Positions 1-64,000 of a stretch of DNA of 64,000 nt are shown piece after piece. A program made the translations under genes and the position numbers. The notes beneath the pieces were generated by a model, which saw nothing but the letters and a program-made list of their open reading frames with translations, had not been told where the DNA came from and ran no database searches. Numbering within the stretch: position 1 is the stretch's first letter; each line of letters begins with the position of its first letter. This DNA comes from a virus, in IMG/VR virus record IMGVR_UViG_3300005821_000002, positions 32,487 to 96,486 of that record; one strand, given 5' to 3'.

Positions 1-177
1 CTCTGCACACTCCCAAATTGTCCAACTCTTATTCAAATAAGGAAGCAATGGTAACAGTGCTATCGGTGGTGTCTGAAAATCATTAGGACTTCCACGCTTG
101 GCTGGTAACGCCTTCTTTTTTATATGATCCATATTTGGTACTTGAAAATGTGTTATGTGTCCTTCTTTATCAGGCAT
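1..177 (-). CDS. N-terminal part of a small DNA adenine methyltransferase-like protein (runs off window edge); paralog of 5776..6246
   Basis: Manual translation from ATG at 177: MPDKEGH...GSPNDFQTPPIALLPLLPYLNKSWTIWECAE, aligning with GSYDDIWTPPEALEVLVPYLPTDKKLWDCAP of 5776..6246. Confidence 0.7.
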   Translation of the reverse strand, partial: MPDKEGHITHFQVPNMDHIKKKALPAKRGSPNDFQTPPIALLPLLPYLNKSWTIWECAE

Positions 178-392
178 TATGGCGATGCTGGCGGTGTATA
201 ATCAAATGCCAGTCTCCTACCACTGTTTATAGTAAATACAAATCTTTGACAGTTTGGACATGTAGTTCTTTCTCTGTAATCAGGATCACCGTTGTCCAGT
301 TTATAATCATTTTTTATTTGTTCAATTTTACCACTCAATGCCGTGTCACAAAATGGACATGCCACACGGACTGAATTTGTTGATTGCATCAC
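177..392 (-). CDS. small Zn-ribbon hypothetical protein
   Basis: CPFC...CPNC; stop/start overlaps with neighbours. Confidence 0.6.
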   Translation of the reverse strand: MMQSTNSVRVACPFCDTALSGKIEQIKNDYKLDNGDPDYRERTTCPNCQRFVFTINSGRRLAFDYTPPASP

Positions 393-628
393 TTATTCTC
401 CTTTCCTTTGAGCAGGGCATCAATAATTGGGCGTAACTCATTTATTCTCTTATAGTCTCCTCGATGGTCCGAGTCCCAAACTAGCATTTCTCTAGTTTCT
501 CGTAGGTAACCTAGTAGCCTCTCATTTTCTGCTTTGAGTGCTTTGATACGTCTTTCATATGTTGCATCATATATTTCCATCGCTAACCCCAATCTAAATA
601 AAATGCCCATTACAAGCGTACTGGTCAT
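389..628 (-). CDS. hypothetical coiled-coil protein
   Basis: Tightly packed ORF; LKAENERL motif shared with 1770..2036 and 2036..2254. Confidence 0.55.
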   Translation of the reverse strand: MTSTLVMGILFRLGLAMEIYDATYERRIKALKAENERLLGYLRETREMLVWDSDHRGDYKRINELRPIIDALLKGKENK

Positions 629-845
629 AATCTATTCTGTCTTTATAATCTTTTGGTTTTGGTGTCCACATACGTACTCTTTCTTCATCTGTACGTCCAC
701 ATAGAACACACTCAGAGATATAGATTTTATACCAGCACCCCTTACCTTTTGGATGTTTCTCCTTTTCATTCATCAGCATCTCCTGTCCACATACTCGCCA
801 ACCACATGCACGTTGATTGCAACAATCGAGATTCGTATTCATCAA
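594..845 (-). CDS. hypothetical Zn-binding protein (true start probably ~770)
   Basis: CVLC motif; packing with neighbours. Confidence 0.45.
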   Translation of the reverse strand: MMNTNLDCCNQRACGWRVCGQEMLMNEKEKHPKGKGCWYKIYISECVLCGRTDEERVRMWTPKPKDYKDRIDYDQYACNGHFI

Positions 846-1071
846 ACGTAATCAACTCTTCGTTCCATGAGTATTGAAAGTTCTTTCTGTCCCACCCATC
901 AGGATCAAGAACTTGTGGGTACGGATGCTTCTCTTGCCACTCTGCACTTGTTTTCATCACTTCCCCCTCCAGTGTGTCTTCTAAATCCTGTTCGATCCAC
1001 AGGTGTCCAAACAATGCGCCTAGCAACATCGTTGTAATCATAAGAACAATCACTATATACTCACCCACCAT
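766..1071 (-). CDS. hypothetical protein (possibly two small genes)
   Basis: N-terminal TM segment; internal GGAGG-like RBS before MKTSAEW...DPDGWDR. Confidence 0.5.
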   Translation of the reverse strand: MVGEYIVIVLMITTMLLGALFGHLWIEQDLEDTLEGEVMKTSAEWQEKHPYPQVLDPDGWDRKNFQYSWNEELITFDEYESRLLQSTCMWLASMWTGDADE

Positions 1072-1288
1072 CTTGCTCCTCTGTTGTGAGTAGGGCGGTA
1101 TCGAAACCGCAGTTACACTCTCCGTCTATTTGTAGGAATTTCCTACAGTGCCCTCGATGTTGTGCGTACGAAGCCAACCGCTTGTATCTAAAATATTCTT
1201 CCGTAACACACTCTTCTTTCAGGTCTTCTGTTATTCTTATAATTCGTTCTTTGTATCTCTTCTTACTGGGTCGAGTTATACGCATCAC
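1061..1288 (-). CDS. hypothetical protein
   Basis: Packed ORF with HxxxC...CxC motif. Confidence 0.5.
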   Translation of the reverse strand: MMRITRPSKKRYKERIIRITEDLKEECVTEEYFRYKRLASYAQHRGHCRKFLQIDGECNCGFDTALLTTEEQDGG

Positions 1289-1518
1289 TCATTCTCCAGT
1301 ATGTCGGCATAGGCGCATAGGGCATTGTAAGAATGGGCATAGTCTCCAATGCCATTTATATACATGAATGTCTTTATTACTTCTGCCGATTGAGCATTGA
1401 GTAACTCGGCGGCGTTGAGCATGGCGTCGGCTTTGGTTGGTTTCAAAACAACACCGCACTCCTCGCAATGCACCTTCCCAGTTATATGTATTGCCCACTC
1501 ATGCACATGCTTAGTCAT
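1285..1518 (-). CDS. hypothetical Zn-finger protein
   Basis: HxH...CEEC; ATGA overlap. Confidence 0.55.
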   Translation of the reverse strand: MTKHVHEWAIHITGKVHCEECGVVLKPTKADAMLNAAELLNAQSAEVIKTFMYINGIGDYAHSYNALCAYADILENE

Positions 1519-1773
1519 CTAGCCACTCCTTTGTTTTCTTCTGACGTATTTATCGGCAATCATCATTGCAAAGTTCGCAACATCGGCGGCCTCGATTACT
1601 GGGTCGTCATCGAGATCATATCCATTTAGTGCGGTGTCTAACTCGTCTACCTCTTCTCGAAGTCTCTCCAATAAATACTCAAACGAGCATGTTAGCCACC
1701 CCCCTTTGTGGTCATTTTCTTTTAGCCTTGTTTCCATTCGTTCCGCGTGTTCTATAACTGCTGGTCTCATCAC
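1519..1773 (-). CDS. MazG-like all-alpha NTP pyrophosphohydrolase
   Basis: EEVDEL...EAADVANFAMMIAD motif. Confidence 0.7.
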   Translation of the reverse strand: MMRPAVIEHAERMETRLKENDHKGGWLTCSFEYLLERLREEVDELDTALNGYDLDDDPVIEAADVANFAMMIADKYVRRKQRSG

Positions 1774-2036
1774 TCATCCTCCTGTTCTGTGAGGAGGGCG
1801 TCGCCCAGTGCGTGTAGTGCAGTTGTGAATGGGTTAGGAAAATCTCCCCGTATTCCCCAGTTGTTCCACTCTACCAAAACGTCATTCGCCAACCTCTTGA
1901 GTGCGGCGTTCTCTGCTTCGAGTTTATCGAATGTATCCCATTCTAGTCCTTCTAGCTCGCCTAGTCTTTGAAATACCTTCTCTTCTCTTTTACATTTATC
2001 GCAAGAACACTGAGGTCCAAGATTTGCTTCGTGCAT
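1770..2036 (-). CDS. hypothetical protein
   Basis: Packed ORF; LEAENAALKR. Confidence 0.55.
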   Translation of the reverse strand: MHEANLGPQCSCDKCKREEKVFQRLGELEGLEWDTFDKLEAENAALKRLANDVLVEWNNWGIRGDFPNPFTTALHALGDALLTEQEDE

Positions 2037-2254
2037 TATTCACTCTCCTCTGTTGTGAGTAGGACATTCCTCAAGTCTTCTAATGCTTTCGTAAATGTCA
2101 ACCCAAGACCGCTTCTTCGCTTTCCATCTGACGTATACGCTATTGTGTTAGCGAAATCCCCAAATGCCTCATTCTCCCGCTTGAGTTGGACGATACTCTC
2201 TTTCAATATTTCAATTTGTTCTTCTGCTAACTTCAATCCAAATTCTGCACCCAT
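2036..2254 (-). CDS. hypothetical protein
   Basis: Packed ORF. Confidence 0.55.
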   Translation of the reverse strand: MGAEFGLKLAEEQIEILKESIVQLKRENEAFGDFANTIAYTSDGKRRSGLGLTFTKALEDLRNVLLTTEESE

Positions 2255-2255
2255 T

Positions 2256-3200
2256 TTACATTCCTTTCAAGATGTGAGCTATCACATCTACAGTCCAACC
2301 ATTACCTATCATCTTGTATCGTTGAGTATTAGACACACCCTCAGTATAGTTATCGGGTACTGTCTGCAATCTTTCACACTCAATCGGGTGAAACTTACGA
2401 ATACAATCTTCATCCTTCAAAACATTATAGGGTACTCCCTTGAAGAAGTTAGCAACAACGGCTGACGACTTCTCATTCCTTACATCACTATAATGTTTGA
2501 AATCCCAATGGTTTCTTCCATCCCTTACCTTCCTATCCATGTAAGCCAAAGCTTTCTCTGACAACAACAAGCTAGGAATATGCCCTCCTCCGGCTGGAGT
2601 TCTAATGGTTGGACTTTTCTTTGTAAATGTACGATGTTCTTTCTCATTGAAACCACCATACAAATTGTGCAAAGCTACCGGATAAGCGTCGTTTAGGATA
2701 ATGTCTTTCAACATTATTCCACGATCAGTAGGTTGATACGTTGGTATGTTTGTCCAGTATAATCTCTTTCTATTCTGTGCTGATACCAACGCAGAATTTA
2801 TCATGATAGGAGCTACGTGTAGAAAATCTGTAATAATATCTACATATTCTTTCTTCATGGGAACATTCTCAAGTAGAAAATACTTGGGTTCACATTCACG
2901 TAACAGACGTACAAACTCAAAGAATAATGAACTTCTAGGATCATCAAAGTTTAGTTGCTTTCCAGCAAAACTAAATCCTTGACATGGACTACCACCAATA
3001 AGTAAGTCTATCTTTGGTAAGTCCTCCCCATCTACATTTAATACATTGCCTAAATGTATAGTATCTGGATAGTTCTTACGTGCAATTTGAATAGCCCACC
3101 TATCTATCTCTGATGCTAGATAGTATTTATAGACTATACCTGCTCTTTCAAGAGCAAGTTGTCCACAACTCATACCATCAAACAGACTTAGTACATTCAT
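2256..3200 (-). CDS. dcm: DNA (cytosine-5) methyltransferase
   Basis: Motifs LSLFDG, GGSPCQGFS, LENV, QNRKRLYW, ECERLQ, IGNGW. Confidence 0.95.
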   Translation of the reverse strand: MNVLSLFDGMSCGQLALERAGIVYKYYLASEIDRWAIQIARKNYPDTIHLGNVLNVDGEDLPKIDLLIGGSPCQGFSFAGKQLNFDDPRSSLFFEFVRLLRECEPKYFLLENVPMKKEYVDIITDFLHVAPIMINSALVSAQNRKRLYWTNIPTYQPTDRGIMLKDIILNDAYPVALHNLYGGFNEKEHRTFTKKSPTIRTPAGGGHIPSLLLSEKALAYMDRKVRDGRNHWDFKHYSDVRNEKSSAVVANFFKGVPYNVLKDEDCIRKFHPIECERLQTVPDNYTEGVSNTQRYKMIGNGWTVDVIAHILKGM

Positions 3201-3201
3201 A

Positions 3202-3567
3202 TTAGTGTCCTAGATGTGAAGCCACGATGTTTCTTGTGATCTTCTTTATCTCCCACTTGTCCAGTTGTCTCAACAATCTTCTAAGTTTATTCCTTGCCGT
3301 ACGTAAGTGGTCGTAATTACACTGCCACTCTCCAGCAGTCTGCATCACTACTAATCTTGAGTCAGTTAGTATAATTATGTTCATCATTTTATTAATGATA
3401 GCATACTTTACTGCCTCTATCATGATAAGATACTCTGCTAAATTTGACGTACCATATCCAAATACTATTTGTTTATGAACTAATTCATTACCTTCATCAT
3501 CGAATATCTTGAATGAGCCATACGTAATATCCTTACGTTTCCCACCATCCGTTATAAATGTGTACAT
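3202..3567 (-). CDS. RNase HI-like protein
   Basis: TDGG...TSNLAEY...TDSRLVV catalytic D/E/D pattern. Confidence 0.8.
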   Translation of the reverse strand: MYTFITDGGKRKDITYGSFKIFDDEGNELVHKQIVFGYGTSNLAEYLIMIEAVKYAIINKMMNIIILTDSRLVVMQTAGEWQCNYDHLRTARNKLRRLLRQLDKWEIKKITRNIVASHLGH

Positions 3568-3734
3568 TATAATTCATCTTCAATTAGCTCAACAACGTCT
3601 TCTGCTACTTTTAGAAAATCTTCTTGTACTGAGGGGTCTAACATTTCCCACAATACCCACTCATTATAACCTTGGTTAGCCATATCATAATCATAGATAA
3701 CCTCAGCAACTGCTTCTGTTAAATGCTCAAGCAT
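3567..3734 (-). CDS. small acidic hypothetical protein (55 aa, below ORF-track cutoff)
   Basis: MLEHLTEAVAEV...EDEL fills the gap exactly; GGAGG upstream. Confidence 0.5.
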   Translation of the reverse strand: MLEHLTEAVAEVIYDYDMANQGYNEWVLWEMLDPSVQEDFLKVAEDVVELIEDEL

Positions 3735-3735
3735 A

Positions 3736-3933
3736 CTACCCTCCGAGCACGGACTCCAGCTTATCGTTTAGGAATGAAGCCAGAGCTTCCATATTATTTC
3801 TTACATCTGGATGTTCATTATAATCAAAAGTCATATCAATAGCGTCTGCTGATCCTTTGATATAAAAGCGAACACGAATCTTATCAGCAAATAACCAAGC
3901 CTTCTCAACCATATACTTCTCTACTTTAGCCAT
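3736..3933 (-). CDS. hypothetical protein
   Basis: MAKVEKY... overlaps upstream stop. Confidence 0.5.
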   Translation of the reverse strand: MAKVEKYMVEKAWLFADKIRVRFYIKGSADAIDMTFDYNEHPDVRNNMEALASFLNDKLESVLGG

Positions 3934-4786
3934 TTCTTTTCTCCCATTCTTTTTTGAGTCCATAATAAGGGTTCTCTCCACGTTTCAATCTATCCATAGA
4001 CATCTGCGCCAAATTTAGGTACTCTTCGAACAATTCTATACCAATGAATTTTCTTCCTAACTTTTCTGCCTCAATCCACGTAGTTCCTGCGCCCATCATT
4101 GGATCGAGAACTGTCTCCCCCTCTTCACTATATGCACCTATTGCCCACTCAGCCAAATGTGGTTGCATAGGGGCTGGATGTGGACGACCACTAGTATCCT
4201 GCGGTAGAAACAAATAGTTATTGGGTACTTTCCCAAGTGGATTTGGCTCTACCTTCACCCGCTTATTGAACTCACCTTCCTTATCACCCTGTAAATTACT
4301 CACCTTATACTTCATACGTTCAAGTGTAGCTTCTGCATAAGACTCACGGACATTATCTCTATGAAATACTACCTCTTCTGGATTCTTAGCTATCACATAG
4401 TTATGTTCCCACATATGGGGAGGTCTATTCTTGAAAAACTTTGGTGGCCCTGATGTTTTCAGCCACGGGATTTCATCTATAATATCCAACCCAATCATGT
4501 CCAGATCATTTACTAATTGATATACTTCTCTCATTTTACGATGATTAGCATAACCTGAGCCAGTATTCCACCAAATAACCCCACTAGGTTTGATTACGTC
4601 ACGAAGTTCTGAAAGAACATCCATACACCAAATCAACCACTCAGCGGGGTCTCTAAATAATGCTTCACCACCATAATGTCGTGCATTGTAATAGGGTGGT
4701 GATGTAACAACTAAATCTATGCTATTCCTATCCAATGTTGGTAACACATCAAAAAGATTTCCTTGATATATCATGGAATCTGCCAT
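3926..4786 (-). CDS. DNA N4-cytosine/N6-adenine methyltransferase (beta class)
   Basis: VTSPPY catalytic motif; HPAP; VLDPMMGAGTT SAM motif. Confidence 0.92.
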   Translation of the reverse strand: MADSMIYQGNLFDVLPTLDRNSIDLVVTSPPYYNARHYGGEALFRDPAEWLIWCMDVLSELRDVIKPSGVIWWNTGSGYANHRKMREVYQLVNDLDMIGLDIIDEIPWLKTSGPPKFFKNRPPHMWEHNYVIAKNPEEVVFHRDNVRESYAEATLERMKYKVSNLQGDKEGEFNKRVKVEPNPLGKVPNNYLFLPQDTSGRPHPAPMQPHLAEWAIGAYSEEGETVLDPMMGAGTTWIEAEKLGRKFIGIELFEEYLNLAQMSMDRLKRGENPYYGLKKEWEKRNG

Positions 4787-5631
4787 ATGTTTACTGCCTT
4801 ATCCCTGATCGTCTCCAAAAATTCATGTTTTGTTCCTTCCTTGAAGAAGTCTGTAGTATCAAACCCGTCTGCAAAATCCCAATAGTTATATATTCTAGTT
4901 CTATCTATCCCCAAATTTTTCGCCACTCTCTCTGCTCCTCTATTACCTGCTTCGTCATTATCATACGTTACAAATACTTCCTTTATATTTATGAAGTGAT
5001 GAAGCCACTCATTATTCCACGTTCCCGCTCCACCTGTCTGACTCACTGCTGGAATATTATTCTGTCTTAACATTATAGCATCAACTGGCCCTTCTGTCAA
5101 GACCACCCAATCAGTAAATCTCAAGGTTGAAAAGTTGAATGGTAATGCTCCCATATCTACATACCATGCTTTTCTTCCTTTTGGTTTATGTCGTAGACAT
5201 TGAAAATTTCTAAAATGTCCGTCAACATAGATAGGTATCGTGTACCACTTGCCAGTGTATCCCAATCGGAAGCGTTCAACTGTTTCTTGCGTGTAACCCC
5301 GTACATCATACCAATACTCACGATACCCTTCACCACGTAGGTAGAAAACCTCCACCAAATCTGTATCTGGTGTAGCAACATTTTTCTTACGTGTGGTATA
5401 GACGACAGAAAAGAAATCGTCTTCCGAAGCAACAGCATTTTTCGCCTCTTGTACACTAAAACCCATTACTTTAACAAGCCAATCGTAAGTATTACCAAAG
5501 ATACCTCGACTATTCCAGAAAAACAACTGTCGTTGCTTGTCCACAACAAGGCTGTTATGGTCAACTGATCGCAGAAAGCGACCACGACCTTGCAACTCAT
5601 GGGTTTTGTTGATAATATTTTCTATGCTCAT
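4771..5631 (-). CDS. DNA primase (TOPRIM domain)
   Basis: LTEGPVDA...YDNDEAG; start at 5631 because the upstream in-frame codons are the promoter. Confidence 0.88.
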   Translation of the reverse strand: MSIENIINKTHELQGRGRFLRSVDHNSLVVDKQRQLFFWNSRGIFGNTYDWLVKVMGFSVQEAKNAVASEDDFFSVVYTTRKKNVATPDTDLVEVFYLRGEGYREYWYDVRGYTQETVERFRLGYTGKWYTIPIYVDGHFRNFQCLRHKPKGRKAWYVDMGALPFNFSTLRFTDWVVLTEGPVDAIMLRQNNIPAVSQTGGAGTWNNEWLHHFINIKEVFVTYDNDEAGNRGAERVAKNLGIDRTRIYNYWDFADGFDTTDFFKEGTKHEFLETIRDKAVNIWQIP

Positions 5632-5640
5632 GTTACCTGC

Positions 5641-5669
5641 ATTATAACACAAAATAACACATTTGTCAA
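5641..5669 (-). promoter_or_regulatory. consensus sigma70 promoter (TTGACA-17-TGnTATAAT) upstream of primase
   Basis: Reverse complement TTGACAAATGTGTTATTTTGTGTTATAAT. Confidence 0.9.
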
Positions 5670-5671
5670 GT

Positions 5672-5700
5672 AAAAAAGCGAAGTCATTTAGCTTCGCTTT
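5672..5700 (-). terminator. rho-independent terminator closing the tRNA array
   Basis: AAAGCGAAG-CTAAATGA-CTTCGCTTTTTT. Confidence 0.85.
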
Positions 5701-5701
5701 A

Positions 5702-5776
5702 GGTGCTTGCAGAGGGGCTCGAACCCCCGACCTTCGGTTTAAAAGACCGTTGCTCTTCCGGCTGAGCTATGCAAGC
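5702..5776 (-). tRNA. tRNA-Lys(UUU)
   Basis: Cloverleaf, loop CT-TTT-AA; ends ACC-T. Confidence 0.93.
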
Positions 5777-6246
5777 TAAAAAACTAATTGAGTACCTATC
5801 TCTAGGTCCATTGTATACCAAGCGCTGTAGAACCATGGTGCCTTCTTCCCCGTAAAGTCTATTCTACGTGATGGGAAGATAACTTCCACACCACTCAACT
5901 GTGCTCTACATTCTTTTGCACCTAACTTTGTTATAGGTAGCAACATGCACCAAGGTTTTCCCAACTCATTTGCTCTACGTAGAAACTTCTTAGCTATAGA
6001 GAATGGTGGGTTGGTTACAATGATATCATAGGATGGTGGTTCATCAACAAGAAAATCTCCATCCCATTCTACTACATCGTAACCACCTGCGATAAGGTGT
6101 GCTATCAACACACCAGAACCAGGTGCACAATCCCACAGCTTTTTGTCTGTGGGTAGATACGGAACCAATACCTCCAAAGCCTCTGGAGGAGTCCATATAT
6201 CGTCGTAACTTCCTCTTTTACTGTAATCCTTCAATACTTCTAACAT
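5776..6246 (-). CDS. small DNA adenine methyltransferase-like protein
   Basis: WDCAPGSG SAM motif; DIIVTNPPF. Confidence 0.8.
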   Translation of the reverse strand: MLEVLKDYSKRGSYDDIWTPPEALEVLVPYLPTDKKLWDCAPGSGVLIAHLIAGGYDVVEWDGDFLVDEPPSYDIIVTNPPFSIAKKFLRRANELGKPWCMLLPITKLGAKECRAQLSGVEVIFPSRRIDFTGKKAPWFYSAWYTMDLEIGTQLVF

Positions 6247-6322
6247 GGTGCCACCGGTAGGACTCGAACCTACAACCTTTGGTTTAAGAGACCACTGCTC
6301 TCACCCGTTGAGCTACGGAGGC
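6246..6322 (-). tRNA. tRNA-Lys(CUU)
   Basis: Loop CT-CTT-AA; encoded CCA. Confidence 0.93.
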
Positions 6323-6326
6323 ATAA

Positions 6327-6415
6327 GACGGCGACGTTCCCACAACGCCTTCGTGCAACCTAAGTGAGTGGCCTACTCACAGCTACACAGTTGGATTCGA
6401 ACCAACATCTCCGTC
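6327..6415 (-). ncRNA. circularly permuted tRNA-like RNA (Y-RNA/YrlA-like topology)
   Basis: Closing stem GACGG/CCGTC, T-arm GTTGG-TTCGAAT-CCAAC at the 5' side, capped acceptor-like stem, then D-arm-like hairpin. Confidence 0.6.
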
Positions 6416-6416
6416 A

Positions 6417-6492
6417 GGTGGGTCTGGCTGGGCTCGAACCAGCGACCTCTTTCTTGTAAGGAAAGCGCTCTAACCAACTGAGCTACACACCC
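6417..6492 (-). tRNA. tRNA-Val(UAC)
   Basis: CTTTC-CTTACAA-GAAAG; ends ACC-T. Confidence 0.94.
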
Positions 6493-6493
6493 A

Positions 6494-6685
6494 TTATCCT
6501 GTTAATCTACCTTTACCATCATTCTGATAGAAACCCTTACCCTTAAATACGACGTTAGGAGGATTGAACACTCTCCTAATACTTATTTTACCACATTCAG
6601 GGCATTTTGTCAAGCCCAAATCCAAGTGTTCTTCGGATATGAACTCATACAAACAATCTTCACATTTGTAATCATATATTCCCAT
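6494..6685 (-). CDS. FmdB-family zinc-ribbon protein
   Basis: YDYKCEDC...CPECG...VFKGKGFY. Confidence 0.85.
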   Translation of the reverse strand: MGIYDYKCEDCLYEFISEEHLDLGLTKCPECGKISIRRVFNPPNVVFKGKGFYQNDGKGRLTG

Positions 6686-6696
6686 AGTTACCTCAA

Positions 6697-6770
6697 GGAG
6701 CGAGTAGGTGGATTTGAACCACCGACATTCTGCTTGGAAGGCAGACGTTCTACCACTGAACTATACCCGC
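6697..6770 (-). tRNA. tRNA-Gly(UCC)
   Basis: TCTGC-CTTCCAA-GCAGA; U73; ends TCC-T. Confidence 0.94.
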
Positions 6771-6773
6771 TAA

Positions 6774-6846
6774 GGTGGGAACACAGGGAATCGAACCCTG
6801 CTCGTCGGCTTGAAAGGCCGGTGTCCTGCCGATAGACGATGCTCCC
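6774..6846 (-). tRNA. tRNA-Glu(UUC)
   Basis: Loop CT-TTC-AA; ends ACC-T. Confidence 0.92.
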
Positions 6847-7029
6847 TTATGAAACCATACTCTGAATGCTATCTAATAAGTCATTCAGTTCATCGTACTT
6901 GTCTATTAAACTTTCTACAGCCTCATATGCATTTTTATCATCTACTATAAAATCTACTGGTGAGCCTGGTCCATTTAATAAATCTACGATATCTTGTAGT
7001 TCTGCTTCTATACTTATACCCATAATCAT
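6847..7029 (-). CDS. small acidic hypothetical protein
   Basis: AGGAG RBS; fills inter-tRNA gap. Confidence 0.6.
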   Translation of the reverse strand: MIMGISIEAELQDIVDLLNGPGSPVDFIVDDKNAYEAVESLIDKYDELNDLLDSIQSMVS

Positions 7030-7039
7030 ACTCCTTTTA

Positions 7040-7113
7040 GGTGATTCTACGGAGATTTGAACTCCGGTCTGTACTTTGAGAGAGTACTGTCCTAACCACT
7101 AGACGATAGAACC
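7040..7113 (-). tRNA. tRNA-Glu(CUC)
   Basis: GTACT-CTCTCAA-AGTAC; ends ACC-T. Confidence 0.92.
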
Positions 7114-7115
7114 AA

Positions 7116-7189
7116 GGTAGGCCCCCCACGAATTGAACGTGGCTCCTTCCCCTTATAAGAGGGATGCTTCCCCGATCAGCTTGAGGCCC
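7116..7189 (-). tRNA. tRNA-Ile(UAU)
   Basis: TCCCT-CTTATAA-GGGGA; ends ACC-T. Confidence 0.85.
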
Positions 7190-7457
7190 ATCGTGTTTCA
7201 TTATTTTCTACTCGTTTTATCCAATTACAATTTGCACAAAGTAGTTGATAGTCTTCACTTTCTCCCCTACAAATTCTACGAGCTATATAATCGGAACTAT
7301 GAGCAAGTATTTCTTTACCACCGCCACCTTTTATATGATCTATCTGTAATGCTCTTGGATCGGAAAATCCACATCTTGTGCATATACCACCCAAAAGCTC
7401 TATCGCTTTCTGTCTATTTTTTCGACGGTATTCTCTACCCCATTGTTTTTTATTCAT
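7176..7457 (-). CDS. HNH endonuclease (free-standing, homing type)
   Basis: CTRCG...LQIDHI...YQLLCANCN; start moved to ATG just after tRNA-Ile(GAU). Confidence 0.85.
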   Translation of the reverse strand: MNKKQWGREYRRKNRQKAIELLGGICTRCGFSDPRALQIDHIKGGGGKEILAHSSDYIARRICRGESEDYQLLCANCNWIKRVENNETRWASS

Positions 7458-7458
7458 A

Positions 7459-7533
7459 GGTGGACCAAAATGGAGTCGAACCATTGGCCTTCCCCTTATC
7501 AGAGGGATGCTCTAACCACTGAGCTACTGGTCC
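7459..7533 (-). tRNA. tRNA-Ile(GAU)
   Basis: TCCCT-CTGATAA-GGGGA; ends ACC-T. Confidence 0.94.
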
Positions 7534-7944
7534 TTATATTACATGCCATTCAGCTTTCCTTGCTCTCTTAGCTGTCCAACATCCTCCAGACTTTATATGA
7601 TCTGAAGTGTGACAGTGATAACAGTAATCAAACTTCATTCCTTTATATCCTTCTGGATAATCTGCTACCACAATACAATGAACAATGTCAGATGCTCTAG
7701 CTATCTTTAGATTTCTCTGCTTAAAACCACCTTCCCACCGTGGTATAGCTGGAAGATAAATCTCTTTTTCCAATCCTAGTTTATTGGCCTCTTCCTCAGC
7801 CCATATATCTATACCACCAAGATGACATCCACCACTGACAAGAATATCATCAGGAGACAATAGAGAACGTATTATTTCTCTTGCCTTTGCCTCTGTTTCA
7901 GGCGTAAACTTTCTTGCCTCATGACCAACTATTCCTACTCTCAT
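7534..7944 (-). CDS. SLOG-superfamily (DprA/YspA-like) nucleotide-binding protein
   Basis: VGIVG...LVSGGCHLGGIDIWAE...RNLKIA...SGG. Confidence 0.7.
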   Translation of the reverse strand: MRVGIVGHEARKFTPETEAKAREIIRSLLSPDDILVSGGCHLGGIDIWAEEEANKLGLEKEIYLPAIPRWEGGFKQRNLKIARASDIVHCIVVADYPEGYKGMKFDYCYHCHTSDHIKSGGCWTAKRARKAEWHVI

Positions 7945-7957
7945 TGTATCTCCTTAA

Positions 7958-8031
7958 GGCACGGGTACTCGGATTCGAACCAAGACCATAGGCTTAGAAC
8001 ACCTTTATGCTATCCTTTACACCATACCCGC
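7958..8031 (-). tRNA. tRNA-Arg(UCU)
   Basis: Loop GT-TCT-AA; A20 and G73; ends GCC-T. Confidence 0.85.
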
Positions 8032-8034
8032 TTA

Positions 8035-8108
8035 GGTGTGTCCAGTGGGGATTGAACCCACGACCCTCTGCTCTTCAGACAGATGCTCTACCACTGAGCT
8101 ACAGACAC
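8035..8108 (-). tRNA. tRNA-Phe(GAA)
   Basis: TCTGT-CTGAAGA-GCAGA; ends ACC-T. Confidence 0.94.
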
Positions 8109-8116
8109 ATAAAACC

Positions 8117-8187
8117 GAGGGCTTATGCTTATCATCTAGAATGTGACCACTCAGTTTACTGCTGGAAGTCAGACAGCAGAAGCCCTC
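8117..8187 (-). ncRNA. orphan structured RNA
   Basis: Terminal stem GAGGGCTT/AAGCCCTC plus CTGCTG/CAGCAG hairpin. Confidence 0.4.
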
Positions 8188-8188
8188 T

Positions 8189-8274
8189 TGGTGCCAACAG
8201 CAGGGATCGAACCTGCACTCCCGAAGGAAACTGGTTTTAAGCCAGTCGTGTCTGCCAAATTCCACCATGTCGGC
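8189..8274 (-). tRNA. tRNA-Leu(UAA)
   Basis: ACTGG-CTTAAAA-CCAGT; long variable arm; CCA. Confidence 0.95.
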
Positions 8275-8276
8275 AT

Positions 8277-8365
8277 AAGGTGAGAAGGGTTTACTCTGAG
8301 TATTCGTCTGACTATCGGACTTTCCCCTAACAGGTATAGTCTCCTGCGTAAAGCGTTCTCACCTT
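8277..8365 (-). ncRNA. orphan structured RNA with potential pseudoknot
   Basis: 10-bp terminal stem AAGGTGAGAA/TTCTCACCTT, TTTAC/GTAAA, GCAGG/CCTGT, GACTAT/ATAGTC. Confidence 0.5.
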
Positions 8366-8367
8366 AA

Positions 8368-8443
8368 GGTAGCGGGGAGGGGATTCGAACCCCTGGTTTC
8401 CAGCTTATGAGGCTAGTGACTTGGGCCGCTAGTCTACCCCGCA
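8368..8443 (-). tRNA. tRNA-Met(CAU), initiator-like
   Basis: CAT anticodon; U1xU72 mismatch; A11-U24; ends ACC-T. Confidence 0.9.
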
Positions 8444-8501
8444 ATGATGGACACCTACATCGAACCACAAGGAGCGACCCTGCTTACGTTTCAGTGTCCA
8501 A

Positions 8502-8577
8502 GGTCGGAATGACAGGATTTGAACCTGTGGCCCCTCGGACCCAAACCGAGTGCTCTTCCAAGCTGAGCTACACTCCG
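8502..8577 (-). tRNA. tRNA-Pro(UGG)
   Basis: CTCGG-TTTGGGT-CCGAG; ends ACC-T. Confidence 0.95.
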
Positions 8578-8681
8578 ATGTACTTTTTTGATAGAGCAGA
8601 AAGACATAATAAAAACTGCTTGGGCCTAACTCATACAAGTCAGGGTTCCACCACTTGTTTTTTAGAGAAACAAGAAACTCA

Positions 8682-8754
8682 GGTGGAGCTTCAGAGGATC
8701 GAACTCTGATAACAGCATTGCAAGTGCTGGGTAATACCGTTATACGAAAGCCCC
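8682..8754 (-). tRNA. tRNA-Ala(UGC)
   Basis: G3-U70; CAGCA-CTTGCAA-TGCTG; ends ACC-T. Confidence 0.94.
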
Positions 8755-8757
8755 AAA

Positions 8758-8841
8758 GGTACCGAAGGTGAGAGTCGAACTCACAAGCCCGTGGGCACTG
8801 ACTTCTAAGGCCAGCGTGTTTGCCATTTTCACCACTTCGGC
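8758..8841 (-). tRNA. tRNA-Leu(UAG)
   Basis: CTGGC-CTTAGAA-GTCAG; long variable arm; ends ACC-T. Confidence 0.94.
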
Positions 8842-8844
8842 ATG

Positions 8845-8922
8845 TTGAGAACTAGGGTGCACCACGGAATCTAACCGTCTCTGCTAGGCTGTCGCCCACT
8901 AACAAGTCGTGCTAGTTCTCAA
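8845..8922 (-). ncRNA. orphan structured RNA with T-loop-like hairpin
   Basis: 11-bp terminal stem TTGAGAACTAG/CTAGTTCTCAA; ACGG-TTAGATT-CCGT. Confidence 0.5.
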
Positions 8923-8996
8923 GGTGGATGTTAGAAGAATCGAACTTCTCTCCGTCGGTTTACAGCCGAGTGCCGTCCCCAGACGACCCAACATCC
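8923..8996 (-). tRNA. tRNA-Tyr(GUA), non-canonical (short variable loop)
   Basis: 7-bp acceptor, TCGG-CTGTAAA-CCGA, T-arm AGAAG-TTCGATT-CTTCT; ends ACC-T. Confidence 0.8.
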
Positions 8997-9008
8997 AATG
9001 TTTTCCTT

Positions 9009-9037
9009 ATTATATCACATATTACTAGAAATGTCAA
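9009..9037 (-). promoter_or_regulatory. consensus sigma70 promoter inside tRNA array
   Basis: TTGACA-17-TATAAT with extended -10 TG. Confidence 0.9.
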
Positions 9038-9064
9038 GCCCAATATTAGTGCCATATCATTCCT

Positions 9065-9315
9065 TGGTGGAGATGGGGGGAGTTGAACCCCCGTCCAAAT
9101 AGTCTTGGTTCACATGTTACTGGCGTTCCGTTTACTGTCGGTCAGTCTTACTGGGTGTAACTAGGTGTAGCTTCTACCGCTACTGGGAGACTGAATAAAG
9201 TTTCAGCCAGACTCACTCTGCTAAAGAGTGCTGATGCTAAACTATTATCGTTTGCATTTGTGTTAGGGTGCCAGAATGCTTAGCGTCCTCTATCTGTCGA
9301 AGCCATTTCATCCCC
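9065..9315 (-). ncRNA. ssrA: tmRNA (compact, ~251 nt)
   Basis: 5' GGGGATGAAATGGCTTCGAC; G3-U acceptor pair; 3' GGACGGGGGTTCAACTCCCCCCATCTCCACCA; resume codon GCA AAC GAT (AND...). Confidence 0.93.
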
Positions 9316-9317
9316 AA

Positions 9318-9391
9318 GGAGCACCTAAGAGGATTCGAACCTCCAACTCTTGGTCCGTAGCCAAGCGGTTTATCCGTTAGCCTACAGGTGC
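9318..9391 (-). tRNA. tRNA-Arg(ACG)
   Basis: CTTGG-CTACGGA-CCAAG; ends TCC-T. Confidence 0.94.
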
Positions 9392-9394
9392 TTA

Positions 9395-9470
9395 GGGGCC
9401 CATGATGAGAATCGAACTCATAACCTAGCGATTACAAAACGCTTGCTCTGCCTAATTGAGCTACACGGGC
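9395..9470 (-). tRNA. tRNA-Thr(UGU)
   Basis: Loop TT-TGT-AA; ends CCC-T. Confidence 0.92.
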
Positions 9471-9473
9471 TTA

Positions 9474-9560
9474 GGCGGAATGTGTAGGATTCGAACCTAC
9501 GTGGGTGTTACCCCAACTCCCTTAGCAGGGGAGCACTTTAAACCACTCAGTCAACATTCC
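9474..9560 (-). tRNA. tRNA-Ser(GCU)
   Basis: CTCCC-CTGCTAA-GGGAG; long variable arm; ends GCC-T. Confidence 0.95.
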
Positions 9561-9568
9561 GTAATACT

Positions 9569-9802
9569 CTATCCAGTTGAACGAACAAATGTAATTACAT
9601 TATCCGGTATATCAGCTGGATGTTCATACGATTTATTAGAGCGTGTGCGGTGAGTGAAAGGGAAGAACCCAGTGTCACTCCTACCGATACTCACTCCTCT
9701 AAACTTACCACCCTGTTGTGGATATGTACCTTCTCCCACATCAAGGTTATCTGGTGCTTTTTCTACTAGTTTTACACCACCAACAAGACTTTCTTCTGTC
9801 AT
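9569..9802 (-). CDS. hypothetical protein
   Basis: Fills gap; YTHRxRSxxY-like motif. Confidence 0.55.
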   Translation of the reverse strand: MTEESLVGGVKLVEKAPDNLDVGEGTYPQQGGKFRGVSIGRSDTGFFPFTHRTRSNKSYEHPADIPDNVITFVRSTG

Positions 9803-9805
9803 ATA

Positions 9806-10015
9806 TCACCAATTCTTCCAGTTACATATACTTTCCCAATGTAATAATCCTCTACGATGAGGGTCTCTCCAAGCACGACGACGAGCTTTACTCAAACGTC
9901 GTTTGTAGTAACGACCCTCTCCTCTACTACCCCATCTACAACAAATGCTTCCATTTACTACTTGAATTTTCTTACCAAACTCTTTCCATGTTCTACGGTA
10001 ATTCTCTTTATGCAT
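9806..10015 (-). CDS. small Arg/Lys/Trp-rich protein (69 aa)
   Basis: Start moved to ATG at 10015, directly after the RNase P RNA 3' end. Confidence 0.55.
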   Translation of the reverse strand: MHKENYRRTWKEFGKKIQVVNGSICCRWGSRGEGRYYKRRLSKARRRAWRDPHRRGLLHWESICNWKNW

Positions 10016-10210
10016 GACAACTCCGTAACCAGGATTCTGTTTTATCCCTACATCCATCTATGCCACAACCACACCCTTAGCCCTGCTCACCAGCTAGGTA
10101 AATTTGTGTTGCTCCCTCGGTAGTATAACGGGTTTCCCCTTCCACCTTAAGCAGAGGAGTCCTGAGTTTCCTCTGACGGCATGAAGCCATCAGCGTAGGG
10201 TCAAGTTGTC
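10016..10210 (-). ncRNA. rnpB: miniature RNase P RNA (catalytic domain, S-domain largely deleted)
   Basis: CR-I-like GAGGAAACTCAGGACTCC, GGAGCAA, CR-IV-like TAGATGGAT, CR-V-like AACAGAATCCTGGTTA; P1-P7 and P15-P17 pairable. Confidence 0.88.
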
Positions 10211-10211
10211 A

Positions 10212-10286
10212 TGGAGGCAAGAGTGGGAATCGAACCCACCACTCGACGTTTTGCAGACGCCACCCTAACCAATCGGGATTCTCGCC
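10212..10286 (-). tRNA. tRNA-Cys(GCA)
   Basis: GGCGT-CTGCAAA-ACGTC; U73; CCA. Confidence 0.92.
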
Positions 10287-10952
10287 CTATTCAAAGTACG
10301 GTAGCCAATAATATAATACTTTATCAGCATATACAGGCCCACCAAAGTATAAACAAACATCGGCATTCAAGCTTGTCCAACCACAATTGTATGCAGCTAA
10401 AGCTCTGTGCATATCCTTCTCAGGATTTTCTTCTTCATTGTTAATGTTAGCATTTAACATATACATGCCCTGCCAAATATTCCATCTTGGTTGCCAAAGA
10501 TATTCTTCTGCCAGTGTCCACGGCTTCACAGCTATCTGCATAAGACCGATGGTACTATACCCATCATCCGACATCTCATTTGGGTTGCAAGCACTTTCCT
10601 GAGCCATAACAGCAAGTACAATATTAGGATCAATGGGAAACTCATCATACCACCCTTCAACAAGGGGTCGATAATATTCACATAACCTTACTACAATTTC
10701 AGCTGTTACTTCTTCTCCGGTTGGTCGTGGAGTTGATGTTTTACTCGGCACAACCGTTGGTACTTTTTCTGGTGTTGGTATTGATAGTGGTTCTACTATT
10801 CGCGGCGGATACTCTGTTGAAGTTACCACCGGTGTCGGAGTTATTGTGGGAAGTTCAGGTTCAGGTATATCATTAGGTATACTATATATCCCACACATAA
10901 CGCTGATTACTAGCATAACCACAAGAAAATTCTTGCTAGATGATTTCAGCAA
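10287..10952 (-). CDS. membrane-anchored lytic transglycosylase (SLT domain)
   Basis: N-terminal TM, Pro/Thr linker, AVMAQES, GLMQI, ALAAYNCG. Confidence 0.9.
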   Translation of the reverse strand: MLKSSSKNFLVVMLVISVMCGIYSIPNDIPEPELPTITPTPVVTSTEYPPRIVEPLSIPTPEKVPTVVPSKTSTPRPTGEEVTAEIVVRLCEYYRPLVEGWYDEFPIDPNIVLAVMAQESACNPNEMSDDGYSTIGLMQIAVKPWTLAEEYLWQPRWNIWQGMYMLNANINNEEENPEKDMHRALAAYNCGWTSLNADVCLYFGGPVYADKVLYYWLPYFE

Positions 10953-10990
10953 ATATTCCCCCTATATTATATTGTCCGTACCATACCAAA

Positions 10991-11080
10991 GGCGGAGAGT
11001 GCAGGGGTCAAACCTGCAAGGCAGTTACGCTCGGCGGGTTTCAAATCCGCTGCCGTCGTCAACTATCGGCTTGACTCTCC
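10991..11080 (-). tRNA. tRNA-Ser(UGA)
   Basis: Loop TT-TGA-AA; long variable arm; G73; ends GCC-T. Confidence 0.87.
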
Positions 11081-11120
11081 GAAATGTGGGGAAGTTAGGT
11101 TCCGACCTCCCTTCCCAATA

Positions 11121-11204
11121 GGTGCCGATAACAGGAGTCGAACCTGTACGCTGTTAGGCGGTTGCTTTTGAGGCAACTGTGTCTACCTCTTCCACCATAT
11201 CGGC
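11121..11204 (-). tRNA. tRNA-Leu(CAA)
   Basis: GTTGC-CTCAAAA-GCAAC; ends ACC-T. Confidence 0.94.
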
Positions 11205-11296
11205 AATTGTCTTACCGTACCCATAGGCAATACTAGGCTTGTAGGCCCTATGGGTATTGCTCAATCATGAGGTATATAGTCATGAAAGAGTGCCTA

Positions 11297-11374
11297 GGCG
11301 GTCTTGAAGGGATTTGAACCCTCGATCTCTTGCTTGACAGGCAAGCGTGTTAGGCCGGACTACACCACAAGACC
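11297..11374 (-). tRNA. tRNA-Asp(GUC)
   Basis: CTTGC-CTGTCAA-GCAAG; G73; ends GCC-T. Confidence 0.95.
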
Positions 11375-11378
11375 ATAA

Positions 11379-11530
11379 GATGTATCATAGCTGGTTTCCC
11401 CACCCAGCACCCGTACAAACCTGACCATTTTTCGGTTTTTTAGTCTGACCGATACAGACTTGTGACCTTTCTGAAAAGGTTGTCAGGATGAATTCTAAGC
11501 CCAAGTGTTTCAGACACTTTATGATACATC
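11379..11530 (-). ncRNA. orphan multibranch structured RNA (~152 nt)
   Basis: 11-bp terminal stem GATGTATCATA/TATGATACATC enclosing five internal helices. Confidence 0.6.
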
Positions 11531-11531
11531 A

Positions 11532-11607
11532 TGGGGTGTCCAGAGGGGTTCGAACCCTCGAATGTGGATTCACAGTCCAGTGTTTTTCCGACTAAACTAT
11601 GGACACC
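11532..11607 (-). tRNA. tRNA-His(GUG)
   Basis: G-1:C73 pair; loop CT-GTG-AA; CCA. Confidence 0.93.
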
Positions 11608-11612
11608 ATGTA

Positions 11613-11776
11613 TGTACCGGTACCCCTCTTACTCACCGTATTACGATGATATAACTACCTCTGGAGACCCAGTAGGGGCAGGTAGGCGGTATTTTCTCTT
11701 CCTTATTCCTAGCTGGTCTTAATCAGAATAAGGCGTAGTCTCCCACGTTCTGTCCATGCCAGCGGACACCGGTACA
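11613..11776 (-). ncRNA. orphan pseudoknotted structured RNA (~164 nt)
   Basis: 9-bp terminal stem TGTACCGGT/ACCGGTACA plus several internal complementary pairs. Confidence 0.55.
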
Positions 11777-11777
11777 A

Positions 11778-11850
11778 GGTAGCTAAGGGAGGATTCGAAC
11801 CGCCATCCTAGGCTTCAAAGGCCCATGTCCTGCCGTTAGACGACTTAGCT
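11778..11850 (-). tRNA. tRNA-Gln(UUG)
   Basis: TGGGC-CTTTGAA-GCCTA; ends ACC-T. Confidence 0.92.
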
Positions 11851-11853
11851 ATA

Positions 11854-11926
11854 GGTTGTAGAGGAAGGATTCGAACCTCCATTGACTGATTCAGAGTCAG
11901 CAGTACTGCCGTTATACTACTCTACA
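11854..11926 (-). tRNA. tRNA-Gln(CUG)
   Basis: GCTGA-CTCTGAA-TCAGT; ends ACC-T. Confidence 0.92.
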
Positions 11927-11927
11927 A

Positions 11928-12076
11928 GGTAAAGGCGTATTCCAACCCCTTTATTCCGCCTATAAGTCCTGTCTGTATTCACAGCGTTTTCCTTGAAACT
12001 AGACCTGACTAGAATTCCAAGGACGTAAGGGGTACAGGACTTGGCTCATAACCTTTCCCCACTCTTTCGAGTGAGA
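11928..12076 (-). ncRNA. orphan structured RNA (~150 nt) ending in ACC-T
   Basis: GAAA hairpin, AAGTCCTGT/ACAGGACTT, CCTTGGAA/TTTCAAGG, AGGCG/CGCCT, ACCCCTT/AAGGGGT. Confidence 0.55.
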
Positions 12077-12077
12077 A

Positions 12078-12150
12078 GGCACGGGATGAAGGATTCGAAC
12101 CTCCTACAGTAACGTTTTGGAGACGCACTCGCTCCCAAGCTGTATCCCGC
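12078..12150 (-). tRNA. tRNA-Trp(CCA), non-canonical reduced D-arm
   Basis: Loop CT-CCA-AA; G73; D-arm only GCT-TGGG-AGC; ends GCC-T. Confidence 0.8.
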
Positions 12151-12155
12151 ATATA

Positions 12156-12230
12156 GGCAGGCAAGACAGGATTCGAACCTGTAACCTTCTCCTTAACAGG
12201 GAGTTGCTCTGCCGATTGAGCTACTCGCCT
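12156..12230 (-). tRNA. tRNA-Asn(GUU)
   Basis: Loop CT-GTT-AA; ends GCC-T. Confidence 0.93.
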
Positions 12231-12240
12231 ATATGTACAC

Positions 12241-12269
12241 ATTATACCACAAAATCTACACTTTGTCAA
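12241..12269 (-). promoter_or_regulatory. consensus sigma70 promoter heading the tRNA array
   Basis: TTGACA-17-TATAAT with TG extension. Confidence 0.9.
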
Positions 12270-12347
12270 GAGGGTTAATAGCGAACGTTCCATGACGACC
12301 AGTACTATCAACCCCCTCAACACAAGTGTACTTAATTATACCTTATT

Positions 12348-12596
12348 TTACTGAACTATGTCAGTTTGGGGTGCCATTTGAAAGTCAACTCTTCCATTCA
12401 ATTTACCCTTTGAAATAATCTGAGCTTCAAAAAAGCATTTCACAAGGTAAGCGTAATTACTACTGTCAACTTTCCATACCCCATCAGTATCTTTAAAGAC
12501 ACCTATAACAAGACGTGCATTATCAGTGAGATTATTCTCACAAAAATTTACAAGGCTATCCTCATCTACATCACGATAAGTGATAGTATCATCCAT
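12348..12596 (-). CDS. hypothetical protein
   Basis: Packed ORF. Confidence 0.55.
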   Translation of the reverse strand: MDDTITYRDVDEDSLVNFCENNLTDNARLVIGVFKDTDGVWKVDSSNYAYLVKCFFEAQIISKGKLNGRVDFQMAPQTDIVQ

Positions 12597-12598
12597 TC

Positions 12599-12904
12599 TT
12601 AGCTAGCCTTTGGTGTAACTAGGTATGTACCCTGTGATGTCAGCACAAATGCAAAGTATGCAACAAAAGCTTCCTTCAGACCAAAAAGTGTACAGGCCCA
12701 AGGTAGATCAAACAAAAAGCTTACACAGTTAAGTCCAAATACACCAAGTACTACAACTAAACCAGAACCTAGAACAAACAATCTCTGAGTGTTATCTGGT
12801 AGAGCATTATACCAAGTGTTCAACTTTGGAAAATACTCAAGTGCTAGTGACCAGGTTGTACCTGCGAGTGCAAATGCAAAGATTTGCTCAATTGTAATTA
12901 ACAT
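12599..12904 (-). CDS. small multi-TM membrane protein (holin-like)
   Basis: About three hydrophobic segments in 101 aa. Confidence 0.55.
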   Translation of the reverse strand: MLITIEQIFAFALAGTTWSLALEYFPKLNTWYNALPDNTQRLFVLGSGLVVVLGVFGLNCVSFLFDLPWACTLFGLKEAFVAYFAFVLTSQGTYLVTPKAS

Positions 12905-12907
12905 TTC

Positions 12908-13453
12908 TTATACCTCTTTTTTGATTAGATTTTCTTCTACGAACTTCCTTGCCTTTTCTTTCAATATCTGAGCAGTACTATCATTTTGTACAATTACGTT
13001 ATAATACTCATCATTTTCTGGTAATGATGTTTCACTAACATCATTATACAAAGGGCTGTTCAATAATGTATGGTATTGTCTCGGTCTACGTACTCTAACT
13101 GTAATGGTGGGCCAAAAGTGCTCTTGAAGATATAAGCCTTCATTTGGAAATCGCCAATCGTCAATAAAAACATACTCGAATTCCGCTGGATGTTGATCTA
13201 TAAATTCAACTGTATGTCTTGCCCATAGATCAATATCATATAGACGTCCAGTATTGCCAATCTCTTGCAACAGCTTTCTGCCCTTATCATCCTTCTCTCC
13301 ATCCCACCCCATAAAGAAGGCAGTATCTTTCACCATCCTTGCAAAAGGTACAATAGCAGAACTAATTTTATGATCTGCAACCAGAACATCTTGACAATAT
13401 TTAGCAAAGGTAGTTTTACCCTCTCCTGCCCTTCCCGAAACCAATGTTATCAT
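12908..13453 (-). CDS. deoxynucleoside monophosphate kinase
   Basis: GRAGEGKT P-loop, FARMVK, RKLLQEIG, DDWRFPNE, SET. Confidence 0.85.
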   Translation of the reverse strand: MITLVSGRAGEGKTTFAKYCQDVLVADHKISSAIVPFARMVKDTAFFMGWDGEKDDKGRKLLQEIGNTGRLYDIDLWARHTVEFIDQHPAEFEYVFIDDWRFPNEGLYLQEHFWPTITVRVRRPRQYHTLLNSPLYNDVSETSLPENDEYYNVIVQNDSTAQILKEKARKFVEENLIKKEV

Positions 13454-13719
13454 ACTCTAATACCCTTCGCTGGTACTGCATCATCATCAGTGTTATCTTC
13501 TAATTCTTCACTGTCTACAATGTCACCTTGAGTCACGAAGGTAGCTGTGGCTGTTCCCTTTTCGTGAATAGCAGCCTCGATGAAACTACGTTGGTCACCA
13601 AGCCAATCAGCAACAAAATCACTGCTTGTCTTAGCAATAGCATCATCTACAGTCATCTCTTCCTCAAGGAGGTAGTCAGCCCATTCCTCAAAAGAACGGC
13701 TATAACTAGGCATACGCAT
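13450..13719 (-). CDS. hypothetical acidic protein
   Basis: AGGAGG RBS; ATGA overlap. Confidence 0.6.
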   Translation of the reverse strand: MRMPSYSRSFEEWADYLLEEEMTVDDAIAKTSSDFVADWLGDQRSFIEAAIHEKGTATATFVTQGDIVDSEELEDNTDDDAVPAKGIRV

Positions 13720-13729
13720 AGCTTTCCTC

Positions 13730-13939
13730 CTATTCTGTATTTGCTTGTTCTAAAATTCCACGTAATGTTTTCTGATGTATAAATCCATTAGTTACCATAA
13801 AATTTAACATGGTAATAAACCCTTCTTTACCAATAATAATTGAATCTGGTGTAGTGATAAAGAACCTAGAGTCTGTACTCTTTCGAATAACTAAAGTATT
13901 TGAACCACCTAAAGTCAATACGCTTAATTTGTTTTCCAT
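13730..13939 (-). CDS. hypothetical protein
   Basis: Packed ORF. Confidence 0.6.
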   Translation of the reverse strand: MENKLSVLTLGGSNTLVIRKSTDSRFFITTPDSIIIGKEGFITMLNFMVTNGFIHQKTLRGILEQANTE

Positions 13940-14316
13940 TACATTATCTTCCCACCCTCTATTATACCGCCTTTATCTACTTTGTGTTGATTCAACATAT
14001 AGCGTAACCGTGCCAGAATCTCCCTATTATTCAACCCTCCAGCCACACCCATCATAGCAGTAGCTAGGGCTGTATCATAATCCTGATCCATCGTAGCAAC
14101 AGGTACTGTGATTGATGCCCAATCCATACCGTTCAATGACATAGAAAAGACGGCTTCAGCAGTTATACTCCACATTCCATCAGTATTCTTAGAACCCAGA
14201 ATAGAGAAATCCACCTTATGTCCAATAATATCATCAAAATCGAACTCTTGGTCCATTATCTTGTCTAGTTCTTCCTTGTTTATATACTCGTCCTGATCCA
14301 TTTTGAGTGACTCCAT
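13939..14316 (-). CDS. hypothetical protein
   Basis: Packed ORF. Confidence 0.55.
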   Translation of the reverse strand: MESLKMDQDEYINKEELDKIMDQEFDFDDIIGHKVDFSILGSKNTDGMWSITAEAVFSMSLNGMDWASITVPVATMDQDYDTALATAMMGVAGGLNNREILARLRYMLNQHKVDKGGIIEGGKIM

Positions 14317-14918
14317 AGTAGGTCATGCAACCTTTCAAGAATTATGACATCTTCTCGGTTATGGTGTAGAAGCTCTTTCATAGCCGCTGGATCACCATAC
14401 TGCGCCTTAAATAACATCTGAGGTTCAAGGTGTGTCTTACCTTCAATACCAAAGAATTTAGTAACTACCTCTAAAGATTTACGATGAGTCTTTATCTTAC
14501 TTCTTACCTTGTAAAATAAGTCCCAATGGTGAATAGTTCCAAAAGCTGGGAACACTAAACCATGATACAAAGCACGTGTCCGTACAAACGGAATGTCATA
14601 ACCAGTACCATAATATGTAACCAAAATATCTACATTCTTTAGTTCTTCCATCAACTCTTCATTAATACGCTTATCAAATTTGTAATCAAAAATTTCTTTC
14701 TTAGTGATAGCACCTTCTCTAATCTTGTTATCACCACGATACTTTATACACCATGAGAGCATCATCCCCCAATTGGCAGTAAGATCGGATGCTTCTATAT
14801 CGAAGTAAGCAATCCGTTTATCATGCCACCAATCGTCTCGTTTGATTAAACCAGTACGAAAACAATTAGGATGTGTCTTTATAGTGTGGCGATGAATACA
14901 CCTTAGTTCTTTACTCAT
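14280..14918 (-). CDS. DnaQ/RNase H-like 3'-5' exonuclease
   Basis: FDIE...VTYYGTGYDIPF...HNREDV. Confidence 0.85.
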   Translation of the reverse strand: MSKELRCIHRHTIKTHPNCFRTGLIKRDDWWHDKRIAYFDIEASDLTANWGMMLSWCIKYRGDNKIREGAITKKEIFDYKFDKRINEELMEELKNVDILVTYYGTGYDIPFVRTRALYHGLVFPAFGTIHHWDLFYKVRSKIKTHRKSLEVVTKFFGIEGKTHLEPQMLFKAQYGDPAAMKELLHHNREDVIILERLHDLLWSHSKWIRTSI

Positions 14919-15067
14919 CTGTTGATTTTCTCCTCTTCTTTAGTTTAGTGGCGTTGACATGTTGTTTTGTATCGCCATTAGTTTTGTCTGCTAAGGCACA
15001 ATTGTTACAAATGTCAAACTCACGTCCTTCCTTTAACAGACAATTACAATTATAACAGTACTGCCTT

Positions 15068-15460
15068 TTATTCATTTTTGTTAATCCTTGCAATTCCTTT
15101 TCTAAACATTTTCTCCATATCCTCTTCGGAGAGAGGTTCAATCCTTCCTATACGCTCAAGAAAAGCACTATCTGTTAGCTCTCCTCCTAGTATAAAAGAT
15201 ATACGATCTGTGACATCTTTAAATATCTGTGAAACTGTTAATCGGTGAATACTCAATACTCTTGCTATTTCTGAGTAACTATATCCAGCAGATACAGACC
15301 ATATGACATCATTTTCTCTTTGGGTAATGGTGTTATTCTCGACCATATCTGATATTGTTTTCTCTATTATTATAGCATTATTATATGAGTCGCTGTTGAT
15401 ATTACCCCTTTCCTTTATATAGTGTATCTGTCTTATGTATTCTCCGATAATCCAACTCAT
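15068..15460 (-). CDS. helix-turn-helix protein (sigma70 region 4-like)
   Basis: GYSYSEIARVLSIHRLTV. Confidence 0.7.
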   Translation of the reverse strand: MSWIIGEYIRQIHYIKERGNINSDSYNNAIIIEKTISDMVENNTITQRENDVIWSVSAGYSYSEIARVLSIHRLTVSQIFKDVTDRISFILGGELTDSAFLERIGRIEPLSEEDMEKMFRKGIARINKNE

Positions 15461-15461
15461 C

Positions 15462-16196
15462 TTAATATTCCAGACCTATTCCCACTTCCATCTCTCCGTA
15501 ACAAAAGTCACGATAGAAACAGTTTCTACAATTATAACCAGTAACACGATGAAAATATTCATCCTTTAAATTACTAACAACACGATCAATAGTACTTGCC
15601 AAATCATTTCTCATGTAATCATTTAATGGAACAGGAATAATATCACCAGTATTCAAATGTCCATAACAAACCGTTGGACGTTCACCATACATTTTCTCAT
15701 AAGCCCAACTGTACAGATAAAATTGAAAATCCTGTAATTGATACTTAGTTGGTCTACGAGCACCTGTCTTCCAATCATATACATTTGAACCCGATATTTT
15801 ATCAATCTTACCTAAAATAACTACGTTATTTAATGAGGTCTGTTCCCAAGGCAATTCAAAGAAAAGTTCTGTCTTCTGTGGTTCCTCGGTTGAAAATTCA
15901 GGCACAATCTTAGTGTAGTAATTACCCAACATCTTGGTGAAGCTCTTGGGAGGTTTGGGCACCTGTTTGATTTCTGCAAATTCATATTCAGGTGTCATTC
16001 TCTCTGCCCATTGAGCTACTGACCATTTTACAGCATCCTTACCATTATCGAACTCTTCAATAGCCTCATGTACAATACTACCAAACACTACATGATTGGA
16101 TAGCTTGGCTTTACCTTTATGAAACGTACGATAATAAAATCTTTTCGGACATTCCAAATAATCCTTGATTGATGAGGCACTTAGTCTAAGTTTCAT
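15462..16196 (-). CDS. PD-(D/E)XK RecB/Cas4-like exonuclease
   Basis: LSASS...CP...GSIVH...GKID...DWKTG...QFYLY...CxxCxYxxxC. Confidence 0.9.
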   Translation of the reverse strand: MKLRLSASSIKDYLECPKRFYYRTFHKGKAKLSNHVVFGSIVHEAIEEFDNGKDAVKWSVAQWAERMTPEYEFAEIKQVPKPPKSFTKMLGNYYTKIVPEFSTEEPQKTELFFELPWEQTSLNNVVILGKIDKISGSNVYDWKTGARRPTKYQLQDFQFYLYSWAYEKMYGERPTVCYGHLNTGDIIPVPLNDYMRNDLASTIDRVVSNLKDEYFHRVTGYNCRNCFYRDFCYGEMEVGIGLEY

Positions 16197-16570
16197 GATC
16201 CCTCGAAATAACTTCCACGAAGATTAGCACTCTCTGTTCTCCATACATCAATCATAGAACGATATACATCGAACAATAGTTCAAGCTCACGTAATCTTCC
16301 TTCATTTTCTGCTAATCTAGAGTGAAGTAATTCTAACTCCTCTCCCTGATCTTTTGTTAGTCCCAGCACATGGTAATTTGCTTTGATATATGCCATGCTG
16401 GGTGGCTTATCTGATACATAGTAAGTAGGATCAGTAGAAGCCATCTCTGTGATGTATGCTTGAAGTCTACCAAGCTTTGCCTTATCTATGGCAATAGTTC
16501 TTTTTAGAGTACCTATCTCTCCGGTGATTCCAATCATATCATCGAAATCAGGTAGTTTAACCTCGTCCAT
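16193..16570 (-). CDS. hypothetical protein (possibly UvsY-like)
   Basis: Helical, C-terminal WRTESANLR; replication context. Confidence 0.45.
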   Translation of the reverse strand: MDEVKLPDFDDMIGITGEIGTLKRTIAIDKAKLGRLQAYITEMASTDPTYYVSDKPPSMAYIKANYHVLGLTKDQGEELELLHSRLAENEGRLRELELLFDVYRSMIDVWRTESANLRGSYFEGS

Positions 16571-16799
16571 CAGCTTGTCCTTTCCACATAGGGCTATCCA
16601 TATCGTTGTATTCTTGCATCAGTTGAGAAAATAACTCTACTGTTATAGCCGCGGACATCCCACTGTGACCTTGCTTGGCAAATGTATCAGACAGTTCCAT
16701 AATAGCTTCACCTAGCATACCATCATAATCACTATCTTCGTCAAACATTCCTAACTCAGTTAACCTCTTCTCAAATAATTTATGCCTCTCACTTACCAT
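16557..16799 (-). CDS. conserved phage hypothetical protein
   Basis: FAKQGHSGMSA motif. Confidence 0.6.
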   Translation of the reverse strand: MVSERHKLFEKRLTELGMFDEDSDYDGMLGEAIMELSDTFAKQGHSGMSAAITVELFSQLMQEYNDMDSPMWKGQADGRG

Positions 16800-17241
16800 C
16801 TACTTCCTCCTCTCGTAGAAACCTTTCTAAATCAAAGTATTTCTCTATATTCTGTATAACCATCTCGTATGTCTCATGTGTTAACGGTGTAGCCAAGAAA
16901 TCATTCATATGATTATATAACATATCTGCTGTAGTGTCTCTATTATACATCAAAATCGCATTAAAGTCAAGGGTCTCTTTTAGAGGCTCCACACCCCATG
17001 TGAGGGCAACCTTTCGTATTGCCTTACTCGGTATTCCAGTCATACGGTGTATAGCTGAAACGTTATAGCCTTGAGCTATGTACTTTATAATATCTATGTC
17101 TGCTCTCAGAGTTAACAGATAAGAAGGAATACGTTCCTTTAATAAGGAAGTGAATGCATCCCATAAAGATACATCATGACGGCTTTCTCTCAACCGATCC
17201 CACTCTTCCATTATAGACTCAGAGAGTACAGTTTTAGCCAT
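16789..17241 (-). CDS. putative HTH protein
   Basis: GYNVSAIHRMTGIPSKAIR. Confidence 0.55.
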   Translation of the reverse strand: MAKTVLSESIMEEWDRLRESRHDVSLWDAFTSLLKERIPSYLLTLRADIDIIKYIAQGYNVSAIHRMTGIPSKAIRKVALTWGVEPLKETLDFNAILMYNRDTTADMLYNHMNDFLATPLTHETYEMVIQNIEKYFDLERFLREEEVDGK

Positions 17242-17671
17242 TACTATTCAACCTCTCATGTAACACACGTAACTCATTATGCATCTCAGCCATCTCTGTC
17301 ATGAGTTCGTCCCACGCCTCAAAGTCAAGACATATGATGTGCTTTACACCAGTTCTTGATTTTTCAAACTTCAATACCACGGCTGGAAGTGCTCCATAGT
17401 TTTTCTCAGCTATCTCACGAATACCATCAAACCATGCTTTTTCTATTTTCATTTGCTTTCCGCCGTACCCAACTTTACACTCACCCACAATACCCTTATC
17501 CATGTGTTCATACTTACCAGAGATATCAGGCATGAGTACTGGCATATTTAATATTGTTCCAAGAGCACCAGACATAGCTATTCTACGCCACACATCTGGA
17601 AACTGCTCATTCAATAACTTTACAGAATCTCTCTCCCACCGTGTACCTTTTATTTTCTGTGGGTTAGGCAT
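17234..17671 (-). CDS. Holliday junction resolvase (Hjc-like PD-(D/E)XK)
   Basis: KGTRWER...SGA...PDI...ECK. Confidence 0.8.
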   Translation of the reverse strand: MPNPQKIKGTRWERDSVKLLNEQFPDVWRRIAMSGALGTILNMPVLMPDISGKYEHMDKGIVGECKVGYGGKQMKIEKAWFDGIREIAEKNYGALPAVVLKFEKSRTGVKHIICLDFEAWDELMTEMAEMHNELRVLHERLNSNG

Positions 17672-18990
17672 TATACAAAACTCTCCTCATCCCAACTATC
17701 TAATTTATTATCTGTGATATTTACTGTTGGTCCATCAAATCTCAGTAACGCTATACCAGTTGGTCCATTCCTAGATTTTCTAATCAAAAATTCAAGTGTC
17801 CCTGCAGCTGGTGAGTTAGGAAAATACATCTCATCCCTATACAACCCAATCATAATGTCAGCATCCTCTTCCATATTACCACTCTGGCGTAGGTCTGACA
17901 TCCTGGGTCGCATATCCTCTCTCTTTTCAACTTCACGATTTAACTGTGACAAAATTATAATTGTTATACCCAACTCATTAGCTAATAGCTTGAACGCACG
18001 TGATGCAGCACCGAGTAAATGAACTGATTCAGTTGTTCTATCTACTATCAATTGAATGTAATCAATTCCAACTACTTTTATATCGTATAGCTGATGGTAT
18101 TTACGTATCATAGCTACTATATAATCTACACCTTGTGTAAAATTATTATCTATATAAATTGGTAATTTCTCTACAACTTTCTCAGCCCTTTGTAATGGAC
18201 CAATTTGTTCCTCACTTAAAGTACCCAAACGTATATCTTGTAATGGTACTTGACTAACTATAGATAAAATTCTCTCGTTAATATCATCAGCACTCATTTC
18301 TCTATTAAAGAGTAAGATACCGTTACCCTTCTTGGCGACATTTAATGCTGTCTTTAATAATAACGCTGATTTACCATGTCCGGGCCGAGAACCAATGTAC
18401 CACACTTCACCAGGATTAAATCCGGTTGTAAAATTATCAACTTCTCCCATTCCAGTAGAAATACCCCGTATTCCTGGGTTCTTTCTTCTTTCTAAAATCT
18501 TTAGAATAGTATCAGCAACAGTCTCACTTAATTTAGATACATCTGCTGAAGTTATACCACTCACCATGTTTTCTAACGCAGTATGAAGCTTCGAAATTGT
18601 TTCATTTACAGTACTACTATTTTCAAGTATGTCAGGTATGCTTGCATTTATTTCTAATAATCTACGTGTCTTGTAATCATTCTGTACTTGATTTACAAAC
18701 ATCGCCATATTTTTTACTGGTTGTCTTAAATCCATCAAGACGGTAAGATATGACTCACCGCCTGCTTTTTGTAATTGATTCCTATCTCTAAGCATCTGTC
18801 CAACAATAGCAGGATTTGGTTCTAATCCCTGTAATGAACATTCATGGATAACAGAATAGATAATCCTTTCTGCATCCATGTCAAACATTTCAGGTTTTAA
18901 ATCTTTTGCATAATTATAAACTTCATAACCATTAGCTAAAAAAGTACCCAATACTGCTGAACGTGGACTAAAGGTGTTGATATTCTCCAA
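17671..18990 (-). CDS. dnaB: replicative DNA helicase DnaB
   Basis: SRPGHGKS, IDYIQLI, LSQLNR, SDLRQSGNMEEDAD, KSRNGPTG. Confidence 0.95.
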   Translation of the reverse strand: MENINTFSPRSAVLGTFLANGYEVYNYAKDLKPEMFDMDAERIIYSVIHECSLQGLEPNPAIVGQMLRDRNQLQKAGGESYLTVLMDLRQPVKNMAMFVNQVQNDYKTRRLLEINASIPDILENSSTVNETISKLHTALENMVSGITSADVSKLSETVADTILKILERRKNPGIRGISTGMGEVDNFTTGFNPGEVWYIGSRPGHGKSALLLKTALNVAKKGNGILLFNREMSADDINERILSIVSQVPLQDIRLGTLSEEQIGPLQRAEKVVEKLPIYIDNNFTQGVDYIVAMIRKYHQLYDIKVVGIDYIQLIVDRTTESVHLLGAASRAFKLLANELGITIIILSQLNREVEKREDMRPRMSDLRQSGNMEEDADIMIGLYRDEMYFPNSPAAGTLEFLIRKSRNGPTGIALLRFDGPTVNITDNKLDSWDEESFV

Positions 18991-19021
18991 TGTGTATTCT
19001 CCCTGGTATGGATTCTTTAAA

Positions 19022-19104
19022 GGTGGATGGGGAGGGATCGAACCTCGGCTTCTTCTATGCTAGCAACGTACTATAGCATCTAATAGTCACCAGACTAACC
19101 ATCC
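19022..19104 (-). ncRNA. tRNA-like element with aberrant D and anticodon arms
   Basis: GGATGG/CCATCC acceptor, GAGG-TTCGATC-CCTC T-arm, ends ACC-T; no 7-nt anticodon loop. Confidence 0.6.
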
Positions 19105-19109
19105 AAGTG

Positions 19110-19132
19110 AAAGAGGGGGCTTACGCCCCCTC
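19110..19132 (-). terminator. terminator hairpin after SSB gene
   Basis: GAGGGGGC-GTAA-GCCCCCTC-TTT. Confidence 0.75.
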
Positions 19133-19135
19133 AAT

Positions 19136-19939
19136 CTAGTTAGGGAAGAGTGTTTCAATGCTGGCTTTTACTTCATCACCAACGACTGCTTCTTCTTCCA
19201 CAAGAATATCTGATTCTTCTTCATCTCTACGTTGTTCAAAAATGTCACGTAAAGAAACACCATTTACCAATTTAGTAATCTCTTCAGGAGACAGACGAAT
19301 ACCAATTGTTTCAAGTGCATACTTGTCTTCTTCAGGTACAACTACTTCATCATCGTTATTAGGATACGGAATGACATTTGTAGTCATTTTACGTCCGTGT
19401 CCTGTTGCCATAACAACGATATCATAAGCTGTCAATGGGCGAGGATTACCCGCCTCATCAGTAACCTGAGACATGATTGCGTTTAACTGAGAGAACAGCG
19501 TAGGCCCTCTCTCCATAATCTCAACTCTATCAAGAGCTTCTGGTTGAACATCTACAAGAAGTTCTCCAGTATTAGGATCATGTGAAGGAAACTGACCACC
19601 CTTAGATTGAATTACATTTCCACTAGGTGACCGTTTTACAAGTGTACGATTTAGTACGTTTACAAGGTAACGATTTTGTCTAAAAATCAGTCCTTTGATT
19701 TGTCGTGGACTTACATCAGGATTTGCTTTTATTAGTTTTTGATTATTAATACAAATTGGGCAAACATCATCACCCAAACAAAGAATACTTACCTTCTGAT
19801 TAGGAAGAAAGTGCTTCTCTGTATGCAAAGCTTTCTTGTCCAAAATCCGCAAGCGTAAAGGAACGCCTGCTTCTATCTTTACGAACTGATTTGGTTTGAA
19901 CTCTCGTCCACCCTCTTCGGGAATATCTGCGAATGACAT
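19136..19939 (-). CDS. single-stranded DNA-binding protein (T4 gp32-like)
   Basis: LRIL...H...C...CPIC...RYLVNV...YDI; acidic C-tail; next to dnaB. Confidence 0.75.
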   Translation of the reverse strand: MSFADIPEEGGREFKPNQFVKIEAGVPLRLRILDKKALHTEKHFLPNQKVSILCLGDDVCPICINNQKLIKANPDVSPRQIKGLIFRQNRYLVNVLNRTLVKRSPSGNVIQSKGGQFPSHDPNTGELLVDVQPEALDRVEIMERGPTLFSQLNAIMSQVTDEAGNPRPLTAYDIVVMATGHGRKMTTNVIPYPNNDDEVVVPEEDKYALETIGIRLSPEEITKLVNGVSLRDIFEQRRDEEESDILVEEEAVVGDEVKASIETLFPN

Positions 19940-19940
19940 T

Positions 19941-20234
19941 TTATGCCTCCGTCTTACCGTTTAATAACGTTTTAATGGATTTGATCGTGTCTTGTCTAAT
20001 TTTCTCTAGTTCTTCTACTCCCCGATCCTCCGCATTCAGCGGAATATCTTCCATGATTTTCAAGTACCTGCGAAATGAAACTTCTACGCTAAGTAATTGA
20101 AGGTATTTGATTTGCCCCACCAAGTCAACATCAAACATGAGTTCCTCTGGAACCTCAACAATGATGTCATCGAATGTGATATTTTTATAATCACCTAGTG
20201 AGTATAATCTCTTTACTCCTATTTCTCTATTCAT
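19941..20234 (-). CDS. hypothetical protein
   Basis: Packed ORF (SLGDYKNI). Confidence 0.6.
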   Translation of the reverse strand: MNREIGVKRLYSLGDYKNITFDDIIVEVPEELMFDVDLVGQIKYLQLLSVEVSFRRYLKIMEDIPLNAEDRGVEELEKIRQDTIKSIKTLLNGKTEA

Positions 20235-20541
20235 CTTCTTCTCCTTTCCTAACCTTTAGGGCAAGTGCATACAAATATACATCAAAGAATGCGTGTTGCC
20301 ACAAATCTTTAGTTCCTTTATCCAGTATCAACGTTGCAAACATGCTTTCATATTTCTCTATAATAGGCTGTTCTATAATAGTCTCAACATTCATACTCTT
20401 TACAATCTCGTCTAGGTCCACTCCTATTACCATATTACCATCTTCATCTACATTAAACCGTGCCACCGCTGAATCTTCCTTCTCGGTTTCCGTTACTGTT
20501 ACATTACTTACCTTTATCTTCTTCTTTTTTCTTTTTGTCAT
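20227..20541 (-). CDS. hypothetical protein
   Basis: GAGGAGG RBS; own promoter within recA. Confidence 0.6.
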   Translation of the reverse strand: MTKRKKKKIKVSNVTVTETEKEDSAVARFNVDEDGNMVIGVDLDEIVKSMNVETIIEQPIIEKYESMFATLILDKGTKDLWQHAFFDVYLYALALKVRKGEEDE

Positions 20542-21544
20542 TTTTTGGTTTTACCTCCTCTTGTGTAATTTTCGCACCAGTTATATTATAACACATTTCT
20601 ACGATTTTGTCAAGTAGTTTCTGGTCCTTAGCTAGAGCACGTGATGTATTAGTAACTCCTGGTTTACTACCAATTGTCTCATCTTCAAAAGCAAAATAGG
20701 AACCACGATTTTTGATAACTCCCAACAGTGATGCAAAACTAATTACATCACGGTAGTAATCAACACCCTTACCATAGATAATGTTAGTTGTAGCCTGTCT
20801 AAACGGAATACCTACCTTGTTCTTTTTGATCACGAAGTTTACAAAATTACCGATTACCTTATCGTGCTCCTCAATATCCTTACTCTTGGACATGTAGATA
20901 CGCACAGATGTATAGTGCTTCAACGCATAGCCAGCAGGTGTAGTGTACCCACCAAAATAACTACCAATGTTAGCACGTACCTGATTGGTATAGATAAAAG
21001 CTATCTCCTTCTTACGTATCTCATATGCCACCTTACGTAGAAACTTTGATGTGATGCGGGGTGCAAGACCAACCTGCATCTTGTCCATACCCTTGTCAAG
21101 CTCTTCTTGTGGTGATAGTGCGGCTACCGAGTCAAATAGAATACAAGTAAAACCTCCTTCAATGCCTGCCATAGCAATTTCAAATGAAGACTCAGCACTC
21201 TGTGGTTGTACGAAAATAGGGTTGTCTTCCTTTAATAACTTACCTAGAATCTCTTCTGCATAAGCATAGTCAAGACCGTTCTCTGTATCAATATAAAGTA
21301 CCTTCTCACCTGTCAACAGTGCTTGTTTGGCTATATTTAATAGGAGAGTAGTCTTACCACCACCTTCAGGTCCATAAATTTCAGTGAAACGTCCTTTGGG
21401 TACTCCACCTATTCCTGTCGAAACATCTATAGATAAAGAGCCAGTAGAAATAGCTGGTATACCGCCTTCATATTTTCTCAATACAATATCATCACCAAAC
21501 TCATCCAATACCTTATCCAAAAAACTTTCTACTCGTTTTGCCAT
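20504..21544 (-). CDS. recA: RecA recombinase
   Basis: ISTGSLSID, GPEGGGKTT, DSVAAL, NQVR, KKNKVG. Confidence 0.96.
   Translation of the reverse strand: MAKRVESFLDKVLDEFGDDIVLRKYEGGIPAISTGSLSIDVSTGIGGVPKGRFTEIYGPEGGGKTTLLLNIAKQALLTGEKVLYIDTENGLDYAYAEEILGKLLKEDNPIFVQPQSAESSFEIAMAGIEGGFTCILFDSVAALSPQEELDKGMDKMQVGLAPRITSKFLRKVAYEIRKKEIAFIYTNQVRANIGSYFGGYTTPAGYALKHYTSVRIYMSKSKDIEEHDKVIGNFVNFVIKKNKVGIPFRQATTNIIYGKGVDYYRDVISFASLLGVIKNRGSYFAFEDETIGSKPGVTNTSRALAKDQKLLDKIVEMCYNITGAKITQEEVKPKNDKKKKEEDKGK
20585..20613 (-). promoter_or_regulatory. consensus sigma70 promoter embedded in recA 3' end
   Basis: TTGACAAAATCGTAGAAATGTGTTATAAT (17-nt spacer). Confidence 0.85.
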
Positions 21545-23433
21545 TATTTCCTCCAGCAAGTGTCAACTTTAACGCTGTATTCTACAGGTACATCATTCAA
21601 AAACGGTTTTGATGCATCCGTCATACTTTGTCCAATAAACTCCACTGCTCTTTCCTCCAAATCTTCTCTAAACTCACCGTCACCTTCGTCATGTACTGTC
21701 AACAACACTCTAAACAAATCTGGAAATTCTGGGTCTATATCGAATGGATTATTCCAGAACATATTACATAGATTCAATTTAATCATATCAGCAGAACCAC
21801 CTTGAATAGCATGGTTTACACCCTGTCTTTTGGTTTTGTTTATTAACTTCATATGACCACGATGTAGTCTGTCTGGTAATGTGAAGTAACGCTTTCTACC
21901 GTATTGCGTAGTGCTATATCTACGTCCTATTACTTGGTGTCCTACCGCATCTATGAATTCTTTCAACGTAGTATACTGGTTGAAGTATCTCTCAAGATAT
22001 TTCTTACCTACATCGAGGGGCCAGCCAAAATTATATCGCAAGCCCCACTCTGTCGTACCATATACCACCGCAAAGTTCACATTCTTGGCACGATCTCGTT
22101 CCTTACCTGTAACCTTATTCATCGGTTTATCAAAAATAATTGAGGCAGTCAACTTGTGGAGGTCTTCTCCATTCTGAAATGCCTCTATCATCAAAGGCTC
22201 TCGACTAATCTCAGCAAGAATTCTCAACTCAATCTGGGAGTAGTCAGCCGTGAAAAATTTGTAACCATCCCTAGCAAGAAAACAACTGCGGTAGTCTATA
22301 CCAGATTTGATATTCTGTAGATTGGGACCACTGCTACTGAAACGACCTGTTGCAGCACCCTGCTGATCGAAGTTACCATGAATTCTACCAGTGATAGGAT
22401 TAATCTTAGTTAGAAACTCCTCACCAAACGCATGTCCTGCTTTGTAGTACTCACGATACTTAAAGAGCAAGTCAATGAAATCATGTCCAGCATACTTCTG
22501 TAATTCTTTTGCAGATGAACTTTTGGTAGGTACTCCCAAGCCTTGAAGAACATTCAACATCTGTATTGGACTGTTCAAATTGATCTGAGGCACCAACACC
22601 GATATGATTTCATCTTTCACTTTTAATAATGATAAAGCTTCTCTTTTGTACTTACGATCAAACGACTCCGTTATCCTCATATTCTCTGCTGCTTCTAAAC
22701 CATTGGTGTATTGTCCAGCAAAGTAATCAAACCTTTCCGCCAAATAACTTTCTATCTTATTATAGTATTCTTCCGACTTCTCTGCACTGTTACCAGCTAG
22801 CTCACGCCATCTCTCTGAGTTGAGGAGCATACCTTGATACTCCATCAGAGTTACCATAGGCTCAAGCCTCATTTCCAAATCCCACATCTCTTGACTTTGG
22901 TTCTTAGCTAACTTCTCACTAAGTATCTTTCTTAAAGGAAGAAGATACTTCACATCGTTAGCAGAATATACCAACTGCTCTTCAGTGAACTCAAAGTTTT
23001 CCTTTCCCACGAATTCCATACGGATATTCTTTGGTAGCCTGACATTGAAATATTTATCTATCAGACCAGCATAGCTTGGAAACTTCTTACTGACACCAGA
23101 TAACTGAAACGCTTCAGCTAGCATAGTATCAAACACATTCGAAAGCAAAATAGAAAAGTTATGATATACCATCTTAAGGTCATACTTAAGATTGTGACCG
23201 ACAACCTCTGTATCACTATCCTTTATCAGTCTAAATAAATAACGGAGAGTCTCATTCTTAACTCTCCCTACATTTATGATATATATTTCTTTCTCAGTTG
23301 ATAGCTGTACTAATAACAACCTTGCTGTATAAGGGTCCAGACCTGTAGCCTCTACGTCTAGTCCCATGACTCGACTCTCTTGAACCAGTGGTACTAGTTC
23401 TAACAAATCATGATCGTTATTAATTAAATTCAT
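21544..23433 (-). CDS. polA: family A DNA polymerase with 3'-5' exonuclease, no 5' nuclease domain
   Basis: DVEATG, GHNLKYD, ATGRFSS, DYSQIELR, KNVNFAVVYG, QGGSAD, VHDE. Confidence 0.95.
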   Translation of the reverse strand: MNLINNDHDLLELVPLVQESRVMGLDVEATGLDPYTARLLLVQLSTEKEIYIINVGRVKNETLRYLFRLIKDSDTEVVGHNLKYDLKMVYHNFSILLSNVFDTMLAEAFQLSGVSKKFPSYAGLIDKYFNVRLPKNIRMEFVGKENFEFTEEQLVYSANDVKYLLPLRKILSEKLAKNQSQEMWDLEMRLEPMVTLMEYQGMLLNSERWRELAGNSAEKSEEYYNKIESYLAERFDYFAGQYTNGLEAAENMRITESFDRKYKREALSLLKVKDEIISVLVPQINLNSPIQMLNVLQGLGVPTKSSSAKELQKYAGHDFIDLLFKYREYYKAGHAFGEEFLTKINPITGRIHGNFDQQGAATGRFSSSGPNLQNIKSGIDYRSCFLARDGYKFFTADYSQIELRILAEISREPLMIEAFQNGEDLHKLTASIIFDKPMNKVTGKERDRAKNVNFAVVYGTTEWGLRYNFGWPLDVGKKYLERYFNQYTTLKEFIDAVGHQVIGRRYSTTQYGRKRYFTLPDRLHRGHMKLINKTKRQGVNHAIQGGSADMIKLNLCNMFWNNPFDIDPEFPDLFRVLLTVHDEGDGEFREDLEERAVEFIGQSMTDASKPFLNDVPVEYSVKVDTCWRK

Positions 23434-23494
23434 TAAGTGTGTTTACCTCGTTAATTAAGCTTATTAAGTATATTTACCCTCTGCTCGCTCATAT

Positions 23495-23523
23495 ATTATA
23501 CCACACTTTTAACCATTTGTCAA
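23495..23523 (-). promoter_or_regulatory. leftward sigma70 promoter
   Basis: TTGACA-17-TATAAT with TG extension. Confidence 0.9.
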
Positions 23524-23554
23524 GTACCAATTTTAAGATTGATGTGGTCCAGAC

Positions 23555-23583
23555 TTGACAAAAGTACCGAAATGTGGTATAAT
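23555..23583 (+). promoter_or_regulatory. rightward sigma70 promoter
   Basis: TTGACAAAAGTACCGAAATGTGGTATAAT. Confidence 0.9.
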
Positions 23584-23601
23584 AGATACACGGAGGATAA
23601 G

Positions 23602-23793
23602 ATGACATCAGATGATAAATTGAACCTGTTCAGAAAATATTTACAACGTCGGCTATCTCACGTTAAGATGTTACTCACTGTAGCTGAGTCCGCTAATCAA
23701 GACTCGAAAGTTATAGAAATATTTCGTCTTCAACGTGATAACTTAACTGACATTATACACGATTTTGATATGCTTGTCAAGTCCGATGGCTAG
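23602..23793 (+). CDS. hypothetical protein
   Basis: GGAGG RBS before ATG 23602. Confidence 0.6.
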   Translation: MTSDDKLNLFRKYLQRRLSHVKMLLTVAESANQDSKVIEIFRLQRDNLTDIIHDFDMLVKSDG

Positions 23794-23839
23794 ATTGCCA
23801 TCATTTTATTTCCCTATAACCTAAACTTAAGAGAGTAGT

Positions 23840-24061
23840 ATGCCTAAGAAAAACAAGTGCTTTTATTGCGATAAATATTTCACTGACCCTGAGAAAGCAC
23901 GGGAATGTGAGCTTACACACGATGTCCTTTTCGTTCCGATTCTTAGAACGGATTTGAATCGACTAATAAATTTCATAGCAACTGGTGACAGAAAACTTTT
24001 GACGGAACGCCTGTCAAAGGTTTTGTTTCGTTATGTGAGAGCTTACATAGACGATGACTAA
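23840..24061 (+). CDS. C2H2-like Zn-finger protein
   Basis: CFYC...CELTH. Confidence 0.6.
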   Translation: MPKKNKCFYCDKYFTDPEKARECELTHDVLFVPILRTDLNRLINFIATGDRKLLTERLSKVLFRYVRAYIDDD

Positions 24062-24236
24062 GAAGAAAAAGAAAATAATTTGTGTATTATGTGGAAAGGT
24101 TGTAAGGAAGGATCAGAAGAAATTTATGCTGGCTGTGGAGAAACCTGTGAGGTTCGACCTAACAGTACATCGTAGATGTTTTCAGAAAAACGACGAAAAT
24201 AGCAGAAAAATAGCCATAAAACAGCATCTTACATAG
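24054..24236 (+). CDS. small Zn-finger protein
   Basis: CVLC...HRRC. Confidence 0.55.
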   Translation: MTKKKKKIICVLCGKVVRKDQKKFMLAVEKPVRFDLTVHRRCFQKNDENSRKIAIKQHLT

Positions 24237-24265
24237 GTTTTATGGTATAATTATGGAGAGATTAG

Positions 24266-24454
24266 ATGGAAAAAGCTGAATTTAATATTGTAGAAGAAGG
24301 TGGAATTAGTGCTGTCGTAGAACTGGAAAACGATGTTGTGAAAATGATTTTATCAAACCCAAAATTACAATGCCCCAATTGTGGGGATATTGTCAGTATG
24401 AATGGGAGATGTAAAACCTGCCCCAGTTGTGGGTGGTCAACTTGTGATGTGTAG
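24266..24454 (+). CDS. Zn-ribbon protein
   Basis: CPNC...GRCKTCPSCGWSTC. Confidence 0.6.
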   Translation: MEKAEFNIVEEGGISAVVELENDVVKMILSNPKLQCPNCGDIVSMNGRCKTCPSCGWSTCDV

Positions 24455-24462
24455 GAGAGGTA

Positions 24463-25125
24463 ATGGGTGAAAAGCGGTTGGTGTTGCCAAATAAGAAAAA
24501 GATTCGAAATCTAGTTCAGTACCGTGATATGACTGACGAAGAGTTCGAAGATGCATGGGATGATATTGTCCTCGAAATTGAAGTATCTCCAGAGATGCTT
24601 GAAAAAAGGGTCAAAGAAAAATTAGACGAACTTGCCGTTGATTACGACATGGAAGACATGAAGATCAATGACATGGGACAGTTACGCTCCCTTGCCTTGG
24701 CACAACTTCAGCTGGATGACTTGGAGCAGACTGCATACGTAATAAGACAGAAGACAGACACTACATCTGTGCAGATACTTGAAAAGATCAATCGTATCCT
24801 TAGTGGATTACGGGATGATATATCCAAGATTTCATCTGACCTCCAACTCACAAGAAAAATTCGTAAACAAAGTAAAGAAAGTAGTATCATTGATGCTATT
24901 AATGATTTGAGGGGTAAGGCGAGAAAATTTTATCGTGAAAGAATGCTGTATGTATTTTGTCCCGAATGTAAAATGTTACTCGCAACACTCTGGTTGAATT
25001 ACTCCAGTGAGGAGTACAATCAGTTACAACTTAAGTGTAAAAGATGTAATAACAAATTTACTCAAGACCTTACCCCTCTTTATAAAACAGATAATAAGAA
25101 CTTAGAGGATGTGGTGTTACCATGA
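24463..25125 (+). CDS. hypothetical helical protein with Zn ribbon (candidate terminase small subunit)
   Basis: Coiled-coil core, CPEC...CKRC; function from context only. Confidence 0.4.
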   Translation: MGEKRLVLPNKKKIRNLVQYRDMTDEEFEDAWDDIVLEIEVSPEMLEKRVKEKLDELAVDYDMEDMKINDMGQLRSLALAQLQLDDLEQTAYVIRQKTDTTSVQILEKINRILSGLRDDISKISSDLQLTRKIRKQSKESSIIDAINDLRGKARKFYRERMLYVFCPECKMLLATLWLNYSSEEYNQLQLKCKRCNNKFTQDLTPLYKTDNKNLEDVVLP

Positions 25126-25334
25126 TAGTAACCGACATAAATGGAAAGGAACGAAATGTAGAATCTATAAAAAAGATTTCACATGCTGCAACCGATAGTA
25201 TTACGGGTGAAGCCGTTGAAGAGACTTTTGTTGAAGTTAAGATACTTGGTAATACTCGTAATTGGGTTGAGTGGTGGCCCTTTGCTGACTTCAAAAGATT
25301 AAATCCTGAGCGTAGACCTAGATGGAAGGAATAA
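25122..25334 (+). CDS. hypothetical protein
   Basis: ATGA overlap. Confidence 0.6.
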   Translation: MIVTDINGKERNVESIKKISHAATDSITGEAVEETFVEVKILGNTRNWVEWWPFADFKRLNPERRPRWKE

Positions 25335-25720
25335 ATCCAAAACCTATTCCACATCCAATAGTTATTAAAAGTGCAAAGATTAAAGAAACGCATGAATATG
25401 CACAGCTAGAGAGACTAAAGAAACTATGGACTCTATTCTTTTGTTCAGAGTGCAAATATAAGTGGAATTGTTGTGATACCTGTAAAGAAAGTGACGGATA
25501 CCTTAGATATAAAATTGAAGGGGAACATTATCCTGAATATTTTTTAGAAGATGGCAAGGGGTGTAAATTACCCCTTGAACTTAAATCTGTAACTTGCATC
25601 ACTTATATATGTAAAGAAAAAAGAGCAACAATGGATAAGACTTACTTAGATGGACTGGATGCATTAATAGAAGTGATGAGAAAGCTAGAGTTTGATTTGT
25701 ATTTGATGGAGATTAAGTAA
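25322..25720 (+). CDS. Cys-rich hypothetical protein
   Basis: CxxC, CCxxC, GC...CxxxxC. Confidence 0.55.
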   Translation: MEGINPKPIPHPIVIKSAKIKETHEYAQLERLKKLWTLFFCSECKYKWNCCDTCKESDGYLRYKIEGEHYPEYFLEDGKGCKLPLELKSVTCITYICKEKRATMDKTYLDGLDALIEVMRKLEFDLYLMEIK

Positions 25721-27297
25721 TGGCGATCAATGTAGACGGCACCACCAACATGACCGACGTTTCCATGTGTGACTCTACTACAGGTTGGGCTGGTGGTATG
25801 TCACAGTTTGCTCTTGATACTGGAGTTTATGTTCAAGGCACTGGTTCACTTTCTGGCTGGATAAACGCAACCACTAGTGCGACCGAATATTATGCTATTA
25901 CTTCTGTAGATATGTCTGGTGGCGACCATATTTATGTATGGATGTTTTGCTCTGGCGTAGTAGACACACAAGCTCTTGGTGGATATAGAGTTGTTTTGTA
26001 CAGTGGTGCAGATTATATTAACAATTTTGCGACTTTCTACGTTGGTGGAAACGATACTCATGGTACTGGTTGGCAATTGATGTGTGTTGATGCAAGTGCT
26101 TCTCCAGACTTGGAAACAGGAACATTTGACAATACTGATGTTATAGCTGTCGGAGTAGCTTTCAAAACACTAACTGCCGCTATCAGTAAGGGTAAAGAGT
26201 ACATCAACAACTGTTATTGGGATGCAGTTCGTTATGGAACTGGATTGATAATTACTTCTGGTGCAACGGATGATATTGACTACGAACAAATTTATGCGGT
26301 GGATAATAACAATACCTATAAGTATGGAGTTATCCAAAAAGCCTACAGTGCTTATGTGCAAACAGGAGAGCTTACGCTTGGTGGAACTGGCACAGAAACA
26401 ATAGACTTTATAATGGAAAACGATGTTATTCTTTTCCCTTCAAATGAATATGTTGATGCTGATTTCTATTCTATTTTGCCTTTGGGAAATACTACTAATC
26501 CAACGTATATTGACCTCTCTGGCTCATACCTAAAGTCAGCTGGTGCAGAAAAGTTTGTATTTGATATGTCAGGTGCAAATATTAACACTTTTGTCATGGA
26601 TGGATGTACTCTAGATAACGCAGGAGTTTGTACGTTTACTACTGGACAGACAATAACAAATAATGTTTTTGCTACTTGTGGATTAGTTACTCCAGCAGCT
26701 GCTACATTTACTGGAAACAAGATAGTAAATTCAAATGTTTCATCGGCTATGCTTTATCCAACAACGGATAACACTGCCGAATTAGAATTTATTTCTGATG
26801 GGACAGGACATGCTATTCTTATTAGTAGCACAGGAACATATACCTTTGATGAGCATACCTTCGATGGGTATGCTTCTACAGACGGTTCAACAGGAAATGA
26901 GTGTGTCTATAATAACTCAGGTGGTTCGGTAACTATAAATATTATTAATGGTGGAGATACTCCAACCATTATGAATGGTACGAGTGCTTCAACTACAGTA
27001 AATAATGCTGTTGACATTACCATTCACGTTATAGATGAGGATGGAAATAATATCGAGGATGCTCAAGTAGCGGTTTATCAAACATCAGGTGATACTGAAT
27101 TGATGAATGAAGATACATTATCAACAGGAATAGCTACGGAGACATTCAACTTTGTAAGTGATACAGCAATTTACTGGAGAGTTAGAAAGTCTAGTACAGG
27201 TTCGACAAGGTATTTTCCAAGGAATGGTACCGGAACAATAACATCTGCCGGATTTTCAGCTACAATTACTTTGGCAGAAGATACAATAATTCAATAA
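25720..27297 (+). CDS. acidic Thr/Gly-rich beta protein with beta-helix-like region (putative virion protein)
   Basis: Composition and repeats; C-terminal Ig/prealbumin-like domain. Confidence 0.55.
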   Translation: MAINVDGTTNMTDVSMCDSTTGWAGGMSQFALDTGVYVQGTGSLSGWINATTSATEYYAITSVDMSGGDHIYVWMFCSGVVDTQALGGYRVVLYSGADYINNFATFYVGGNDTHGTGWQLMCVDASASPDLETGTFDNTDVIAVGVAFKTLTAAISKGKEYINNCYWDAVRYGTGLIITSGATDDIDYEQIYAVDNNNTYKYGVIQKAYSAYVQTGELTLGGTGTETIDFIMENDVILFPSNEYVDADFYSILPLGNTTNPTYIDLSGSYLKSAGAEKFVFDMSGANINTFVMDGCTLDNAGVCTFTTGQTITNNVFATCGLVTPAAATFTGNKIVNSNVSSAMLYPTTDNTAELEFISDGTGHAILISSTGTYTFDEHTFDGYASTDGSTGNECVYNNSGGSVTINIINGGDTPTIMNGTSASTTVNNAVDITIHVIDEDGNNIEDAQVAVYQTSGDTELMNEDTLSTGIATETFNFVSDTAIYWRVRKSSTGSTRYFPRNGTGTITSAGFSATITLAEDTIIQ

Positions 27298-27312
27298 TTT
27301 TGGAGATAAATT

Positions 27313-29046
27313 ATGGCGGCTATAGACGTAAATGATTATACGATTGATTATATAAATAAAGTAATAAGATATGACGGTGTAGAGACTCCGCCACATCCGT
27401 TAGCAGATATGCTTTCGGTAAATGCTCTGTATTCTGAAGTAATGGATACATTTGATGAACTTGGTCAAATGGATGATACCATGCCTATGAGTGCTCAGAC
27501 TCCTACAGACTATTCTCTAATCAATGGTTGGTTCATTGATGAAATGACTATTCAAACTTTGAAGGGTGGAGCAATCACAACTATTGGTTGGACTAATATA
27601 ATTCAGATCATGGCTGTGGACGGTATTACTACTCAAGCAACTATGCCAACCGATGTTGGTAAAGTGGTTAATGATGACGCATCACCAACGGGCACACTGT
27701 TATATGCAGAAGAGATTGACGCTGATGAAGCCAAATGGTGGGTCAGAGGTACAACTCTTATTGGCGACGGGTCTACTATGACCGTTGACGGTAGCTCTGC
27801 TGATGGCGATGCTAATGGTGATTCAGAAACCGGTAATAACCTTTGGACTAACCTATATACTCTTGGTACCCTGTATGGTACACCAACTCTCTATGGTACT
27901 AGAGATGATACTAGATTATCACAGTCTGGAACTGGAACACCAGCATGGTGGGACACTGGACATATTGATATTCTAATTTTGATTAAAGAAGCTGGAGTAG
28001 AGCTTGGTGATGACCTAGAAGGTGTCCTTACCGGTTACGTACAAATCTTTGAACGTGACTGGACAGATGCTGATGGAACACTTTGGGACTGGTTCGAGGT
28101 TGACCTTGGACCTGGTGGACGACAGGCTGTGCCTTTGGCTACGTTCTCTGACTTGAACAACACTACTGCCGAAGCTACTGTAGCTACATGGACTGATGTT
28201 GTAGTTAGTGTTGCTGGACCTTATACCGAAGATATCGGTGATGGTGCTGGCGACCAGAACTATGACTACAGTATTAACTGTGGTGGTAGAGTTCTAAGCC
28301 AAGTATATGAAAGACTAAAGTATATTACTAGAGATGGTGAAACATCCCTAATTGATGCTGTTGAAGGTCAGCAATATACCGTTGTTGTGGGAGAAGAGGG
28401 AACATACGCCCCTGTAAAGTCGGCTCCGTTTGGAAGCTTTGCTGGTGGTAAACTCTTCGGTGCCCGTGGTATTTGGGTTTACAACATGGCCGGTGCTGAT
28501 GCTGAAAACTATCAGCTAATTGACAGTGCTGGTACAACTAGACAGCCACCAACACAGGCTCCTATTACAGTAGGGTCTGTTGTTGCTGGAGATAGAGTGC
28601 TTGTTGCTCTATCAATTGGCGCTGCATCAACTGTAATTGATAAGGAACAATATACTGTGTCAGGTACTATTTCAACTGGTGCAAATTACATTGATGTGAC
28701 CATTCCAATTCCAAATGACACGCCTTCATCTGGTTTCATTAGAGTTCTTGACACTGGAGTAAGTGAAGAAAGATACACATACTCTGGTTATGCAAACCAT
28801 ACTTTTGGTCTAAATACAGTTACATCGAAGGAATATGTTGGACCAACAGATACAGCTTATGTGCCCTATGTTGATAACGAAGCTATTTCAACATCAATTG
28901 TTCAATCACTGATTTATGTGGCAGATAAGAACTTGGTAGCAAGAGTAAGAAAATATGGTATTTTACCATTTGAAACTACAGCTACATTAGTAACAGGTGG
29001 GGTAACTATTACTGCTATTAGAACTGAAGATACAATTGTAACATAA
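27313..29046 (+). CDS. acidic beta-rich protein (putative virion protein)
   Basis: 577-aa ORF, GGAG RBS. Confidence 0.55.
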   Translation: MAAIDVNDYTIDYINKVIRYDGVETPPHPLADMLSVNALYSEVMDTFDELGQMDDTMPMSAQTPTDYSLINGWFIDEMTIQTLKGGAITTIGWTNIIQIMAVDGITTQATMPTDVGKVVNDDASPTGTLLYAEEIDADEAKWWVRGTTLIGDGSTMTVDGSSADGDANGDSETGNNLWTNLYTLGTLYGTPTLYGTRDDTRLSQSGTGTPAWWDTGHIDILILIKEAGVELGDDLEGVLTGYVQIFERDWTDADGTLWDWFEVDLGPGGRQAVPLATFSDLNNTTAEATVATWTDVVVSVAGPYTEDIGDGAGDQNYDYSINCGGRVLSQVYERLKYITRDGETSLIDAVEGQQYTVVVGEEGTYAPVKSAPFGSFAGGKLFGARGIWVYNMAGADAENYQLIDSAGTTRQPPTQAPITVGSVVAGDRVLVALSIGAASTVIDKEQYTVSGTISTGANYIDVTIPIPNDTPSSGFIRVLDTGVSEERYTYSGYANHTFGLNTVTSKEYVGPTDTAYVPYVDNEAISTSIVQSLIYVADKNLVARVRKYGILPFETTATLVTGGVTITAIRTEDTIVT

Positions 29047-29064
29047 TAATCTGAGGAGGTCGGA

Positions 29065-30408
29065 ATGGGTTTATTATTTGACGAAATCAATCAGATTATT
29101 ACAGTTGAGAGTCCTGATACAGAAATAACAATGCAGAATTTAATAAATGGTGTTCGTGATTACGAGGATAATGTTGAAGGTATGGACATCCCTAAAATTG
29201 CAAATGCGTCAGGTAAGGAAGCTTTAGGTGGTGGGACTCTTGTAGGAATAACAGTGACTTTGATTGACTGGAAACTGAAATTTGAAGATCGGGCTGGGCC
29301 CGATTATATTATCTGTAATGCTACCGGTGGAAACTTGGTAACATATGATACAGGTACGTCTTCATATATCAACCCAATCGAACCAGCCACTTACGTAACA
29401 GTGGTTATTACTGCGTCCTCATCTGCTACCTTGCAAGAGTTGAGTACGCTTCAGTATAGCTCATTTAGTGGTGGAGTTACTGTTGATGTTACCAGTATAT
29501 ATACTGGTACAGATTTTCCTGTTGGAACACCACAGGAACCGGTGAATAATTTAGCAGACGCTATGACTATCGCCACTGAAAGGGGTTTTACTCTTCTTTA
29601 CATCATTGGTGATATTACTGTTGATGCATCTGGTGATTATGAAAATATGGTGTTCATCGGAGAATCACAAACAAAGAGTGTTTTAACAATATCCGATGGA
29701 GCTAATGTAACTGGATGTGAATTTAAAGACGCAACTATACTAGGAGTGCTTGATGGAAACAGTTTAATTCAAAACTGTGTATTAAGTGACCTAGAGTATG
29801 TTTATGGGATAATAGTTGAATGTATATTAGAACCAGGCACTATAATACTAGGCGGAACAAACCCCGCTCATTTTCTGGACTGCTGGTGCGGAGACCCCGA
29901 CGACGCATGGCCAACTATAGATTGCGGTGGAAGCGGGCAGGCTTTGGCCCTTCAAAATTACAATGGAAGAATCAAGATAATCAACAAGACGGGAACCGAG
30001 CAAGTTCAGATAGCTCTGAATGCGGGCCACGTTTGGCTTGATTCAACAGTAACTAATGGAGATATTTATATTAAGGGTGTTGGAGAATTAACAGATGATA
30101 GCTCCGCTACTGTGGATGCCACCGCTCTAATATCAAATGAATCTGTAGCAAATGCAGTTTGGAATGAAGCATATGCAGATCACCAAGTAGCCGGAACCTT
30201 TGGTGCATTCTTATTGGCTACATTAGGTCTGTCTGGAGAGAATACCAAATGGTCAAGTTTGTCCCATGATGCTTACAACAACTTGACTGGTGCAACCATT
30301 ACTTCGTATACAGATGATACCTTGGTAACACCGATTAAATCATGGACGCTGACAGCTACTTACAATGATAACAGTGAGTTGACAGCATATCAAATGGTAG
30401 AAAACTAA
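29065..30408 (+). CDS. beta-helix-containing putative virion protein
   Basis: GTPQEPVNNLADA motif typical of pectin-lyase-like starts. Confidence 0.55.
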   Translation: MGLLFDEINQIITVESPDTEITMQNLINGVRDYEDNVEGMDIPKIANASGKEALGGGTLVGITVTLIDWKLKFEDRAGPDYIICNATGGNLVTYDTGTSSYINPIEPATYVTVVITASSSATLQELSTLQYSSFSGGVTVDVTSIYTGTDFPVGTPQEPVNNLADAMTIATERGFTLLYIIGDITVDASGDYENMVFIGESQTKSVLTISDGANVTGCEFKDATILGVLDGNSLIQNCVLSDLEYVYGIIVECILEPGTIILGGTNPAHFLDCWCGDPDDAWPTIDCGGSGQALALQNYNGRIKIINKTGTEQVQIALNAGHVWLDSTVTNGDIYIKGVGELTDDSSATVDATALISNESVANAVWNEAYADHQVAGTFGAFLLATLGLSGENTKWSSLSHDAYNNLTGATITSYTDDTLVTPIKSWTLTATYNDNSELTAYQMVEN

Positions 30409-30602
30409 TGAGTGGAATGAGTATAGCTTCACACGGTAGAGCAGGTAAAGCATCTGGAATGTCTATAGGTTCTTTTGGTAGATTATATAGACGAATAGCC
30501 GGTGTAATACCTCCCATCGTTATAGAAGGCTTACGAGAAGTATGGAATCTTCTATCTAGAATTAATACAGTTGTTAATATTGAATCAAGGATTAACGAAT
30601 GA
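30408..30602 (+). CDS. hypothetical protein with SGMSIxSxGR duplication
   Basis: TAATG coupling. Confidence 0.5.
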   Translation: MSGMSIASHGRAGKASGMSIGSFGRLYRRIAGVIPPIVIEGLREVWNLLSRINTVVNIESRINE

Positions 30603-30766
30603 ATCTTGATATCACATCACCTATAAATACACAGCTGGACCTTGAGTCAAAGCTTAATTTCGAATTATATCTGATGTCAACTATATATCAGAAGATACTC
30701 GATTTATTTAGCGATTTGACACTCACTTTGAATCTAACGTCTGAGTTAGAACTGGAAGAAGTATAA
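30599..30766 (+). CDS. small hypothetical protein (55 aa)
   Basis: ATGA and TAATG coupling on both sides. Confidence 0.5.
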   Translation: MNLDITSPINTQLDLESKLNFELYLMSTIYQKILDLFSDLTLTLNLTSELELEEV

Positions 30767-31080
30767 TGAGCGTGATAGAATATAAAGTTTATATAGGAGA
30801 TACCCCACTCATACGAGTAGATTGTGTGACAGATATCACAACAATTTCGGGTGCTCAAATAAATTATAGAAAACCAACAAGTGAAGATACAGGGGATTGG
30901 ACAGCTACAGTTGCCAGTGATCCTAACACCAACTTGGGTAGATATCTAGAATATCAAGCACAGATAACTGATCTTGATGAATCTGGAGACTGGAAGTTTC
31001 AAGCGTACGTCGTTTTTAATGACGGCACACGCTTCTTTGGAGAAACAGCAACACAAAGAGTTCATGCCCTGTTTGAATAA
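30766..31080 (+). CDS. BppU-like Ig-fold structural protein
   Basis: YRKP...W...DLDESGDWKFQAYV. Confidence 0.55.
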   Translation: MSVIEYKVYIGDTPLIRVDCVTDITTISGAQINYRKPTSEDTGDWTATVASDPNTNLGRYLEYQAQITDLDESGDWKFQAYVVFNDGTRFFGETATQRVHALFE

Positions 31081-31086
31081 GGAGTA

Positions 31087-31938
31087 ATGATGAAAAGGAT
31101 TTTAGTATTAGGTTCGAGAGGATATCTGGGAAGACATTTAGTTGAGTACTTATGGAAAAACCCAGATAACAAAGTGTATGGTATAGACAAAAATCTAGTA
31201 GACTTGAGAGATTTAGACCATTGTTTACGTCTCTTCAGACATTTAGAATGTGATGAAATCTATCAGATGGCTGCCGATTCTGGAAATATGAAATATTTAT
31301 TATCAAAAGATTATTCGTATGGAGATTCAACAGTAATAAATTTAACCATTATAAAAGCACTTAGGACACTAAATTATAAAGGAAGGCTTTTATTTCCAAG
31401 TTCATTGTATGTATATGACAGGAAAAGCAGGTACGGTATAGAGAAATTATATAACGAACAATTATATTCTGCTTCAGGATTAGATGTTAGCATAGCTAGA
31501 CTATTCAGTGTGTATGGACCAGGAGAGAAACTAAATTCTCCAGGAGAGAAAGTTACTACTGCCTTTTGTAGAAAATTTATAGAGTCAAATGGAGCTATTA
31601 CTGTAGAAGGAAATCCATCACAAGTTAGATATTTTCTTTACGTAACAGATGCTATAGAGGGATTGATTTCTCAAATGGAATTTAATATACCAGCAACACT
31701 TGACTTTGCTGGTGATGAAGAGATAACTTTTGGAAGAATGTTACGTACCCTTGGAAAGATACATGGTAAAGGACATAAGGTTAGATACACATTAGAAAAT
31801 AAAGATGAAGGTGTTATAATTCCATCAACAAAAGCTACGAAAGCAATTTTGAGTTGGCAACCTAAAGTTACTTTTGAAGACGGAATGGAAAAACTTTATA
31901 ATTGGACAGAGAAGGAGTTGTATAGTGAACTACATTGA
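31087..31938 (+). CDS. NAD-dependent nucleotide-sugar epimerase/dehydratase (extended SDR)
   Basis: GSRGYLG, SS, YGIEK, RLFSVYGP, RYFLYVTD. Confidence 0.9.
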   Translation: MMKRILVLGSRGYLGRHLVEYLWKNPDNKVYGIDKNLVDLRDLDHCLRLFRHLECDEIYQMAADSGNMKYLLSKDYSYGDSTVINLTIIKALRTLNYKGRLLFPSSLYVYDRKSRYGIEKLYNEQLYSASGLDVSIARLFSVYGPGEKLNSPGEKVTTAFCRKFIESNGAITVEGNPSQVRYFLYVTDAIEGLISQMEFNIPATLDFAGDEEITFGRMLRTLGKIHGKGHKVRYTLENKDEGVIIPSTKATKAILSWQPKVTFEDGMEKLYNWTEKELYSELH

Positions 31939-33154
31939 AAGGGATGGTTGCAGGATAGATGGGAGTAAGTTAGAAACAGTTCTGGATTTTGGTAGTCTTT
32001 ATCCATCAAATTTTGTGGATGAAAATAATTCCAGAGTGACAGTACCACTTGTGCTTTGTAAAGGGTCTGTATCAAACTTGGTACAACTAAAACATACTAT
32101 GGATAGAGATATACTTTATAGAAACTACTGGTATAGATCAGAACTTAACCCAGCTATGGTGAAATCGTTGAAAGATGTTGTTACACAAGTACAATATAAG
32201 ACGAAACTATTCGCAGGTGATATAGTTGTGGACATCGGAGCTAATGACGGAACCATGTTAGCCATGTTTCCAAAGTATGCAGTAACAGTTGGTTTTGATC
32301 CTGCAAATAATCTAAAAGGTATAGCGAGCACTCGTTGTACACATTTTATCAATGATTATTTCACAGCAGATAACTACCCACTGAAAGAGAAGGCAAAGAT
32401 AGTAACAAGTATAGCAATGTTCTATGATTTGGAAGACCCTAATACATTTGTAAAAGATGTCAAAAAGATTTTAGCTAAGAATGGAATTTGGGTAATACAG
32501 TTAACTGATCTATTGTCTATGATGAAAATAAATGCCTTCGATAATATTGTACATGAACATTTAGAATACTACTCCCTTGAAGTTCTCGGTGAGTTGATGA
32601 AGATGCATGATTTACATATCTTCGATGTGACATATAACAGTGTTAACGGTAGAAGTATAAGAGTGTACGTAGGACATGCCGGAGTTAGACTGACATCAAA
32701 TAGAGTTCTTGATGCATTTAGACGAGAGCGTGAGTACATGTCATCATTCGATAATCCGTGGATAGCCTTTACTGAGCGGGTAGAGAAGATAAAAGAGTCC
32801 GTGATGAACTTTATCCATGATGAAGTTGATAATGGAAAAATTATATATGGTATGGGAGCATCAACAAAGGGTAACACATTACTACAATACTTTGGTCTGA
32901 CGGCTAATGAAATTATTGCGATTGCAGAGGTAAACAAGGACAAATATGGATTGAAGACAGTTGGTACAGGTATACCAATTATTCCTGAAACTGAGGCTTT
33001 AGTAGTACGTCCAGATTATTTTCTAGTTTTACCGTGGCACTTCATTAATGATTTTGTGGAAAGGAATCAAGATTACTTAGATGCTGGTGGAGGTTTCATA
33101 GTTCCATGTCCAGAACCAGCGGTTATAACAAAGGATGGAAAGAAATTACTATGA
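31925..33154 (+). CDS. NDP-hexose C-methyltransferase
   Basis: DIGANDG, HEHLEYYS, GASTKGNTLLQ, LVLPWHF. Confidence 0.88.
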   Translation: MNYIERDGCRIDGSKLETVLDFGSLYPSNFVDENNSRVTVPLVLCKGSVSNLVQLKHTMDRDILYRNYWYRSELNPAMVKSLKDVVTQVQYKTKLFAGDIVVDIGANDGTMLAMFPKYAVTVGFDPANNLKGIASTRCTHFINDYFTADNYPLKEKAKIVTSIAMFYDLEDPNTFVKDVKKILAKNGIWVIQLTDLLSMMKINAFDNIVHEHLEYYSLEVLGELMKMHDLHIFDVTYNSVNGRSIRVYVGHAGVRLTSNRVLDAFRREREYMSSFDNPWIAFTERVEKIKESVMNFIHDEVDNGKIIYGMGASTKGNTLLQYFGLTANEIIAIAEVNKDKYGLKTVGTGIPIIPETEALVVRPDYFLVLPWHFINDFVERNQDYLDAGGGFIVPCPEPAVITKDGKKLL

Positions 33155-34083
33155 GGGTTTTAGTAGTAAATCATTCAGAACAGTCTTGTGGCGTTTGGCA
33201 ATTTGGTAAGCGTTTCCATACTCTAGCAGAAAGATCAAAAAAGTTTGAGTATATTTACAGGGAAATAGATTCCTTACAACAGCTTAAAGCTACTATAGAT
33301 GAATTGAAGCCAAAGTTAATTATCTATAACTGGTATCCTGTAACAATGACATGGTTATCAGAAGAATGGGTAGCTAAGCAGATCGAATTCAAGCAGTTTT
33401 TTATCTTTCATGATGGTTTTGTAAGGAAGCATTATGATGGCTATCTATTCACAGGAGCGGGGGAGAAAGACCCAGAGGCTAGGCGGATTTATTTGGAGAA
33501 GTCATTTGTATTACCACGTCCTCTGTTTGAATATGAAAATACCTATGAAAAGAATGAAATACCACACATAGGAAGTTTTGGACTTGGTGGTTGGCATAAA
33601 GGTTTTCCGGACTTGGTTACTATGGTAACTAATACTTTTGACAAGGCTGTACTGAATATTCATATGCCAACGGCTACGTTTGGAGATGCACAAGGTATGG
33701 AGGCGAGAAAGATTGCTAACATGTGTAGGGAACTCAATACCGATCCAGATATACAACTAAATTTGACACATGATCTCCTATCAAATGAAGGTGTTCTAGA
33801 TTTCTTAGCTAAAAATGATTTGAATGCTTTTCTTTATTCTGCATCAAATGAGGGTCTCTCAAGCGTTATAGACTATGCTCTATCTGTACAAAGACCAATA
33901 GCTATTACGAATGATATGATGTTCAGACATTTTGCAAATGATGAGATCATAATTAGTGAAAATAATTCGTTGATTGATATTTTGAATAGAGGTACTAAAC
34001 CTTTAGAAAAATTTTACGAGATGTGGAACGTGGGTAGGTTTGTAGAGGAGTTGGATAATGTCATTGAATCGAATATTAACTGA
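33151..34083 (+). CDS. glycosyltransferase (GT-B, GT4-like)
   Basis: CGVWQFG, IGSFG...KG, GLSSVIDYALS..RPIA. Confidence 0.7.
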   Translation: MRVLVVNHSEQSCGVWQFGKRFHTLAERSKKFEYIYREIDSLQQLKATIDELKPKLIIYNWYPVTMTWLSEEWVAKQIEFKQFFIFHDGFVRKHYDGYLFTGAGEKDPEARRIYLEKSFVLPRPLFEYENTYEKNEIPHIGSFGLGGWHKGFPDLVTMVTNTFDKAVLNIHMPTATFGDAQGMEARKIANMCRELNTDPDIQLNLTHDLLSNEGVLDFLAKNDLNAFLYSASNEGLSSVIDYALSVQRPIAITNDMMFRHFANDEIIISENNSLIDILNRGTKPLEKFYEMWNVGRFVEELDNVIESNIN

Positions 34084-34717
34084 TGTAGATAGGAAGAATC
34101 TTGAACCACTCATAGAGAAAATGTTTGAGCTATGTCCTGAAACCATGAGCAGAAAAATTCCACAGGCTAATGTTCAACAAGCTTTTGCATTAGATTATAT
34201 AATAAAATTACTGGCTTTTTTTGATGGTCTGAGTATGTTATGTGTAGGGTCTTTCGAGGATACTGTATCAGAATCTTTGGAACAAACGGGTTACGACGTA
34301 GTAAATATAGACCCCGCCATAAATATGGATTTGACAACATTTCGTAAGTCAACAGATCAGAAGTTCGATGTTATCTTTTCAGTTTCTGTGATAGAACATG
34401 TTAAAGACGACGAAGAATTTATAGATGATATATGCAATCTTTTGGAGGATGGAGGAATCGCTATACTAACTTGTGATTTCAAAGATGATTACAAAACTGG
34501 CGACCCCCTACCTGCCACAGATGTACGATTTTATACTAAGAAGGATTTGACAGAGCGATTACCAAAGATATTAGAAAAAAATGATTGTTCTTTATTTGAT
34601 GAACCTCACTTAGAAGAACCACCAAATTTTCTGTATCAAGGACATACATACAGCTTTGCAACATTTGTTTTTATGAAGCATTTTGTAAAGGAAAAGGATA
34701 GCAAAGATGGAAATTGA
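34058..34717 (+). CDS. class I SAM-dependent methyltransferase
   Basis: LCVGS, FDVIFSVSVIEHV, LEDGG. Confidence 0.8.
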   Translation: MSLNRILTDVDRKNLEPLIEKMFELCPETMSRKIPQANVQQAFALDYIIKLLAFFDGLSMLCVGSFEDTVSESLEQTGYDVVNIDPAINMDLTTFRKSTDQKFDVIFSVSVIEHVKDDEEFIDDICNLLEDGGIAILTCDFKDDYKTGDPLPATDVRFYTKKDLTERLPKILEKNDCSLFDEPHLEEPPNFLYQGHTYSFATFVFMKHFVKEKDSKDGN

Positions 34718-34937
34718 CAAAAAAAGTATAGGAGTTCTCGTTGATGAGTTGATTACTACAAGTCTGAAATGTTGGTTTGCACAAGAAGTAGTAATGAGTT
34801 CAGAAGATGAGAAAGAGTTGGCTAAAGCAGCAAAGCAAGCACAACTCATGAATGCAAGAAGAAACTCTTTAATCAGAGCTATAGATACAAGATTGGGAGA
34901 GGAAAATATTTCTCCGACAGGTAAGACGTATGGATAA
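34707..34937 (+). CDS. small helical protein of glycan clusters (DUF4254-like)
   Basis: SIGVLVDEL...NARRNSLIRAID. Confidence 0.55.
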   Translation: MEIDKKSIGVLVDELITTSLKCWFAQEVVMSSEDEKELAKAAKQAQLMNARRNSLIRAIDTRLGEENISPTGKTYG

Positions 34938-35796
34938 AAAGGTTATATTTTACAATCACTTTGGGAATGGAGATATCTTTGAATCCAGAGAATTCGTGAA
35001 AGAATACATGGAGAAGATACCGGCAGATAATTATTACTATGCACATGGGAAGGACCCAAAGATTCTTGCTGACATGACAGAACTCCAGTTTATGGATGTT
35101 ACTGACACTATGAATGCAATGAAGGCAGTCCTAGTAACAGATAATGAAATCTATATCAACACTTGGATAGGAAGAGACGGAAGATATGTACTTCCAGGAA
35201 TAGGATGTGTAGTTGAAAGTCTATATTACATGCACAATGAGATACTTAGTATTTTAGGTCTTGAACCATTAAAGAAAGAAATGATAGAGTATGTCCCTAG
35301 TATAGATTATTCTTATTATGAAATAGATAAAATAGATGAATTTTTGAACAAGAACACTAATAGAAAAGTTCTTATTTCAAATGGTCCAGTACAGTCGTGT
35401 CAGGCAGAGAATTTTGATTTCACTGAACCAATAAGAATGGTAGCAGAAACATTTCTAGATATTACATTTTTGGTAACAAGCCCCGCTTATATAAAAATGG
35501 ACAATGTAGTCTATACAAGTGATCTGATACAGGCTGGGTTTGATCTGAATGAAATTTCTTATTTGAGTTTGTTCTGTGATACACACATAGGAAGAAATTC
35601 TGGACCACACGTGTTTGCACAAGTAAGAGAGAATTGGGATGATAATAATAAAATTACACTATCATTTACATATAAAAAGATAGCATCACATTTTATATAT
35701 AAACTACCAACTAATATGAGAAAGCGGTGGTCAGGAGCAACGGATGAAATTGAGGTATATAATGCTATGGCTCAAGCTATAAGGAGAGGACAATGA
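34930..35796 (+). CDS. putative glycosyltransferase (GT9-like)
   Basis: GNGD N-motif; IGRNSGPH C-motif. Confidence 0.65.
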   Translation: MDKKVIFYNHFGNGDIFESREFVKEYMEKIPADNYYYAHGKDPKILADMTELQFMDVTDTMNAMKAVLVTDNEIYINTWIGRDGRYVLPGIGCVVESLYYMHNEILSILGLEPLKKEMIEYVPSIDYSYYEIDKIDEFLNKNTNRKVLISNGPVQSCQAENFDFTEPIRMVAETFLDITFLVTSPAYIKMDNVVYTSDLIQAGFDLNEISYLSLFCDTHIGRNSGPHVFAQVRENWDDNNKITLSFTYKKIASHFIYKLPTNMRKRWSGATDEIEVYNAMAQAIRRGQ

Positions 35797-36698
35797 GTAC
35801 ACTAATAGGAATAGTTACATTTGGTAATTTCGAATTTACCAAATTAACGGTAAGGGGTATAAGAGAAACCACAAAAAATTCTTATGATTTATTTGCTGTA
35901 GTAGGTAAACCAGAAGATATAGAAACAAAAGAGTGGTTAGAAGAGGAAGGGATACCACATGTGGTACATGATTATAATTATGGATTTCCATACTCTGTAA
36001 ATGATATGTATGACTATGCGTGGAAAGAAAATGATTATGATAACTTGATAATAATTGGAAATGATGTTATACCATATCCATACGCCATAGATTCTTTAAT
36101 CGAGGTAGCTGAGACTACGGATTACGATTGGATTTGTGCTAGACAACTAGATGTTAAGACTTTAGTAAAGGTATGGCCTGAGACACAACAGTATTTTGAA
36201 GGGGGAAATTTTAAATTTGAAAGATTTGATACACGTCCTTGGGAAGTTGAGTCTGGTTACAAAAAGGAGATTGAAATTAATGGTACTCCGATGAGTGATG
36301 TCCATAATTTAGCATTATTCAAAAGAAGTGTGTTTGACAAAATAGGGTATATTGATGTGAACTTTTATCCTGCATACTATGAAGATAATGACTATGTTAG
36401 ACGTGGACTTCTCTCTGATGTGAAATCTTGTACTGTCAATAATGCAATATACTTTCACTTCTGGAGTAGAACTATTCATCAAGGTTCAGGTGGTTCGAAC
36501 CACATGTTCTTTAATCTGAATAGAAACTTCTATATAAACAAGTGGGGCGGGGATTTTTCACATGAGATATATGAAATACCATTCGACGGTAAGGAATATA
36601 CCCTAGCACCGGAACTTGTTTTACAACCTGTATTATTTCTAAAAGACAGGTCACAAGAACAAGACATAGCTAGATTTTGGAAAAGAAAAGGTAGTTAA
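35793..36698 (+). CDS. glycosyltransferase family 2
   Basis: NYGF, GNDV, IGYIDVNFYPAYYEDNDY, H. Confidence 0.85.
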   Translation: MSTLIGIVTFGNFEFTKLTVRGIRETTKNSYDLFAVVGKPEDIETKEWLEEEGIPHVVHDYNYGFPYSVNDMYDYAWKENDYDNLIIIGNDVIPYPYAIDSLIEVAETTDYDWICARQLDVKTLVKVWPETQQYFEGGNFKFERFDTRPWEVESGYKKEIEINGTPMSDVHNLALFKRSVFDKIGYIDVNFYPAYYEDNDYVRRGLLSDVKSCTVNNAIYFHFWSRTIHQGSGGSNHMFFNLNRNFYINKWGGDFSHEIYEIPFDGKEYTLAPELVLQPVLFLKDRSQEQDIARFWKRKGS

Positions 36699-38251
36699 TG
36701 GCGCTCACAGAAAAAGTAACACGGGAAGATTTGATACTGTATGAATTGATACGCCATCCAGTAATGTGTGGGGAGTTCTACAGACAGATGGATATCCCAG
36801 ACTGGAAAGAAGAAACTTGGGAATATTCTTCGTATCAAATTGAATATTTAGCTGACTTTGGAAACTATGTTTCACTGTGTTGTGGTCGTGCTGTTGGTAA
36901 GACTGTAACACTTACAGACTACATCTTATGGATTTTGCTAAATGAATTATATGGTAATGAATATATAGTTTACACAGTACCAAGTAAGGTACACCTTGAG
37001 CCTGTATTCTTCAGTCTTATCAAAGTGTTGAGAAATAATCCTTTATTACAACATTATATTCAACCCAGGGCTGGAATTAATTCATCAAACCATACTATTA
37101 AGTTGATGAATGGCGCTCAACTACTATGCCGAATTGCAGGACAAAGCGGTACTGGTGCAAATGTTATCGGTCTACATACACCAGTAATTATTCTGGATGA
37201 GGCAGGTTACTATCCTTGGGGAACTTGGATGGAGTTACAACCCGTACTAAACTCTTGGCAGGATGGGCACAAGTTGTTTGTTTCAGGTGTTCCAACAGGA
37301 TTACGAGAAAACAACGTTTTATATTACGCTGATGAAGTTGATGATAAGTTTAATCATCATAGAACATCAGCACATGAAAATCCTCGCTATACTGAGACTG
37401 ACGAACATAGAAATTTGAAACAATATGGCGGTACAGACAGCGAAGATTACATTCATTTAGTTCTTGGAAGACATGGTGCACCTACATTTGCGGTATTTGA
37501 TAGACGTCTAATGGAAGTAGATACCTACCCTGTTTACAAGGTAAAGATGAATGGAACCGAAAACAGTTATGGCGAAATGATTAATAAATTAGCGTTATTA
37601 CCTAAGATTTTGGACGACAAAGTAGACCTAAAAATCATGGGAATTGACACTGGTTATACAGAACCTACTGCAATTGTGATATTATATGAGAAGAAGGGAG
37701 TACTGAAATTCCACGCCCGTATTCAAATGACAAAAGTGGAATATCAGGTACAAGAAAAACTAATAGATTTCTTGGATACACACTTCGGCAATCCAGAGGT
37801 AATAGGTGTTGACGCTGGTAATGAACAAGGTTTAGTTCACCACCTGATGAATGATGATGCTTTCATTCACAAGAACTACAAGAAGCGAATGTATTCTGTA
37901 AAGTTTGGTTCTTGGTTAGAGCTTGGTGAGACACCTGATGGTGAGGTAATAAAGTCTAAGACAAAACCATTTTCGGTTAGTTTATTACAAGAGTATTCGA
38001 ATTCACATAAGATTGTATACTCTTCAACGGATATGGAATTAATCACCGAGATGGAGCGAATGACATATACCAAGACCCCTACAGGGGATGTGGTGTATAG
38101 AACTCTAACTCCTAGAGGTGGAAAACGAGGAGAAGACCACTTTACTGCGGCACTGCTTTGTGGAGTACTAACTTATTACATGATGATTGATGGTCGTCTG
38201 TTTTCTAAGCCACAAGTAAAATTAGCAACTGCACGGTGGGTGAGAGGATAA
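36698..38251 (+). CDS. terminase large subunit
   Basis: Walker A GRAVGKT, Walker B IILDEAG, nuclease GIDTG and DH. Confidence 0.9.
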   Translation: MALTEKVTREDLILYELIRHPVMCGEFYRQMDIPDWKEETWEYSSYQIEYLADFGNYVSLCCGRAVGKTVTLTDYILWILLNELYGNEYIVYTVPSKVHLEPVFFSLIKVLRNNPLLQHYIQPRAGINSSNHTIKLMNGAQLLCRIAGQSGTGANVIGLHTPVIILDEAGYYPWGTWMELQPVLNSWQDGHKLFVSGVPTGLRENNVLYYADEVDDKFNHHRTSAHENPRYTETDEHRNLKQYGGTDSEDYIHLVLGRHGAPTFAVFDRRLMEVDTYPVYKVKMNGTENSYGEMINKLALLPKILDDKVDLKIMGIDTGYTEPTAIVILYEKKGVLKFHARIQMTKVEYQVQEKLIDFLDTHFGNPEVIGVDAGNEQGLVHHLMNDDAFIHKNYKKRMYSVKFGSWLELGETPDGEVIKSKTKPFSVSLLQEYSNSHKIVYSSTDMELITEMERMTYTKTPTGDVVYRTLTPRGGKRGEDHFTAALLCGVLTYYMMIDGRLFSKPQVKLATARWVRG

Positions 38252-38255
38252 TAAT

Positions 38256-39758
38256 ATGGCTAATGATGAAAGTGTAAAGGATGAAAATGTAAAGGATGAA
38301 AGTGTAAAAAGACTAGCGAAAGCGTCCTTTGCAATTTATCCATCAATGACTCAAACCATGACATCAAACCCTTGGATTGGGACAGTGGACAAGCTATCTT
38401 TTGATAACCACGCTACGTATGAAAAAGTTGTTAGGGATTGTAGATTTTATTTTAGACATGACCCACTAGCATCAACGGTTATTAATAAGTTAGTGGATAT
38501 TGCAATAAATGACTTGGTTATCGAACCAGAGGGGTCTATCACGGTTACAGAACAATCAATCTTTAACTCTCTTAGTGAAGATTTGATAGATTTTCTACGA
38601 AAGGCTGCTTTTGAATATTTGATTACCGGATTGTTAGTTCCAGAAATAAAATTAACTAGAATAAATAAAGTGGCGTTGCGTGATAAATACATCAAGAGAA
38701 TTACAAGTTTACTATATCCCACAAGCATGTGGATTCGTGACTCTAAAGACATTGAAATAAAACGACCTTTGATTACTGAAAAGGAATCATATTTCTTAAA
38801 GATTCCAGAAGAAGTTGTTATCTTTCTACAAAGTGGCGGTACATATGCTGATGGTGATAAAGATATTGAACTATACAGAGAAATAGTAAAGATGTACCCT
38901 GAGTTTGTTAGAGATGTTATAGAGAGTAATAAGTACAAGATTTTATTGGAAAACCCATTGGTTATAAAAGCCATAGCATTAGCAGATAGTGCTTATCCAA
39001 TTCCTTATTTATATCCGGCTCTTGAAGCATTGAAACACAAAAGAAATCTTCGAAGAATGGATTATTCAGTAGCTGCCAGAGTTATAAGTGCTATTCTACA
39101 TGTAACTGTTGGTAACGATGATTATCCATTGACAGAAGATCAAGAGGATGTTTTGACAGCGTTGGAAGAAAAATTCAAGTGGAGAGAGAACCTTTCAGTT
39201 GATGAAATCGAAAGAGTGTTTGCATTTTTCACTAACCACACTGTAGGACTTGAATGGATATTCCCAGAAGTTGATACACTCTTGGATGATAAGAAATATG
39301 AGACAGTAAATCAGGATATATTGGTTGCGTTAGGATTTCCCAGAATTCTAATTACAGGAGAGACAGAACGCTCGTTTGCATCTGATCCACAGATTGCTAC
39401 GTTATCACCAATTCATACAATGGAGAAGATTCAGAAGAAACTACTACCCATTGCTAAGAAAGTATTTTTTGAGATGCGTCGTCATAATCGTGTGATAAGT
39501 AATGTCCCAAGAGTTTCATTCAAGCCTATCAACTTGATGAGTTTACAATTGTTCTATGATGGTCTACAGACTCTATATGAATCTGGTAACCTGTCTAGAG
39601 CATCATATACAAAATCATATGGTTTCGATTACAGAACCGAAATGTTACAACGTGCTGAGAATGAAGAATTGATTGAAGAATTAGACCTTGACCCTGTTGC
39701 ACCATCAAATGTACCAGGTGCCGGTGATCCTGGACGACCAACAGAACCACCAGAATAA
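38256..39758 (+). CDS. portal protein
   Basis: 500 aa directly after terminase; helical; GRP C-tail. Confidence 0.8.
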   Translation: MANDESVKDENVKDESVKRLAKASFAIYPSMTQTMTSNPWIGTVDKLSFDNHATYEKVVRDCRFYFRHDPLASTVINKLVDIAINDLVIEPEGSITVTEQSIFNSLSEDLIDFLRKAAFEYLITGLLVPEIKLTRINKVALRDKYIKRITSLLYPTSMWIRDSKDIEIKRPLITEKESYFLKIPEEVVIFLQSGGTYADGDKDIELYREIVKMYPEFVRDVIESNKYKILLENPLVIKAIALADSAYPIPYLYPALEALKHKRNLRRMDYSVAARVISAILHVTVGNDDYPLTEDQEDVLTALEEKFKWRENLSVDEIERVFAFFTNHTVGLEWIFPEVDTLLDDKKYETVNQDILVALGFPRILITGETERSFASDPQIATLSPIHTMEKIQKKLLPIAKKVFFEMRRHNRVISNVPRVSFKPINLMSLQLFYDGLQTLYESGNLSRASYTKSYGFDYRTEMLQRAENEELIEELDLDPVAPSNVPGAGDPGRPTEPPE

Positions 39759-39833
39759 TATCATTGGTGAAGCATTGTACCAATGAGAAAAGCTAAAAAA
39801 GGTCAAAAATGGTAAAAAGAGGGCTAAATTACG

Positions 39834-40904
39834 ATGAAAACTATCAACATAATCGCAAATGATGTACAATTAATGTTAGAGGATGAGAAATTAGGCGAAG
39901 CTGTTGCCTCAATCTCTCTGAATCCGAATGTTACTTGGCTAAAAATGGTCATTACTGATGACAAACCCAACGCCAATAACATGCGAATTCCTAAAGAGGA
40001 GTTTGCAAGTGTCATAAATACAGCAGTATATATGCCATTAAAGATGGCTATGGGTGAGATTAGTGAAGGACATGAAGAAACCTTACCGATTGGTTCTATA
40101 GCCCATCTTACCAATGAAGGAGATCACGTAATAGCTTTAGCTGCATTATGGAACAGGGAGCGTCCTGAAGATATAGAGATTCTGAAAGAACGCTATGAAA
40201 ACGGAAAGAACATTGATGTTTCGTGGGAGCTAAACTTTGACGTAACTGCTTCAGTTGAAAACGATGATGGAATTTTAGAACTAAAAAACGTAGAGATGAA
40301 TGCGGTGACAATTGTAGGACTACCCTCATATGAAGGTAGGACCGGAGTTACTGCGTTAGCATCCAAAGAAGATGAAGGAGAATCGGAAGCTATGGATACA
40401 ATTAAGCGAGAAGATCACGACAAAATCGTTAAAACCTTTGAAGAAAAAGAGAAAGATTTTGAGATAAAATTGTCTGAAGCTTCAACCCGTATTGAAGAGC
40501 TAGAGGTTGCGAATGAAGCGCTTGCATCTGCTAAGGCAGAACTTGATGAAATGAAACCCAAGTTTGATGAGCTAGAAACGTTCAAGACCGCGGCCGACGC
40601 TGTAAAAGAGCGTGAAGAGAAACTTGTTAGTATTCGTACTAAGTTTGCAGAAGCAGGCATTGAAGTAACTGATGAATACATGGAAGAGCGTGAGGAAACT
40701 CTGCTTGGCATGGAAGAAGCATCATTAGATTTCTTCATTCAGGAACTAGTTTCCTTCAAGACGAAAGAAGATGATGACGATGATGAAGCTAACGCTTCAA
40801 TAAATCTCACATCAAAGGTACCTGACTTAAAGAGAAAGTCAGAAAAAGATGTTGAGCCCGATGACATCGTAGCAGCGCTACGAGAACTAGACACAAAGAA
40901 ATAA
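39834..40904 (+). CDS. prohead protease/scaffold
   Basis: PNANN...H...VSWE protease-like N-domain; acidic coiled-coil C-half. Confidence 0.75.
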   Translation: MKTINIIANDVQLMLEDEKLGEAVASISLNPNVTWLKMVITDDKPNANNMRIPKEEFASVINTAVYMPLKMAMGEISEGHEETLPIGSIAHLTNEGDHVIALAALWNRERPEDIEILKERYENGKNIDVSWELNFDVTASVENDDGILELKNVEMNAVTIVGLPSYEGRTGVTALASKEDEGESEAMDTIKREDHDKIVKTFEEKEKDFEIKLSEASTRIEELEVANEALASAKAELDEMKPKFDELETFKTAADAVKEREEKLVSIRTKFAEAGIEVTDEYMEEREETLLGMEEASLDFFIQELVSFKTKEDDDDDEANASINLTSKVPDLKRKSEKDVEPDDIVAALRELDTKK

Positions 40905-40934
40905 GCCAAAGGGTTCTTTGGAGGAAATTGAGAA

Positions 40935-41510
40935 ATGGAAATTAATAAGTATACCGACATAATGGGAGTAGTAGTTACAGAGGATATTGTCGAAGGCCGT
41001 ATGGTTGTAATGACCTCACATACTTGGGATCACAACTTCGGTTCGAAAGTTGATCTACCTGGTGTAAAACTACCAGCCGATTCAACTGAAGCCGCAATTG
41101 CTAAGTACTGTCTAACATGGCCCGTGAACAATTCCAATGCAGAAGGTCCAATCAAGATGTTTGTTCCTACTCCTAGTTTTGATTGGGCAATGAGAGCCGG
41201 TGGCTGGGATCAATCAGCTAACGTGCCTTTCAGTGCTGTCGTTCATTTGACATATCCTGGACATAAAGAAGGAGTTACAATTCCTTCTGGTTGGCAGGCG
41301 TTGGCATTTGATCGTGGTGTCTTCACTGTCCCATCCGGTGCATTTGTATATTCAGCAGACCTTGTAGCTGGTGCACCTCTGGAAGTTCTGAATACAGCAG
41401 ATGATGGAGCAAGTGAATCAGGGAAATTAGCGTATAACGCAGCCGGAACGATAGCGGTGGTTGAGAGATTCGATTCAGACGAATACTCCCTAACATTTAG
41501 GACTCTATAA
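40935..41510 (+). CDS. capsid decoration/cement protein
   Basis: Position between scaffold and MCP; beta-rich. Confidence 0.6.
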   Translation: MEINKYTDIMGVVVTEDIVEGRMVVMTSHTWDHNFGSKVDLPGVKLPADSTEAAIAKYCLTWPVNNSNAEGPIKMFVPTPSFDWAMRAGGWDQSANVPFSAVVHLTYPGHKEGVTIPSGWQALAFDRGVFTVPSGAFVYSADLVAGAPLEVLNTADDGASESGKLAYNAAGTIAVVERFDSDEYSLTFRTL

Positions 41511-41529
41511 AAAATAAGGAGATAGAAAC

Positions 41530-42438
41530 ATGGATGAGAAGAAATTGGCTTCAGCCGTTGCATCTATGATGACTGATCCACTAAAGCGTGATGCTTTGGC
41601 GGAAATGATTGTGGAATTTGTTCAACCAAACCACTTAACAACGGACTTTATTTCAGGTCTGTTGAGTTCCCGCCGTCTAAAACCAGGTGATTCACTTGTG
41701 AAGAAAGTTCGAAAAGGCATCAAGGTACGCACGTTGGTACCTGGCGCTGTGCATCTAGCTAGTGAGATCACAGTTTCAGAACGTATGAACTACATTCTGG
41801 ACGGAGCAGACGTCAAAGTTACCTACAACCAGTGGGAACTTGAAAGTGGCGAGATTGGTACGATCCAAGAGATTCGTAGCGAGATGGCCGCAAAGCTCAA
41901 TGACTATTACATCAATAAGGTATACACTGCCCTTGGTTCAATTTGGAACGCTTCAAATACCCCAAGTAACTATACTTCTGTTGGTACAGCAATTGATGCT
42001 ACGTCACTCGAAACAGCCATTAATCAGATTAACCAGACAACCTCTGGTGCGAAAGCTATTGTTGGTTCACGTGCAGCCGTAACTCCGATTACGAAGTTTG
42101 GTGCATTCTGGACTGATGGTACAAACGTTGGATATGATCCAAATGATATCCAGGCTATTCGCCAGACCGGTTGGATTGGCCGTTATTACGGTGTTCCGAT
42201 TAAGGTCGTTGAACAGTCATATGACAACCCAGAAGACTACAACAAACTAGTACCCGAAGATTATATCCTTGTAATTGGTGAGGGTGTTGGTGAATTTATT
42301 ACTTACGGCGACGTGAAAACGAAGCAGTGGAGTGATATGAATCCTACGCCACCACAATGGATGCTGGAAATTTATCAGCAATTCGGTATGATTATTGATA
42401 ATGCAATGGGCATTTATATGCTCGATAATTTGTCATAA
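41530..42438 (+). CDS. major capsid protein
   Basis: 302 aa, strong RBS, followed by terminator; head-module position. Confidence 0.8.
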   Translation: MDEKKLASAVASMMTDPLKRDALAEMIVEFVQPNHLTTDFISGLLSSRRLKPGDSLVKKVRKGIKVRTLVPGAVHLASEITVSERMNYILDGADVKVTYNQWELESGEIGTIQEIRSEMAAKLNDYYINKVYTALGSIWNASNTPSNYTSVGTAIDATSLETAINQINQTTSGAKAIVGSRAAVTPITKFGAFWTDGTNVGYDPNDIQAIRQTGWIGRYYGVPIKVVEQSYDNPEDYNKLVPEDYILVIGEGVGEFITYGDVKTKQWSDMNPTPPQWMLEIYQQFGMIIDNAMGIYMLDNLS

Positions 42439-42449
42439 GTTTAGGTTAT

Positions 42450-42474
42450 AGGGGGACGTTAACTCGTCCCCCTT
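42450..42474 (+). terminator. terminator hairpin after major capsid gene
   Basis: AGGGGGACG-TTAACT-CGTCCCCCT-TATT. Confidence 0.75.
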
Positions 42475-42505
42475 ATTGCCTTATAATTAAATAAAGGAGA
42501 GAGAA

Positions 42506-43030
42506 ATGTCTAACACAGATTATGATGTTTTTTCTGCTATGCAGGATGGCGAACCACTGGCAGTATATAAAAAAGGTATTTTGGGAAAGGTTCATGTTGT
42601 TACTCTTAATCCCTTCACGGAGGAAGCGGAAGGGATTATTTTAGAAGGAAATCCAGCTAAAGCTGATGAAATTGAGACACAGATTATTGAACTGTGGACA
42701 AAGAAAGCACAATTGTTTTTTGAACGTATGAATAAAAAACATATTGCGGCTGGACGATTAAGCTTGGTTCAACGAGCAACATTACCAGTAGCAACACCAT
42801 CACCCAATATTATTTCAGACGAGGAAATTGATAAATTATTAAATTCAAAATTCTTGGCACTGAAGGCACGTTTAGATAAATTTACAGACTCAGCTCCTGT
42901 ATTCAGACTTGTAAATAGAGCTAGAGAATTAGAAAAATCAGAAAAGATCATTAAACATATTGAAGAGAGAATTTCACAACTTCAACTAAAGAAGTATGAA
43001 GTACCAAGGATATCAGAAGTCGAGGAATAA
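42506..43030 (+). CDS. hypothetical protein (head module)
   Basis: AAGGAG RBS. Confidence 0.6.
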   Translation: MSNTDYDVFSAMQDGEPLAVYKKGILGKVHVVTLNPFTEEAEGIILEGNPAKADEIETQIIELWTKKAQLFFERMNKKHIAAGRLSLVQRATLPVATPSPNIISDEEIDKLLNSKFLALKARLDKFTDSAPVFRLVNRARELEKSEKIIKHIEERISQLQLKKYEVPRISEVEE

Positions 43031-43033
43031 CAA

Positions 43034-43528
43034 ATGACAACGACAGTAAATCTTTCATATATGATTCCAAGGCTTAGGCTTCATTTGGGTGATATTGATC
43101 CCGATAGTTACAGACACTTAGACGAATGGCTTAGATTATCGTTGGTTGTGAGTGTAGAAACATTACAAACGTGGTGGAACTATAAGTATTTGATTGATGA
43201 TAATAACGATGTGTACCGAAACTCTAAAATTAGGTTTTTACACTCACAGCCTCCAGTAATACAGAGGGCTGATATAAAACCAATCATTTTAATGGCAGCC
43301 ATTATAATCAAATCGGGAGATTTAGAAAACTTTTCATGGAACGTTGGAGCTTGGCGTGATGCTGAGATTTCATATTCCAATATTGAAGGAAGTCGAAGAA
43401 AAGGTGATATGTTAACAAGAGATTGGGAGGAATTGACTAGTATCCTGAAACCTCCTCAAAAGAGGCTTGCAGAGTCAACTAAAGGACATTTGCCAGGATA
43501 TGTGGGTAATCCATTTGAACACGACTAA
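43034..43528 (+). CDS. head-tail adaptor
   Basis: RLRLHLGD motif; position. Confidence 0.6.
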   Translation: MTTTVNLSYMIPRLRLHLGDIDPDSYRHLDEWLRLSLVVSVETLQTWWNYKYLIDDNNDVYRNSKIRFLHSQPPVIQRADIKPIILMAAIIIKSGDLENFSWNVGAWRDAEISYSNIEGSRRKGDMLTRDWEELTSILKPPQKRLAESTKGHLPGYVGNPFEHD

Positions 43529-43540
43529 CGGAGGTCTAGG

Positions 43541-44812
43541 ATGTCAGAAGGTAAGGTAAGAATACTATGGGTAAGTGATGGTGAGGCACCTACAGGTTTT
43601 TCAAGAGTGGCACATAATTTAATTGGAAATTTGAATTCTAAAAAGTATGATATTCATCATCTAGCTATAAATTATCGTGGCGATCCTCATGAAAACTGGT
43701 GGAAGTTATACCCAGCAGCAACAGGAGGAGACTTGTGGGGGTTTGGTAGATTTATTAATATGATACGGTTTATTCAACCACATGTGATCTTTTTGTTGAA
43801 TGACCCTTGGGTTCTACAACAATATTTAGCAAGCATGATTCAAGCAAAGGGAGAGCTACCTGGAATTGAAAATATTCCTGTAGTTACTTACTTTCCCGTT
43901 GATGCTAAAGAACACGATCCTACATGGTTCAGAGATTATGCAGAATTAGTAGATAAGATTTGTGTATATACAAAATGGGGTAAGGATGTAATTTTGGAGA
44001 CTGGTTCAATAAATCCAACACTGGTTGATATTTTACCACATGGAGCAAGTTCAAACTTATTCTATAAGATTCCAGATGTTACAGAAGGAAAGAAGGTACT
44101 AAAAACAGGAAGACAAGTAGCTAGAGAAGCTATCTTTCCTTTGAAGGGAAAGCCAGAATTTCTAAATTCTTTCATTGTGCTTAATGCTAATAGAAATCAA
44201 CCACGAAAGAGAATTGATATTACACTAAAAGCCTTCTCAGAATTTGCGAGAGGGAAACCTAAAAATATAAAGCTGTACCTTCACATGGGAGTGAAGGATA
44301 TGGGGTGGGATATTGTACGTCTTGCACAGAGATATGGCTTCGATGAGAGACTAGCAATTAGTTCTTCTAATCCGAGTTTACCCCACGTTCCTGATGATAG
44401 GCTAAATCTAATCTACAACGCTTGTGATGTTGGTTTACAAACAAGCATGGGAGAAGGTTGGGGCTTGACATCGTGGGAACACGCGGCTACAGGAGCACCT
44501 CAGATTGTACCTGACCATTCAGTACTGCCCGAAATTTGGGGTGATGCAGCAATGTACATACCTACAATTGCTGACCATGTTTACGAGGGCACTCATACTG
44601 TTGGCAGGGTTCCAAGTACAGATGGCTTAGTTGAAAAACTAGAAGAGGCATATCAAGATTGGAAAACCGGCGGCGAGATGTTAAAGGGTTTGGGTGAAAA
44701 AGCTATTGCCGTTACTAAGAAACCCAAATATCAATGGAAAAATATCGCCAAGAAGTTAGATAAAATATTCGATGAAGTAAAAGGTACTAATGTCAATACA
44801 CTGGCCGGATAA
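43541..44812 (+). CDS. glycosyltransferase family 4
   Basis: TGFSRV, NRNQPRKR, YNACDV, GEGWGL..WE. Confidence 0.9.
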   Translation: MSEGKVRILWVSDGEAPTGFSRVAHNLIGNLNSKKYDIHHLAINYRGDPHENWWKLYPAATGGDLWGFGRFINMIRFIQPHVIFLLNDPWVLQQYLASMIQAKGELPGIENIPVVTYFPVDAKEHDPTWFRDYAELVDKICVYTKWGKDVILETGSINPTLVDILPHGASSNLFYKIPDVTEGKKVLKTGRQVAREAIFPLKGKPEFLNSFIVLNANRNQPRKRIDITLKAFSEFARGKPKNIKLYLHMGVKDMGWDIVRLAQRYGFDERLAISSSNPSLPHVPDDRLNLIYNACDVGLQTSMGEGWGLTSWEHAATGAPQIVPDHSVLPEIWGDAAMYIPTIADHVYEGTHTVGRVPSTDGLVEKLEEAYQDWKTGGEMLKGLGEKAIAVTKKPKYQWKNIAKKLDKIFDEVKGTNVNTLAG

Positions 44813-45236
44813 CACGACTGATATTATAGACGATATAAGGGATGCCATTGGTAGGAATGTCACCATATACACAACAGTATCTGGTATACCATGTCCTGCT
44901 TCAGGTTGTAGCTTGGACCCTGTTACTAATTTATCGGTAAATCAATTCTGTATCACATGTAGCGGAGATTATTGGATAGATACTGCATCCGGTGTTACAG
45001 TCACTGCACACGTTCGAATGAAAAACGTAGACGTTCCTGTTTGGACTGTAGGCGGATTTATTGTAGACGGTGATGCTCAGATACAAGTGAAGTACACCGT
45101 AGCAGCAGTATCAGCCATAGAAGGTGCAGAATATTACGAGGTTGATGGAAAAGAGTTTATTCAAAAAGACTTATCATTCAGAGGAGTTCCCACTGTAAAC
45201 AGAATTGTGGTTACACTGGTAGAAAAGGAAGGTTAA
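44790..45236 (+). CDS. head closure/neck protein
   Basis: CP...C...CITCSG pattern; position. Confidence 0.55.
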   Translation: MSIHWPDNTTDIIDDIRDAIGRNVTIYTTVSGIPCPASGCSLDPVTNLSVNQFCITCSGDYWIDTASGVTVTAHVRMKNVDVPVWTVGGFIVDGDAQIQVKYTVAAVSAIEGAEYYEVDGKEFIQKDLSFRGVPTVNRIVVTLVEKEG

Positions 45237-45237
45237 G

Positions 45238-45471
45238 ATGGATTCGGAAATTACTATTGAAGGTTTGGATATGATTGATGTTGTTCGCTTCATCAGTCGT
45301 AAGAAAGATAAATTCATCGCTATTGGACTTGCTGATTTAGAAGAAGTAATGGACAAAGATAGCAATGAATATAAATTTGTGAGGAAACTATTCTTAGATG
45401 CTTTCAACGATTACACACGATCAATTATGAGAACACTATTTGGTAACGTTGAAGGCTTAACGATGAAATAA
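45238..45471 (+). CDS. hypothetical protein
   Basis: Packed ORF. Confidence 0.6.
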   Translation: MDSEITIEGLDMIDVVRFISRKKDKFIAIGLADLEEVMDKDSNEYKFVRKLFLDAFNDYTRSIMRTLFGNVEGLTMK

Positions 45472-46268
45472 TGGTAACAAGAGAGTATACACCAACATAT
45501 ATTCCATCACTCACACATAAGTCAAGAGAGTGGGCAAGTATATTTCAAATGAGGTCAGAAGAAGCCACTAAACGATTATACCCCATAGCTCTCGGTGAGG
45601 TTTTAGATGTTATTGTAAGTATCATAGAAGAAGAACTAGAATATGCGATAAATAGTTCAAATGAGTATGATAGATATCAATGGATGTTGGGAGCACTAAA
45701 AGATAAATTAGCTGTTCCAGAGGCAATAGTATTAGACAGTAATACTGGTAGAATCTATTTACGGGGTGGTTTTGAAAATTTAGGTGGGGATTCTGGTGAT
45801 TTTTGGGATGGTGTAGAAGCTGTACGAGCTGATTTGAGAGAGGATTCTGAGAGTACAAAAGTATTATCAGCTGCTCAAAAAGCCGCTTTCTGGGCAAACA
45901 AAGTGTGGCCTAGTGATTACTACTATAGTAGAACAATGGCTGCACGACGTAGATATTGGGGAGATTTAACTCCTTGGTGGATATGGTTAGACTCTGGAAA
46001 CAGTGACTCTACATATGCTTATCCTACAAGTGGTGCAACATATTTTGTTGATAAGGCAGAGGGTCGTGCAAATGAAGTTTTTGAATTAGCGTTAGACGAA
46101 ATGGCTAATGAAGCAGAAAATATCGTTTATGAGGCAGTTGATTTGTATATATCGGACCCAGATTCATTTCAACCATTTGATGTTTTAGCATCATTCTGGG
46201 AACAAGGACGACCTTATGAAGTGTATATAACAGAAACAGGTAGAATAGGTACCCGCTTAGGACGTTAG
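45471..46268 (+). CDS. putative neck/tail completion protein
   Basis: Position; PWWIWLDSG. Confidence 0.45.
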   Translation: MVTREYTPTYIPSLTHKSREWASIFQMRSEEATKRLYPIALGEVLDVIVSIIEEELEYAINSSNEYDRYQWMLGALKDKLAVPEAIVLDSNTGRIYLRGGFENLGGDSGDFWDGVEAVRADLREDSESTKVLSAAQKAAFWANKVWPSDYYYSRTMAARRRYWGDLTPWWIWLDSGNSDSTYAYPTSGATYFVDKAEGRANEVFELALDEMANEAENIVYEAVDLYISDPDSFQPFDVLASFWEQGRPYEVYITETGRIGTRLGR

Positions 46269-46277
46269 GAGAAATGA

Positions 46278-46730
46278 ATGTTTATTGAAAGACTACAAGA
46301 CCTAAGTATATTTCATTGGTTGCAGGATGATATCCTGGTTACTTATACAACGGTTAAGGTGAACGACGGCTTTCCACAAGAAGACTTACAAATTCCTTCA
46401 GTCTCGGTTGAATCACATGATATTCGTCCTAGACAAAAGGAGTTGGGTAATAGAAAAAGTAGACGACAGCGAATGTGGACTATAGAAATAATTGCGTCTA
46501 ATAAAGCCCAAAGAGATGAGCTTACGTCTATTGTTTTAGAAGACTTGGAATATGGAATTCCCGTTTATGATTATAATGAGGGTTTTCCACCATCCATTTC
46601 CCCAACGGAATTAGGGCTATTACGTCCTATAGATTGGGAAGTGAGGACGGTAAGGATTTTTCCAGACTTGGTTGAGAAGTTGTACTGGAGAAACACTATA
46701 AGATTTTTTACAGAATATAACGCAATTTAG
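46278..46730 (+). CDS. tail terminator-like protein
   Basis: Size, position before tail tube. Confidence 0.55.
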   Translation: MFIERLQDLSIFHWLQDDILVTYTTVKVNDGFPQEDLQIPSVSVESHDIRPRQKELGNRKSRRQRMWTIEIIASNKAQRDELTSIVLEDLEYGIPVYDYNEGFPPSISPTELGLLRPIDWEVRTVRIFPDLVEKLYWRNTIRFFTEYNAI

Positions 46731-46741
46731 GAGGAAGTTAG

Positions 46742-47932
46742 ATGGCTAGAAGAGTAGCAATACCATCTAAGCACGTCCAATTAAAACTAGTTGGCGAAAG
46801 GGATTCGTTAGTAATTCCAAGAATTCAGCGTTTGTCACTTAATGCAGATAGACCATCAACTGATATTGATGAGTTAGGTAACAGACTACACGCTGGAACT
46901 GTGGAAGATGTTCCTAACGTAACTGCGACATTCCAGGCGATGGATGTTGGTATCAAACTGTTCTCAATTTTGACAGGTACAGATGCCACTTCTTACCCTG
47001 CGTCAGGTGTGAGTATTTCTGAGATTGGTGAGGTAGACCTTATCGCAGCAATCAAAGATTACACAGTGGAAGATTATGTGAAATTTGCTCATGCTCGTAA
47101 ATGTACTGTTCGTGATTTTTCATTCAACTATTCAGTTGATGGAGAATCAACCGAAGAGTATACACTAATTGGTACGCAGAAACGTTGGTTCAAGAATGAT
47201 GTTGTTGTTGATAAGTTCATTACTGGAACAGATTCATTCACACTCAATGAGACACCTGTGGCATTGAAGAATGGAAATGATTGTTTGACAGTAATTATGG
47301 ATGGTGTGTATCTCGAAGAGGTTGCATCATCACCAGCAACGGGTGAATATGAAGTAACAGGTACAACCCTGTCAACTTTTGACACTCGTACAAGTCAAGT
47401 ACTAGCGATTTACCAAGCAACGCCAACAGGAACTAACTGGAGCGATGTAGACGATGACACAATGCCAGCCGCTATCCGTGGTTTAGATGTACCCGTAGTA
47501 TTACTGGCAAATGGTATTGACAGAGTACAATCAGTTACGCTGAATGGTACTTTCAATCCTGAAACAGTACGTGAAATGGGTAACCGTGATGTTGTTGGTT
47601 ATCAGTTACAAGTTCCTAGTGTGACAGGTACTATCACAGTGCTTGACACCGATACAGAACTTGTTTCTCTGTTCACAACTGGAGAATTGAACCCAGCAGA
47701 CACAGAATTTCAGGCTTCAGAGTATACAGCGTCTGGTATCAGTTTGGACATCAAGATGCAAGACCCTACTGATAAAGTAGACCCGTTTACTATTTTGAAA
47801 ACTGTATATATACCTACGATAATCGTAACAAGTGATGGGTTCACATCAAACGTGAATGCCAACGCACAACAGACATTTGATATTAAATCAGAAGATGGTG
47901 ACATTCAAGTTTTCGAAGGCGAACGTTCATAA
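46742..47932 (+). CDS. major tail (tube) protein
   Basis: Two tube-like repeats (RIQRLS..DELG / RVQSVT..REMG); strong RBS. Confidence 0.7.
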   Translation: MARRVAIPSKHVQLKLVGERDSLVIPRIQRLSLNADRPSTDIDELGNRLHAGTVEDVPNVTATFQAMDVGIKLFSILTGTDATSYPASGVSISEIGEVDLIAAIKDYTVEDYVKFAHARKCTVRDFSFNYSVDGESTEEYTLIGTQKRWFKNDVVVDKFITGTDSFTLNETPVALKNGNDCLTVIMDGVYLEEVASSPATGEYEVTGTTLSTFDTRTSQVLAIYQATPTGTNWSDVDDDTMPAAIRGLDVPVVLLANGIDRVQSVTLNGTFNPETVREMGNRDVVGYQLQVPSVTGTITVLDTDTELVSLFTTGELNPADTEFQASEYTASGISLDIKMQDPTDKVDPFTILKTVYIPTIIVTSDGFTSNVNANAQQTFDIKSEDGDIQVFEGERS

Positions 47933-47963
47933 TTTTCTGAATACATAGCCAAAAGGGATTACA

Positions 47964-48005
47964 AAAGGGGCTACATACAATCATTGATTGGTATGTGGTC
48001 CCTTT
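47964..48005 (+). terminator. long hairpin after tail tube gene
   Basis: AAAGGGGCTACATAC...GTATGTGGTCCCTTT. Confidence 0.55.
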
Positions 48006-48027
48006 CCTTAATTATAGGAGCGGAGAA

Positions 48028-48762
48028 ATGAAAAATGTAGAAAGAAATGACGTAGATATTACCAAACTTTTTAGGTACAAGACAGAAGTTGAGGTAAAGG
48101 ATGAAATGACCGGTGATAGTGGTAAGTTTTACTTACGTATTATCGGTGATGCTGATTTAAATAGAGCAAGAGTATTTGGTCTACGTAAAGCAGCACAGTT
48201 GCGAAAGGAATTAAAAGACCCAGAATCAGAAATAAGAGAAGCCTATATTACAGAGTTCACAGATGTTGTTTCAAATGAACTATTAATAGAGAGTATTCTT
48301 ATCATGAGAACTGGAGAAATGCAACGGGAAATTGTAAATATGACGGATGTTCCTGAACCTAAAGTCCCTAAGAGCACTGCACCACAGGAAAAACAAGAGG
48401 CTTTTCAATTAGAAGTAGATTCTTATGAAGAAAGATATCGTAAAGAATATGGAAAAAATGCTAAAAAAATAGAAAAGAGAGAAAGAAAAGCTTTTGAAGG
48501 TATTGATGCTACAGAGCTTTATGCACTATATGAAGGAACGGTCATTGATAGAATGTGTACAGAAGAAATGACCACAAGATACTATGAAATGTGTGTTTTC
48601 ACGGGTACATATGGTGATCCTGATTATAAAAAAAGAGCTTTTGCTGATTTTGAAGAGTTTGACAACGCATCATCTCATTTGAAAGATAGATTGATGGAAC
48701 AATACAGACACTTAGAACTTGGAATGTCAGAACTAAAAAAATTACCAGAAGCAACGGAATAG
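48028..48762 (+). CDS. tail assembly chaperone (gpG-like)
   Basis: Between tube and tape measure; slippery site near end. Confidence 0.7.
   Translation: MKNVERNDVDITKLFRYKTEVEVKDEMTGDSGKFYLRIIGDADLNRARVFGLRKAAQLRKELKDPESEIREAYITEFTDVVSNELLIESILIMRTGEMQREIVNMTDVPEPKVPKSTAPQEKQEAFQLEVDSYEERYRKEYGKNAKKIEKRERKAFEGIDATELYALYEGTVIDRMCTEEMTTRYYEMCVFTGTYGDPDYKKRAFADFEEFDNASSHLKDRLMEQYRHLELGMSELKKLPEATE
48735..48741 (+). other. programmed -1 frameshift site A-AAA-AAA
   Basis: -1 frame is open from here into ORF 48774..49037. Confidence 0.75.
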
Positions 48763-48773
48763 CAAGTTTATGG

Positions 48774-49037
48774 ATGGTTTACAAAAATAGCCATCTTCCG
48801 TTGCATGAGGGTTTACCTCCAGTAGATGAATTACCTTGGACAATTAGTTACGTAATGAAGAAAAGAACACAAATTGATTCTTTCAACGAATTACCAAAAG
48901 AAAAGCGCCCACCAGATAGTATATTATGGTATGGGACTCCCGAAGAATTAGATATTTGGTTCGACAAAGTGCTTGATAGAAAGGAAACACCGGGCCAAGA
49001 AGTTATATTAGATATTAGAGAAGACGAAATAGGATAA
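48774..49037 (+). CDS. tail assembly chaperone frameshift extension (gpT-like)
   Basis: -1 frame relative to upstream gene. Confidence 0.65.
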   Translation: MVYKNSHLPLHEGLPPVDELPWTISYVMKKRTQIDSFNELPKEKRPPDSILWYGTPEELDIWFDKVLDRKETPGQEVILDIREDEIG

Positions 49038-49044
49038 TATACAA

Positions 49045-52000
49045 ATGTCACCAGTCAGAGGAACAGCGGTTGCCGGAAACCAGGGCCAACGTGTACAAGC
49101 ATCTATGAGAGCGCTTGTAAAAGAGTTGCAAGCTATTGCTACTCAGGCCAATCTTACGGACGATCAATTAGAACGATTTGAACAAATATTAAATACCATA
49201 AGTGGTGCCAGTGGTCAATTTGCTCCTAAAATGGCAAAAGTAGCTTCAGCTATCAACGAGATGGCTGGGGCATTGGCGTCTGCTGGTTCTCCTAACCGTG
49301 TTACTCAAATCAATGCTGTAAGACAAGCACTATTTCAATTAGCTAAAGATTATGAAAGGGTAGGAACTGTCCAGCGTCAAATGCAAATGATTTCTGGACT
49401 ACCGCCACAAGAAAGATTAAGAGCCGGTATGGAATACCGGAGTGAATATCAAACACAAGCTGGTTATTTGCAAAAAGCTGCCATGACTGCTCAACCACAA
49501 GACTTGGCAGGTCAATCAGCAGCAGCAATACGAGATCAAATTGGTGCTAGAGCAACCGCACTACGACTTGCTGATGAAATGCAGAATAAACTTCTCCAAC
49601 AGTCTGTTGAAGAAAAGAAAATAACCATAGAAGTAGAAAGACGTGCTACCGCAGAACAACAAACTATTGTGGCTCTTCAACAAGCTGTAGAACTTCGTAG
49701 AGAGGGATTTAGACAATCACTTACTGGAAGGAGGGGTTTACAAGAACGTATGACAGAGGGAAGACCATTAGGTGTTGCTGCTGGTGAGGGCAGACTTGGG
49801 GCACTCTCTGATGAAAAGTCCATTGGACAAATTCTTCAAAAGTATCGTGGTTTTATTGGTACTGATGTTGGTGTAGAAAATCTTCGTAAAAGAATGGAAG
49901 CTCTTGGAATTACTAATGCAAGGGTAACATCTGCAACGGAGGAACTATCCACTGGTGTTAGAACGTTTGGGTTTGCTATTGATAGAAATGATGGTTCTGT
50001 AGCGAGAGCTACGGTAAGAATGGATCGTTTCGGTAACATAATGAGAGATGTTGGTACTAGATTTAGAAGTTGGTCATCTGCCATTAGTAATAACCTGATA
50101 AAAGTTGTACAATGGGGTCTAGCAACAGGTGTGGTATATGGAATTATGAGAGGGTTCCGTCAAGTACTAAAGGAAATAATTGACATAGAAAGTGAATTAG
50201 CCAATGTACAAATTGCATTAGGAAAAGGTGCTGGCGATTTAAATACAATATTCAAAGAAGCAGCAGAAGTAGCCAATCTTACAAGTTCAAGTGTAAAAGG
50301 TGTAATAGAAGGTTATACATTAGCTTACCAAGCTGCTGGTGAATTTGAAGACCCAACGTTGAGAGCAGCCGCTGCAAATAATCTATTACAAGAATCTATG
50401 ATCCTTGCAACACTTTCAGGCACAAATCAAGCTGAAGCAATGGATACACTTGTTGGTGCTTTACGTCAGACGGGTCAAGAACTTACAGACGGGCGTGAGC
50501 TATTAGATAGATGGGTAGCAGTATCCCGTGAATCTAATGTATCATTGAATACACTAGCACAAACTTATGCTATTGTAGGAGCTACAGCAAAAGGTCTTGG
50601 TCTATCATTTGAAGAATTGAACGCTCTTACAGCCACACTAGCGGAAGCAACTGGTTTATCAGCAACAGAAACTGGTAATGCTATCCGTGGTATTGTGGCT
50701 GGTTTTCAAACAGCTCAAGCTGAAAAGGTTCTGGATAAGTTTGGTATTGAAACTAGAAAGGCTACGGGAGAGCTTCGTAACTTCTGGGATTTGTTAAATG
50801 AGGTTTCATTCTTGTTGCAAAGTGGTGCTATTTCGGGAGCAGAACTTACAGAGATTGCAAACGCTATTGGTGGAGGTTATCGTCGTGGTGCTCAAGTACA
50901 AACAATTCTTGAGGGTATGTCTAGAGCACAGCAACTTGTAGGAGTGCAGATGAATGCTTCTGGAGAAGCTGCTGATGCACTTGATACAAAGATGGCAACA
51001 TTACAATCTGCAATAACTCGATTGGGAAATGCATTTACTAATCTTGCACAAGGTTTAGGAGATGAGGGTGGTTTTCTAGGTGCGTCTAGAGGAATCGTAG
51101 AAGTTCTGACACTCTTTGTGAATGTTTTAGACAGCTTAGTTTCTGGCTTGGGTAAAGCCACACCACTGTTGTTAACATTTGGTGCTGCTTGGTTAGCACT
51201 TCAAAGTGGGCAAGGGAAAGCACTGTTAGGAAGACCGGCTGGAGGACTTCTCACAGGAGCTGCAAGAGCGGTTGCACCACAAGGTTCAAATCTAATACAA
51301 GATCGTTTAGGTGGACAGTATGGATTTGCAGCCGGATATACTAGAGGTGGTGCCGCTGGTGCAATACGGGGTGGTGTACAAGCAAAATTAGGAGGAATAG
51401 ACCCTCTTTCATTAATGGCCGCAGTTGGGCCTGCATTACTTACTATAGCAGATACTATAAAAAAACCAGCCGGTGAGCAGGTAGAAGGGTATGAAAAAGC
51501 TGGTGTTCAGATCGCAGGAGGTATCGCAGGAGCACTTATTGCTGGTCCTATAGGTGCTATTCTTGGTAGTACAATCGGTGGTGCATTTGCTGACGCTGTA
51601 CTTGATGAAGACAGAGAGATTGGTGGTCGTTTAGCAGAACACTTCTTGAGAGCTTCTGAAGATGGTGATAGGGATGAGCCTAGAGCAACATTAAATGAAG
51701 AACTTACACGCTCATTACACCCTCTTGTACGATTAGGTGCTGACCTTGCTTCATTTTCAGCTCGTATAGTAGAATGGGTTGGACCAGCAAGAGGGAGTGG
51801 AATTGGTCAAACACCAGACGAAGTATTTGAATCTGAAGATGTTCTTATTGGTTTATTACAGGGTCAAATTGGTTCAGGTCTAATTCAGGGACTAATTACT
51901 GATGAACAACGAGCACAGTTTGAAGAACTTTGGGGTGAAATGATTCAGGAGGGAATAGAAGCAGGTGATATTAGTGGTCCATTCAGAAAATCGGTTCAGG

Positions 52001-53547
52001 AAGGTATACCAGAAATTGAGAGCACAGCAGAAAATGTAGTGAAGGCATTTATAGAAGAATCTCAAAGACAGTTTGTATTAGGTGATATAGATGTAAGTGA
52101 TATGTTTGGTATATCTGAACTTTCTGTTCAAACAGTAGCCCCAGCACTCTCTCAATTGAAAGAAGCGCTTTCTTTGGCGGGAGTTGATATAGGAGTTAAT
52201 GAGTTAACAGATAGTTATCTAGACTTAGATGACGCATCTAGGCAATTACTTGATACATCATCTAGGCAAGTAATTTCAGCGGCTGACCAATTAGATTATT
52301 TGAAAGACCATGTTCTAAGAACAGATGAAGTTTCAGATGCAACAGTAAAATACAACACTGCTTTAGCGAACCTTGCTGTTCTACAACAAGTGATTTCACA
52401 ACGCCAAGTACTAGCAAAAGTTGATGAACGTCCCGTTGTTGATCTTGGTAGACTAACACCACAACAAATACAACAGGTTAGAATAGAAGCTGATAGGGTA
52501 CGTGATCAGTACGCCAGCGCTTTTGCAGATGGTGATGAAGAAGGAGCAGCATTATGGATTGAGGCTATGGGTGATGTTCTTATTACTGAAGGTGAGGGTA
52601 TTGGTAAGGCATTTTGGGGTGAATTCTTTGATCAAGACCCAGAATATATCAAAACTGCAATTGAAAACTTAGGATTAGAAGATGCCATAAAGGAAGCCAC
52701 ACAATTTGGTTTACGTGACTTACGTGATCAGTTAGGAGTAGCCGACTTCCCAGCTTTGATGCGTAGATACGAACAAGTAAAAGGTACAATAACTAGTGTA
52801 TTCCCAGATTACGATGTACAAGAAGAACCACAGGGCTTGATTTTGAAGGATGGTTTTAGAACAATACATGCTGACATGACACTATTCAATCTAGCTATGC
52901 AAGATTTGATTGATGTAAATGAACAGCAATTAGAGGGTGTGTGGAACTTACCATCGGGAATGACAGCAATGGTCGCTTGGAGTTCCTTATTCTCACGTGA
53001 TATATCATCAGGAAGTTCTGCTGCATTTCCGTTTGAAATGGGAGATGGTACCGGAATAGTTGAAACAGCGGGTGGTAGAGCAACACCACCACCAAGCGGT
53101 GAAATATTCACAGATGCTAATATGACTCCTGAGTTACAAGCGTTGAAAGATAAAGTTGATAGATTGGATGCCTTAGTTGAACTTGGTGCTAGAGAAGCTG
53201 GAGTTGGAGTACAAGATTACGCAGCACTAAAAGATGACGCAGAGGTAGCACGTGGGGATTATATGGCAGCTTTTTACCAAGCTGTTAAAGAAACAAATCT
53301 TGGTGCAGGGGGAGTTGGTACAGGAGATTTAACTGCACAGGAACCAGTAACCACTGAAAGTATTGTACAGAGCTTTCAAGAAGCATTTCAATTAGAAAAT
53401 ACGATAGAACTAAATGCAAGTATTAGACTAGTAGTAGACGGTAGAACACTAGCCAGCGTTGTAAAGCAATATCTGTTTGAGGACTTAGTACAAGCCGCAG
53501 ATAGATCGCTTGGTGGTGGTAGTGGCTACGTAATAGAGGCTGAATAA
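49045..53547 (+). CDS. tail tape measure protein
   Basis: 1500 aa Ala/Gly-rich helical, TP901-type core (ATETGNAIRGI). Confidence 0.92.
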   Translation: MSPVRGTAVAGNQGQRVQASMRALVKELQAIATQANLTDDQLERFEQILNTISGASGQFAPKMAKVASAINEMAGALASAGSPNRVTQINAVRQALFQLAKDYERVGTVQRQMQMISGLPPQERLRAGMEYRSEYQTQAGYLQKAAMTAQPQDLAGQSAAAIRDQIGARATALRLADEMQNKLLQQSVEEKKITIEVERRATAEQQTIVALQQAVELRREGFRQSLTGRRGLQERMTEGRPLGVAAGEGRLGALSDEKSIGQILQKYRGFIGTDVGVENLRKRMEALGITNARVTSATEELSTGVRTFGFAIDRNDGSVARATVRMDRFGNIMRDVGTRFRSWSSAISNNLIKVVQWGLATGVVYGIMRGFRQVLKEIIDIESELANVQIALGKGAGDLNTIFKEAAEVANLTSSSVKGVIEGYTLAYQAAGEFEDPTLRAAAANNLLQESMILATLSGTNQAEAMDTLVGALRQTGQELTDGRELLDRWVAVSRESNVSLNTLAQTYAIVGATAKGLGLSFEELNALTATLAEATGLSATETGNAIRGIVAGFQTAQAEKVLDKFGIETRKATGELRNFWDLLNEVSFLLQSGAISGAELTEIANAIGGGYRRGAQVQTILEGMSRAQQLVGVQMNASGEAADALDTKMATLQSAITRLGNAFTNLAQGLGDEGGFLGASRGIVEVLTLFVNVLDSLVSGLGKATPLLLTFGAAWLALQSGQGKALLGRPAGGLLTGAARAVAPQGSNLIQDRLGGQYGFAAGYTRGGAAGAIRGGVQAKLGGIDPLSLMAAVGPALLTIADTIKKPAGEQVEGYEKAGVQIAGGIAGALIAGPIGAILGSTIGGAFADAVLDEDREIGGRLAEHFLRASEDGDRDEPRATLNEELTRSLHPLVRLGADLASFSARIVEWVGPARGSGIGQTPDEVFESEDVLIGLLQGQIGSGLIQGLITDEQRAQFEELWGEMIQEGIEAGDISGPFRKSVQEGIPEIESTAENVVKAFIEESQRQFVLGDIDVSDMFGISELSVQTVAPALSQLKEALSLAGVDIGVNELTDSYLDLDDASRQLLDTSSRQVISAADQLDYLKDHVLRTDEVSDATVKYNTALANLAVLQQVISQRQVLAKVDERPVVDLGRLTPQQIQQVRIEADRVRDQYASAFADGDEEGAALWIEAMGDVLITEGEGIGKAFWGEFFDQDPEYIKTAIENLGLEDAIKEATQFGLRDLRDQLGVADFPALMRRYEQVKGTITSVFPDYDVQEEPQGLILKDGFRTIHADMTLFNLAMQDLIDVNEQQLEGVWNLPSGMTAMVAWSSLFSRDISSGSSAAFPFEMGDGTGIVETAGGRATPPPSGEIFTDANMTPELQALKDKVDRLDALVELGAREAGVGVQDYAALKDDAEVARGDYMAAFYQAVKETNLGAGGVGTGDLTAQEPVTTESIVQSFQEAFQLENTIELNASIRLVVDGRTLASVVKQYLFEDLVQAADRSLGGGSGYVIEAE

Positions 53548-53912
53548 TGTCTTCAATTTGGAAACTAGATGGACAAGATATATACGTAGATCAGTTTAAT
53601 CAAGCTGGTAAAGGGGAATCAGCAGAACTAAACCCTTTGAACTCCACAGCTAGTATTCATCACAAGATTTTTGAAGCTGATGATGAATTACAGTTTCAAG
53701 GAACGGTGATAGGAGAAACTTATGAAGGAAATATACGGGATACCTATCTATCAGAGGTCACACTTATCAGTGATTTGGCTTCAGGTGGCTATACTGTTTA
53801 CGTCACTAATGTACAGTCCGTCAGACTCCAGTCATTTTCTCAATTTGTAGATTATGCACAAGCAGTGACCGCACCAGTTTATAGAATTACAGTGACCGCC
53901 AAGGTTGTATAA
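53547..53912 (+). CDS. distal tail-like protein
   Basis: Position after tape measure. Confidence 0.5.
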   Translation: MSSIWKLDGQDIYVDQFNQAGKGESAELNPLNSTASIHHKIFEADDELQFQGTVIGETYEGNIRDTYLSEVTLISDLASGGYTVYVTNVQSVRLQSFSQFVDYAQAVTAPVYRITVTAKVV

Positions 53913-54892
53913 TGGTTAAAGAGCTTACGTATAGTATAACAGGAATAGGTGCTGACGATTTAGAAGCGGTCACAGTACGTGAAGCATACAACTCTCCTTC
54001 GGCGGGTTGTGTTATCACTGCATATGATACTACACTGGGTCTAGGTGATTCTGTCTCTGTGTCTTTAGGTTATGGTGGTAGTAATACTAAGCTATTTCAA
54101 GGTTTCGTACAACAAATAGAACACAGTGTTCCAACTCATACAATAACTATAACATGTGAAGACGTTCTTACTAGAGCCGTGAACTATTTTATAGCATCGG
54201 ATGATCCAGAAAATCCACTATCTTATTCTAATATACAGTCAGAAGATTTTGTAGAAAATATATTAGCTGAAGCAGAAATAACTAACTATGAGGCAGATGT
54301 TCCAGCATCGTACACATGGGCAACAGATGCTCCTGCTGAAGTAAATCTAGTTACAGCTTGGCAAGCAGCAAGTGAAATGGCAAATATGTTAGCGTGGCAC
54401 ATCTATGCTGATAGAAATGGTAAAGTATGGTTCAATGATCGTAGACCTTATGATAGTGGTACTGACAGTGCTGATTTTACATATGACGAGACTGCTGGGA
54501 CAGATGTACTATCTCTACAATATCATAAATCAATTGAAGAATTGAGAAATCGTGTGGTTGTTTACGGTAGAGAAGGTATACAGGCTACAGCATCACAAGT
54601 AAGTCCTTACTTATACTCATCTACTTATTACAAGACTGCTGTAGTAGGACATCCATTGATACAAACACAGGATCAGGCACAGAGAACAGCGGATTTCAAC
54701 TTGGAGCTTTACAACCGTCTTACACAGGTAGTAAGTATGACAGTAGAAGGTGATCCAAGTTTAGAGGCAAGAAAGTTTGTAGATATTACTGGTAGTACTT
54801 TTACTACAGTTAGTGGATTATGGTTTATTTATTCTGTACAACACAAATTTGGTAATCAAGGTTATACAGTAGATATGCATTGTACGCAATAG
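53912..54892 (+). CDS. baseplate hub / tail tip protein
   Basis: LFQGFV, NRVVVYG, VQHKF...GYT hub-like pattern. Confidence 0.65.
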   Translation: MVKELTYSITGIGADDLEAVTVREAYNSPSAGCVITAYDTTLGLGDSVSVSLGYGGSNTKLFQGFVQQIEHSVPTHTITITCEDVLTRAVNYFIASDDPENPLSYSNIQSEDFVENILAEAEITNYEADVPASYTWATDAPAEVNLVTAWQAASEMANMLAWHIYADRNGKVWFNDRRPYDSGTDSADFTYDETAGTDVLSLQYHKSIEELRNRVVVYGREGIQATASQVSPYLYSSTYYKTAVVGHPLIQTQDQAQRTADFNLELYNRLTQVVSMTVEGDPSLEARKFVDITGSTFTTVSGLWFIYSVQHKFGNQGYTVDMHCTQ

Positions 54893-54899
54893 GTGAGGA

Positions 54900-57731
54900 A
54901 TGACTGTTTATAGTGATTTCATCGAAATAACAATAGATGGAACAGATGTGTCTGATTACGTTATAACGTATCAACGTAGTGAGTCTCTTTGTGAACCTGG
55001 TCAGGTATTTACATTAACAATGACCAGAAAGAAACTCGATGATACCTTTGTTAACATAGAGACTGCTGATCCTATAATCATCAAAGAGAAGTATGGTGGT
55101 TCACCAACGACAGTACTAAAGGGGTTCGTTACAAAAGTTGAAATCAATGCTGAGAGAGCACTGATGACAATTCATGGTGCGGATAAATATATTATGCTTG
55201 CAGATTACTTTATTCCAGAGCGCTTGGAAACAAGTGGACAAACGGTAGCATACTGGATAGAATATATTTGCAACGAGGCTGGCTTAGATGTTCAGTTTGA
55301 TGTCTCTCCTTATGCGGTTACGCAAGGGGCTGGAGATACAGAGGGTACTCCCCTTGGTATGCAGAGTGCATTACAATCACTGAAATTACTTGAGCGGAAA
55401 GGAACTTGTTATACTCGTTATGATTCTAGTTCAGACAAAATCTTAGTTTATAGATTAACTACTTCTCAACCAAAAGTAAATGTTAATTCTAGCAATTTAG
55501 TTACAATAGATAGATCAGTAGCAACAAAAACAACAAGAAACGTTGTGAAAGTATGGGGTGGTTATAGATATGATTGGTTAACTGGACAAGAAGTATCATA
55601 CAACGCTACCGCCAGAGCAGATATGCCTGAAATGGTAGTAGATCAAACAACTCTTATTTCTAGTCCTGAAATTAGAACATTTACATTTGCTAACATAGTA
55701 GCACAAAGAGTTCTTGCAACTACAGCGGAGTTGGATGATTTGGCTCTCTGTGAGTGTGCGGGACTTTACCCAGATGTGGAAATTGGTGATTGGATATATA
55801 TTTCAATCAGTCAAGGTGAATTTGACTACACAAGAGAGCGTCAAGTTACAAGTATAGATGTTTCTGTGGACACAAACGGAGCTAGAACTACGTTTACAGT
55901 AGGGGAAAAGTGTCCCAGGGTCTCTGTAAGCCCTCCAGTAGTGCCAATCTATGTCACAGATACTAAAACCGGCGTAGGCGTCTCCTGGGACGCAGGAGAG
56001 AGCTTCCTGCCCTCAAATACAGGGCTTACAGCATCTGGTGAACTAAGTGGTAAGAGTATTGCTGTAAATAACTACGGTAGACAGATGGTAGTGACCGTAG
56101 CTGGTCTACATAAGAGATATAGTGGGCTTTCTACATGGGTAGATGTAACAAATTTACCTGACCCAACAAATGAATCAAATGATCTAAGTCCACTAGGGGT
56201 TACGGATTTAGAAATGATGAAAGTTGTTGATGAACCTCTAAGACCTTACACATTTCATATGATTGCGTCAGGTTGTCATCCTTCAGGTTGGTTTAGAAGT
56301 TATGTCTTTACAACCGAGGATTACGGTTATAATTGGAAAACTACTCAGATGTGGGCACCTGCGATGTCCGGTAGTATATCAGCGTCAGGATATCAAGAAC
56401 ATCAATATGCTCCATCTGGTAAAGTATTCGATGTGTGGACACATGACATGACGGCATCGTTGGGAAACGCTGTAACTGTTTTAGTGTCATCACCATATGT
56501 AGAGGTAGATGAGGAAGACCCAGCTACTATTTACTTTGCTGAGTTTACATCTGGTGGTGAAGTTTGGATGGGTTATTGGGATGGTACGACTAGAAATCGA
56601 GAACAGCAAGTGACAACATCTGGTTTTATTGTAGGTGTTAAACAGTGGTCATGTCCAACTAATAGAGATATAGCATATACGGCTATTGTATCCAATGATG
56701 GTCCTACTTCTGCATATACAGGGGGACAAACATATGTATGGAAAACTATTGATGGTGGAGATAACTGGACTGAAATACACAATGAATTACTAATAGCAGA
56801 CTCGTCTTACGATTTCATTTCATCTTATACGGTTAATTTTGATACATCATCATCAGAAAGTGAAGTAAGGGTAGCATTTAATTGTTTTTATATGACTTCC
56901 ACAGTAAATGTTATTTATGCAAAAGCCAGATTTGTAAAAAGTAATCCAACAGGAAGTACAAGTTATACAGATGACACCAGTTCAAGTATAGCTTTGGAAT
57001 ATTCAGCATATATAGGCGCTGGAGAATATTTTAATAATTATAGTCACAATAATAGCTATGTGAATCAAAACTTTAACCCTGCTTGGAAAAATGCAGTTAT
57101 AGATGGTGTTACTTGGGCAGGAACAGGAGTTTATGGACAGGTTAGACGATCATCCGATAATGCATGGATAGATACACTTCAATGTGCTGTAGTGGTGAAA
57201 TTGAACTTTTCTACTGAAACAGTTACAGAATTCAATAAGACTGAAGCATTAACTGGTTCTTTAATTAGTGCGTCACCAAGAGCAGTATTGTGTTCAGCAA
57301 GAAGTACAAATGGTATATATATTTATTCAATAGGAGGTCTTGCATTAGTATCATCATCTGCTTGGACGACAGAAGGTTGGGCTTACGTAAATCCTTGGAA
57401 TGATTTTAATGGTTATGATAGTTTTTCAAAAGTTTTCATGGGATGGAAAGGAGCACCTGATTCTACATATCGTACAGTAGACACAGATGCTGATTATGAT
57501 GATACAGACTTTGTTCCATCTACAGCTGGGGGAAGTAACAGAGAAGGTGCATGTCAAGTGAATAAACAATTTGATAGTGCAATAAAGCATTGGTGTGTAA
57601 GTTCTGCATCGTTTCAAGGAGACCCGGACGGCTTTTGTTATTCAGAAGATGGTATAACTTGGACACAACACTGGGACAAGGTTCCTGATGTTTTCAATCT
57701 ATATGACTTTGCTTGGAGAACTTGGGAATAA
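54900..57731 (+). CDS. tail tip protein: hub-like N-domain plus beta-propeller (Asp-box) C-domains
   Basis: SWDAGESF, TEDYGYNW, TIDGGDNW, SEDGITW Asp-boxes. Confidence 0.7.
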   Translation: MTVYSDFIEITIDGTDVSDYVITYQRSESLCEPGQVFTLTMTRKKLDDTFVNIETADPIIIKEKYGGSPTTVLKGFVTKVEINAERALMTIHGADKYIMLADYFIPERLETSGQTVAYWIEYICNEAGLDVQFDVSPYAVTQGAGDTEGTPLGMQSALQSLKLLERKGTCYTRYDSSSDKILVYRLTTSQPKVNVNSSNLVTIDRSVATKTTRNVVKVWGGYRYDWLTGQEVSYNATARADMPEMVVDQTTLISSPEIRTFTFANIVAQRVLATTAELDDLALCECAGLYPDVEIGDWIYISISQGEFDYTRERQVTSIDVSVDTNGARTTFTVGEKCPRVSVSPPVVPIYVTDTKTGVGVSWDAGESFLPSNTGLTASGELSGKSIAVNNYGRQMVVTVAGLHKRYSGLSTWVDVTNLPDPTNESNDLSPLGVTDLEMMKVVDEPLRPYTFHMIASGCHPSGWFRSYVFTTEDYGYNWKTTQMWAPAMSGSISASGYQEHQYAPSGKVFDVWTHDMTASLGNAVTVLVSSPYVEVDEEDPATIYFAEFTSGGEVWMGYWDGTTRNREQQVTTSGFIVGVKQWSCPTNRDIAYTAIVSNDGPTSAYTGGQTYVWKTIDGGDNWTEIHNELLIADSSYDFISSYTVNFDTSSSESEVRVAFNCFYMTSTVNVIYAKARFVKSNPTGSTSYTDDTSSSIALEYSAYIGAGEYFNNYSHNNSYVNQNFNPAWKNAVIDGVTWAGTGVYGQVRRSSDNAWIDTLQCAVVVKLNFSTETVTEFNKTEALTGSLISASPRAVLCSARSTNGIYIYSIGGLALVSSSAWTTEGWAYVNPWNDFNGYDSFSKVFMGWKGAPDSTYRTVDTDADYDDTDFVPSTAGGSNREGACQVNKQFDSAIKHWCVSSASFQGDPDGFCYSEDGITWTQHWDKVPDVFNLYDFAWRTWE

Positions 57732-58321
57732 TGGCTAGTGTATTGTGGGAAACAGACGACTCATTTGATACCATGTACATTATTTGGTCAGGGGCAGCTA
57801 CTCCTTGGCGAACTTACCTGTACGCAGATTATCAATATGTATATATATCACAAGCACCATCAATTACACGTTTGTTATTTGGAACAGCTAGTGGTATAGG
57901 AACAGCTAGTGGATGGATGGAAGAAAGAGATGTGACAAATATCTCTCCTGTTGGAGGTCATTTAGTACCATATGTATTAACACACCATCTAAATGAATGG
58001 GGAGATGCATTTTACACGGTAGCATTTGAAGCACCAACACTTATAAGTGCTTCTGGAGGGCAAGCACATCATAGTTACCACCCAGAATATACAAATAGCT
58101 GGGAAACCAAAGATCAAACATTCGGAAGAGTGGTGGACGTGGAATTTCCAAATTATTTGGAAGATTTGAGAGTATGTGTAGGAGTTTCAAATTCGGGATT
58201 TGTGAGAGTAGTACCAGTATCGCCAAGTGGTATAACGATATCTGGCTCATATTGGACAGATTGGAGTGCTATGGATAGTTCAGCAACAGTGACAGACTTA
58301 GAAGCGAGATGGATGTATTAA
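57731..58321 (+). CDS. putative tail protein
   Basis: TAATG coupling; SG-rich. Confidence 0.55.
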   Translation: MASVLWETDDSFDTMYIIWSGAATPWRTYLYADYQYVYISQAPSITRLLFGTASGIGTASGWMEERDVTNISPVGGHLVPYVLTHHLNEWGDAFYTVAFEAPTLISASGGQAHHSYHPEYTNSWETKDQTFGRVVDVEFPNYLEDLRVCVGVSNSGFVRVVPVSPSGITISGSYWTDWSAMDSSATVTDLEARWMY

Positions 58322-58322
58322 T

Positions 58323-61300
58323 ATGCCTGTAATTCTAAACCTTGAAGATAAGATAATAAATCTAATTCGTGGAGAACGCTACAAATGGTTCACTACTGGA
58401 GTAAACCTCGGTGGTGTTACCGGTGTTAGTGGTGGTACTGGTGCGCCTATTGGTGGGTTTATTGGACAACTTATTCAGAGTAAAGTTACTTATGACACAA
58501 CAGAGAACGAAATATGGGACGTTCCTGTTAGTGGCGAATCACTTGTAACTAACTTGGATAGAATTAGGTTTAGACTTGCTGCCGTAGAAAGTGGTGGTGG
58601 TGGAACTACATTAGCTATTCTAGATGATGGTGATTGGGTAGCAAGTGGAGTAGAAACCTTAGATTTTATTGGAGCATATGATATAACATCATCTGGTACT
58701 ACAGTTATACTAACATTCTCTGGTGGTGGGGGTGGTATTACCGACTTGGAGGATTTGTCTGATGTTGTTATTACATCCGTGAGTGATAACGAAGTTCTGG
58801 CATACGACTCAGGTGGTGATTGGATAAACCAAACAGCGGCAGAAGCTGGATTATCAGAAACAGGACATACTCACGTAGAAACAGACATCACTGATTTGGA
58901 CCACGATGCAGTATCAATACAAGGAATTGGTGTTTCAAGTGTTACACCAGTATCGGGTGAGGTATTAGTATATAATAGTATTGAATGGTATCCAGACACT
59001 GTTTCGGGTGGTGGCGGCGATACTGATACAAAACAAGTAAAAGTATCTGCTGATGATACCACAGAAGGATATCTAGAAGATAAAATAGTAGCTGGGGCTA
59101 GTGTTACTGTTACTACGTTAAATGATGGTAGTGATGAGGACGTAGAAATTTCTGTGTCTGGTCTTTCTGTATTAGGACATTCACATGTTGAAGTAGACAT
59201 TACAGACTTAGAACACGACGCAGTAAAAATTCAAGGACGTACCGTAGCAGCAACTGCACCAACTGATGGGCAAGCGTTAGCGTGGAACTCTATTTCAACA
59301 GAGTGGGAACCACAAACCGTTTCTGGTAGTAGTGGAACAGGGCTTACATATTTAGTACAGTTTGAAGATTTAACATCTCAAGTTCCAGATACAGCAGATG
59401 ACTTCTGGCTATCACAAATTATGGTTAGCGGAAGTCTACAAGTACATAAGAACGGTCTGTTACAACAACCAGATAATTACTCTGAAACATCTACAAGTGG
59501 ATTCCACACAGATTTCTCACCAATAAGTGGTGATGAACTTATGGCCCAATACCTGATTACATTTTCAGGTGGTGGTGGTAGTGACCACGATTCATTAACT
59601 GTTGAAGATACTGACTCTATAAATCTTGAATTAACTGGACAAGCTCTGAGTGGGTACGTATTACCAGGTGGTGTAGACCATGACCAATTACTCAATTTTA
59701 CATCTACTGAACACTTCACAGAAGGTTCAATAGATCACGTAAATATTCAAAGTATTGGTTCTAACAGTCATGATGATCTAGATGCTCACGTAGCAAGCGG
59801 AAGTATCCACTTTACTGAGGAAAGTATTAGCCATCTTAATATTCAAGATATTGGCGATAATGCTCACTCAGCAATTGATAGCCATATTACAGACACCTCA
59901 ATTCACTTTGATGAATTGGATGAGTTGTCGGATGTAAATGCAGGAGCACCAAATGATGGAGAGGCGTTAGCGTGGAGACAATCTGCAAATGAATGGGTAG
60001 CATCTGGATTAGTGGTGGCATCACATACTCATCCAGATGAAGATGTAAAAATGAGTGTATTAGGCTCACCAACATATACTACACTTGAAGACTACTGGGA
60101 CACAGTACAAAGCGCTGGATTTATTTCTGGCGGTACTACAACTGATAATAGTGATGGAACTGTTACTGTTTCAGGTGGTACTGGTATCATCAAAACAACA
60201 GATTCTCACTTGGGAAGTAACGTATTCTTTGATTGGAGTACAGACAGTAATGTATCTCTAACTGATGATTCTACTAACTTTGTATATGTAGATTACAATG
60301 CTGGAAGCCCAACAATTTTAGCAACACCAACTTTGTCAAATATTAATTTACATACAGAAATCTTGATTAGCAGGGTGTATAGAGATGGTACTGACTTGCA
60401 TATTTGGAATGTGGGACAAAATGTTGCAGACTACGCTAAAGATGCCTGTTTGAAAGACTTTGAAGTATTCGGACCTCAAAGAGCAGAAGGTTTAGTTATT
60501 TCAGAAACGGGTACAAGAAATCTTGCTATGACAACGGGTATCTTGTATTGTGCTCACAACAGAACAACTCAATCTGCTTTAGACACTAGTGTATCTGATA
60601 CTTTTAGCTATTGGTTTAGAGATGGTGGTGTCGGTTGGACAGAACAAACAGCCCAAGCACAAATAAACAACGCTAATTATGATGATGGTGATGGTACACT
60701 AGGCTCACTTACTTCTAATAGGTATGGTGTGCATTGGGTCTACATGCTTTATGATGGAACTTTACATGTACAGTATGGTCAAGGAGATTATACACTAAAT
60801 GGAGCCACATCAGCAGATGTACCTGCTCCTCCAACATTGTTTGCTGATTTTGGTATTCTATTAGCTAAAATTGTTATTCAAGAGGGTGAGGCATCTTTTG
60901 CAGACCTTCAAACAGCTTTTGAAACCGCGTTTACAACCAATGCTACTCCAGACCACGGAGACTTGGCGGGTTTAGCAGATGATGACCATACTCAATATGC
61001 ATTAGCAGATGGTAGTCGTACATTTGATTTAGATGAACTTGAAGATACTACTATAACAACACCAGCACAGGGAGAATCATTAACTTATGATTCTGGAACA
61101 TGGGTAAATACTCTTATAAGTGGCGGTGTAAGTGGGCAGGCATATATTCTAGAAGATTTGACGGGTCAAGTACCAGATGCAGGTGATGACTTTTGGCTAG
61201 CTAATACACTTATGAGCGGTAGCCTGAGAGTTTATTACAATGGTTTAATTCAACAGCCTACAAACTACGCAGAAACATCAGCAAGTGGTTTTCACACGTA

Positions 61301-63887
61301 CTTTTCACCAGTAACTAACGACGAGTTATTTGCTCAGTATTTAGTAAATGATTTGAGTGGTTCAGCCGTAGTAGGAACAATTCAAATAGAAGAGGACGAT
61401 GCGGTAATTCAACAACGTGTAGCTGTTCTGAACTTTGAAGGAAGTGGTCTTGAAAGCGTTGTAGATGAAGGAAATAATAAGGTTACAGTCACCGTTAGTG
61501 GTGGGGGTGGTGCAGGACACGATCCAGTAACTATTGAAGACACAACTTCCTTGAACTTGGAACTTACAAATCAAGCGTTGAGTGGTTATGTACTTGAAGC
61601 GGGCGTAGACCATGATCAGCTACTAAACTTTGAAACAGATGAGCACTTTACGGAAGCATCAATTGACCACACAAACATAGCAAATATTGGTACAAACTCT
61701 CACGATGACATTGACGCTCACTTAGCTAGTGGAATTATTCACTTTACAGAGGAAAGTATAAGTCACCTGAACATTCAGGATATTGGTTCTAATTCACACT
61801 CTGCAATTGACACACACATTACCAATGAACCTTCAACGTCAATAGCTACTCATGCAGCAATAGCCGATGCTCACCAAGACCTTGTTACAGTTACTGATAC
61901 TGCCAGTTTAAATCTAGAATTAACAGGACAGGCGTTGAGCGGTTATGTGTTGGATGATAGTCACACACACATTGAAGCTAATATCACGGATTTGGACCAT
62001 GATGCTGTAAAATTACAGGGTAGAGCTATTTCTACTGCTGCTCCTGATAATAATGACTCATTAGTTTGGAACGGTAGTGTTTGGACACCAATATCAATAA
62101 GTGGTGGTAGTGGTACAGGAGAAACACTAGTTCTTGAAGATGTAACTAACCAAGTACCAGACACAGGAGATGATTTCTTTGTGGCTAACACTATGATAAG
62201 TGGTAGCTTGTCAGTCTTCTATAATGGTCTAATACAACAACCTACGAATTATGCAGAAACGTCTGCCAGCGGTTTCCACACTTACTTCTCACCTATTACT
62301 AACGATGAGCTATTTGCTCAATATTTGGTAGAAGATGTGGTTGGAAAAGCTGTTGTCGGTACAATACAGATAGAAGAAGATGATGCAGTAATTCAACAGC
62401 GTGTAGCCATACTAAATTTTGAAGGTGATGGTGTTGAAAGTGTTGTTGATGAAGGAAGTAATAAGGTAACTGTTACAATCAGTGGTGGAGGTGGGGGAGG
62501 AGTAACTGACCACGGAGCATTAACAGGGTTGGGTGATGATGATCATATTCAGTATGCACACCTGAGTCAAGATGAAACTATTCTTGGTCCTTGGAAATTC
62601 AATAGTACTTTTGAACAACGTGGCTATTACACGGATACTGCCTATACAAAGACAACAATTAGTGGTGGATTATACCATGTAACAGACAGTCAAACAGGAT
62701 TTGATAATGTTGCACAGATTAGAGGAAATCAGGTAAACATCCTTGGTAACAATGCTCAAGAACTTGCTGAATTTTCTACATCAGCTGTTGTATTCAATGA
62801 CCCTGGAAATAATGTAGACTTTAGAGTAAAATCTGTAAATTCGCCATATGCATTCATGGTTGATGCACAACTTGATAGAATATTTATGGGAAATCTTGGT
62901 GTTGACGATCATATAAGTTTTGACCCTACATCTCTCACAGGAAATAACTTTAGAATCACAACATCTGGTGTACTTACAACAAAATATCATAATTATTATG
63001 ATGGTGTAGAGGGACCAACTATTGAACTTATGCATTTACGAGGTGATGCTGTTGGACATGAACAGGGTATAGAACTTGGAGATGAACTTGGTAAACTGTC
63101 TTTCAAGGGCTATGATGATAATATTTTATATCCAGAAGCATCTAATATAACAATAACGGCCACAGAACTTTGGACTAGTACTACCATTGGAGCTAAAGTA
63201 GATTTTGTGACCACTCCTTCTGGAACTACAACTCCTCTTACTAGTTTAACATTGACTGGTACAGAAGTTGTTGTAAATGAAGATAGTAATGATATAAATT
63301 TCCGTGTTGAGAGTGATACTAACGAGAATGCATTCTTTATTGATGGTGGTACTGGAAGAGTTACTGTTGGTAAAGATAGTAATGCTGGTGCTCATTTTAC
63401 AGTTTATAATCAATCAGCATCTGCATGTCTATTATATCTTGAATCTGATATAGCGGCTGCTAGTTCTATTGTTGGTCAATTATCCTTTATAGCAGAGGAT
63501 ACCCTAGAACAGCGCCTTGCTTTTGGATATATTAGGGTTGAAACCGGTGCAAATTATGTATCACATGACCAAGGACTTATGAAGTTTTATGTGCCTGGAT
63601 ATACTGGTGGAGGTGCTGGCACAAGAGCACTTCTTATTTTAGACGGAGATGATGATGGAGGAGTTGTTATAAATGAAGATGGATTAACTCACGATTTCAG
63701 AGTAGAATCCACTGCCCAAACAGACGCATTAAAAGTAGATGCTGGTACTGGATATGTAACTATCCACAGTGCAAAAACAACTACTGGAGACCCAACACCC
63801 AACGAAGGATTAATTTATTGGAATACAGTAGATAATAAAATTCAGATGTACGCCGACGGTGCTTGGAGAACATTAGCATCGTGGTAA
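58323..63887 (+). CDS. large modular tail fibre / receptor-binding protein
   Basis: 1854 aa, His/Asp-rich repeated modules, C-terminal GLIYWN...W motif. Confidence 0.75.
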   Translation: MPVILNLEDKIINLIRGERYKWFTTGVNLGGVTGVSGGTGAPIGGFIGQLIQSKVTYDTTENEIWDVPVSGESLVTNLDRIRFRLAAVESGGGGTTLAILDDGDWVASGVETLDFIGAYDITSSGTTVILTFSGGGGGITDLEDLSDVVITSVSDNEVLAYDSGGDWINQTAAEAGLSETGHTHVETDITDLDHDAVSIQGIGVSSVTPVSGEVLVYNSIEWYPDTVSGGGGDTDTKQVKVSADDTTEGYLEDKIVAGASVTVTTLNDGSDEDVEISVSGLSVLGHSHVEVDITDLEHDAVKIQGRTVAATAPTDGQALAWNSISTEWEPQTVSGSSGTGLTYLVQFEDLTSQVPDTADDFWLSQIMVSGSLQVHKNGLLQQPDNYSETSTSGFHTDFSPISGDELMAQYLITFSGGGGSDHDSLTVEDTDSINLELTGQALSGYVLPGGVDHDQLLNFTSTEHFTEGSIDHVNIQSIGSNSHDDLDAHVASGSIHFTEESISHLNIQDIGDNAHSAIDSHITDTSIHFDELDELSDVNAGAPNDGEALAWRQSANEWVASGLVVASHTHPDEDVKMSVLGSPTYTTLEDYWDTVQSAGFISGGTTTDNSDGTVTVSGGTGIIKTTDSHLGSNVFFDWSTDSNVSLTDDSTNFVYVDYNAGSPTILATPTLSNINLHTEILISRVYRDGTDLHIWNVGQNVADYAKDACLKDFEVFGPQRAEGLVISETGTRNLAMTTGILYCAHNRTTQSALDTSVSDTFSYWFRDGGVGWTEQTAQAQINNANYDDGDGTLGSLTSNRYGVHWVYMLYDGTLHVQYGQGDYTLNGATSADVPAPPTLFADFGILLAKIVIQEGEASFADLQTAFETAFTTNATPDHGDLAGLADDDHTQYALADGSRTFDLDELEDTTITTPAQGESLTYDSGTWVNTLISGGVSGQAYILEDLTGQVPDAGDDFWLANTLMSGSLRVYYNGLIQQPTNYAETSASGFHTYFSPVTNDELFAQYLVNDLSGSAVVGTIQIEEDDAVIQQRVAVLNFEGSGLESVVDEGNNKVTVTVSGGGGAGHDPVTIEDTTSLNLELTNQALSGYVLEAGVDHDQLLNFETDEHFTEASIDHTNIANIGTNSHDDIDAHLASGIIHFTEESISHLNIQDIGSNSHSAIDTHITNEPSTSIATHAAIADAHQDLVTVTDTASLNLELTGQALSGYVLDDSHTHIEANITDLDHDAVKLQGRAISTAAPDNNDSLVWNGSVWTPISISGGSGTGETLVLEDVTNQVPDTGDDFFVANTMISGSLSVFYNGLIQQPTNYAETSASGFHTYFSPITNDELFAQYLVEDVVGKAVVGTIQIEEDDAVIQQRVAILNFEGDGVESVVDEGSNKVTVTISGGGGGGVTDHGALTGLGDDDHIQYAHLSQDETILGPWKFNSTFEQRGYYTDTAYTKTTISGGLYHVTDSQTGFDNVAQIRGNQVNILGNNAQELAEFSTSAVVFNDPGNNVDFRVKSVNSPYAFMVDAQLDRIFMGNLGVDDHISFDPTSLTGNNFRITTSGVLTTKYHNYYDGVEGPTIELMHLRGDAVGHEQGIELGDELGKLSFKGYDDNILYPEASNITITATELWTSTTIGAKVDFVTTPSGTTTPLTSLTLTGTEVVVNEDSNDINFRVESDTNENAFFIDGGTGRVTVGKDSNAGAHFTVYNQSASACLLYLESDIAAASSIVGQLSFIAEDTLEQRLAFGYIRVETGANYVSHDQGLMKFYVPGYTGGGAGTRALLILDGDDDGGVVINEDGLTHDFRVESTAQTDALKVDAGTGYVTIHSAKTTTGDPTPNEGLIYWNTVDNKIQMYADGAWRTLASW

Positions 63888-63900
63888 GAGGAAGTGAATA

Positions 63901-64000
63901 ATGGGAGATAGTACTAGAGTAACTATAGCTAATATACAAACAGATATAGGAGAAGAGGGTAAAGCCCTTGTCTCCGATGGAGATGGTAATGTAGTACTTT
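63901..64000 (+). CDS. N-terminus of next tail-associated protein (truncated by window)
   Basis: GAGG RBS, ATG 63901, open to edge (GKALVSDGDG). Confidence 0.5.
   Translation, partial: MGDSTRVTIANIQTDIGEEGKALVSDGDGNVVL

Follow-up and report, generated by a model that had tools for sequence, protein, structure and literature searches.

In the 96.5-kb genome of an uncultured phage from marine sediment, an operon of ~6.6 kb carries 28 tRNA genes, a tmRNA, an RNase P RNA consisting of the catalytic domain only, and eight small protein genes. It runs on the minus strand from 12269 to 5675, as do all features described below, and positions are those of the window, the whole 64,000-nt stretch of DNA that was analysed. 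The two perfect sigma70 promoters and the single terminator that a preliminary description had placed around the array were found at 12269-12241, 9037-9009 and 5700-5675. Promoter P1 (12241..12269) and the internal promoter P2 (9009..9037) both match TTGACA-17-TATAAT at 12/12 positions with a TG extension, and the window holds eight perfect promoters of this type, where 0.03 would be expected. Only 10 nt separate the -10 box of P1 from the first tRNA, which leaves a leader of ~4 nt. No terminator was found between the tmRNA and P2. The intrinsic terminator (5675..5700) consists of a 9-bp stem and a T run, directly past which lies the promoter of the next unit (5641..5669). The tRNAs, the tmRNA and the RNase P RNA belong to one polycistron driven by sigma70 promoters. 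As had been described, many units are spaced very closely (0-5 nt by our measurement), and units packed so tightly must be separated by tRNA end-processing, at sites that we infer.

Genes of the operon

ARAGORN finds 27 tRNAs, which already cover all 20 amino acids, and every tRNA gene of the genome sits in this array. The first units are tRNA-Asn(GTT) and tRNA-Trp(CCA) (12078..12230, 5 nt between them), followed by tRNA-Gln(CTG) and tRNA-Gln(TTG) (11778..11926, 3 nt between), tRNA-His(GTG) (11532..11606, CCA end encoded), tRNA-Asp(GTC) (11297..11374), tRNA-Leu(CAA) (11121..11204) and tRNA-Cys(GCA) (10212..10286), whose CCA end adjoins helix P1 of the RNase P RNA. Then come tRNA-Ser(GCT), tRNA-Thr(TGT) and tRNA-Arg(ACG) (9318..9560, 3 nt between), tRNA-Tyr(GTA) (8923..8996), tRNA-Leu(TAG) and tRNA-Ala(TGC) (8682..8841), tRNA-Pro(TGG) (8502..8577), tRNA-Met(CAT) (8368..8443), which is the sole CAU tRNA, tRNA-Leu(TAA) (8189..8274, CCA end encoded), and tRNA-Phe(GAA) and tRNA-Arg(TCT) (7958..8108). 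The array is completed by tRNA-Ile(GAT) (7459..7533), tRNA-Ile(TAT) and tRNA-Glu(CTC) (7040..7189), tRNA-Glu(TTC) and tRNA-Gly(TCC) (6697..6846), tRNA-Val(TAC) (6417..6492), tRNA-Lys(CTT) (6246..6322), the final A of whose CCA end is the A of the next ORF's ATG, and, as the last unit, tRNA-Lys(TTT) (5702..5776). In 23 of these 27, a T comes after the terminal NCC, and the trailers consist of A/U only. The count of 28 tRNAs depends on a probable type-II tRNA-Ser(UGA) (10991..11080), which is marginal: it was detected solely at a relaxed threshold (ARAGORN -ps90), the lowest part of its anticodon stem contains an A.C mismatch, its region scores 26 bits against the Rfam tRNA-Sec model, and it is weakly similar to long-arm tRNAs of the phage loci L122, L136 and L140.

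The tmRNA that had been proposed in the array is borne out: 251 nt long (9065..9315), it lies 2 nt past tRNA-Arg and scores 77.8 bits against an Rfam gathering score of 47. Its tag frame starts with GCA at 9255 and encodes 35 residues ending in YTQ. Genes for RnpA, SmpB and a CCA-adding enzyme were not found in the phage genome, so the operon cannot be called self-contained, as it once was.

The eight longest gaps between RNA units (183-666 nt) are minus-strand ORFs. Thus, the earlier statement that most longer non-coding gaps are structured does not hold for these, which are protein genes and not RNAs. Family or homologue support exists for all except a 60-aa ORF (6847..7029), which has AAGGAG ahead of its start and no family match. 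The longest encodes a lytic transglycosylase (SLT) of 221 aa (10287..10952; PF01464, 6e-11; 35 homologues) with a TTG start and an N-terminal hydrophobic segment. A very basic ORF of 69 aa (9806..10015) has 15 homologues that are 53-76% identical, and its GGAG and ATG sit within the 3' strand of RNase P RNA P1; next to it is an ORF of 77 aa (9569..9802; phrog_3666, 7e-10). The Rossmann-like ORF of 136 aa (7534..7944; 931 homologues, found at 80 viral loci) is called DprA/Smf-like by some sources and has a C-terminal Cys/His cluster. An HNH endonuclease ORF of 93 aa (7176..7457; phrog_2255, 4e-13) covers the first 14 nt of tRNA-Ile(TAT). The remaining two are an FmdB-type zinc ribbon ORF of 63 aa (6494..6685; PF09723, 5e-9) and a DNA methyltransferase-like ORF of 156 aa (5776..6246; phrog_799, 3e-27) with an NPPF motif.

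Other large phage tRNA arrays with a tmRNA, for example those of Gordonia phages with annotated tmRNAs, likewise combine many tRNAs and the tmRNA in one cluster, with small ORFs and HNH genes in between, and the tmRNA tags, like the one found here, are long and atypical. Unlike these arrays, the present one covers all 20 amino acids within 6.6 kb, contains an RNase P RNA and is the sole tRNA locus of its genome.

A miniature RNase P RNA

The RNase P RNA (10010..10212) is a miniature of 203 nt. Its Rfam match (58.9 bits, E 2.5e-16) stays below the gathering score of 100, and it has neither a specificity domain nor P18; the original assignment is confirmed as an RNase P-like RNA. Its elements are P1 (10212-10204 with 10022-10014), P2 (10200-10195 with 10051-10046), the P3 hairpin (10194-10173), P4 with its bulged U (within 10173-10161 with 10040-10025), P5 (10159-10156 with 10115-10112), the P6 pseudoknot (10154-10150 with 10087-10083), a 28-nt stub replacing the S-domain (10146-10119) and the GGU loop (10091-10089). 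Bacterial class A RNase P RNA (RF00010; E. coli M1 RNA, rnpB) has in common with it P1-P5, P15 and the P6 pseudoknot, as well as CR-I (GAGGAAA.UC), J18/2 (AGAU..AUG), CR-V (ACAGAA.CC), the P4 bulged U and the GGU loop. Class A RNA differs in being ~370 nt long, with P18 and with P7-P14 where the phage RNA has the stub of ~28 nt; the miniature RNA, in turn, is phage-encoded and placed inside a tRNA array.

Twelve homologues were found in other phage contigs (12-416 kb), nearly all of them inside or adjoining tRNA arrays, which hold up to 34 tRNAs. Over the 34 helical pairs, 93.6% of cells are paired against 35-44% in slid controls, and double changes occur in 24 pairs, a number reached by none of 500 shuffles. 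At the third P4 pair, which is either C-G or G-C, both sides change together in 11/11 sequences, the P6 pseudoknot covaries, the GGU loop is kept, and the catalytic core (GAGGAAA, ACAGAA and the P4 bulged U) is identical in all 11 aligned sequences. Judged by this comparison of sequences, the miniature RNase P RNA is genuine and subject to selection. When 185,579 species-representative genomes were scanned with a spacing-restricted pattern, no copy turned up, and no published description of phage miniature RNase P RNAs was found. The RNA adjoins a tRNA in 8 of the 13 phage loci, which fits its release by tRNA punctuation. In this phage, no tRNA adjoins its 3' end, which overlaps the start of the 69-aa ORF, and therefore tRNA punctuation alone does not explain how it is released.

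Spacers between the RNA units

Eleven gaps of the operon are non-coding, named here spacers A to K. Six of them are closed by a terminal stem: B (171 nt, 11607..11777, multibranch; 13 bp, 11776-11764 with 11625-11613), C (157 nt, 11375..11531; 11 bp, 11530-11520 with 11389-11379), F (81 nt, 8842..8922; 11 bp, 8922-8912 with 8855-8845), I (93 nt, 8275..8367; 11 bp), H (a hairpin of 58 nt, 8444..8501; 8 bp) and J (80 nt, 8109..8188; 8 bp). K (94 nt, 6323..6416), which carries a canonical T-arm sequence, has a closing stem of 5 bp that is not significant (P 0.34). A (151 nt, 11927..12077) forms three hairpins and D (92 nt, 11205..11296) two, neither with a closing stem; E (10953-11120), which holds the probable tRNA-Ser(UGA), and the AT-rich G (104 nt, 8578..8681) are not stem-closed either. 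Thus, stem-closed spacers beside tRNAs do exist as had been noticed, in six cases and not in A, D, E and G. By chance, stems of at least 7 bp are expected in 0.51 of the 11 gaps, with a maximum of 4 (2000 shuffles), and 3.8% of genomic control windows reach a 7-bp terminal stem. The stems begin 0-1 nt past the CC(T) of the upstream tRNA in 6/6 cases, are Watson-Crick apart from 3 G.U among 67 pairs, and differ in repeat sequence in every module. Fold z-scores lie between -2.5 and -3.9 for A (-3.9), B (-2.5), C (-3.4), D (-2.7), F, H (-3.3), I, J and K (-3.0), and the fold of G is not significant (-1.1). In A, B, F, H and K, folding is better on the sense strand, while the antisense folds equally well or better for C (z -6.4), I and J. 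In nine other phage arrays, 5 of 26 gaps have a stem of at least 7 bp where 1.1 would be expected, and no stem is longer than 9 bp.

The spacers match no Rfam family, the check that had been proposed for their status as orphan RNAs. Each is single-copy with no paralogue within the genome, and no sequence homologue appeared in 91 other related or analogous phage loci, where tRNAs, tmRNA and the miniature RNase P RNA are readily detected. Relatives are known as contigs of the runs X10, X11 and X8, of ~90-95% identity, and were compared by listed alignments, not by retrieved sequences. Among the matches listed, the X10 relative keeps A with small indels and C with a 3-nt indel in its A-rich linker, lacks F and K by letter count, and keeps the stem strands of I, of which ~47 nt of the interior are gone. 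Also among the matches listed, the X11 relative has 5 nt at the position of I, the X11 and X8 contigs pass over H, the HNH region (7122-7455) is replaced by 68 letters in X10 and X11, and in-frame indels in a relative's copy of the 60-aa ORF sum to 6 nt. As far as testable, structural conservation of the spacers is therefore absent: the modules vary even among relatives of ~90-95% identity and have no homologues. The six to eight stem-closed spacers resemble filler that serves processing or insulation rather than conserved RNA genes.

By analogy, the closest precedent for them is RNAC and RNAD of T4 (species 1 and 2), small non-tRNA RNAs of unknown role from the T4 tRNA region (PMC3014915; PMC9697503). 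This likeness is drawn without sequence comparison, and the present phage differs in having six to eight candidate modules with long terminal stems. YrlA-type Y RNAs (RF02553), which act with Ro60, are also stem-closed with tRNA-like parts and occur occasionally in phages (PMC4201824). Stem closure is alike here, and the T-arm sequence of K may be compared, but RF02553 matches no spacer, its sole weak matches overlapping true tRNAs, and no Ro60/TROVE gene was found in the phage genome.

What the operon may do

How else can such modules be explained? They might be cargo RNAs acting in trans as decoys of host nucleases, anti-defence RNAs or translation modulators, with the tRNA array as their release cassette. 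Highly non-random stems exactly at tRNA ends, multibranch folds with the z-scores given above and the persistence of A and C in a relative, among the matches listed, would suit this, and so would presence or absence among close relatives if these were accessory anti-defence genes; T4 RNAC and RNAD are indeed stable RNAs from phage tRNA clusters (PMC3014915). We nevertheless consider it unlikely, since the modules are unique, single-copy, outside Rfam and missing from the 91 loci that do contain tRNAs, tmRNA and miniature RNase P RNA, since Ro60 or a similar partner protein is missing from the phage, and since one relative retains just the stem of I, among the matches listed, which suggests that the stem rather than the interior is the selected part. 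The stems might instead be features of DNA, namely inverted repeats from recombination, insertions of a small mobile element or the decay of a homing-endonuclease cassette. Nearly pure Watson-Crick pairing, the antisense folds of C, I and J, the presence or absence of whole modules among close relatives and a freestanding HNH gene that is itself missing from relatives (both among the matches listed) point that way. This explanation appears improbable to us: repeats that differ per module and occur once in the genome indicate no multi-copy element family, the constant register past CC(T) suits RNA ends, and A, B, F, H and K fold better in sense.

An equally improbable proposal concerns the miniature RNase P RNA, which could be a decoy or regulator that titrates host RnpA or blocks host RNase P, as once proposed for a poxvirus RNA. 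In favour of this, P18 and the entire specificity domain are missing, the phage has no RnpA gene of its own, and the camelpox (orthopoxvirus) RNase P-like RNA, also virus-encoded, was inactive in vitro (PMC3001073). That RNA belongs to a eukaryotic virus and has only a loose likeness to RNase P RNA, whereas the phage family has the exact bacterial core and sits among its would-be tRNA substrates. A mere protein sponge would need neither a nucleotide-identical catalytic core nor covarying P4 and P6 with a kept GGU loop.

We regard as rather probable a joint reading, in which this is a single translation-support operon of a lytic-type phage whose spacer stems act in cis and whose spacer interiors are dispensable. 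Host RNA polymerase would make one or two long precursors, with the first tRNA ~4-6 nt past the start site. RNase P would cleave at the 5' edge of each tRNA and also of the tmRNA; this enzyme would come from the host and be reinforced or replaced by the phage's miniature RNA, which probably works with host RnpA. With units only 0-5 nt apart, every cleavage would leave the upstream tRNA a trailer of 1-5 nt, A/U only, past its encoded N-C-C, to be trimmed by host exonucleases, and the final A would come from the host CCA-adding enzyme. Spacers B, C, F, H, I, J and perhaps K would be freed by the same two reactions. Their terminal stems most likely act in cis, holding each spacer in its own fold, which prevents mispairing with neighbouring tRNAs, and positioning the sites of processing; the released piece would incidentally resist exonucleases, like T4 RNAC and RNAD. 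The interiors would be fast-evolving and dispensable. Some observations speak against mere filler: A and C are kept in the X10 relative, among the matches listed, so that some interiors may be selected; perfect stems of 11-13 bp exceed the apparent need for simple insulation; and closing stems are much weaker in the nine other arrays.

Overall, the observation of the preliminary description is partly confirmed and its interpretation partly supported. Of its tRNA-punctuation cassette, the single polycistron of closely spaced units stands, while some eight cargo RNAs in the spacers, for translation takeover or counter-defence, find no support. What the phage probably carries is a translation-support operon, transcribed as long precursors and cut at its tRNAs by a host RNase P that its own miniature RNA may reinforce or replace.

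Organization of the operon and its dependence on the host

All features of the operon lie on the minus strand, from a promoter at 12269-12241 to an intrinsic terminator at 5700-5675, with a second, internal promoter at 9037-9009. Both promoters are perfect TTGACA-17-TATAAT sequences with a TG extension, so that the two sigma70 promoters and the one terminator of the preliminary description were recovered in full. Since eight perfect promoters of such type are found in the window against 0.03 expected, this consensus is the normal promoter type of the phage, and real. No terminator was found between the tmRNA and the internal promoter, and thus the array is regarded as one operon with an internal promoter, whose RNAs are inferred from the promoters and the terminator to be co-transcribed. 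An 11/12 promoter-like site with a TG extension inside the Zn-ribbon ORF (6585-6613) may be a third internal promoter. Outside the operon, three perfect consensus promoters on both strands fall within 290 bp (23495-23780), at the point where gene orientation and GC skew change over, and probably form a divergent early control region.

ARAGORN finds 27 tRNAs between 12230 and 5702, which cover all 20 amino acids and are the only tRNAs of the whole phage genome. Twenty-five of them score above the cut-off of the Rfam tRNA model (RF00005), tRNA-Cys reaches 41 bits in an E-value scan, and tRNA-Trp is an ARAGORN call only. Full coverage by 28 tRNAs had been claimed; 27 are firm and the coverage stands, while the 28th, a type-II tRNA-Ser(UGA) on the minus strand (11080-10991), is marginal, as it appears at a relaxed ARAGORN threshold only, contains an A.C mismatch in its anticodon stem and scores 26 bits on the Rfam tRNA-Sec model. 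The sole tRNA with a CAU anticodon (8368-8443) has a U1.U72 mismatch atop its acceptor stem; it may serve as initiator, as elongator or as a lysidine-type Ile tRNA. The tmRNA (9315-9065, minus strand) matches Rfam RF00023 with 77.8 bits against a gathering score of 47. It has a tRNA-like domain, whose acceptor and T-arm ends are aligned with high posterior probability, and a tag frame of 35 codons from GCA at 9255 (9150-9255; residues ANDNSLASALFSRVSLAETLFSLPVAVEATPSYTQ), the C-terminus of which differs from the usual Ala-Ala. ARAGORN did not call this tmRNA, though Rfam calls it.

Can such an operon be self-contained, as first proposed? Genes for RnpA, SmpB, a CCA-adding enzyme and Ro60 (TROVE) were looked for in the phage genome and not found, and the proposal has to be given up. 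Without an SmpB of the phage, the tmRNA must use that of the host. Spacing between units is often 0-5 nt, and the trailers from a tRNA to the next unit (1-5 nt) are exclusively A/U throughout 5702-12230. In 23 of the 27 tRNAs, and likewise in the marginal tRNA-Ser(UGA), the gene ends with N-C-C and a T comes next; CCA is encoded in four only (His, Cys, Leu(TAA) and Lys(CTT)). Maturation would therefore need host exonucleases and the CCA-adding enzyme of the host. A Y RNA working with Ro60 finds neither a YrlA model match nor a Ro60 gene here. A sub-threshold YrlA (Y RNA-like) match (L122:485-553; 34.3 bits, E 5e-4) sits within the tRNA array on a different phage contig, one with a mini RNase P RNA of its own.

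The longest gaps between the tRNAs are eight genes, since minus-strand ORFs fill them end to end; the operon is thus a mixed RNA and mRNA polycistron, resembling other phage tRNA regions. These ORFs encode a lytic transglycosylase (10952-10287; PF01464, 6e-11), a basic 69-aa protein with 15 homologues (10015-9806), a phrog_3666 protein assigned by PHROG family match (9802-9569), a 136-aa DprA/Smf-like protein with 931 homologues (7944-7534), an HNH endonuclease (7457-7176; phrog_2255, 4e-13), a 60-aa product without family match behind AAGGAG (7029-6847), a Zn ribbon (6685-6494; PF09723) and a DNA methyltransferase (6246-5776; phrog_799, 3e-27). The HNH ORF extends into tRNA-Ile(TAT), sharing its first 14 nt. 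By letter counts, relatives in runs X10 and X11 have 68 letters in place of 7122-7455, the HNH gene together with this tRNA, as expected of a mobile homing endonuclease. A DNA copy of the 136-aa gene, 79% identical, lies in a 96.7-kb phage contig (L143:10001-10405) which shares nothing else with the operon region, and therefore this gene appears to be mobile between phages.

An RNase P RNA reduced to its catalytic domain

The mini RNase P RNA (10212-10010, minus strand) starts here at the CCA of tRNA-Cys and aligns end to end to the Rfam class A model RF00010. Its score of 58.9 bits (E 2.5e-16) lies below the gathering score of 100, as do the 61.0 and 59.7 bits of homologues, and hence under the rules of Rfam it falls outside class A. 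The alignment retains P1-P5, GAGGAAACUC, AUAGAUGGAUG and ACAGAAUCC, and deletes the specificity domain and P18. The RNase P specificity domain reads the tRNA elbow; in the mini P RNA neither P7-P14 nor CR-II and CR-III are present, and about 140 model positions have shrunk to a two-helix stub (10146-10119).

What is left carries the marks of the catalytic domain. Helices P1, P2, P3, P5 and P15 are found together with the pseudoknot P6, and P4 has its bulged U and is flanked by CR-I and CR-V sequences. The strands of P4 are AAC(U)CAGG and CCUGGUU; each of the seven pairs between them is of standard type in all 11 sequences and two covary, the third pair switching in step between C-G and G-C across the 11. 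Double changes occur in 24 pairs of P2, P3, P5 and the distal helices, and the P6 pseudoknot covaries as well (for example, CUGCU/AGCAG versus GAAUC/GAUUC). Over the 34 pairs of the 11-sequence alignment, P1 being judged by eye outside this count, 93.6% are paired, against 35-44% when the partner strand is slid, and none of 500 shuffles reaches any one of these measures. The mini P RNA is a true derivative of RNase P RNA and is under selection.

Viral and metagenome contigs were scanned with patterns derived from the two strands of P4, which gave the true homologues L002 (also sampled as L121), L122 and L135-L142, and two further ones, L172 and L221, were among loci fetched for another reason. 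The family thus has 13 members including this phage, on contigs of 12-416 kb, nearly all in or beside tRNA arrays; in 8 of the 13 loci the P RNA is within 7 nt of a tRNA, and in three on both sides. The smallest member (L140:483-672, about 190 nt) sits directly between tRNA-Glu and tRNA-Arg; it has no specificity-domain stub and carries an extra hairpin ahead of the 3′ P4 strand. About 5 kb from the mini P RNA of another contig lies a tRNA with a CTA anticodon (L137:3246-3318), an amber suppressor labelled Pyl by ARAGORN, and that phage may recode a stop codon. A loose form of the pattern produced 119 chance matches; L123, L124 and the Pedobacter locus L134 are also of this kind. In 185,579 prokaryote species, one genome each, a spacing-restricted pattern gave one chance match only, inside a gene. 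Blastn of three mini P RNAs against deposited phages, a method of low sensitivity, gave no match, and a full-text literature search found no paper on a phage RNase P RNA. The nearest viral precedent is the inactive RNase P-like RNA of camelpox (PMC3001073).

The 3′ P1 strand contains, at 10013-10022, the start codon ATG of the 69-aa ORF together with a Shine-Dalgarno-like GGAG, and thus folding of the ribozyme and translation of the ORF should be mutually exclusive. The basic product was considered as a substitute for RnpA. It has no Pfam or PHROG match, and in L002, L139 and L140 the P RNA has tRNAs on its flanks and no ORF behind it.

Spacers closed by stems

Eleven non-coding spacers (A-K), of 58-171 nt, remain between the units. 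Nine fold with z-scores of -2.5 to -3.9, the exceptions being E (10953-11120; -0.9) and G (8578-8681; -1.1). Terminal stems of contiguous pairs close B (11607-11777; 13 bp), C (11375-11531; 11), F (8842-8922; 11), I (8275-8367; 11), H (8444-8501; 8) and J (8109-8188; 8), and these six start 0-1 nt past the upstream tRNA. Stems of at least 7 bp are thus found in six spacers against 0.51 expected, with a maximum of four in 2000 dinucleotide shuffles, and in 3.8% only of control windows from the same genome. The stem-closed gaps of the preliminary description are therefore statistically sound for six modules, weak for K (6323-6416; 5 bp) and incorrect for A (11927-12077), D (11205-11296), E and G. 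In nine other phage arrays the same stem test gave 5 of 26 gaps against 1.1 expected, none above 9 bp; the feature is unusually strong in this phage.

What are these modules? The Rfam scan that had been suggested was run on all eleven and matched no family. Decayed tRNAs were looked for with relaxed ARAGORN (-ps80), which gave no tRNA-like fold in A-D and F-K, and such an origin was therefore rejected. In spacer K there are a canonical T-arm (GTTGG TTCGAAT CCAAC) and a TGTGTAGCT string resembling the 5′ portion of the neighboring tRNA-Val; this spacer looks like rearranged tRNA pieces. RNase III substrates usually have roughly two helical turns; with 8-13 bp the stems fall short of that, and they are unlikely to be RNase III stalks.

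It is to be noted that the phage, a record of 96,486 bp with 104-bp direct terminal repeats of which the window is bases 32487-96486, has no close kin among deposited phages, as judged from sequence searches. Megablast against 50,697 of them gave no match, and distant blastn gave tRNA-sized matches only; a 525-aa ORF (25720-27297) has as its sole match one uncultured virus, at 28% identity. Near-identical DNA is present in marine-sediment and subsurface metagenomes. IMG/VR searched with the transglycosylase and primase proteins gave no close relatives, and an alignment search with the former gave distant loci only, all without tRNAs; its homologues P0002-P0014 are 47-76% identical. Closer relatives were seen in read archives only, in a cold-seep run (X10) and a vent run (X11).

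Each spacer was compared by nhmmer with 91 phage loci (L002, L122, L135-L142 and 80 viral loci sharing the 136-aa gene among them), with E limits of up to 1-10 in some searches and up to 0.01 in another, and nothing matched except the tRNA-like part of E. Relatives were compared by letter counts, not alignments, among the matches listed. In the 11.5-kb syntenic contig of X10, pieces among these matches align at about 90-95% identity, and they include the tmRNA, tRNAs, most ORFs, the RNase P region and spacers A, C, G and H. K would be missing there, since 46 letters stand for the 137 of 6278-6416, which is just what the unaligned tRNA part takes up; so would F, with 119 letters for the 197 of 8724-8922, equal to the tRNAs alone. 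At 8294-8366, 24 letters stand for 71 and resemble the 5′ end of module I, which suggests that the stem strands were kept and about 47 nt of the interior lost. Among the matches listed, X11 has 5 nt in place of the whole of spacer I and skips H, as does one contig of a third run, X8. Taken together, these counts suggest that close relatives have gained some modules, lost others and emptied some of their interiors, and in the one informative case, module I, the stem seems to be the persisting part. Conserved structured RNA genes are not what these spacers appear to be.

Possible roles of the operon

We read the operon as the translation-support unit of the phage. Host sigma70 polymerase would transcribe it, and RNase P, cutting each unit at its 5′ edge, would do most of the work of resolving the transcript; the short A/U trailers would then be trimmed to the encoded CC, and the CCA-adding enzyme of the host would complete the end. 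Together with host RnpA, the mini P RNA most likely supplements processing capacity or takes its place; possibly it is instead a decoy. The stem-closed spacers most likely work in cis, as self-contained folds which insulate neighboring tRNAs and fix cut sites, and their pieces may persist as stable by-products, like RNAC and RNAD of T4, RNAs to which the T4 literature assigns no role (PMC3014915; PMC9697503).

It is possible that the modules are cargo RNAs, released for functions of their own; their turnover among relatives and the persistence of the stem of module I lean toward cis-acting, replaceable structure rather than cargo. It is also possible that the closing stems are repeats at the level of DNA. 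The stems are nearly all Watson-Crick (G.U in 3 of 67 pairs), each differs in sequence, and each module is single-copy in the genome. Two libraries labelled metatranscriptomic contain 25-45% of the sequence words and are flagged as probably DNA. In their low-depth contigs ORFs and spacers are covered alike and unit borders are bridged. Among the sequencing runs listed as carrying the phage sequence, there is no RNA library.

A bolder and, in our estimation, improbable reading is that the array is a self-resolving RNA cassette, in which the ribozyme without specificity domain cuts the units and minihelix-like modules and releases small RNAs. Having lost the domain that measures the elbow, the P RNA could cut any helix at its 5′ edge, given a short leader that is single-stranded. 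Stems of 11-13 bp match the 12-bp length of the acceptor/T-arm stack and start one nucleotide past the CC of each tRNA; on this reading the modules would serve as minihelix substrates. If this were true, one ribozyme would set the 5′ end of each unit and the 3′ end of the preceding one to within 1-5 nt, and lineage-variable, exonuclease-proof small RNAs would be released, some acting in trans on the host.

The stem-closed spacers bear on the purpose of the "extra" RNAs of phages, such as RNAC and RNAD of T4, a question that the T4 literature leaves open (PMC3014915). For the question of how a polycistron with about 30 structured RNAs and eight mRNAs is resolved, the operon offers a compact model driven by sigma70. 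To our knowledge, RNase P RNA is one of few universal ribozymes, and the bacterial RNA is, as far as we know, thought to require both of its domains in vivo. A phage family which has the catalytic half only, under clear selection, both purifying and compensatory, and nearly always beside large sets of tRNAs, would be a natural minimal RNase P to test, and it suggests that tRNA-rich phages carry some of the processing machinery with them.

Follow-up and report, generated by a model that had tools for sequence, protein, structure and literature searches.

The tRNA genes of this 96-kb marine-sediment phage, which has a complete DTR genome, mostly end in two templated C's followed by a U. In the window, the 64,000-nucleotide stretch of DNA that was analysed, N73-C-C-T is found in 24 of the 28 tRNA genes and N73-C-C-A in the other four, and full CCA templating is not the rule. 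The CC-U pattern is real, conserved and selected. Sequence comparisons give about an even chance that N73-C74-C75-U76 serves as a convention, acting in cis, for how the 3' end is matured; a host RNase Z-type enzyme would cut at the U and the host would add the A.

The RNA operon and its 3' ends

ARAGORN at default settings called 27 tRNA genes on the minus strand at 5702-12230, and the 28th, tRNA-Ser(tga), was found only at a relaxed threshold. N73 was taken as the base after the last acceptor pair, and the Rfam tRNA matches, which stop two bases inside the ARAGORN ends, agree with this register. RF00005 gave 26 matches of 39-75 bits at its gathering threshold (29 bits), and tRNA-Cys scored 41 bits. 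tRNA-Trp was called by ARAGORN only and the tRNA-Ser(tga) region has a weak Rfam tRNA-Sec match. The features are as follows.

5702-12230, minus strand: RNA operon with 28 tRNA genes, tmRNA, mini RNase P RNA, structured spacers and small ORFs
12156-12230, minus: tRNA-Asn(gtt), ends G-CC-T
12078-12150, minus: tRNA-Trp(cca), ends G-CC-T
11927-12077, minus: structured non-tRNA spacer RNA (fold z = -3.75), directly precedes tRNA-Gln
11854-11926, minus: tRNA-Gln(ctg), ends A-CC-T
11778-11850, minus: tRNA-Gln(ttg), ends A-CC-T
11532-11606, minus: tRNA-His(gtg), ends C-CCA, exception; CCT in five relatives
11297-11374, minus: tRNA-Asp(gtc), ends G-CC-T
11121-11204, minus: tRNA-Leu(caa), ends A-CC-T
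10991-11080, minus: tRNA-Ser(tga), ends G-CC-T; relaxed threshold
10212-10286, minus: tRNA-Cys(gca), ends T-CCA, exception; A76 doubles as the first base of RNase P helix P1
10010-10212, minus: mini type-A RNase P RNA, 203 nt (RF00010, 58.9 bits, E = 1e-17)
9474-9560, minus: tRNA-Ser(gct), ends G-CC-T
9395-9470, minus: tRNA-Thr(tgt), ends C-CC-T
9318-9391, minus: tRNA-Arg(acg), ends T-CC-T; tmRNA 2 nt further on
9065-9315, minus: tmRNA (Rfam, 77.8 bits), ends A-CCA
8923-8996, minus: tRNA-Tyr(gta), ends A-CC-T
8758-8841, minus: tRNA-Leu(tag), ends A-CC-T
8682-8754, minus: tRNA-Ala(tgc), ends A-CC-T
8502-8577, minus: tRNA-Pro(tgg), ends A-CC-T
8368-8443, minus: tRNA-Met(cat), ends A-CC-T
8189-8274, minus: tRNA-Leu(taa), ends A-CCA, exception
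8035-8108, minus: tRNA-Phe(gaa), ends A-CC-T
7958-8031, minus: tRNA-Arg(tct), ends G-CC-T
7459-7533, minus: tRNA-Ile(gat), ends A-CC-T
7116-7189, minus: tRNA-Ile(tat), ends A-CC-T
7040-7113, minus: tRNA-Glu(ctc), ends A-CC-T
6774-6846, minus: tRNA-Glu(ttc), ends A-CC-T
6697-6770, minus: tRNA-Gly(tcc), ends T-CC-T
6417-6492, minus: tRNA-Val(tac), ends A-CC-T
6246-6322, minus: tRNA-Lys(ctt), ends A-CCA, exception
5702-5776, minus: tRNA-Lys(ttt), ends A-CC-T
19021-19105, minus: tRNA-like element with acceptor, D and T arms and a long anticodon arm, CCU after

The ARAGORN register confirms the count of the first-pass annotation, which had given CC-U in 24 of 28 genes and CCA only in Lys(CUU), Leu(UAA), Cys, His and the tmRNA. 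Positions 74-75 are CC in all 28 genes, in a genome with 19% C. The spacers are A/T-rich, and many of the trailers between tandem tRNAs consist of 2-5 nt of U/A. The same annotation had assigned CC-U ends to an orphan RNA (11928) and to the tRNA-like element (19022). This holds for the spacer RNA, which reads ACC up to the C at 11928 and then U at 11927, but for the element only in one register, since its 3' end, CCAUCCA-CCU, is read as either A-CC-U or C-C-U. The ORFs in the array (SLT transglycosylase, zinc ribbon and a weak HNH) have no relation to the tRNA ends. In the clade, tmRNA tags are long with varied ends (AFA, ALV, VAV), and were not taken as a host signal.

Conservation of the pattern within and beyond the clade

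The core clade is a well-supported group of relatives with DnaB proteins 45-84% identical, and 112 of its tRNAs were compared. By DnaB the closest relatives are P0004 (84% identical, 97.7 kb), P0006 and P0007; the tRNA counts come from other contigs. Tabulating positions 74-77 in related arrays, as had been proposed at first pass, gave C74 in 112/112 and C75 in 105/112. Position 76 is T in 94, A in 17, G in one and C in none, while N77 is A in 39, T in 39, G in 27 and C in 7, and position 77 onward varies freely. Because G and C are excluded at 76 while 77 is free, the alignments support a role of U76 as a boundary or processing mark. The pattern persists among relatives whose DnaB is only 45-63% identical. 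No match to the array was found among GenBank phages by megablast, and neither the primase nor DnaB, each used alone as a query against IMG/VR, turned up relatives.

T makes up 31% of the genome, and finding at least 23 T's at position 76 in the 27 genes that ARAGORN calls by default has a probability of 9e-9. Restricting this position to A and T still leaves P at 1.6e-4 for the window and 3e-15 for the core clade. The earlier argument that chance would not give U every time was thus borne out (P about 1e-8 for T76). Parts of the array were recovered from two runs labelled metatranscriptomic, as low-depth contigs spanning tRNAs and spacers; they show no alternative letters at position 76 and are uninformative on mature ends. 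In the core clade U76 outnumbers A76 by about 6:1, though an A would give a finished end. The CCA exceptions vary by genome and are not tied to an isoacceptor, as the Cys, His and Leu(taa) genes that end in CCA in the window end in CCT in relatives. It follows that genes tend to avoid a templated CCA with a trailer behind it.

Distant relatives have N73-C-U ends, and in their 72 tRNAs the base after C74 is T in 53, A in 18 and G in one. Among 511 tRNAs from unrelated arrays in IMG/VR, 153 have a single templated C, with T as the next base in 109, and in 140 of 174 others T comes straight after N73, so that U comes after whatever part of CCA is templated in 70-80% of cases. Position 74 is mostly U, with A in a few, in Enterococcus and Lactobacillus phages; cyanophage S-CRM01 has U74 or C-U-U, and in proteobacterial phages CCA is simply encoded. 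The 3'-end conventions of phage arrays thus include full CCA, U74, C-U, C-G and CC-U. Taken with the distant relatives and the unrelated arrays, CC-U is thus an extreme case of a general rule, in which zero, one or two C's are templated and a U comes next; the rule probably extends to bacteria.

Candidate routes of 3'-end maturation

Under this convention the array would be transcribed as long precursors and the phage RNase P RNA, presumably with host RnpA, would cut the 5' ends, with C74 and C75 able to pair with the GGU of L15 in the ribozyme. The trailer would then be taken off at the U by an RNase Z-like 3' endonuclease from the host. The templated C's would probably stay in the tRNA after this cut, because some RNase Z enzymes cut after a templated C74 and not after N73, and A76 would be supplied by a host CCA-adding or A-adding enzyme. 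We infer the cutting enzyme, the exact position of the cut and the survival of CC into the mature tRNA.

Several properties of known enzymes are consistent with this route. A U on the downstream side of the cut stimulates RNase Z-type enzymes (PMC8943300), and a complete CCA, which is described as a general repressor of RNase Z, blocks them (PMC7479834). The avoidance of CCA plus trailer is what would be expected if CCA blocks the endonuclease. In the B. subtilis substrate, as the work of Pellegrini (2012) is reported in PMC8943300, U73 is followed by U74-A75-A76 and the downstream uracils activate cleavage. The phage genes resemble the CCA-less pre-tRNAs of B. subtilis, as far as these are described in Pellegrini et al. 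(2003, 2012; PMC7479834, PMC8943300), in that there is no full CCA, a U stands directly after the retained end (24/28 in the window, 94/112 in the core clade), the trailer would be cut away and the end would be completed by a nucleotidyltransferase. They differ in that B. subtilis has U at position 74, no part of CCA templated and no C at 74 or 75, whereas all 28 phage genes have CC and the U is U76. C74/C75 are the inhibitory part of CCA for the B. subtilis and eukaryotic RNase Z, which argues against the RNase Z reading, since an enzyme like that of B. subtilis would be expected to process CC-U ends badly. For the model to work, the host would have to supply an enzyme like those of chloroplasts, cyanobacteria or Thermotoga. 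The RNase Z of Synechocystis reportedly cuts after C74/C75.

Many chloroplast tRNA genes encode part of CCA, and the chloroplast RNase Z cuts after the templated C74 and leaves a nucleotidyltransferase to complete the end (PMC3161902). In the phage C74 and C75 are encoded with T in place of A76, but the array has two C's and a U in about 85-100% of genes, unlike the single C in many chloroplast genes. Some T4 tRNAs also lack CCA, and in E. coli they depend on RNase BN/Z for 3' processing and on the CCA enzyme for repair; this nuclease removes ends such as CU and CCU, for which PMC7479834 cites Asha (1983). In a T4-like phage, however, incomplete ends are in the minority (2/11 tRNA genes, both with C74) and most genes encode CCA, whereas CC-U is the rule here. 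tRNA-NCC is also the natural substrate of the A-adding enzyme in organisms with separate CC- and A-adding enzymes (Aquifex, Synechocystis, Deinococcus and B. halodurans; PMC7014341, PMC11784652). Unlike those systems, the phage genome yielded no such enzyme.

The search for CCA- or A-adding enzymes in the rest of the genome, which the first-pass annotation had called for, came up empty: neither PolyA_pol (PF01743) nor NTP_transf_2 (PF01909) had a match at E <= 1 in the complete genome. The complete DTR genome likewise has no match to PF12706, PF00929, PF01138 or PF00825, and no CCA-adding enzyme, RNase Z, RNase PH, RNase T or RnpA was detected by these family searches, whose loose first filter also missed the mini RNase P RNA of the relative G001 and could let a divergent phage enzyme escape. 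For the host, a search with DnaB in genome contigs found only distant relatives, in MAGs (Brevinema, Bathyarchaeota and another bacterium) and in a Clostridium genome, and the tRNA genes of these have CCA or no pattern and no CC-U.

What part does the phage ribozyme play? The mini RNase P RNA was identified by cmscan and nhmmer; a separate RF00010 profile scan of genomes missed that of G001, which nhmmer found. The phage RNA does not reach the RF00010 gathering score (100 bits). In the alignment P1-P5, P15 and the L15 GGU are present and about 140 S-domain model positions are missing. Reduced RNase P RNAs with GGU occur in five clade members, the phage and four relatives, always between tRNA-Cys and tRNA-Ser(gct). 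In bacterial RNase P, pairing of GGU with C74/C75 is well established. The phage RNA is like E. coli M1 RNA, and like the type B RNA whose L15 GGU/C74-C75 pairing is treated in PMC1874595, in that it keeps GGU and all precursors offer C74/C75, so pairing is predicted; it is unlike M1 RNA in that most of the S-domain is gone.

There is perhaps one chance in a few that CC-U and the mini RNase P RNA belong together as a single maturation system carried by the phage, with N-CC-U precursors, recognition by GGU-CC pairing alone, the U as a uniform cut site and a single host-catalysed A addition. Somewhat less probable is the first-pass proposal that CC is kept chiefly as a handle by which an RNase P without an S-domain, which would not be able to read the tRNA elbow, holds its precursors; U76 would only end the handle, and CC might be removed and re-added. 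The retained GGU and the fixed place of the gene fit this proposal, as does the frequency of CC, which is found in 88/95 tRNAs of the RNase P-carrying arrays vs 28/107 outside the core clade. The CC form is near-fixed only in the monophyletic subclade that carries the mini RNase P RNA. However, the carriers all fall in one clade (100/100 support) and represent one evolutionary event, therefore the co-occurrence that had been put forward as a test is confounded with ancestry and is not independent evidence. Relatives with no detectable RNase P RNA, among them the complete genome G005, keep C74 and then U, and the locus L150 has CC-U in 9/15 tRNAs with no RNase P in its 21 kb. The handle also leaves the preference for U over A and G at position 76 unexplained. 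C74-U in these relatives and the U rule in unrelated arrays make processing of the 3' end by the host a better explanation of the U than the phage ribozyme. Of the idea that U76 is a trimming or cleavage point before A addition, the boundary mark stands and the tie to the phage ribozyme does not fit as well as host processing.

An exonuclease stalling at CC would give the same end product as an RNase Z cut. After cuts by RNase P or RNase E, host 3'-to-5' exonucleases might chew the short U/A trailers, stall at the consecutive C's as E. coli RNase T does, and leave tRNA-NCC to which the CCA enzyme adds A. This is about as doubtful as the ribozyme handle. The trailers of only a few nucleotides suit it, as does the negative outcome of the family searches for a phage nuclease, and RNase T takes only A76 off CCA ends and has been used to select for A-addition (PMC11784652). 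An encoded A76 should be at least as good a stop, yet U is strongly preferred here and proteobacterial phages encode CCA, and a stall specific for C does not predict the exclusion of G at 76 (1/112). RNase T is also not known outside the gammaproteobacteria.

It had also been suggested that CC-U keeps precursors uncharged, or hidden from CCA-targeting defence nucleases, until they are processed; host toxins that recognise CCA ends might be evaded in like manner. This is improbable: the avoidance of encoded A76 is all that speaks for it, any 3' trailer blocks charging whether CCA is encoded or not, the mature tRNA must bear CCA anyway, and no defence or counter-defence gene is linked to the array. 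That the ends have no function and reflect composition bias or hitch-hiking in A/T-rich spacers has almost no probability left, being effectively refuted by the conservation data: the A/T-only tests, the unconstrained position 77 and the persistence of the pattern at low DnaB identity.

Meaning for phage tRNA arrays

No description of near-universal CC-U templating was found in the literature, and Ardell and Hou (2016) tabulate only full CCA templating and do not cover partial ends. Both the templating of part of CCA and the stimulation of RNase Z by U had been described before, therefore CC-U extends existing knowledge and is not a new principle. The annotation of tRNA genes could improve, because current tools pass over these bases or take CC for a damaged CCA. 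If CC-U and the mini RNase P RNA do form one system, the tRNA supply of the phage would be largely independent of host tRNA-processing specificity. In any case the clade lends itself to testing how much an RNase P that lacks the S-domain depends on C74/C75. The bases just past a tRNA gene are, on this evidence, a readable, selected code for making the 3' end, and the conventions used by phage arrays could help to predict the hosts and processing pathways of uncultured phages.

The RNA array and its tRNA 3' ends

The window covers the final 64 kb of a viral contig of 96,486 bp with overlapping ends, which IMG/VR classes as having direct terminal repeats and CheckV scores as 100% complete. The base composition is 38% G+C with 31% T, and several studies have yielded near-identical DNA in metagenomes of marine sediment and the subsurface. 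At 7370-7437 of the window 66 bases are skipped by one contig in each of two DNA runs, which is an indel polymorphism of the natural population. ARAGORN with default settings finds 27 tRNA genes between 5702 and 12230 on the minus strand, and a 28th, tRNA-Ser(tga) at 10991-11080, is seen with a relaxed threshold. The only tRNA-Met(cat), at 8368-8443, has a U1-U72 mismatch atop the acceptor stem that recalls the initiator hallmark. The array also holds two larger RNA genes and open reading frames for an SLT transglycosylase, a zinc ribbon and a weak HNH match, and it is adjoined by replication genes (PolA-type polymerase, DnaB helicase, UvsX-like recombinase, primase and methyltransferases).

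Larger RNA genes of the array
9065-9315, minus strand, tmRNA (Rfam, 77.8 bits)
10010-10212, minus strand, 203-nt RNase P RNA (Rfam, 58.9 bits, E 1e-17, under the gathering score)

The discriminator base N73 was assigned as the base following the last acceptor pair in the ARAGORN bracket output. N73-C-C-T is found in 24 of the 28 tRNA genes and CCA in the other four, Lys-ctt, Leu-taa, Cys and His, exactly as counted in the first-pass annotation. The tmRNA ends in A-CCA, as was claimed there, and of the two further RNAs said to end like the tRNAs, the 151-nt structured spacer preceding tRNA-Gln(ctg) terminates in ...ACC-U and the tRNA-like element near 19022 in CCAUCCA-CCU. The view that U at position 76 did not arise by chance is borne out, as at least 23 T in the 27 default calls has P = 9e-9 at 31% T, and the same count has P = 1.6e-4 when A and T alone are permitted.

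Several other elements lie in or near the array. Structured spacers between tRNA genes occur on the minus strand at 8842-8922, 8275-8367, 8444-8501, 11375-11531 and 11607-11777. Their first bases, from or just past U76, pair with the last bases before the next tRNA in closing stems of 7-11 bp, for example UUGAGAACUAG...CUAGUUCUCAA. Such spacers may act as stalks for processing or be small RNAs in their own right. A few bases past the CC-U of the upstream tRNA, small open reading frames in the array begin with a strong Shine-Dalgarno sequence (7945-7957, 7030-7039 and 6686-6696; for example CC-UUAAGGAGAUACAAUG), so that a cut at the tRNA 3' end would make the 5' end of their mRNA. The tRNA-like element (19021-19105, minus strand) sits between an ssDNA-binding-like gene and dnaB, directly past a terminator-like GC hairpin; it has acceptor, D and T arms and an over-long anticodon arm, with CCU next. 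Tags of the tmRNAs are unusually long at 25-31 residues (window 9065-9315 and the relatives G001, L107, L101 and L110), and their ends vary in the clade (LAFA, PAFA, PALV and VVAV); ARAGORN did not identify the tag of the window tmRNA. Sequences of ~80 nt in two relative loci, L150 (17927-18007) and L095 of genome G005 (9418-9497), give whole-tmRNA scores of 72.8 and 41.2 bits over model positions 1-374, and by these matches may be minimal tmRNA-like RNAs consisting of the tRNA-like domain alone.

Position 76 in relatives and in other phages

Public protein sets contain many relatives of DnaB (17671-18990), and relative loci were fetched from IMG/VR and JGI metagenomes through DnaB alignments. 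The DnaB tree places the window in a core clade with support of 100/100, together with L099, L100, L103, L105, L107/L111 and G001, which are 45-84% identical to the window DnaB. Among the 112 tRNAs of this clade C74 is present in 112 and C75 in 105. Position 76 is T in 94, A in 17, G in one and C in none, while position 77 is A in 39, T in 39, G in 27 and C in 7, and the positions beyond are likewise unconstrained. The CCA exceptions are scattered; Cys, His and Leu-taa, which encode CCA in the window, have CCT in relatives, and CCA is found on other isoacceptors elsewhere. Selection thus favours U at position 76, where A is tolerated and G and C are excluded.

Of 107 tRNAs in the wider DnaB clade, 93 still have C74 and just 28 have C75. 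Where there is a single C, the next base across all sampled relatives is T in 53 genes, A in 18 and G in one (n=72). The 3' end conventions of seven cultured phages follow the host group. All tRNA genes of Vibrio and Caulobacter phages and 9/11 in a T4-like Shigella phage encode CCA, position 74 is mostly U, and A in a few genes, in Enterococcus and Lactobacillus phages, and cyanophage S-CRM01 has U74 or C-U-U. The tRNA genes of Mycobacterium phage Reindeer have mainly N73-C-G (CGA, CGT and CGC), which is a further lineage-specific convention, unlike the U rule. An unrelated set of 511 tRNAs came from IMG/VR arrays picked for at least one CCTT-ending tRNA, with the ascertained genes taken out. 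Here CC is followed by A in 152 genes, T in 17 and G in 15, a single C by T in 109, A in 34 and G in 10, and the trailer begins with T in 140 of the 174 genes without C74. No array of this set was dominated by CC-U, the maximum being 7/17. Templated C's followed by U are therefore a general rule of phage tRNA genes, and near-universal CC-U is particular to the core clade among the arrays sampled.

The mini RNase P RNA

Homologues of the reduced RNase P RNA were found by nhmmer and cmscan in four core-clade relatives (L100, L103, L107 and G001). In these and in the window its gene always lies after tRNA-Cys(gca) and before tRNA-Ser(gct), and in 4/5 arrays the RNA starts 0-3 nt from the CC(U/A) of tRNA-Cys. 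In the window (10010-10286) the first base of helix P1 is A76 of tRNA-Cys.

In bacterial RNase P the GGU motif pairs with C74 and C75. The first-pass annotation proposed that CC is kept as the handle for an RNase P lacking the S-domain. This proposal agrees with the GGU motif being kept in all five mini RNase P RNAs, and with CC in 88/95 tRNAs of the ribozyme arrays versus 28/107 in arrays outside the core clade; however, all carriers belong to one clade, so the co-occurrence is statistically a single event. Two relatives weigh against the RNase P link being necessary. Genome G005 is complete, no RNase P RNA was found in it by cmscan or nhmmer, and it has C74 in 5/5 tRNAs and CC-U in two. Locus L150 has CC-U in 9/15 tRNAs and no ribozyme within its 21 kb.

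Processing of the CC-U ends

The first-pass annotation pointed to CC- and A-adding enzymes, and searches of the complete genome gave no match to class II or class I nucleotidyltransferase domains. RNase Z (Lactamase_B_2), the RNase T family, RNase PH and the RNase P protein also had no match there. Judged by these searches, the host would supply the enzymes that trim the 3' end and add A, as well as the protein of RNase P. The only matches in genome collections were distant relatives lying within MAGs, whose own tRNA genes lack the CC-U pattern.

The most informative feature is that U is preferred to A at position 76. CCA is an anti-determinant in the RNase Z paradigm (PMC7479834), and the enzyme is activated by a downstream uracil according to the summary of Pellegrini 2012 in PMC8943300. 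The avoidance of full CCA together with the requirement for U fits an endonuclease of this kind. CU and CCU ends are substrates of E. coli RNase BN/Z (PMC7479834). Many chloroplast tRNA genes encode partial CCA, and chloroplast RNase Z cuts after templated C74, the end being completed by a nucleotidyltransferase (PMC3161902). In the reading we favour, to which we give even chances, an RNase Z-type endonuclease would cleave the precursor at CC/U, the host would then add A, and C74 and C75 would double as recognition bases for RNase P. This reading requires a host RNase Z unlike the B. subtilis type, because C74 and C75 are inhibitory for the latter. The main rival, less probable but still tenable, is an RNase T-like exonucleolytic trimming that stalls at CC, and RNase T does take off A76 alone (PMC11784652). 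With simple chew-back, however, an encoded A76 should equal or better U76, and it is in fact encoded by phages whose hosts template CCA.

Partial CCA templating, U-stimulated RNase Z, GGU-CC pairing and A-adding enzymes are already known, and chloroplasts and a few T4 tRNAs share partial templating with the core clade. A survey of bacterial CCA templating covers full CCA alone (PMC5143459), and literature searches found no description of such a CC-U viral lineage. The novelty lies in a viral lineage whose near-complete tRNA set has CC followed by U fixed in 85-100% of its genes, beside a reduced RNase P RNA.

Follow-up and report, generated by a model that had tools for sequence, protein, structure and literature searches.

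A complete phage genome encodes, within a dense tRNA operon, a 195-nt RNA that we regard, from its sequence and that of its relatives, as practically certain to be a true homologue of RNase P RNA with a catalytic-domain fold maintained under selection. Its composition identifies it as a presumably naturally minimised, virus-borne RNase P RNA of the bacterial type A, whose layout resembles that of the archaeal type T without being type T by model. RNase P RNA is among the few universal ribozymes, and to our knowledge the smallest version that still functions has been defined until now by deletions made in the laboratory and by a single lineage of archaea (type T). We lean slightly towards the wider view that natural trans-acting RNase P ribozymes of only ~150-200 nt form a family of their own in tailed phages that possess large tRNA arrays. 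Such ribozymes would be the smallest of bacterial type and the first catalytic viral RNase P; they would recognise the acceptor end of the tRNA via a GGU/C74-C75 pairing, perhaps with the help of a single T-loop, and thereby allow tRNA maturation independently of the host rnpB.

The phage genome and its tRNA operon

The virus record IMGVR_UViG_3300005821_000002 comprises 96,486 bp with direct terminal repeats and is rated complete. The window, i.e. the whole stretch of 64,000 nucleotides that was analysed, corresponds to bases 32487-96486 of this record, and all positions given here are those of the window. Its gene content includes a large terminase, a portal protein, a family-A DNA polymerase and a DnaB-type helicase. 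A block on the minus strand ranging from 12230 to 5702 contains 27 tRNA genes and a tmRNA, and the gene of the miniature RNase P RNA is located inside this block. The relevant features of the locus are the following:

12241..12269, minus strand: sigma-70 consensus promoter (12/12 hexamer matches, 17-nt spacer, TG extension)
10212..10286, minus strand: tRNA-Cys(GCA) with encoded CCA (ARAGORN and Rfam)
10016..10210, minus strand: miniature RNase P RNA gene, 195 nt (RF00010, 58.9 bits, E 7e-19; RF00373, 52.8 bits; pairing check)
9806..10015, minus strand: very basic ORF of 69 aa (the ATG adjoins the end of P1; GGAG Shine-Dalgarno sequence within the P1 3' strand)
9315-9065, minus strand: tmRNA (Rfam, 77.8 bits)

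The minus-strand sequence quoted for 10016-10210 in a preceding sequence-only reading of this DNA is correct as given, and so is its placement of the RNA one nucleotide behind tRNA-Cys: the CCA of the tRNA ends at 10212, and a single U separates it from P1 of the RNase P RNA. The Rfam alignment also permits a longer RNA from 10014 to 10212, in which P1 gains 2 bp. Downstream, the RNA is followed by an ORF and not by a tRNA, the nearest following tRNA being 455 nt away. A Ser-Thr-Arg trimer of tRNAs occupies 9560-9318. Several structured spacers are also present in the tRNA/tmRNA operon.

Three perfect TTGACA-17-TATAAT promoters with TG extension were found on the minus strand (12269-12241, 9037-9009 and 5669-5641), and a terminator-like hairpin is located 3' of the final tRNA of the block. 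Together they indicate that the RNase P RNA belongs to a unit that is probably read by the sigma-70 polymerase of a bacterial host, and the promoter at 12241..12269 is likely to mark the start of this transcription unit. The previously proposed position of the RNA within a tRNA operon is thus corroborated by a perfect sigma-70 consensus promoter upstream. The same promoters, together with a better fit of the RNA to the bacterial than to the archaeal model, argue for a bacterial host of the phage.

Each of the 27 tRNA genes has N73-C-C encoded, and the base after C75 is U instead of A in 23 cases. The spacers between the tRNAs often measure 2-5 nt, and position -1 of the 27 genes is mostly U or A. 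The complete phage genome harbors neither a CCA-adding enzyme nor RnpA (PF00825), and RnpA is likewise missing from 10 other records that carry the RNA, two of which are complete. Any protein partner of the RNA would therefore have to be that of the host or an unknown one.

Structure of the 195-nt RNA

A base-by-base check of explicit pairs showed that every named helix is canonical, including the pairings from P1 to P7 and the P4 helix with a bulged U that the sequence-only reading had drawn. The elements are listed in the order of the transcript:

10203..10210 with 10016-10023, minus strand: P1, 5' strand GACAACUU, 8 bp (8/8 pairs covary, 97% of cells paired; RNAalifold)
10194..10200 with 10046-10052, minus strand: P2 (5' strand first), 7 bp (5/7 pairs covary, 99% paired; RNAalifold)
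10173..10193, minus strand: P3 hairpin, 8 bp, loop UUCAU (pairing check; family alignment)
10160..10173, minus strand: CR-I (GAGGAAACUCAGGA), including the P4 5' strand 10168-10160 with bulged U10165 (aligned to the CR-I consensus)
10112..10115 with 10156-10159, minus strand: P5, 3' strand GGAG with CUCC (pairing check, family alignment, RNAalifold)
10148..10154 with 10083-10089, minus strand: P6 pseudoknot, CUGCUUA with UGAGCAG in the P17 loop, 7-8 bp
10119..10146, minus strand: specificity-domain stub, 28 nt (P7, one hairpin and an internal-loop motif)
10146-10142 with 10123-10119, minus strand: P7, 5 bp (5/5 pairs covary)
10139-10130, minus strand: GGG-GAAA-CCC hairpin, 3 bp (2/3 pairs covary)
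10129-10124, minus strand: 3' internal-loop motif of the stub, G-UUAUA (conserved UURNA in alignment A5)
10111-10109, minus strand: J5/15, CAA, directly 3' of the P5 3' strand
10064..10108, minus strand: P15-P16-P17 arm (P15, P16 and P17 all covary)
10108-10106 with 10066-10064, minus strand: P15 (family alignment)
10099-10073, minus strand: P16/17 (family alignment; covaries)
10072-10067, minus strand: J16/15, GUGGUU, with GGU at 10070-10068 (family-conserved)
10051..10063, minus strand: CR-IV (GCAUAGAUGGAUG), directly after P15 (model and family alignment)
10035..10045, minus strand: J2/4 with CR-V (AUAAAACAGAA; aligned to the model consensus ACAGAA)
10027..10034, minus strand: P4 3' strand (UCCUGGUU), 8 bp with 10168-10160, U10165 bulged

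The core regions CR-I, CR-IV and CR-V (GAGGAAACUC, AGAUGGAUG and ACAGAAUCC) align to the RNase P consensus, as does J5/15. The length of P3 differs among the members of the family. P18 is absent, since the 3' strand of P15 runs straight into GCAUAGAUG and no helix precedes CR-IV. The specificity domain lacks P8-P14 and the interleaved T-loops of CR-II/CR-III, so that P7 and the 3-bp GAAA hairpin remain. Both reductions had been recognized in the sequence-only reading, and our analysis confirmed the absence of a helix between P15 and CR-IV as well as the stub of 28 nt. The GGU described there next to P15 is present and conserved, but the 3' strand of P15 had to be reassigned from the first to the second GUG (10066-10064).

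The internal loop of the stub invites comparison with known motifs. A K-turn was rejected, because the bulged strand reads R-N-A in alignment A5 where G-A is required. The UUAUA at 10128-10124 may instead form a T-loop, as its position and its U...A signature recall the T-loop that has been modelled for type T. The minimum free energy of the RNA is mildly unusual (z = -2.2).

Matches to RNase P models

The direct search with RNaseP_bact_a (RF00010) aligned the RNA to model positions 1-367, and RNaseP_arch (RF00373) was covered over the whole model with an E-value of 3e-14. Both scores are below the gathering cut-offs of 100 (RF00010) and 84 (RF00373), because the deletion of the specificity domain and P18 leaves about 170 model positions missing. 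At gathering thresholds Rfam returns only tRNAs and the tmRNA, and the RNase P match needs E-value reporting. RNaseP_bact_b does not match the 195-nt RNA, and RNaseP-T (RF02357) gave no match up to an E-value of 10. The models that the sequence-only reading had named for this comparison are therefore split into two that recognize the RNA at sub-gathering scores, i.e. the bacterial type A and the archaeal one, and two that do not. Other members of the family (L009, L023) score 118-136 bits with RF00010.

Homologues and their distribution

Homologues were retrieved with DNA patterns based on the conserved single-stranded core and on the short spacing from CR-I to CR-V that is typical of the miniature form, and the pattern searches covered IMG/VR, the JGI metagenomes and species-representative genomes. 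Matches were scored with a covariance model (R1) that was built from the window sequence alone and the structure drawn here, with nested helices only (P4 and P6 left out). The collection from phage tRNA arrays that had been proposed beforehand yielded about 20 homologues of 150-260 nt on phage and metagenome contigs. Model R1 matches 13 homologues of 183-207 nt with 29.6-129 bits and a shorter class of seven homologues of about 150 nt with 44-61 bits. Contigs that carry the RNA measure between 1.5 and 416 kb, and the G+C content of the matched RNAs spans 33-55%; among the other carriers are two complete, terminally repeated genomes (184 and 329 kb).

The association with tRNA genes is the common denominator of the family. 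Nearly all homologues have tRNA genes of the same strand nearby, often at a distance of few nucleotides, and in L024, L026, L029, L032, L033 and L035 the homologue ends 1-10 nt before the downstream tRNA. The copy in L027 has no adjacent tRNA. Each tRNA array harbors a single copy of the RNA, even though the arrays comprise up to 34 tRNAs. A copy of 325 nt on another phage contig (L005) is also located in a tRNA array, reaches 209 bits and has kept part of the specificity domain, which suggests that a bacterial rnpB was first captured and then reduced.

A blastn search of the RNA against 50,697 GenBank phage records gave no match. No copy was detected in the relatives that were identified via the large terminase (L012-L016, 67-84% identity); all of them are fragments, and the most complete one ends inside the tRNA array. 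Several pattern matches were discarded. Those of a first DNA pattern, which did not fit the P4 3' strand of the window itself, proved to be chance matches (L003, L004, L010) or full-size RNase P genes that are probably derived from hosts (L006, L008), and L025 was also a chance match.

Across the genomes of 185,579 species, the pattern with miniature spacing matched six places. One is a full-size RNase P gene of Roseovarius with a chance match inside, another is broken by a run of N, and a third (L039) has no R1 match at the pattern site, belongs to no RNase P family and probably also arose by chance. The one clear family member among the six is an extra copy on a 1.5-kb contig of 13 tRNA genes, and the metagenome-assembled genome with this miniature copy (G009) also contains its own full-size RNase P RNA. 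The cellular family member rests on G009, which is flagged as unpublished, and permission of the depositors is needed before publication. The remaining two of the six places are short RNase P-like RNAs beside housekeeping genes in incomplete genomes (L038, L041).

Covariation and conservation

Covariation was assessed with an alignment of 14 sequences (A5), which provides 752 pair cells for 60 pairs. Standard pairs account for 96.5% of the 752 cells in comparison with 68% after shuffling of the 3' partners and 32-45% after sliding the partner by 1-3 columns, and 48 of the 60 pairs exhibit changes on both sides; for the nested helices, these counts lean towards the model because they were made on a model-fitted alignment. 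This bias does not affect P4, P6 and the RNAalifold check. P4, which lies outside model R1, is 98.2% paired with three covarying pairs, for example C-G/G-C at the third pair and A-U/G-C/C-G at the fifth and the last one. P6, which is also outside the model, is 92.4% paired with five covarying pairs. Inspected sequence by sequence, 12 of the 14 members form a P6 of 6-9 bp from unrelated sequences, such as CUGCUUA/UGAGCAG in the window and UAAGAGA/UCUCUUA in L026. RNAalifold recovered P1, P2, P5, P7 and P16/17 from a plain MAFFT alignment of 11 members, and covariation was observed for 26 of the 36 pairs that it predicted.

The invariance of CR-I and CR-V is partly imposed by the search patterns, which do not constrain CR-IV, the GGU, J5/15 or any of the helices. 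CR-IV is conserved in members that were retrieved with a pattern not demanding it, and the family alignment shows a conserved GGU in J16/15. Missing covariation in P4 and P6 had been named beforehand as an outcome that speaks against RNase P; the opposite was observed, with three and five covarying pairs, respectively, among the 14 sequences. The identification as RNase P RNA is hence substantiated by significant model matches, by CR-I, CR-IV and CR-V, by covarying P4 and P6 helices and by homologues in phage tRNA arrays.

Comparison with known RNase P RNAs

Among the known systems, the bacterial type A (E. coli M1 RNA/rnpB; RF00010) provides the best-scoring model, which matches the phage RNA from end to end. 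Both share P1-P5, a P4 with a bulged U, the pairing of P6 with the P17 loop, the internal loop between P15 and P16 with its GGU, and CR-I, CR-IV and CR-V. The phage RNA differs by its size (~195 versus ~350-400 nt) and by the absence of P8-P14, CR-II/CR-III and P18. Moreover, it is encoded by a virus within a tRNA operon, the genome has no rnpA, and its score is below the gathering threshold. The 325-nt copy of L005 resembles the window RNA in combining a type-A core with a location in a tRNA array of a phage contig, whereas it has kept much of the specificity domain and passes the Rfam gathering threshold; it possibly represents an intermediate in the reduction.

Type T functions in archaea together with Pop5, Rpp30, Rpp29 and L7Ae. 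With the phage RNA it shares a natural length of ~200 nt, a type-A-like catalytic domain and the pseudoknot between P6 and the P15-17 arm. The specificity domain of type T amounts to approximately one stem, and its published model has one T-loop only, which lies between P7 and the terminal hairpin (PMC13462272). Compared with this description, the stub of the phage RNA has the same layout with the conserved UURNA motif at the place of the T-loop (PMC13462272). Unlike type T, the phage RNA is not matched by RF02357 and is associated with perfect bacterial sigma-70 promoters. The two reductions are almost certainly independent.

The engineered Eco CP RPR and the Pfu C-domain also lack the specificity domain; P18 is dispensable in them, their cleavage in trans takes place whether or not protein is present, and it depends on a P6-type interaction (PMC5839562). 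These RNAs are laboratory constructs with reduced efficiency, whereas the phage RNA is natural and selected and has a real P6 and a P7 stub. The sole earlier virus-encoded RNA that we found likened to RNase P in the literature is that of camelpox, an orthopoxvirus (PMC3001073). Its similarity is a loose one of secondary structure, it did not cleave pre-tRNA in vitro, and it belongs to a eukaryotic virus without linkage to tRNA genes (PMC3001073). In the full-text literature, no report of an RNase P RNA encoded by a phage was found, most subscription journals being outside the search.

Proposed function and alternative explanations

We consider it rather likely that the RNA is an active trans-acting ribozyme, probably working with RnpA of the host, which matures the tRNA operon of the phage. 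This reading is based on the joint conservation of the catalytic and the acceptor-end elements, on the linkage with tRNA arrays and on the published activity of constructs with only the C-domain and of type T. In vitro, a type-A catalytic domain devoid of both the specificity domain and P18 cleaves substrates irrespective of the presence of the C5 protein (PMC5839562), and the type T found naturally in archaea is functional with a hairpin-like remnant of the specificity domain (PMC13462272).

According to the proposed mechanism, the sigma-70 RNA polymerase of the host would transcribe the RNase P RNA along with the 27 tRNAs and the tmRNA, and 3'-end processing of the adjoining tRNA-Cys would free its 5' end. 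The RNA would then fold into a core with the P4/P6 double pseudoknot and, probably bound to RnpA of the host, act in trans on the pre-tRNAs of the phage by cleaving off their 5' leaders. Substrates would be bound via the acceptor stem, the -1 nucleotide and the pairing of the GGU in J16/15 with C74-C75. In RNase P RNAs of type A, C74-C75 of the tRNA are the pairing partners of the GGU, as established for G292/G293 of E. coli. Without a domain that reads the tRNA elbow, the phage RNA is expected to depend more heavily on this contact. The phage would gain additional RNase P capacity under its own control for a dense and highly transcribed tRNA operon, independently of the supply of host rnpB.

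The best-surviving alternative, which we nevertheless consider unlikely, is a non-catalytic decoy that binds RnpA or pre-tRNAs of the host without cleavage and thereby shuts down or re-tunes the tRNA maturation of the host. Since rnpA is missing from the phage genome, any bound protein would be that of the host, and the loss of the specificity domain weakens catalysis, as shown by the lowered activity of engineered RNAs from which it was removed (PMC5839562). The camelpox RNA provides a precedent, being expressed but inactive, and a decoy role has been discussed for it (PMC3001073). However, a decoy has no need for the combination of a P4 with bulged U, an A-rich J3/4, the ACAGAA of J2/4, P6 and the GGU, all of which have been kept across a divergent family. 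Furthermore, the gene is located inside tRNA arrays, and sequestration of RnpA would harm the 27 tRNAs of the phage itself.

Two further explanations retain catalysis but assign a different mode of action or other substrates to it, and we regard both as improbable. The RNA could be a tethered module that cuts in cis, acting at the neighbouring tRNA of its own transcript and not as a diffusible enzyme. Tethering would offset the weak binding of substrates without a specificity domain, and the distance of 1-10 nt to the downstream tRNA in the six loci listed above is compatible with this arrangement. In the window, however, the RNA is followed by an ORF and the next tRNA is hundreds of nucleotides away, the copy of L027 lacks an adjacent tRNA altogether, and a single copy would have to serve an entire array. 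Equally improbable is a retargeted ribozyme with the tmRNA precursor, structured spacer RNAs of the operon or RNAs of the host as main substrates. The domain that selects for the tRNA elbow is gone and the operon contains both a tmRNA and several structured spacers, but the GGU in combination with N73-CC on every tRNA of the operon and the family-wide linkage to tRNA arrays favour tRNAs. A functionless relic of a captured host rnpB in the course of decay, as the larger RNA of L005 would fit in a scenario of capture and subsequent deletion, can practically be dismissed, since it is contradicted by compensatory changes in every helix over a range of 33-55% G+C, and since single-stranded motifs of the core are conserved and sizes of ~150 and ~195 nt recur as classes, which documents purifying selection.

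If the reading as an active trans-acting ribozyme is true, 5' maturation of tRNAs would join the translation functions that are brought along by phages. A naturally selected family of 150-200 nt would show which parts of the RNA evolution deems dispensable, namely P18 and P8-P14, and structural work as well as guide-sequence tools of the M1GS type would gain a compact scaffold. Such a family also raises the questions of how a substrate is measured without a specificity domain and which protein, if any, is recruited. Finally, the RNA exposes an annotation gap, as it is missed by the Rfam gathering cut-offs and overwritten by ORF callers.

The downstream ORF

The version of the downstream ORF proposed by the ORF caller comprises 83 aa (9806-10057) and covers the 3' 42 nt of the RNase P RNA. 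The ORF plausibly starts at the internal ATG at 10015, which is preceded by a GGAG at a distance of five bases; the sequence-only reading had described the overlap as a spurious extension. The resulting basic protein of 69 aa belongs to no Pfam or PHROG family, and its Atlas matches are exclusively clusters of 'hypothetical viral protein'. No homologue of this ORF is located beside the RNase P RNA in 15 other loci, and its role as a conserved protein cofactor was rejected on account of the missing family assignment and of this distribution.

Occurrence of the phage in metagenomes

Three studies provided the metagenome runs, from marine sediment and the subsurface, in which DNA of the phage was found; some of these runs may be the source of the virus record itself. 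The stretch was found in none of the runs that are on record as RNA. Two runs labelled as metatranscriptomic (X8, X9) contain scattered contigs of low depth from coding and non-coding regions alike and were flagged as probably DNA. Contigs from two of the three studies cover the RNase P RNA locus without any change.

Organization of the RNA gene block

The 27 tRNA genes of the window (5702-12230, minus strand) all encode N73-C-C, and the base that follows is U rather than A in 23 of them; a complete CCA is encoded only by the genes for tRNA-His, tRNA-Cys, tRNA-Leu(UAA) and tRNA-Lys(CUU). No CCA-adding enzyme was found in the phage genome. Several adjacent tRNA genes are separated by spacers of just 2-5 nt, such as UAA. 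The block is split by three perfect sigma-70 consensus promoters and contains further elements (window positions):

12269-12241, 9037-9009 and 5669-5641, minus strand: the three promoters (TTGACA, 17 nt, TATAAT, with TG)
10287-10952, minus strand: gene for a 221-aa protein between tRNA-Leu(CAA) and tRNA-Cys, within the tRNA operon
9806-10057, minus strand: 83-aa ORF of the ORF track, covering the 3' 42 nt of the miniature RNase P RNA
9065-9315, minus strand: compact tmRNA of 251 nt (Rfam 77.8 bits, in an alignment that skips over much of the model)
5700-5675: terminator-like hairpin after the last tRNA of the block

The tmRNA, which starts 2 nt downstream of tRNA-Arg(ACG) on the minus strand, was not called by ARAGORN. 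The 221-aa protein combines a hydrophobic segment at its N-terminus with an SLT lytic-transglycosylase domain at its C-terminus.

The ORF at the 3' end of the miniature RNase P RNA

Within the 83-aa ORF, an internal ATG at position 10015 opens a reading frame for a very basic protein of 69 aa that belongs to no known family. The GGAG ribosome-binding site of this shorter frame falls within the 3' strand of P1 of the miniature RNase P RNA, and folding or excision of this RNA might therefore influence translation of the ORF.

Short RNase P-like RNAs in bacterial genomes

Two metagenome-assembled, incomplete genomes each harbor a short RNase P-like RNA as their sole match to RF00010, the Rfam model RNaseP_bact_a. 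One is a 0.8-Mb gammaproteobacterium (L038; 228 nt, 3486-3713, minus strand, 41 bits), where the neighbouring genes encode a class I tRNA synthetase of the Trp/Tyr type and RNase J, and the other is a Tectomicrobia bin (L041; 210 nt, 3384-3593, plus strand, 104 bits) with rpoD as housekeeping neighbour. The two RNAs may represent cellular RNase P RNAs that have undergone reduction, or they may be assembly errors. The short copy of a third genome (L040) has a run of N inside it and is an assembly gap.

Gene neighbours and structural variants of the phage relatives

The 87.6-kb phage contig L027, which carries a close relative of the window RNA, encodes a tRNA (3246-3318, minus strand) labelled Pyl by ARAGORN, whose CUA anticodon makes it a TAG suppressor and hints at stop-codon recoding. 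A family member with long P1 and P3 helices accompanies a very dense tRNA array on the metagenome contig L022, where sub-threshold matches to YrlA (one, 34 bits) and tmRNA (two) occupy positions 485-553, 3682-3754 and 9564-9638.

The member on contig L028 (488-670, minus strand) lacks P7 entirely, its specificity domain consisting of one GAAA hairpin within P5, and bears an additional CUCC-GAAA-GGAG hairpin in J2/4 immediately 5' of ACAGAA. Seven phage contigs (L047-L053) bear even shorter forms, about 150 nt long, which score 44-61 bits with the window-derived covariance model.
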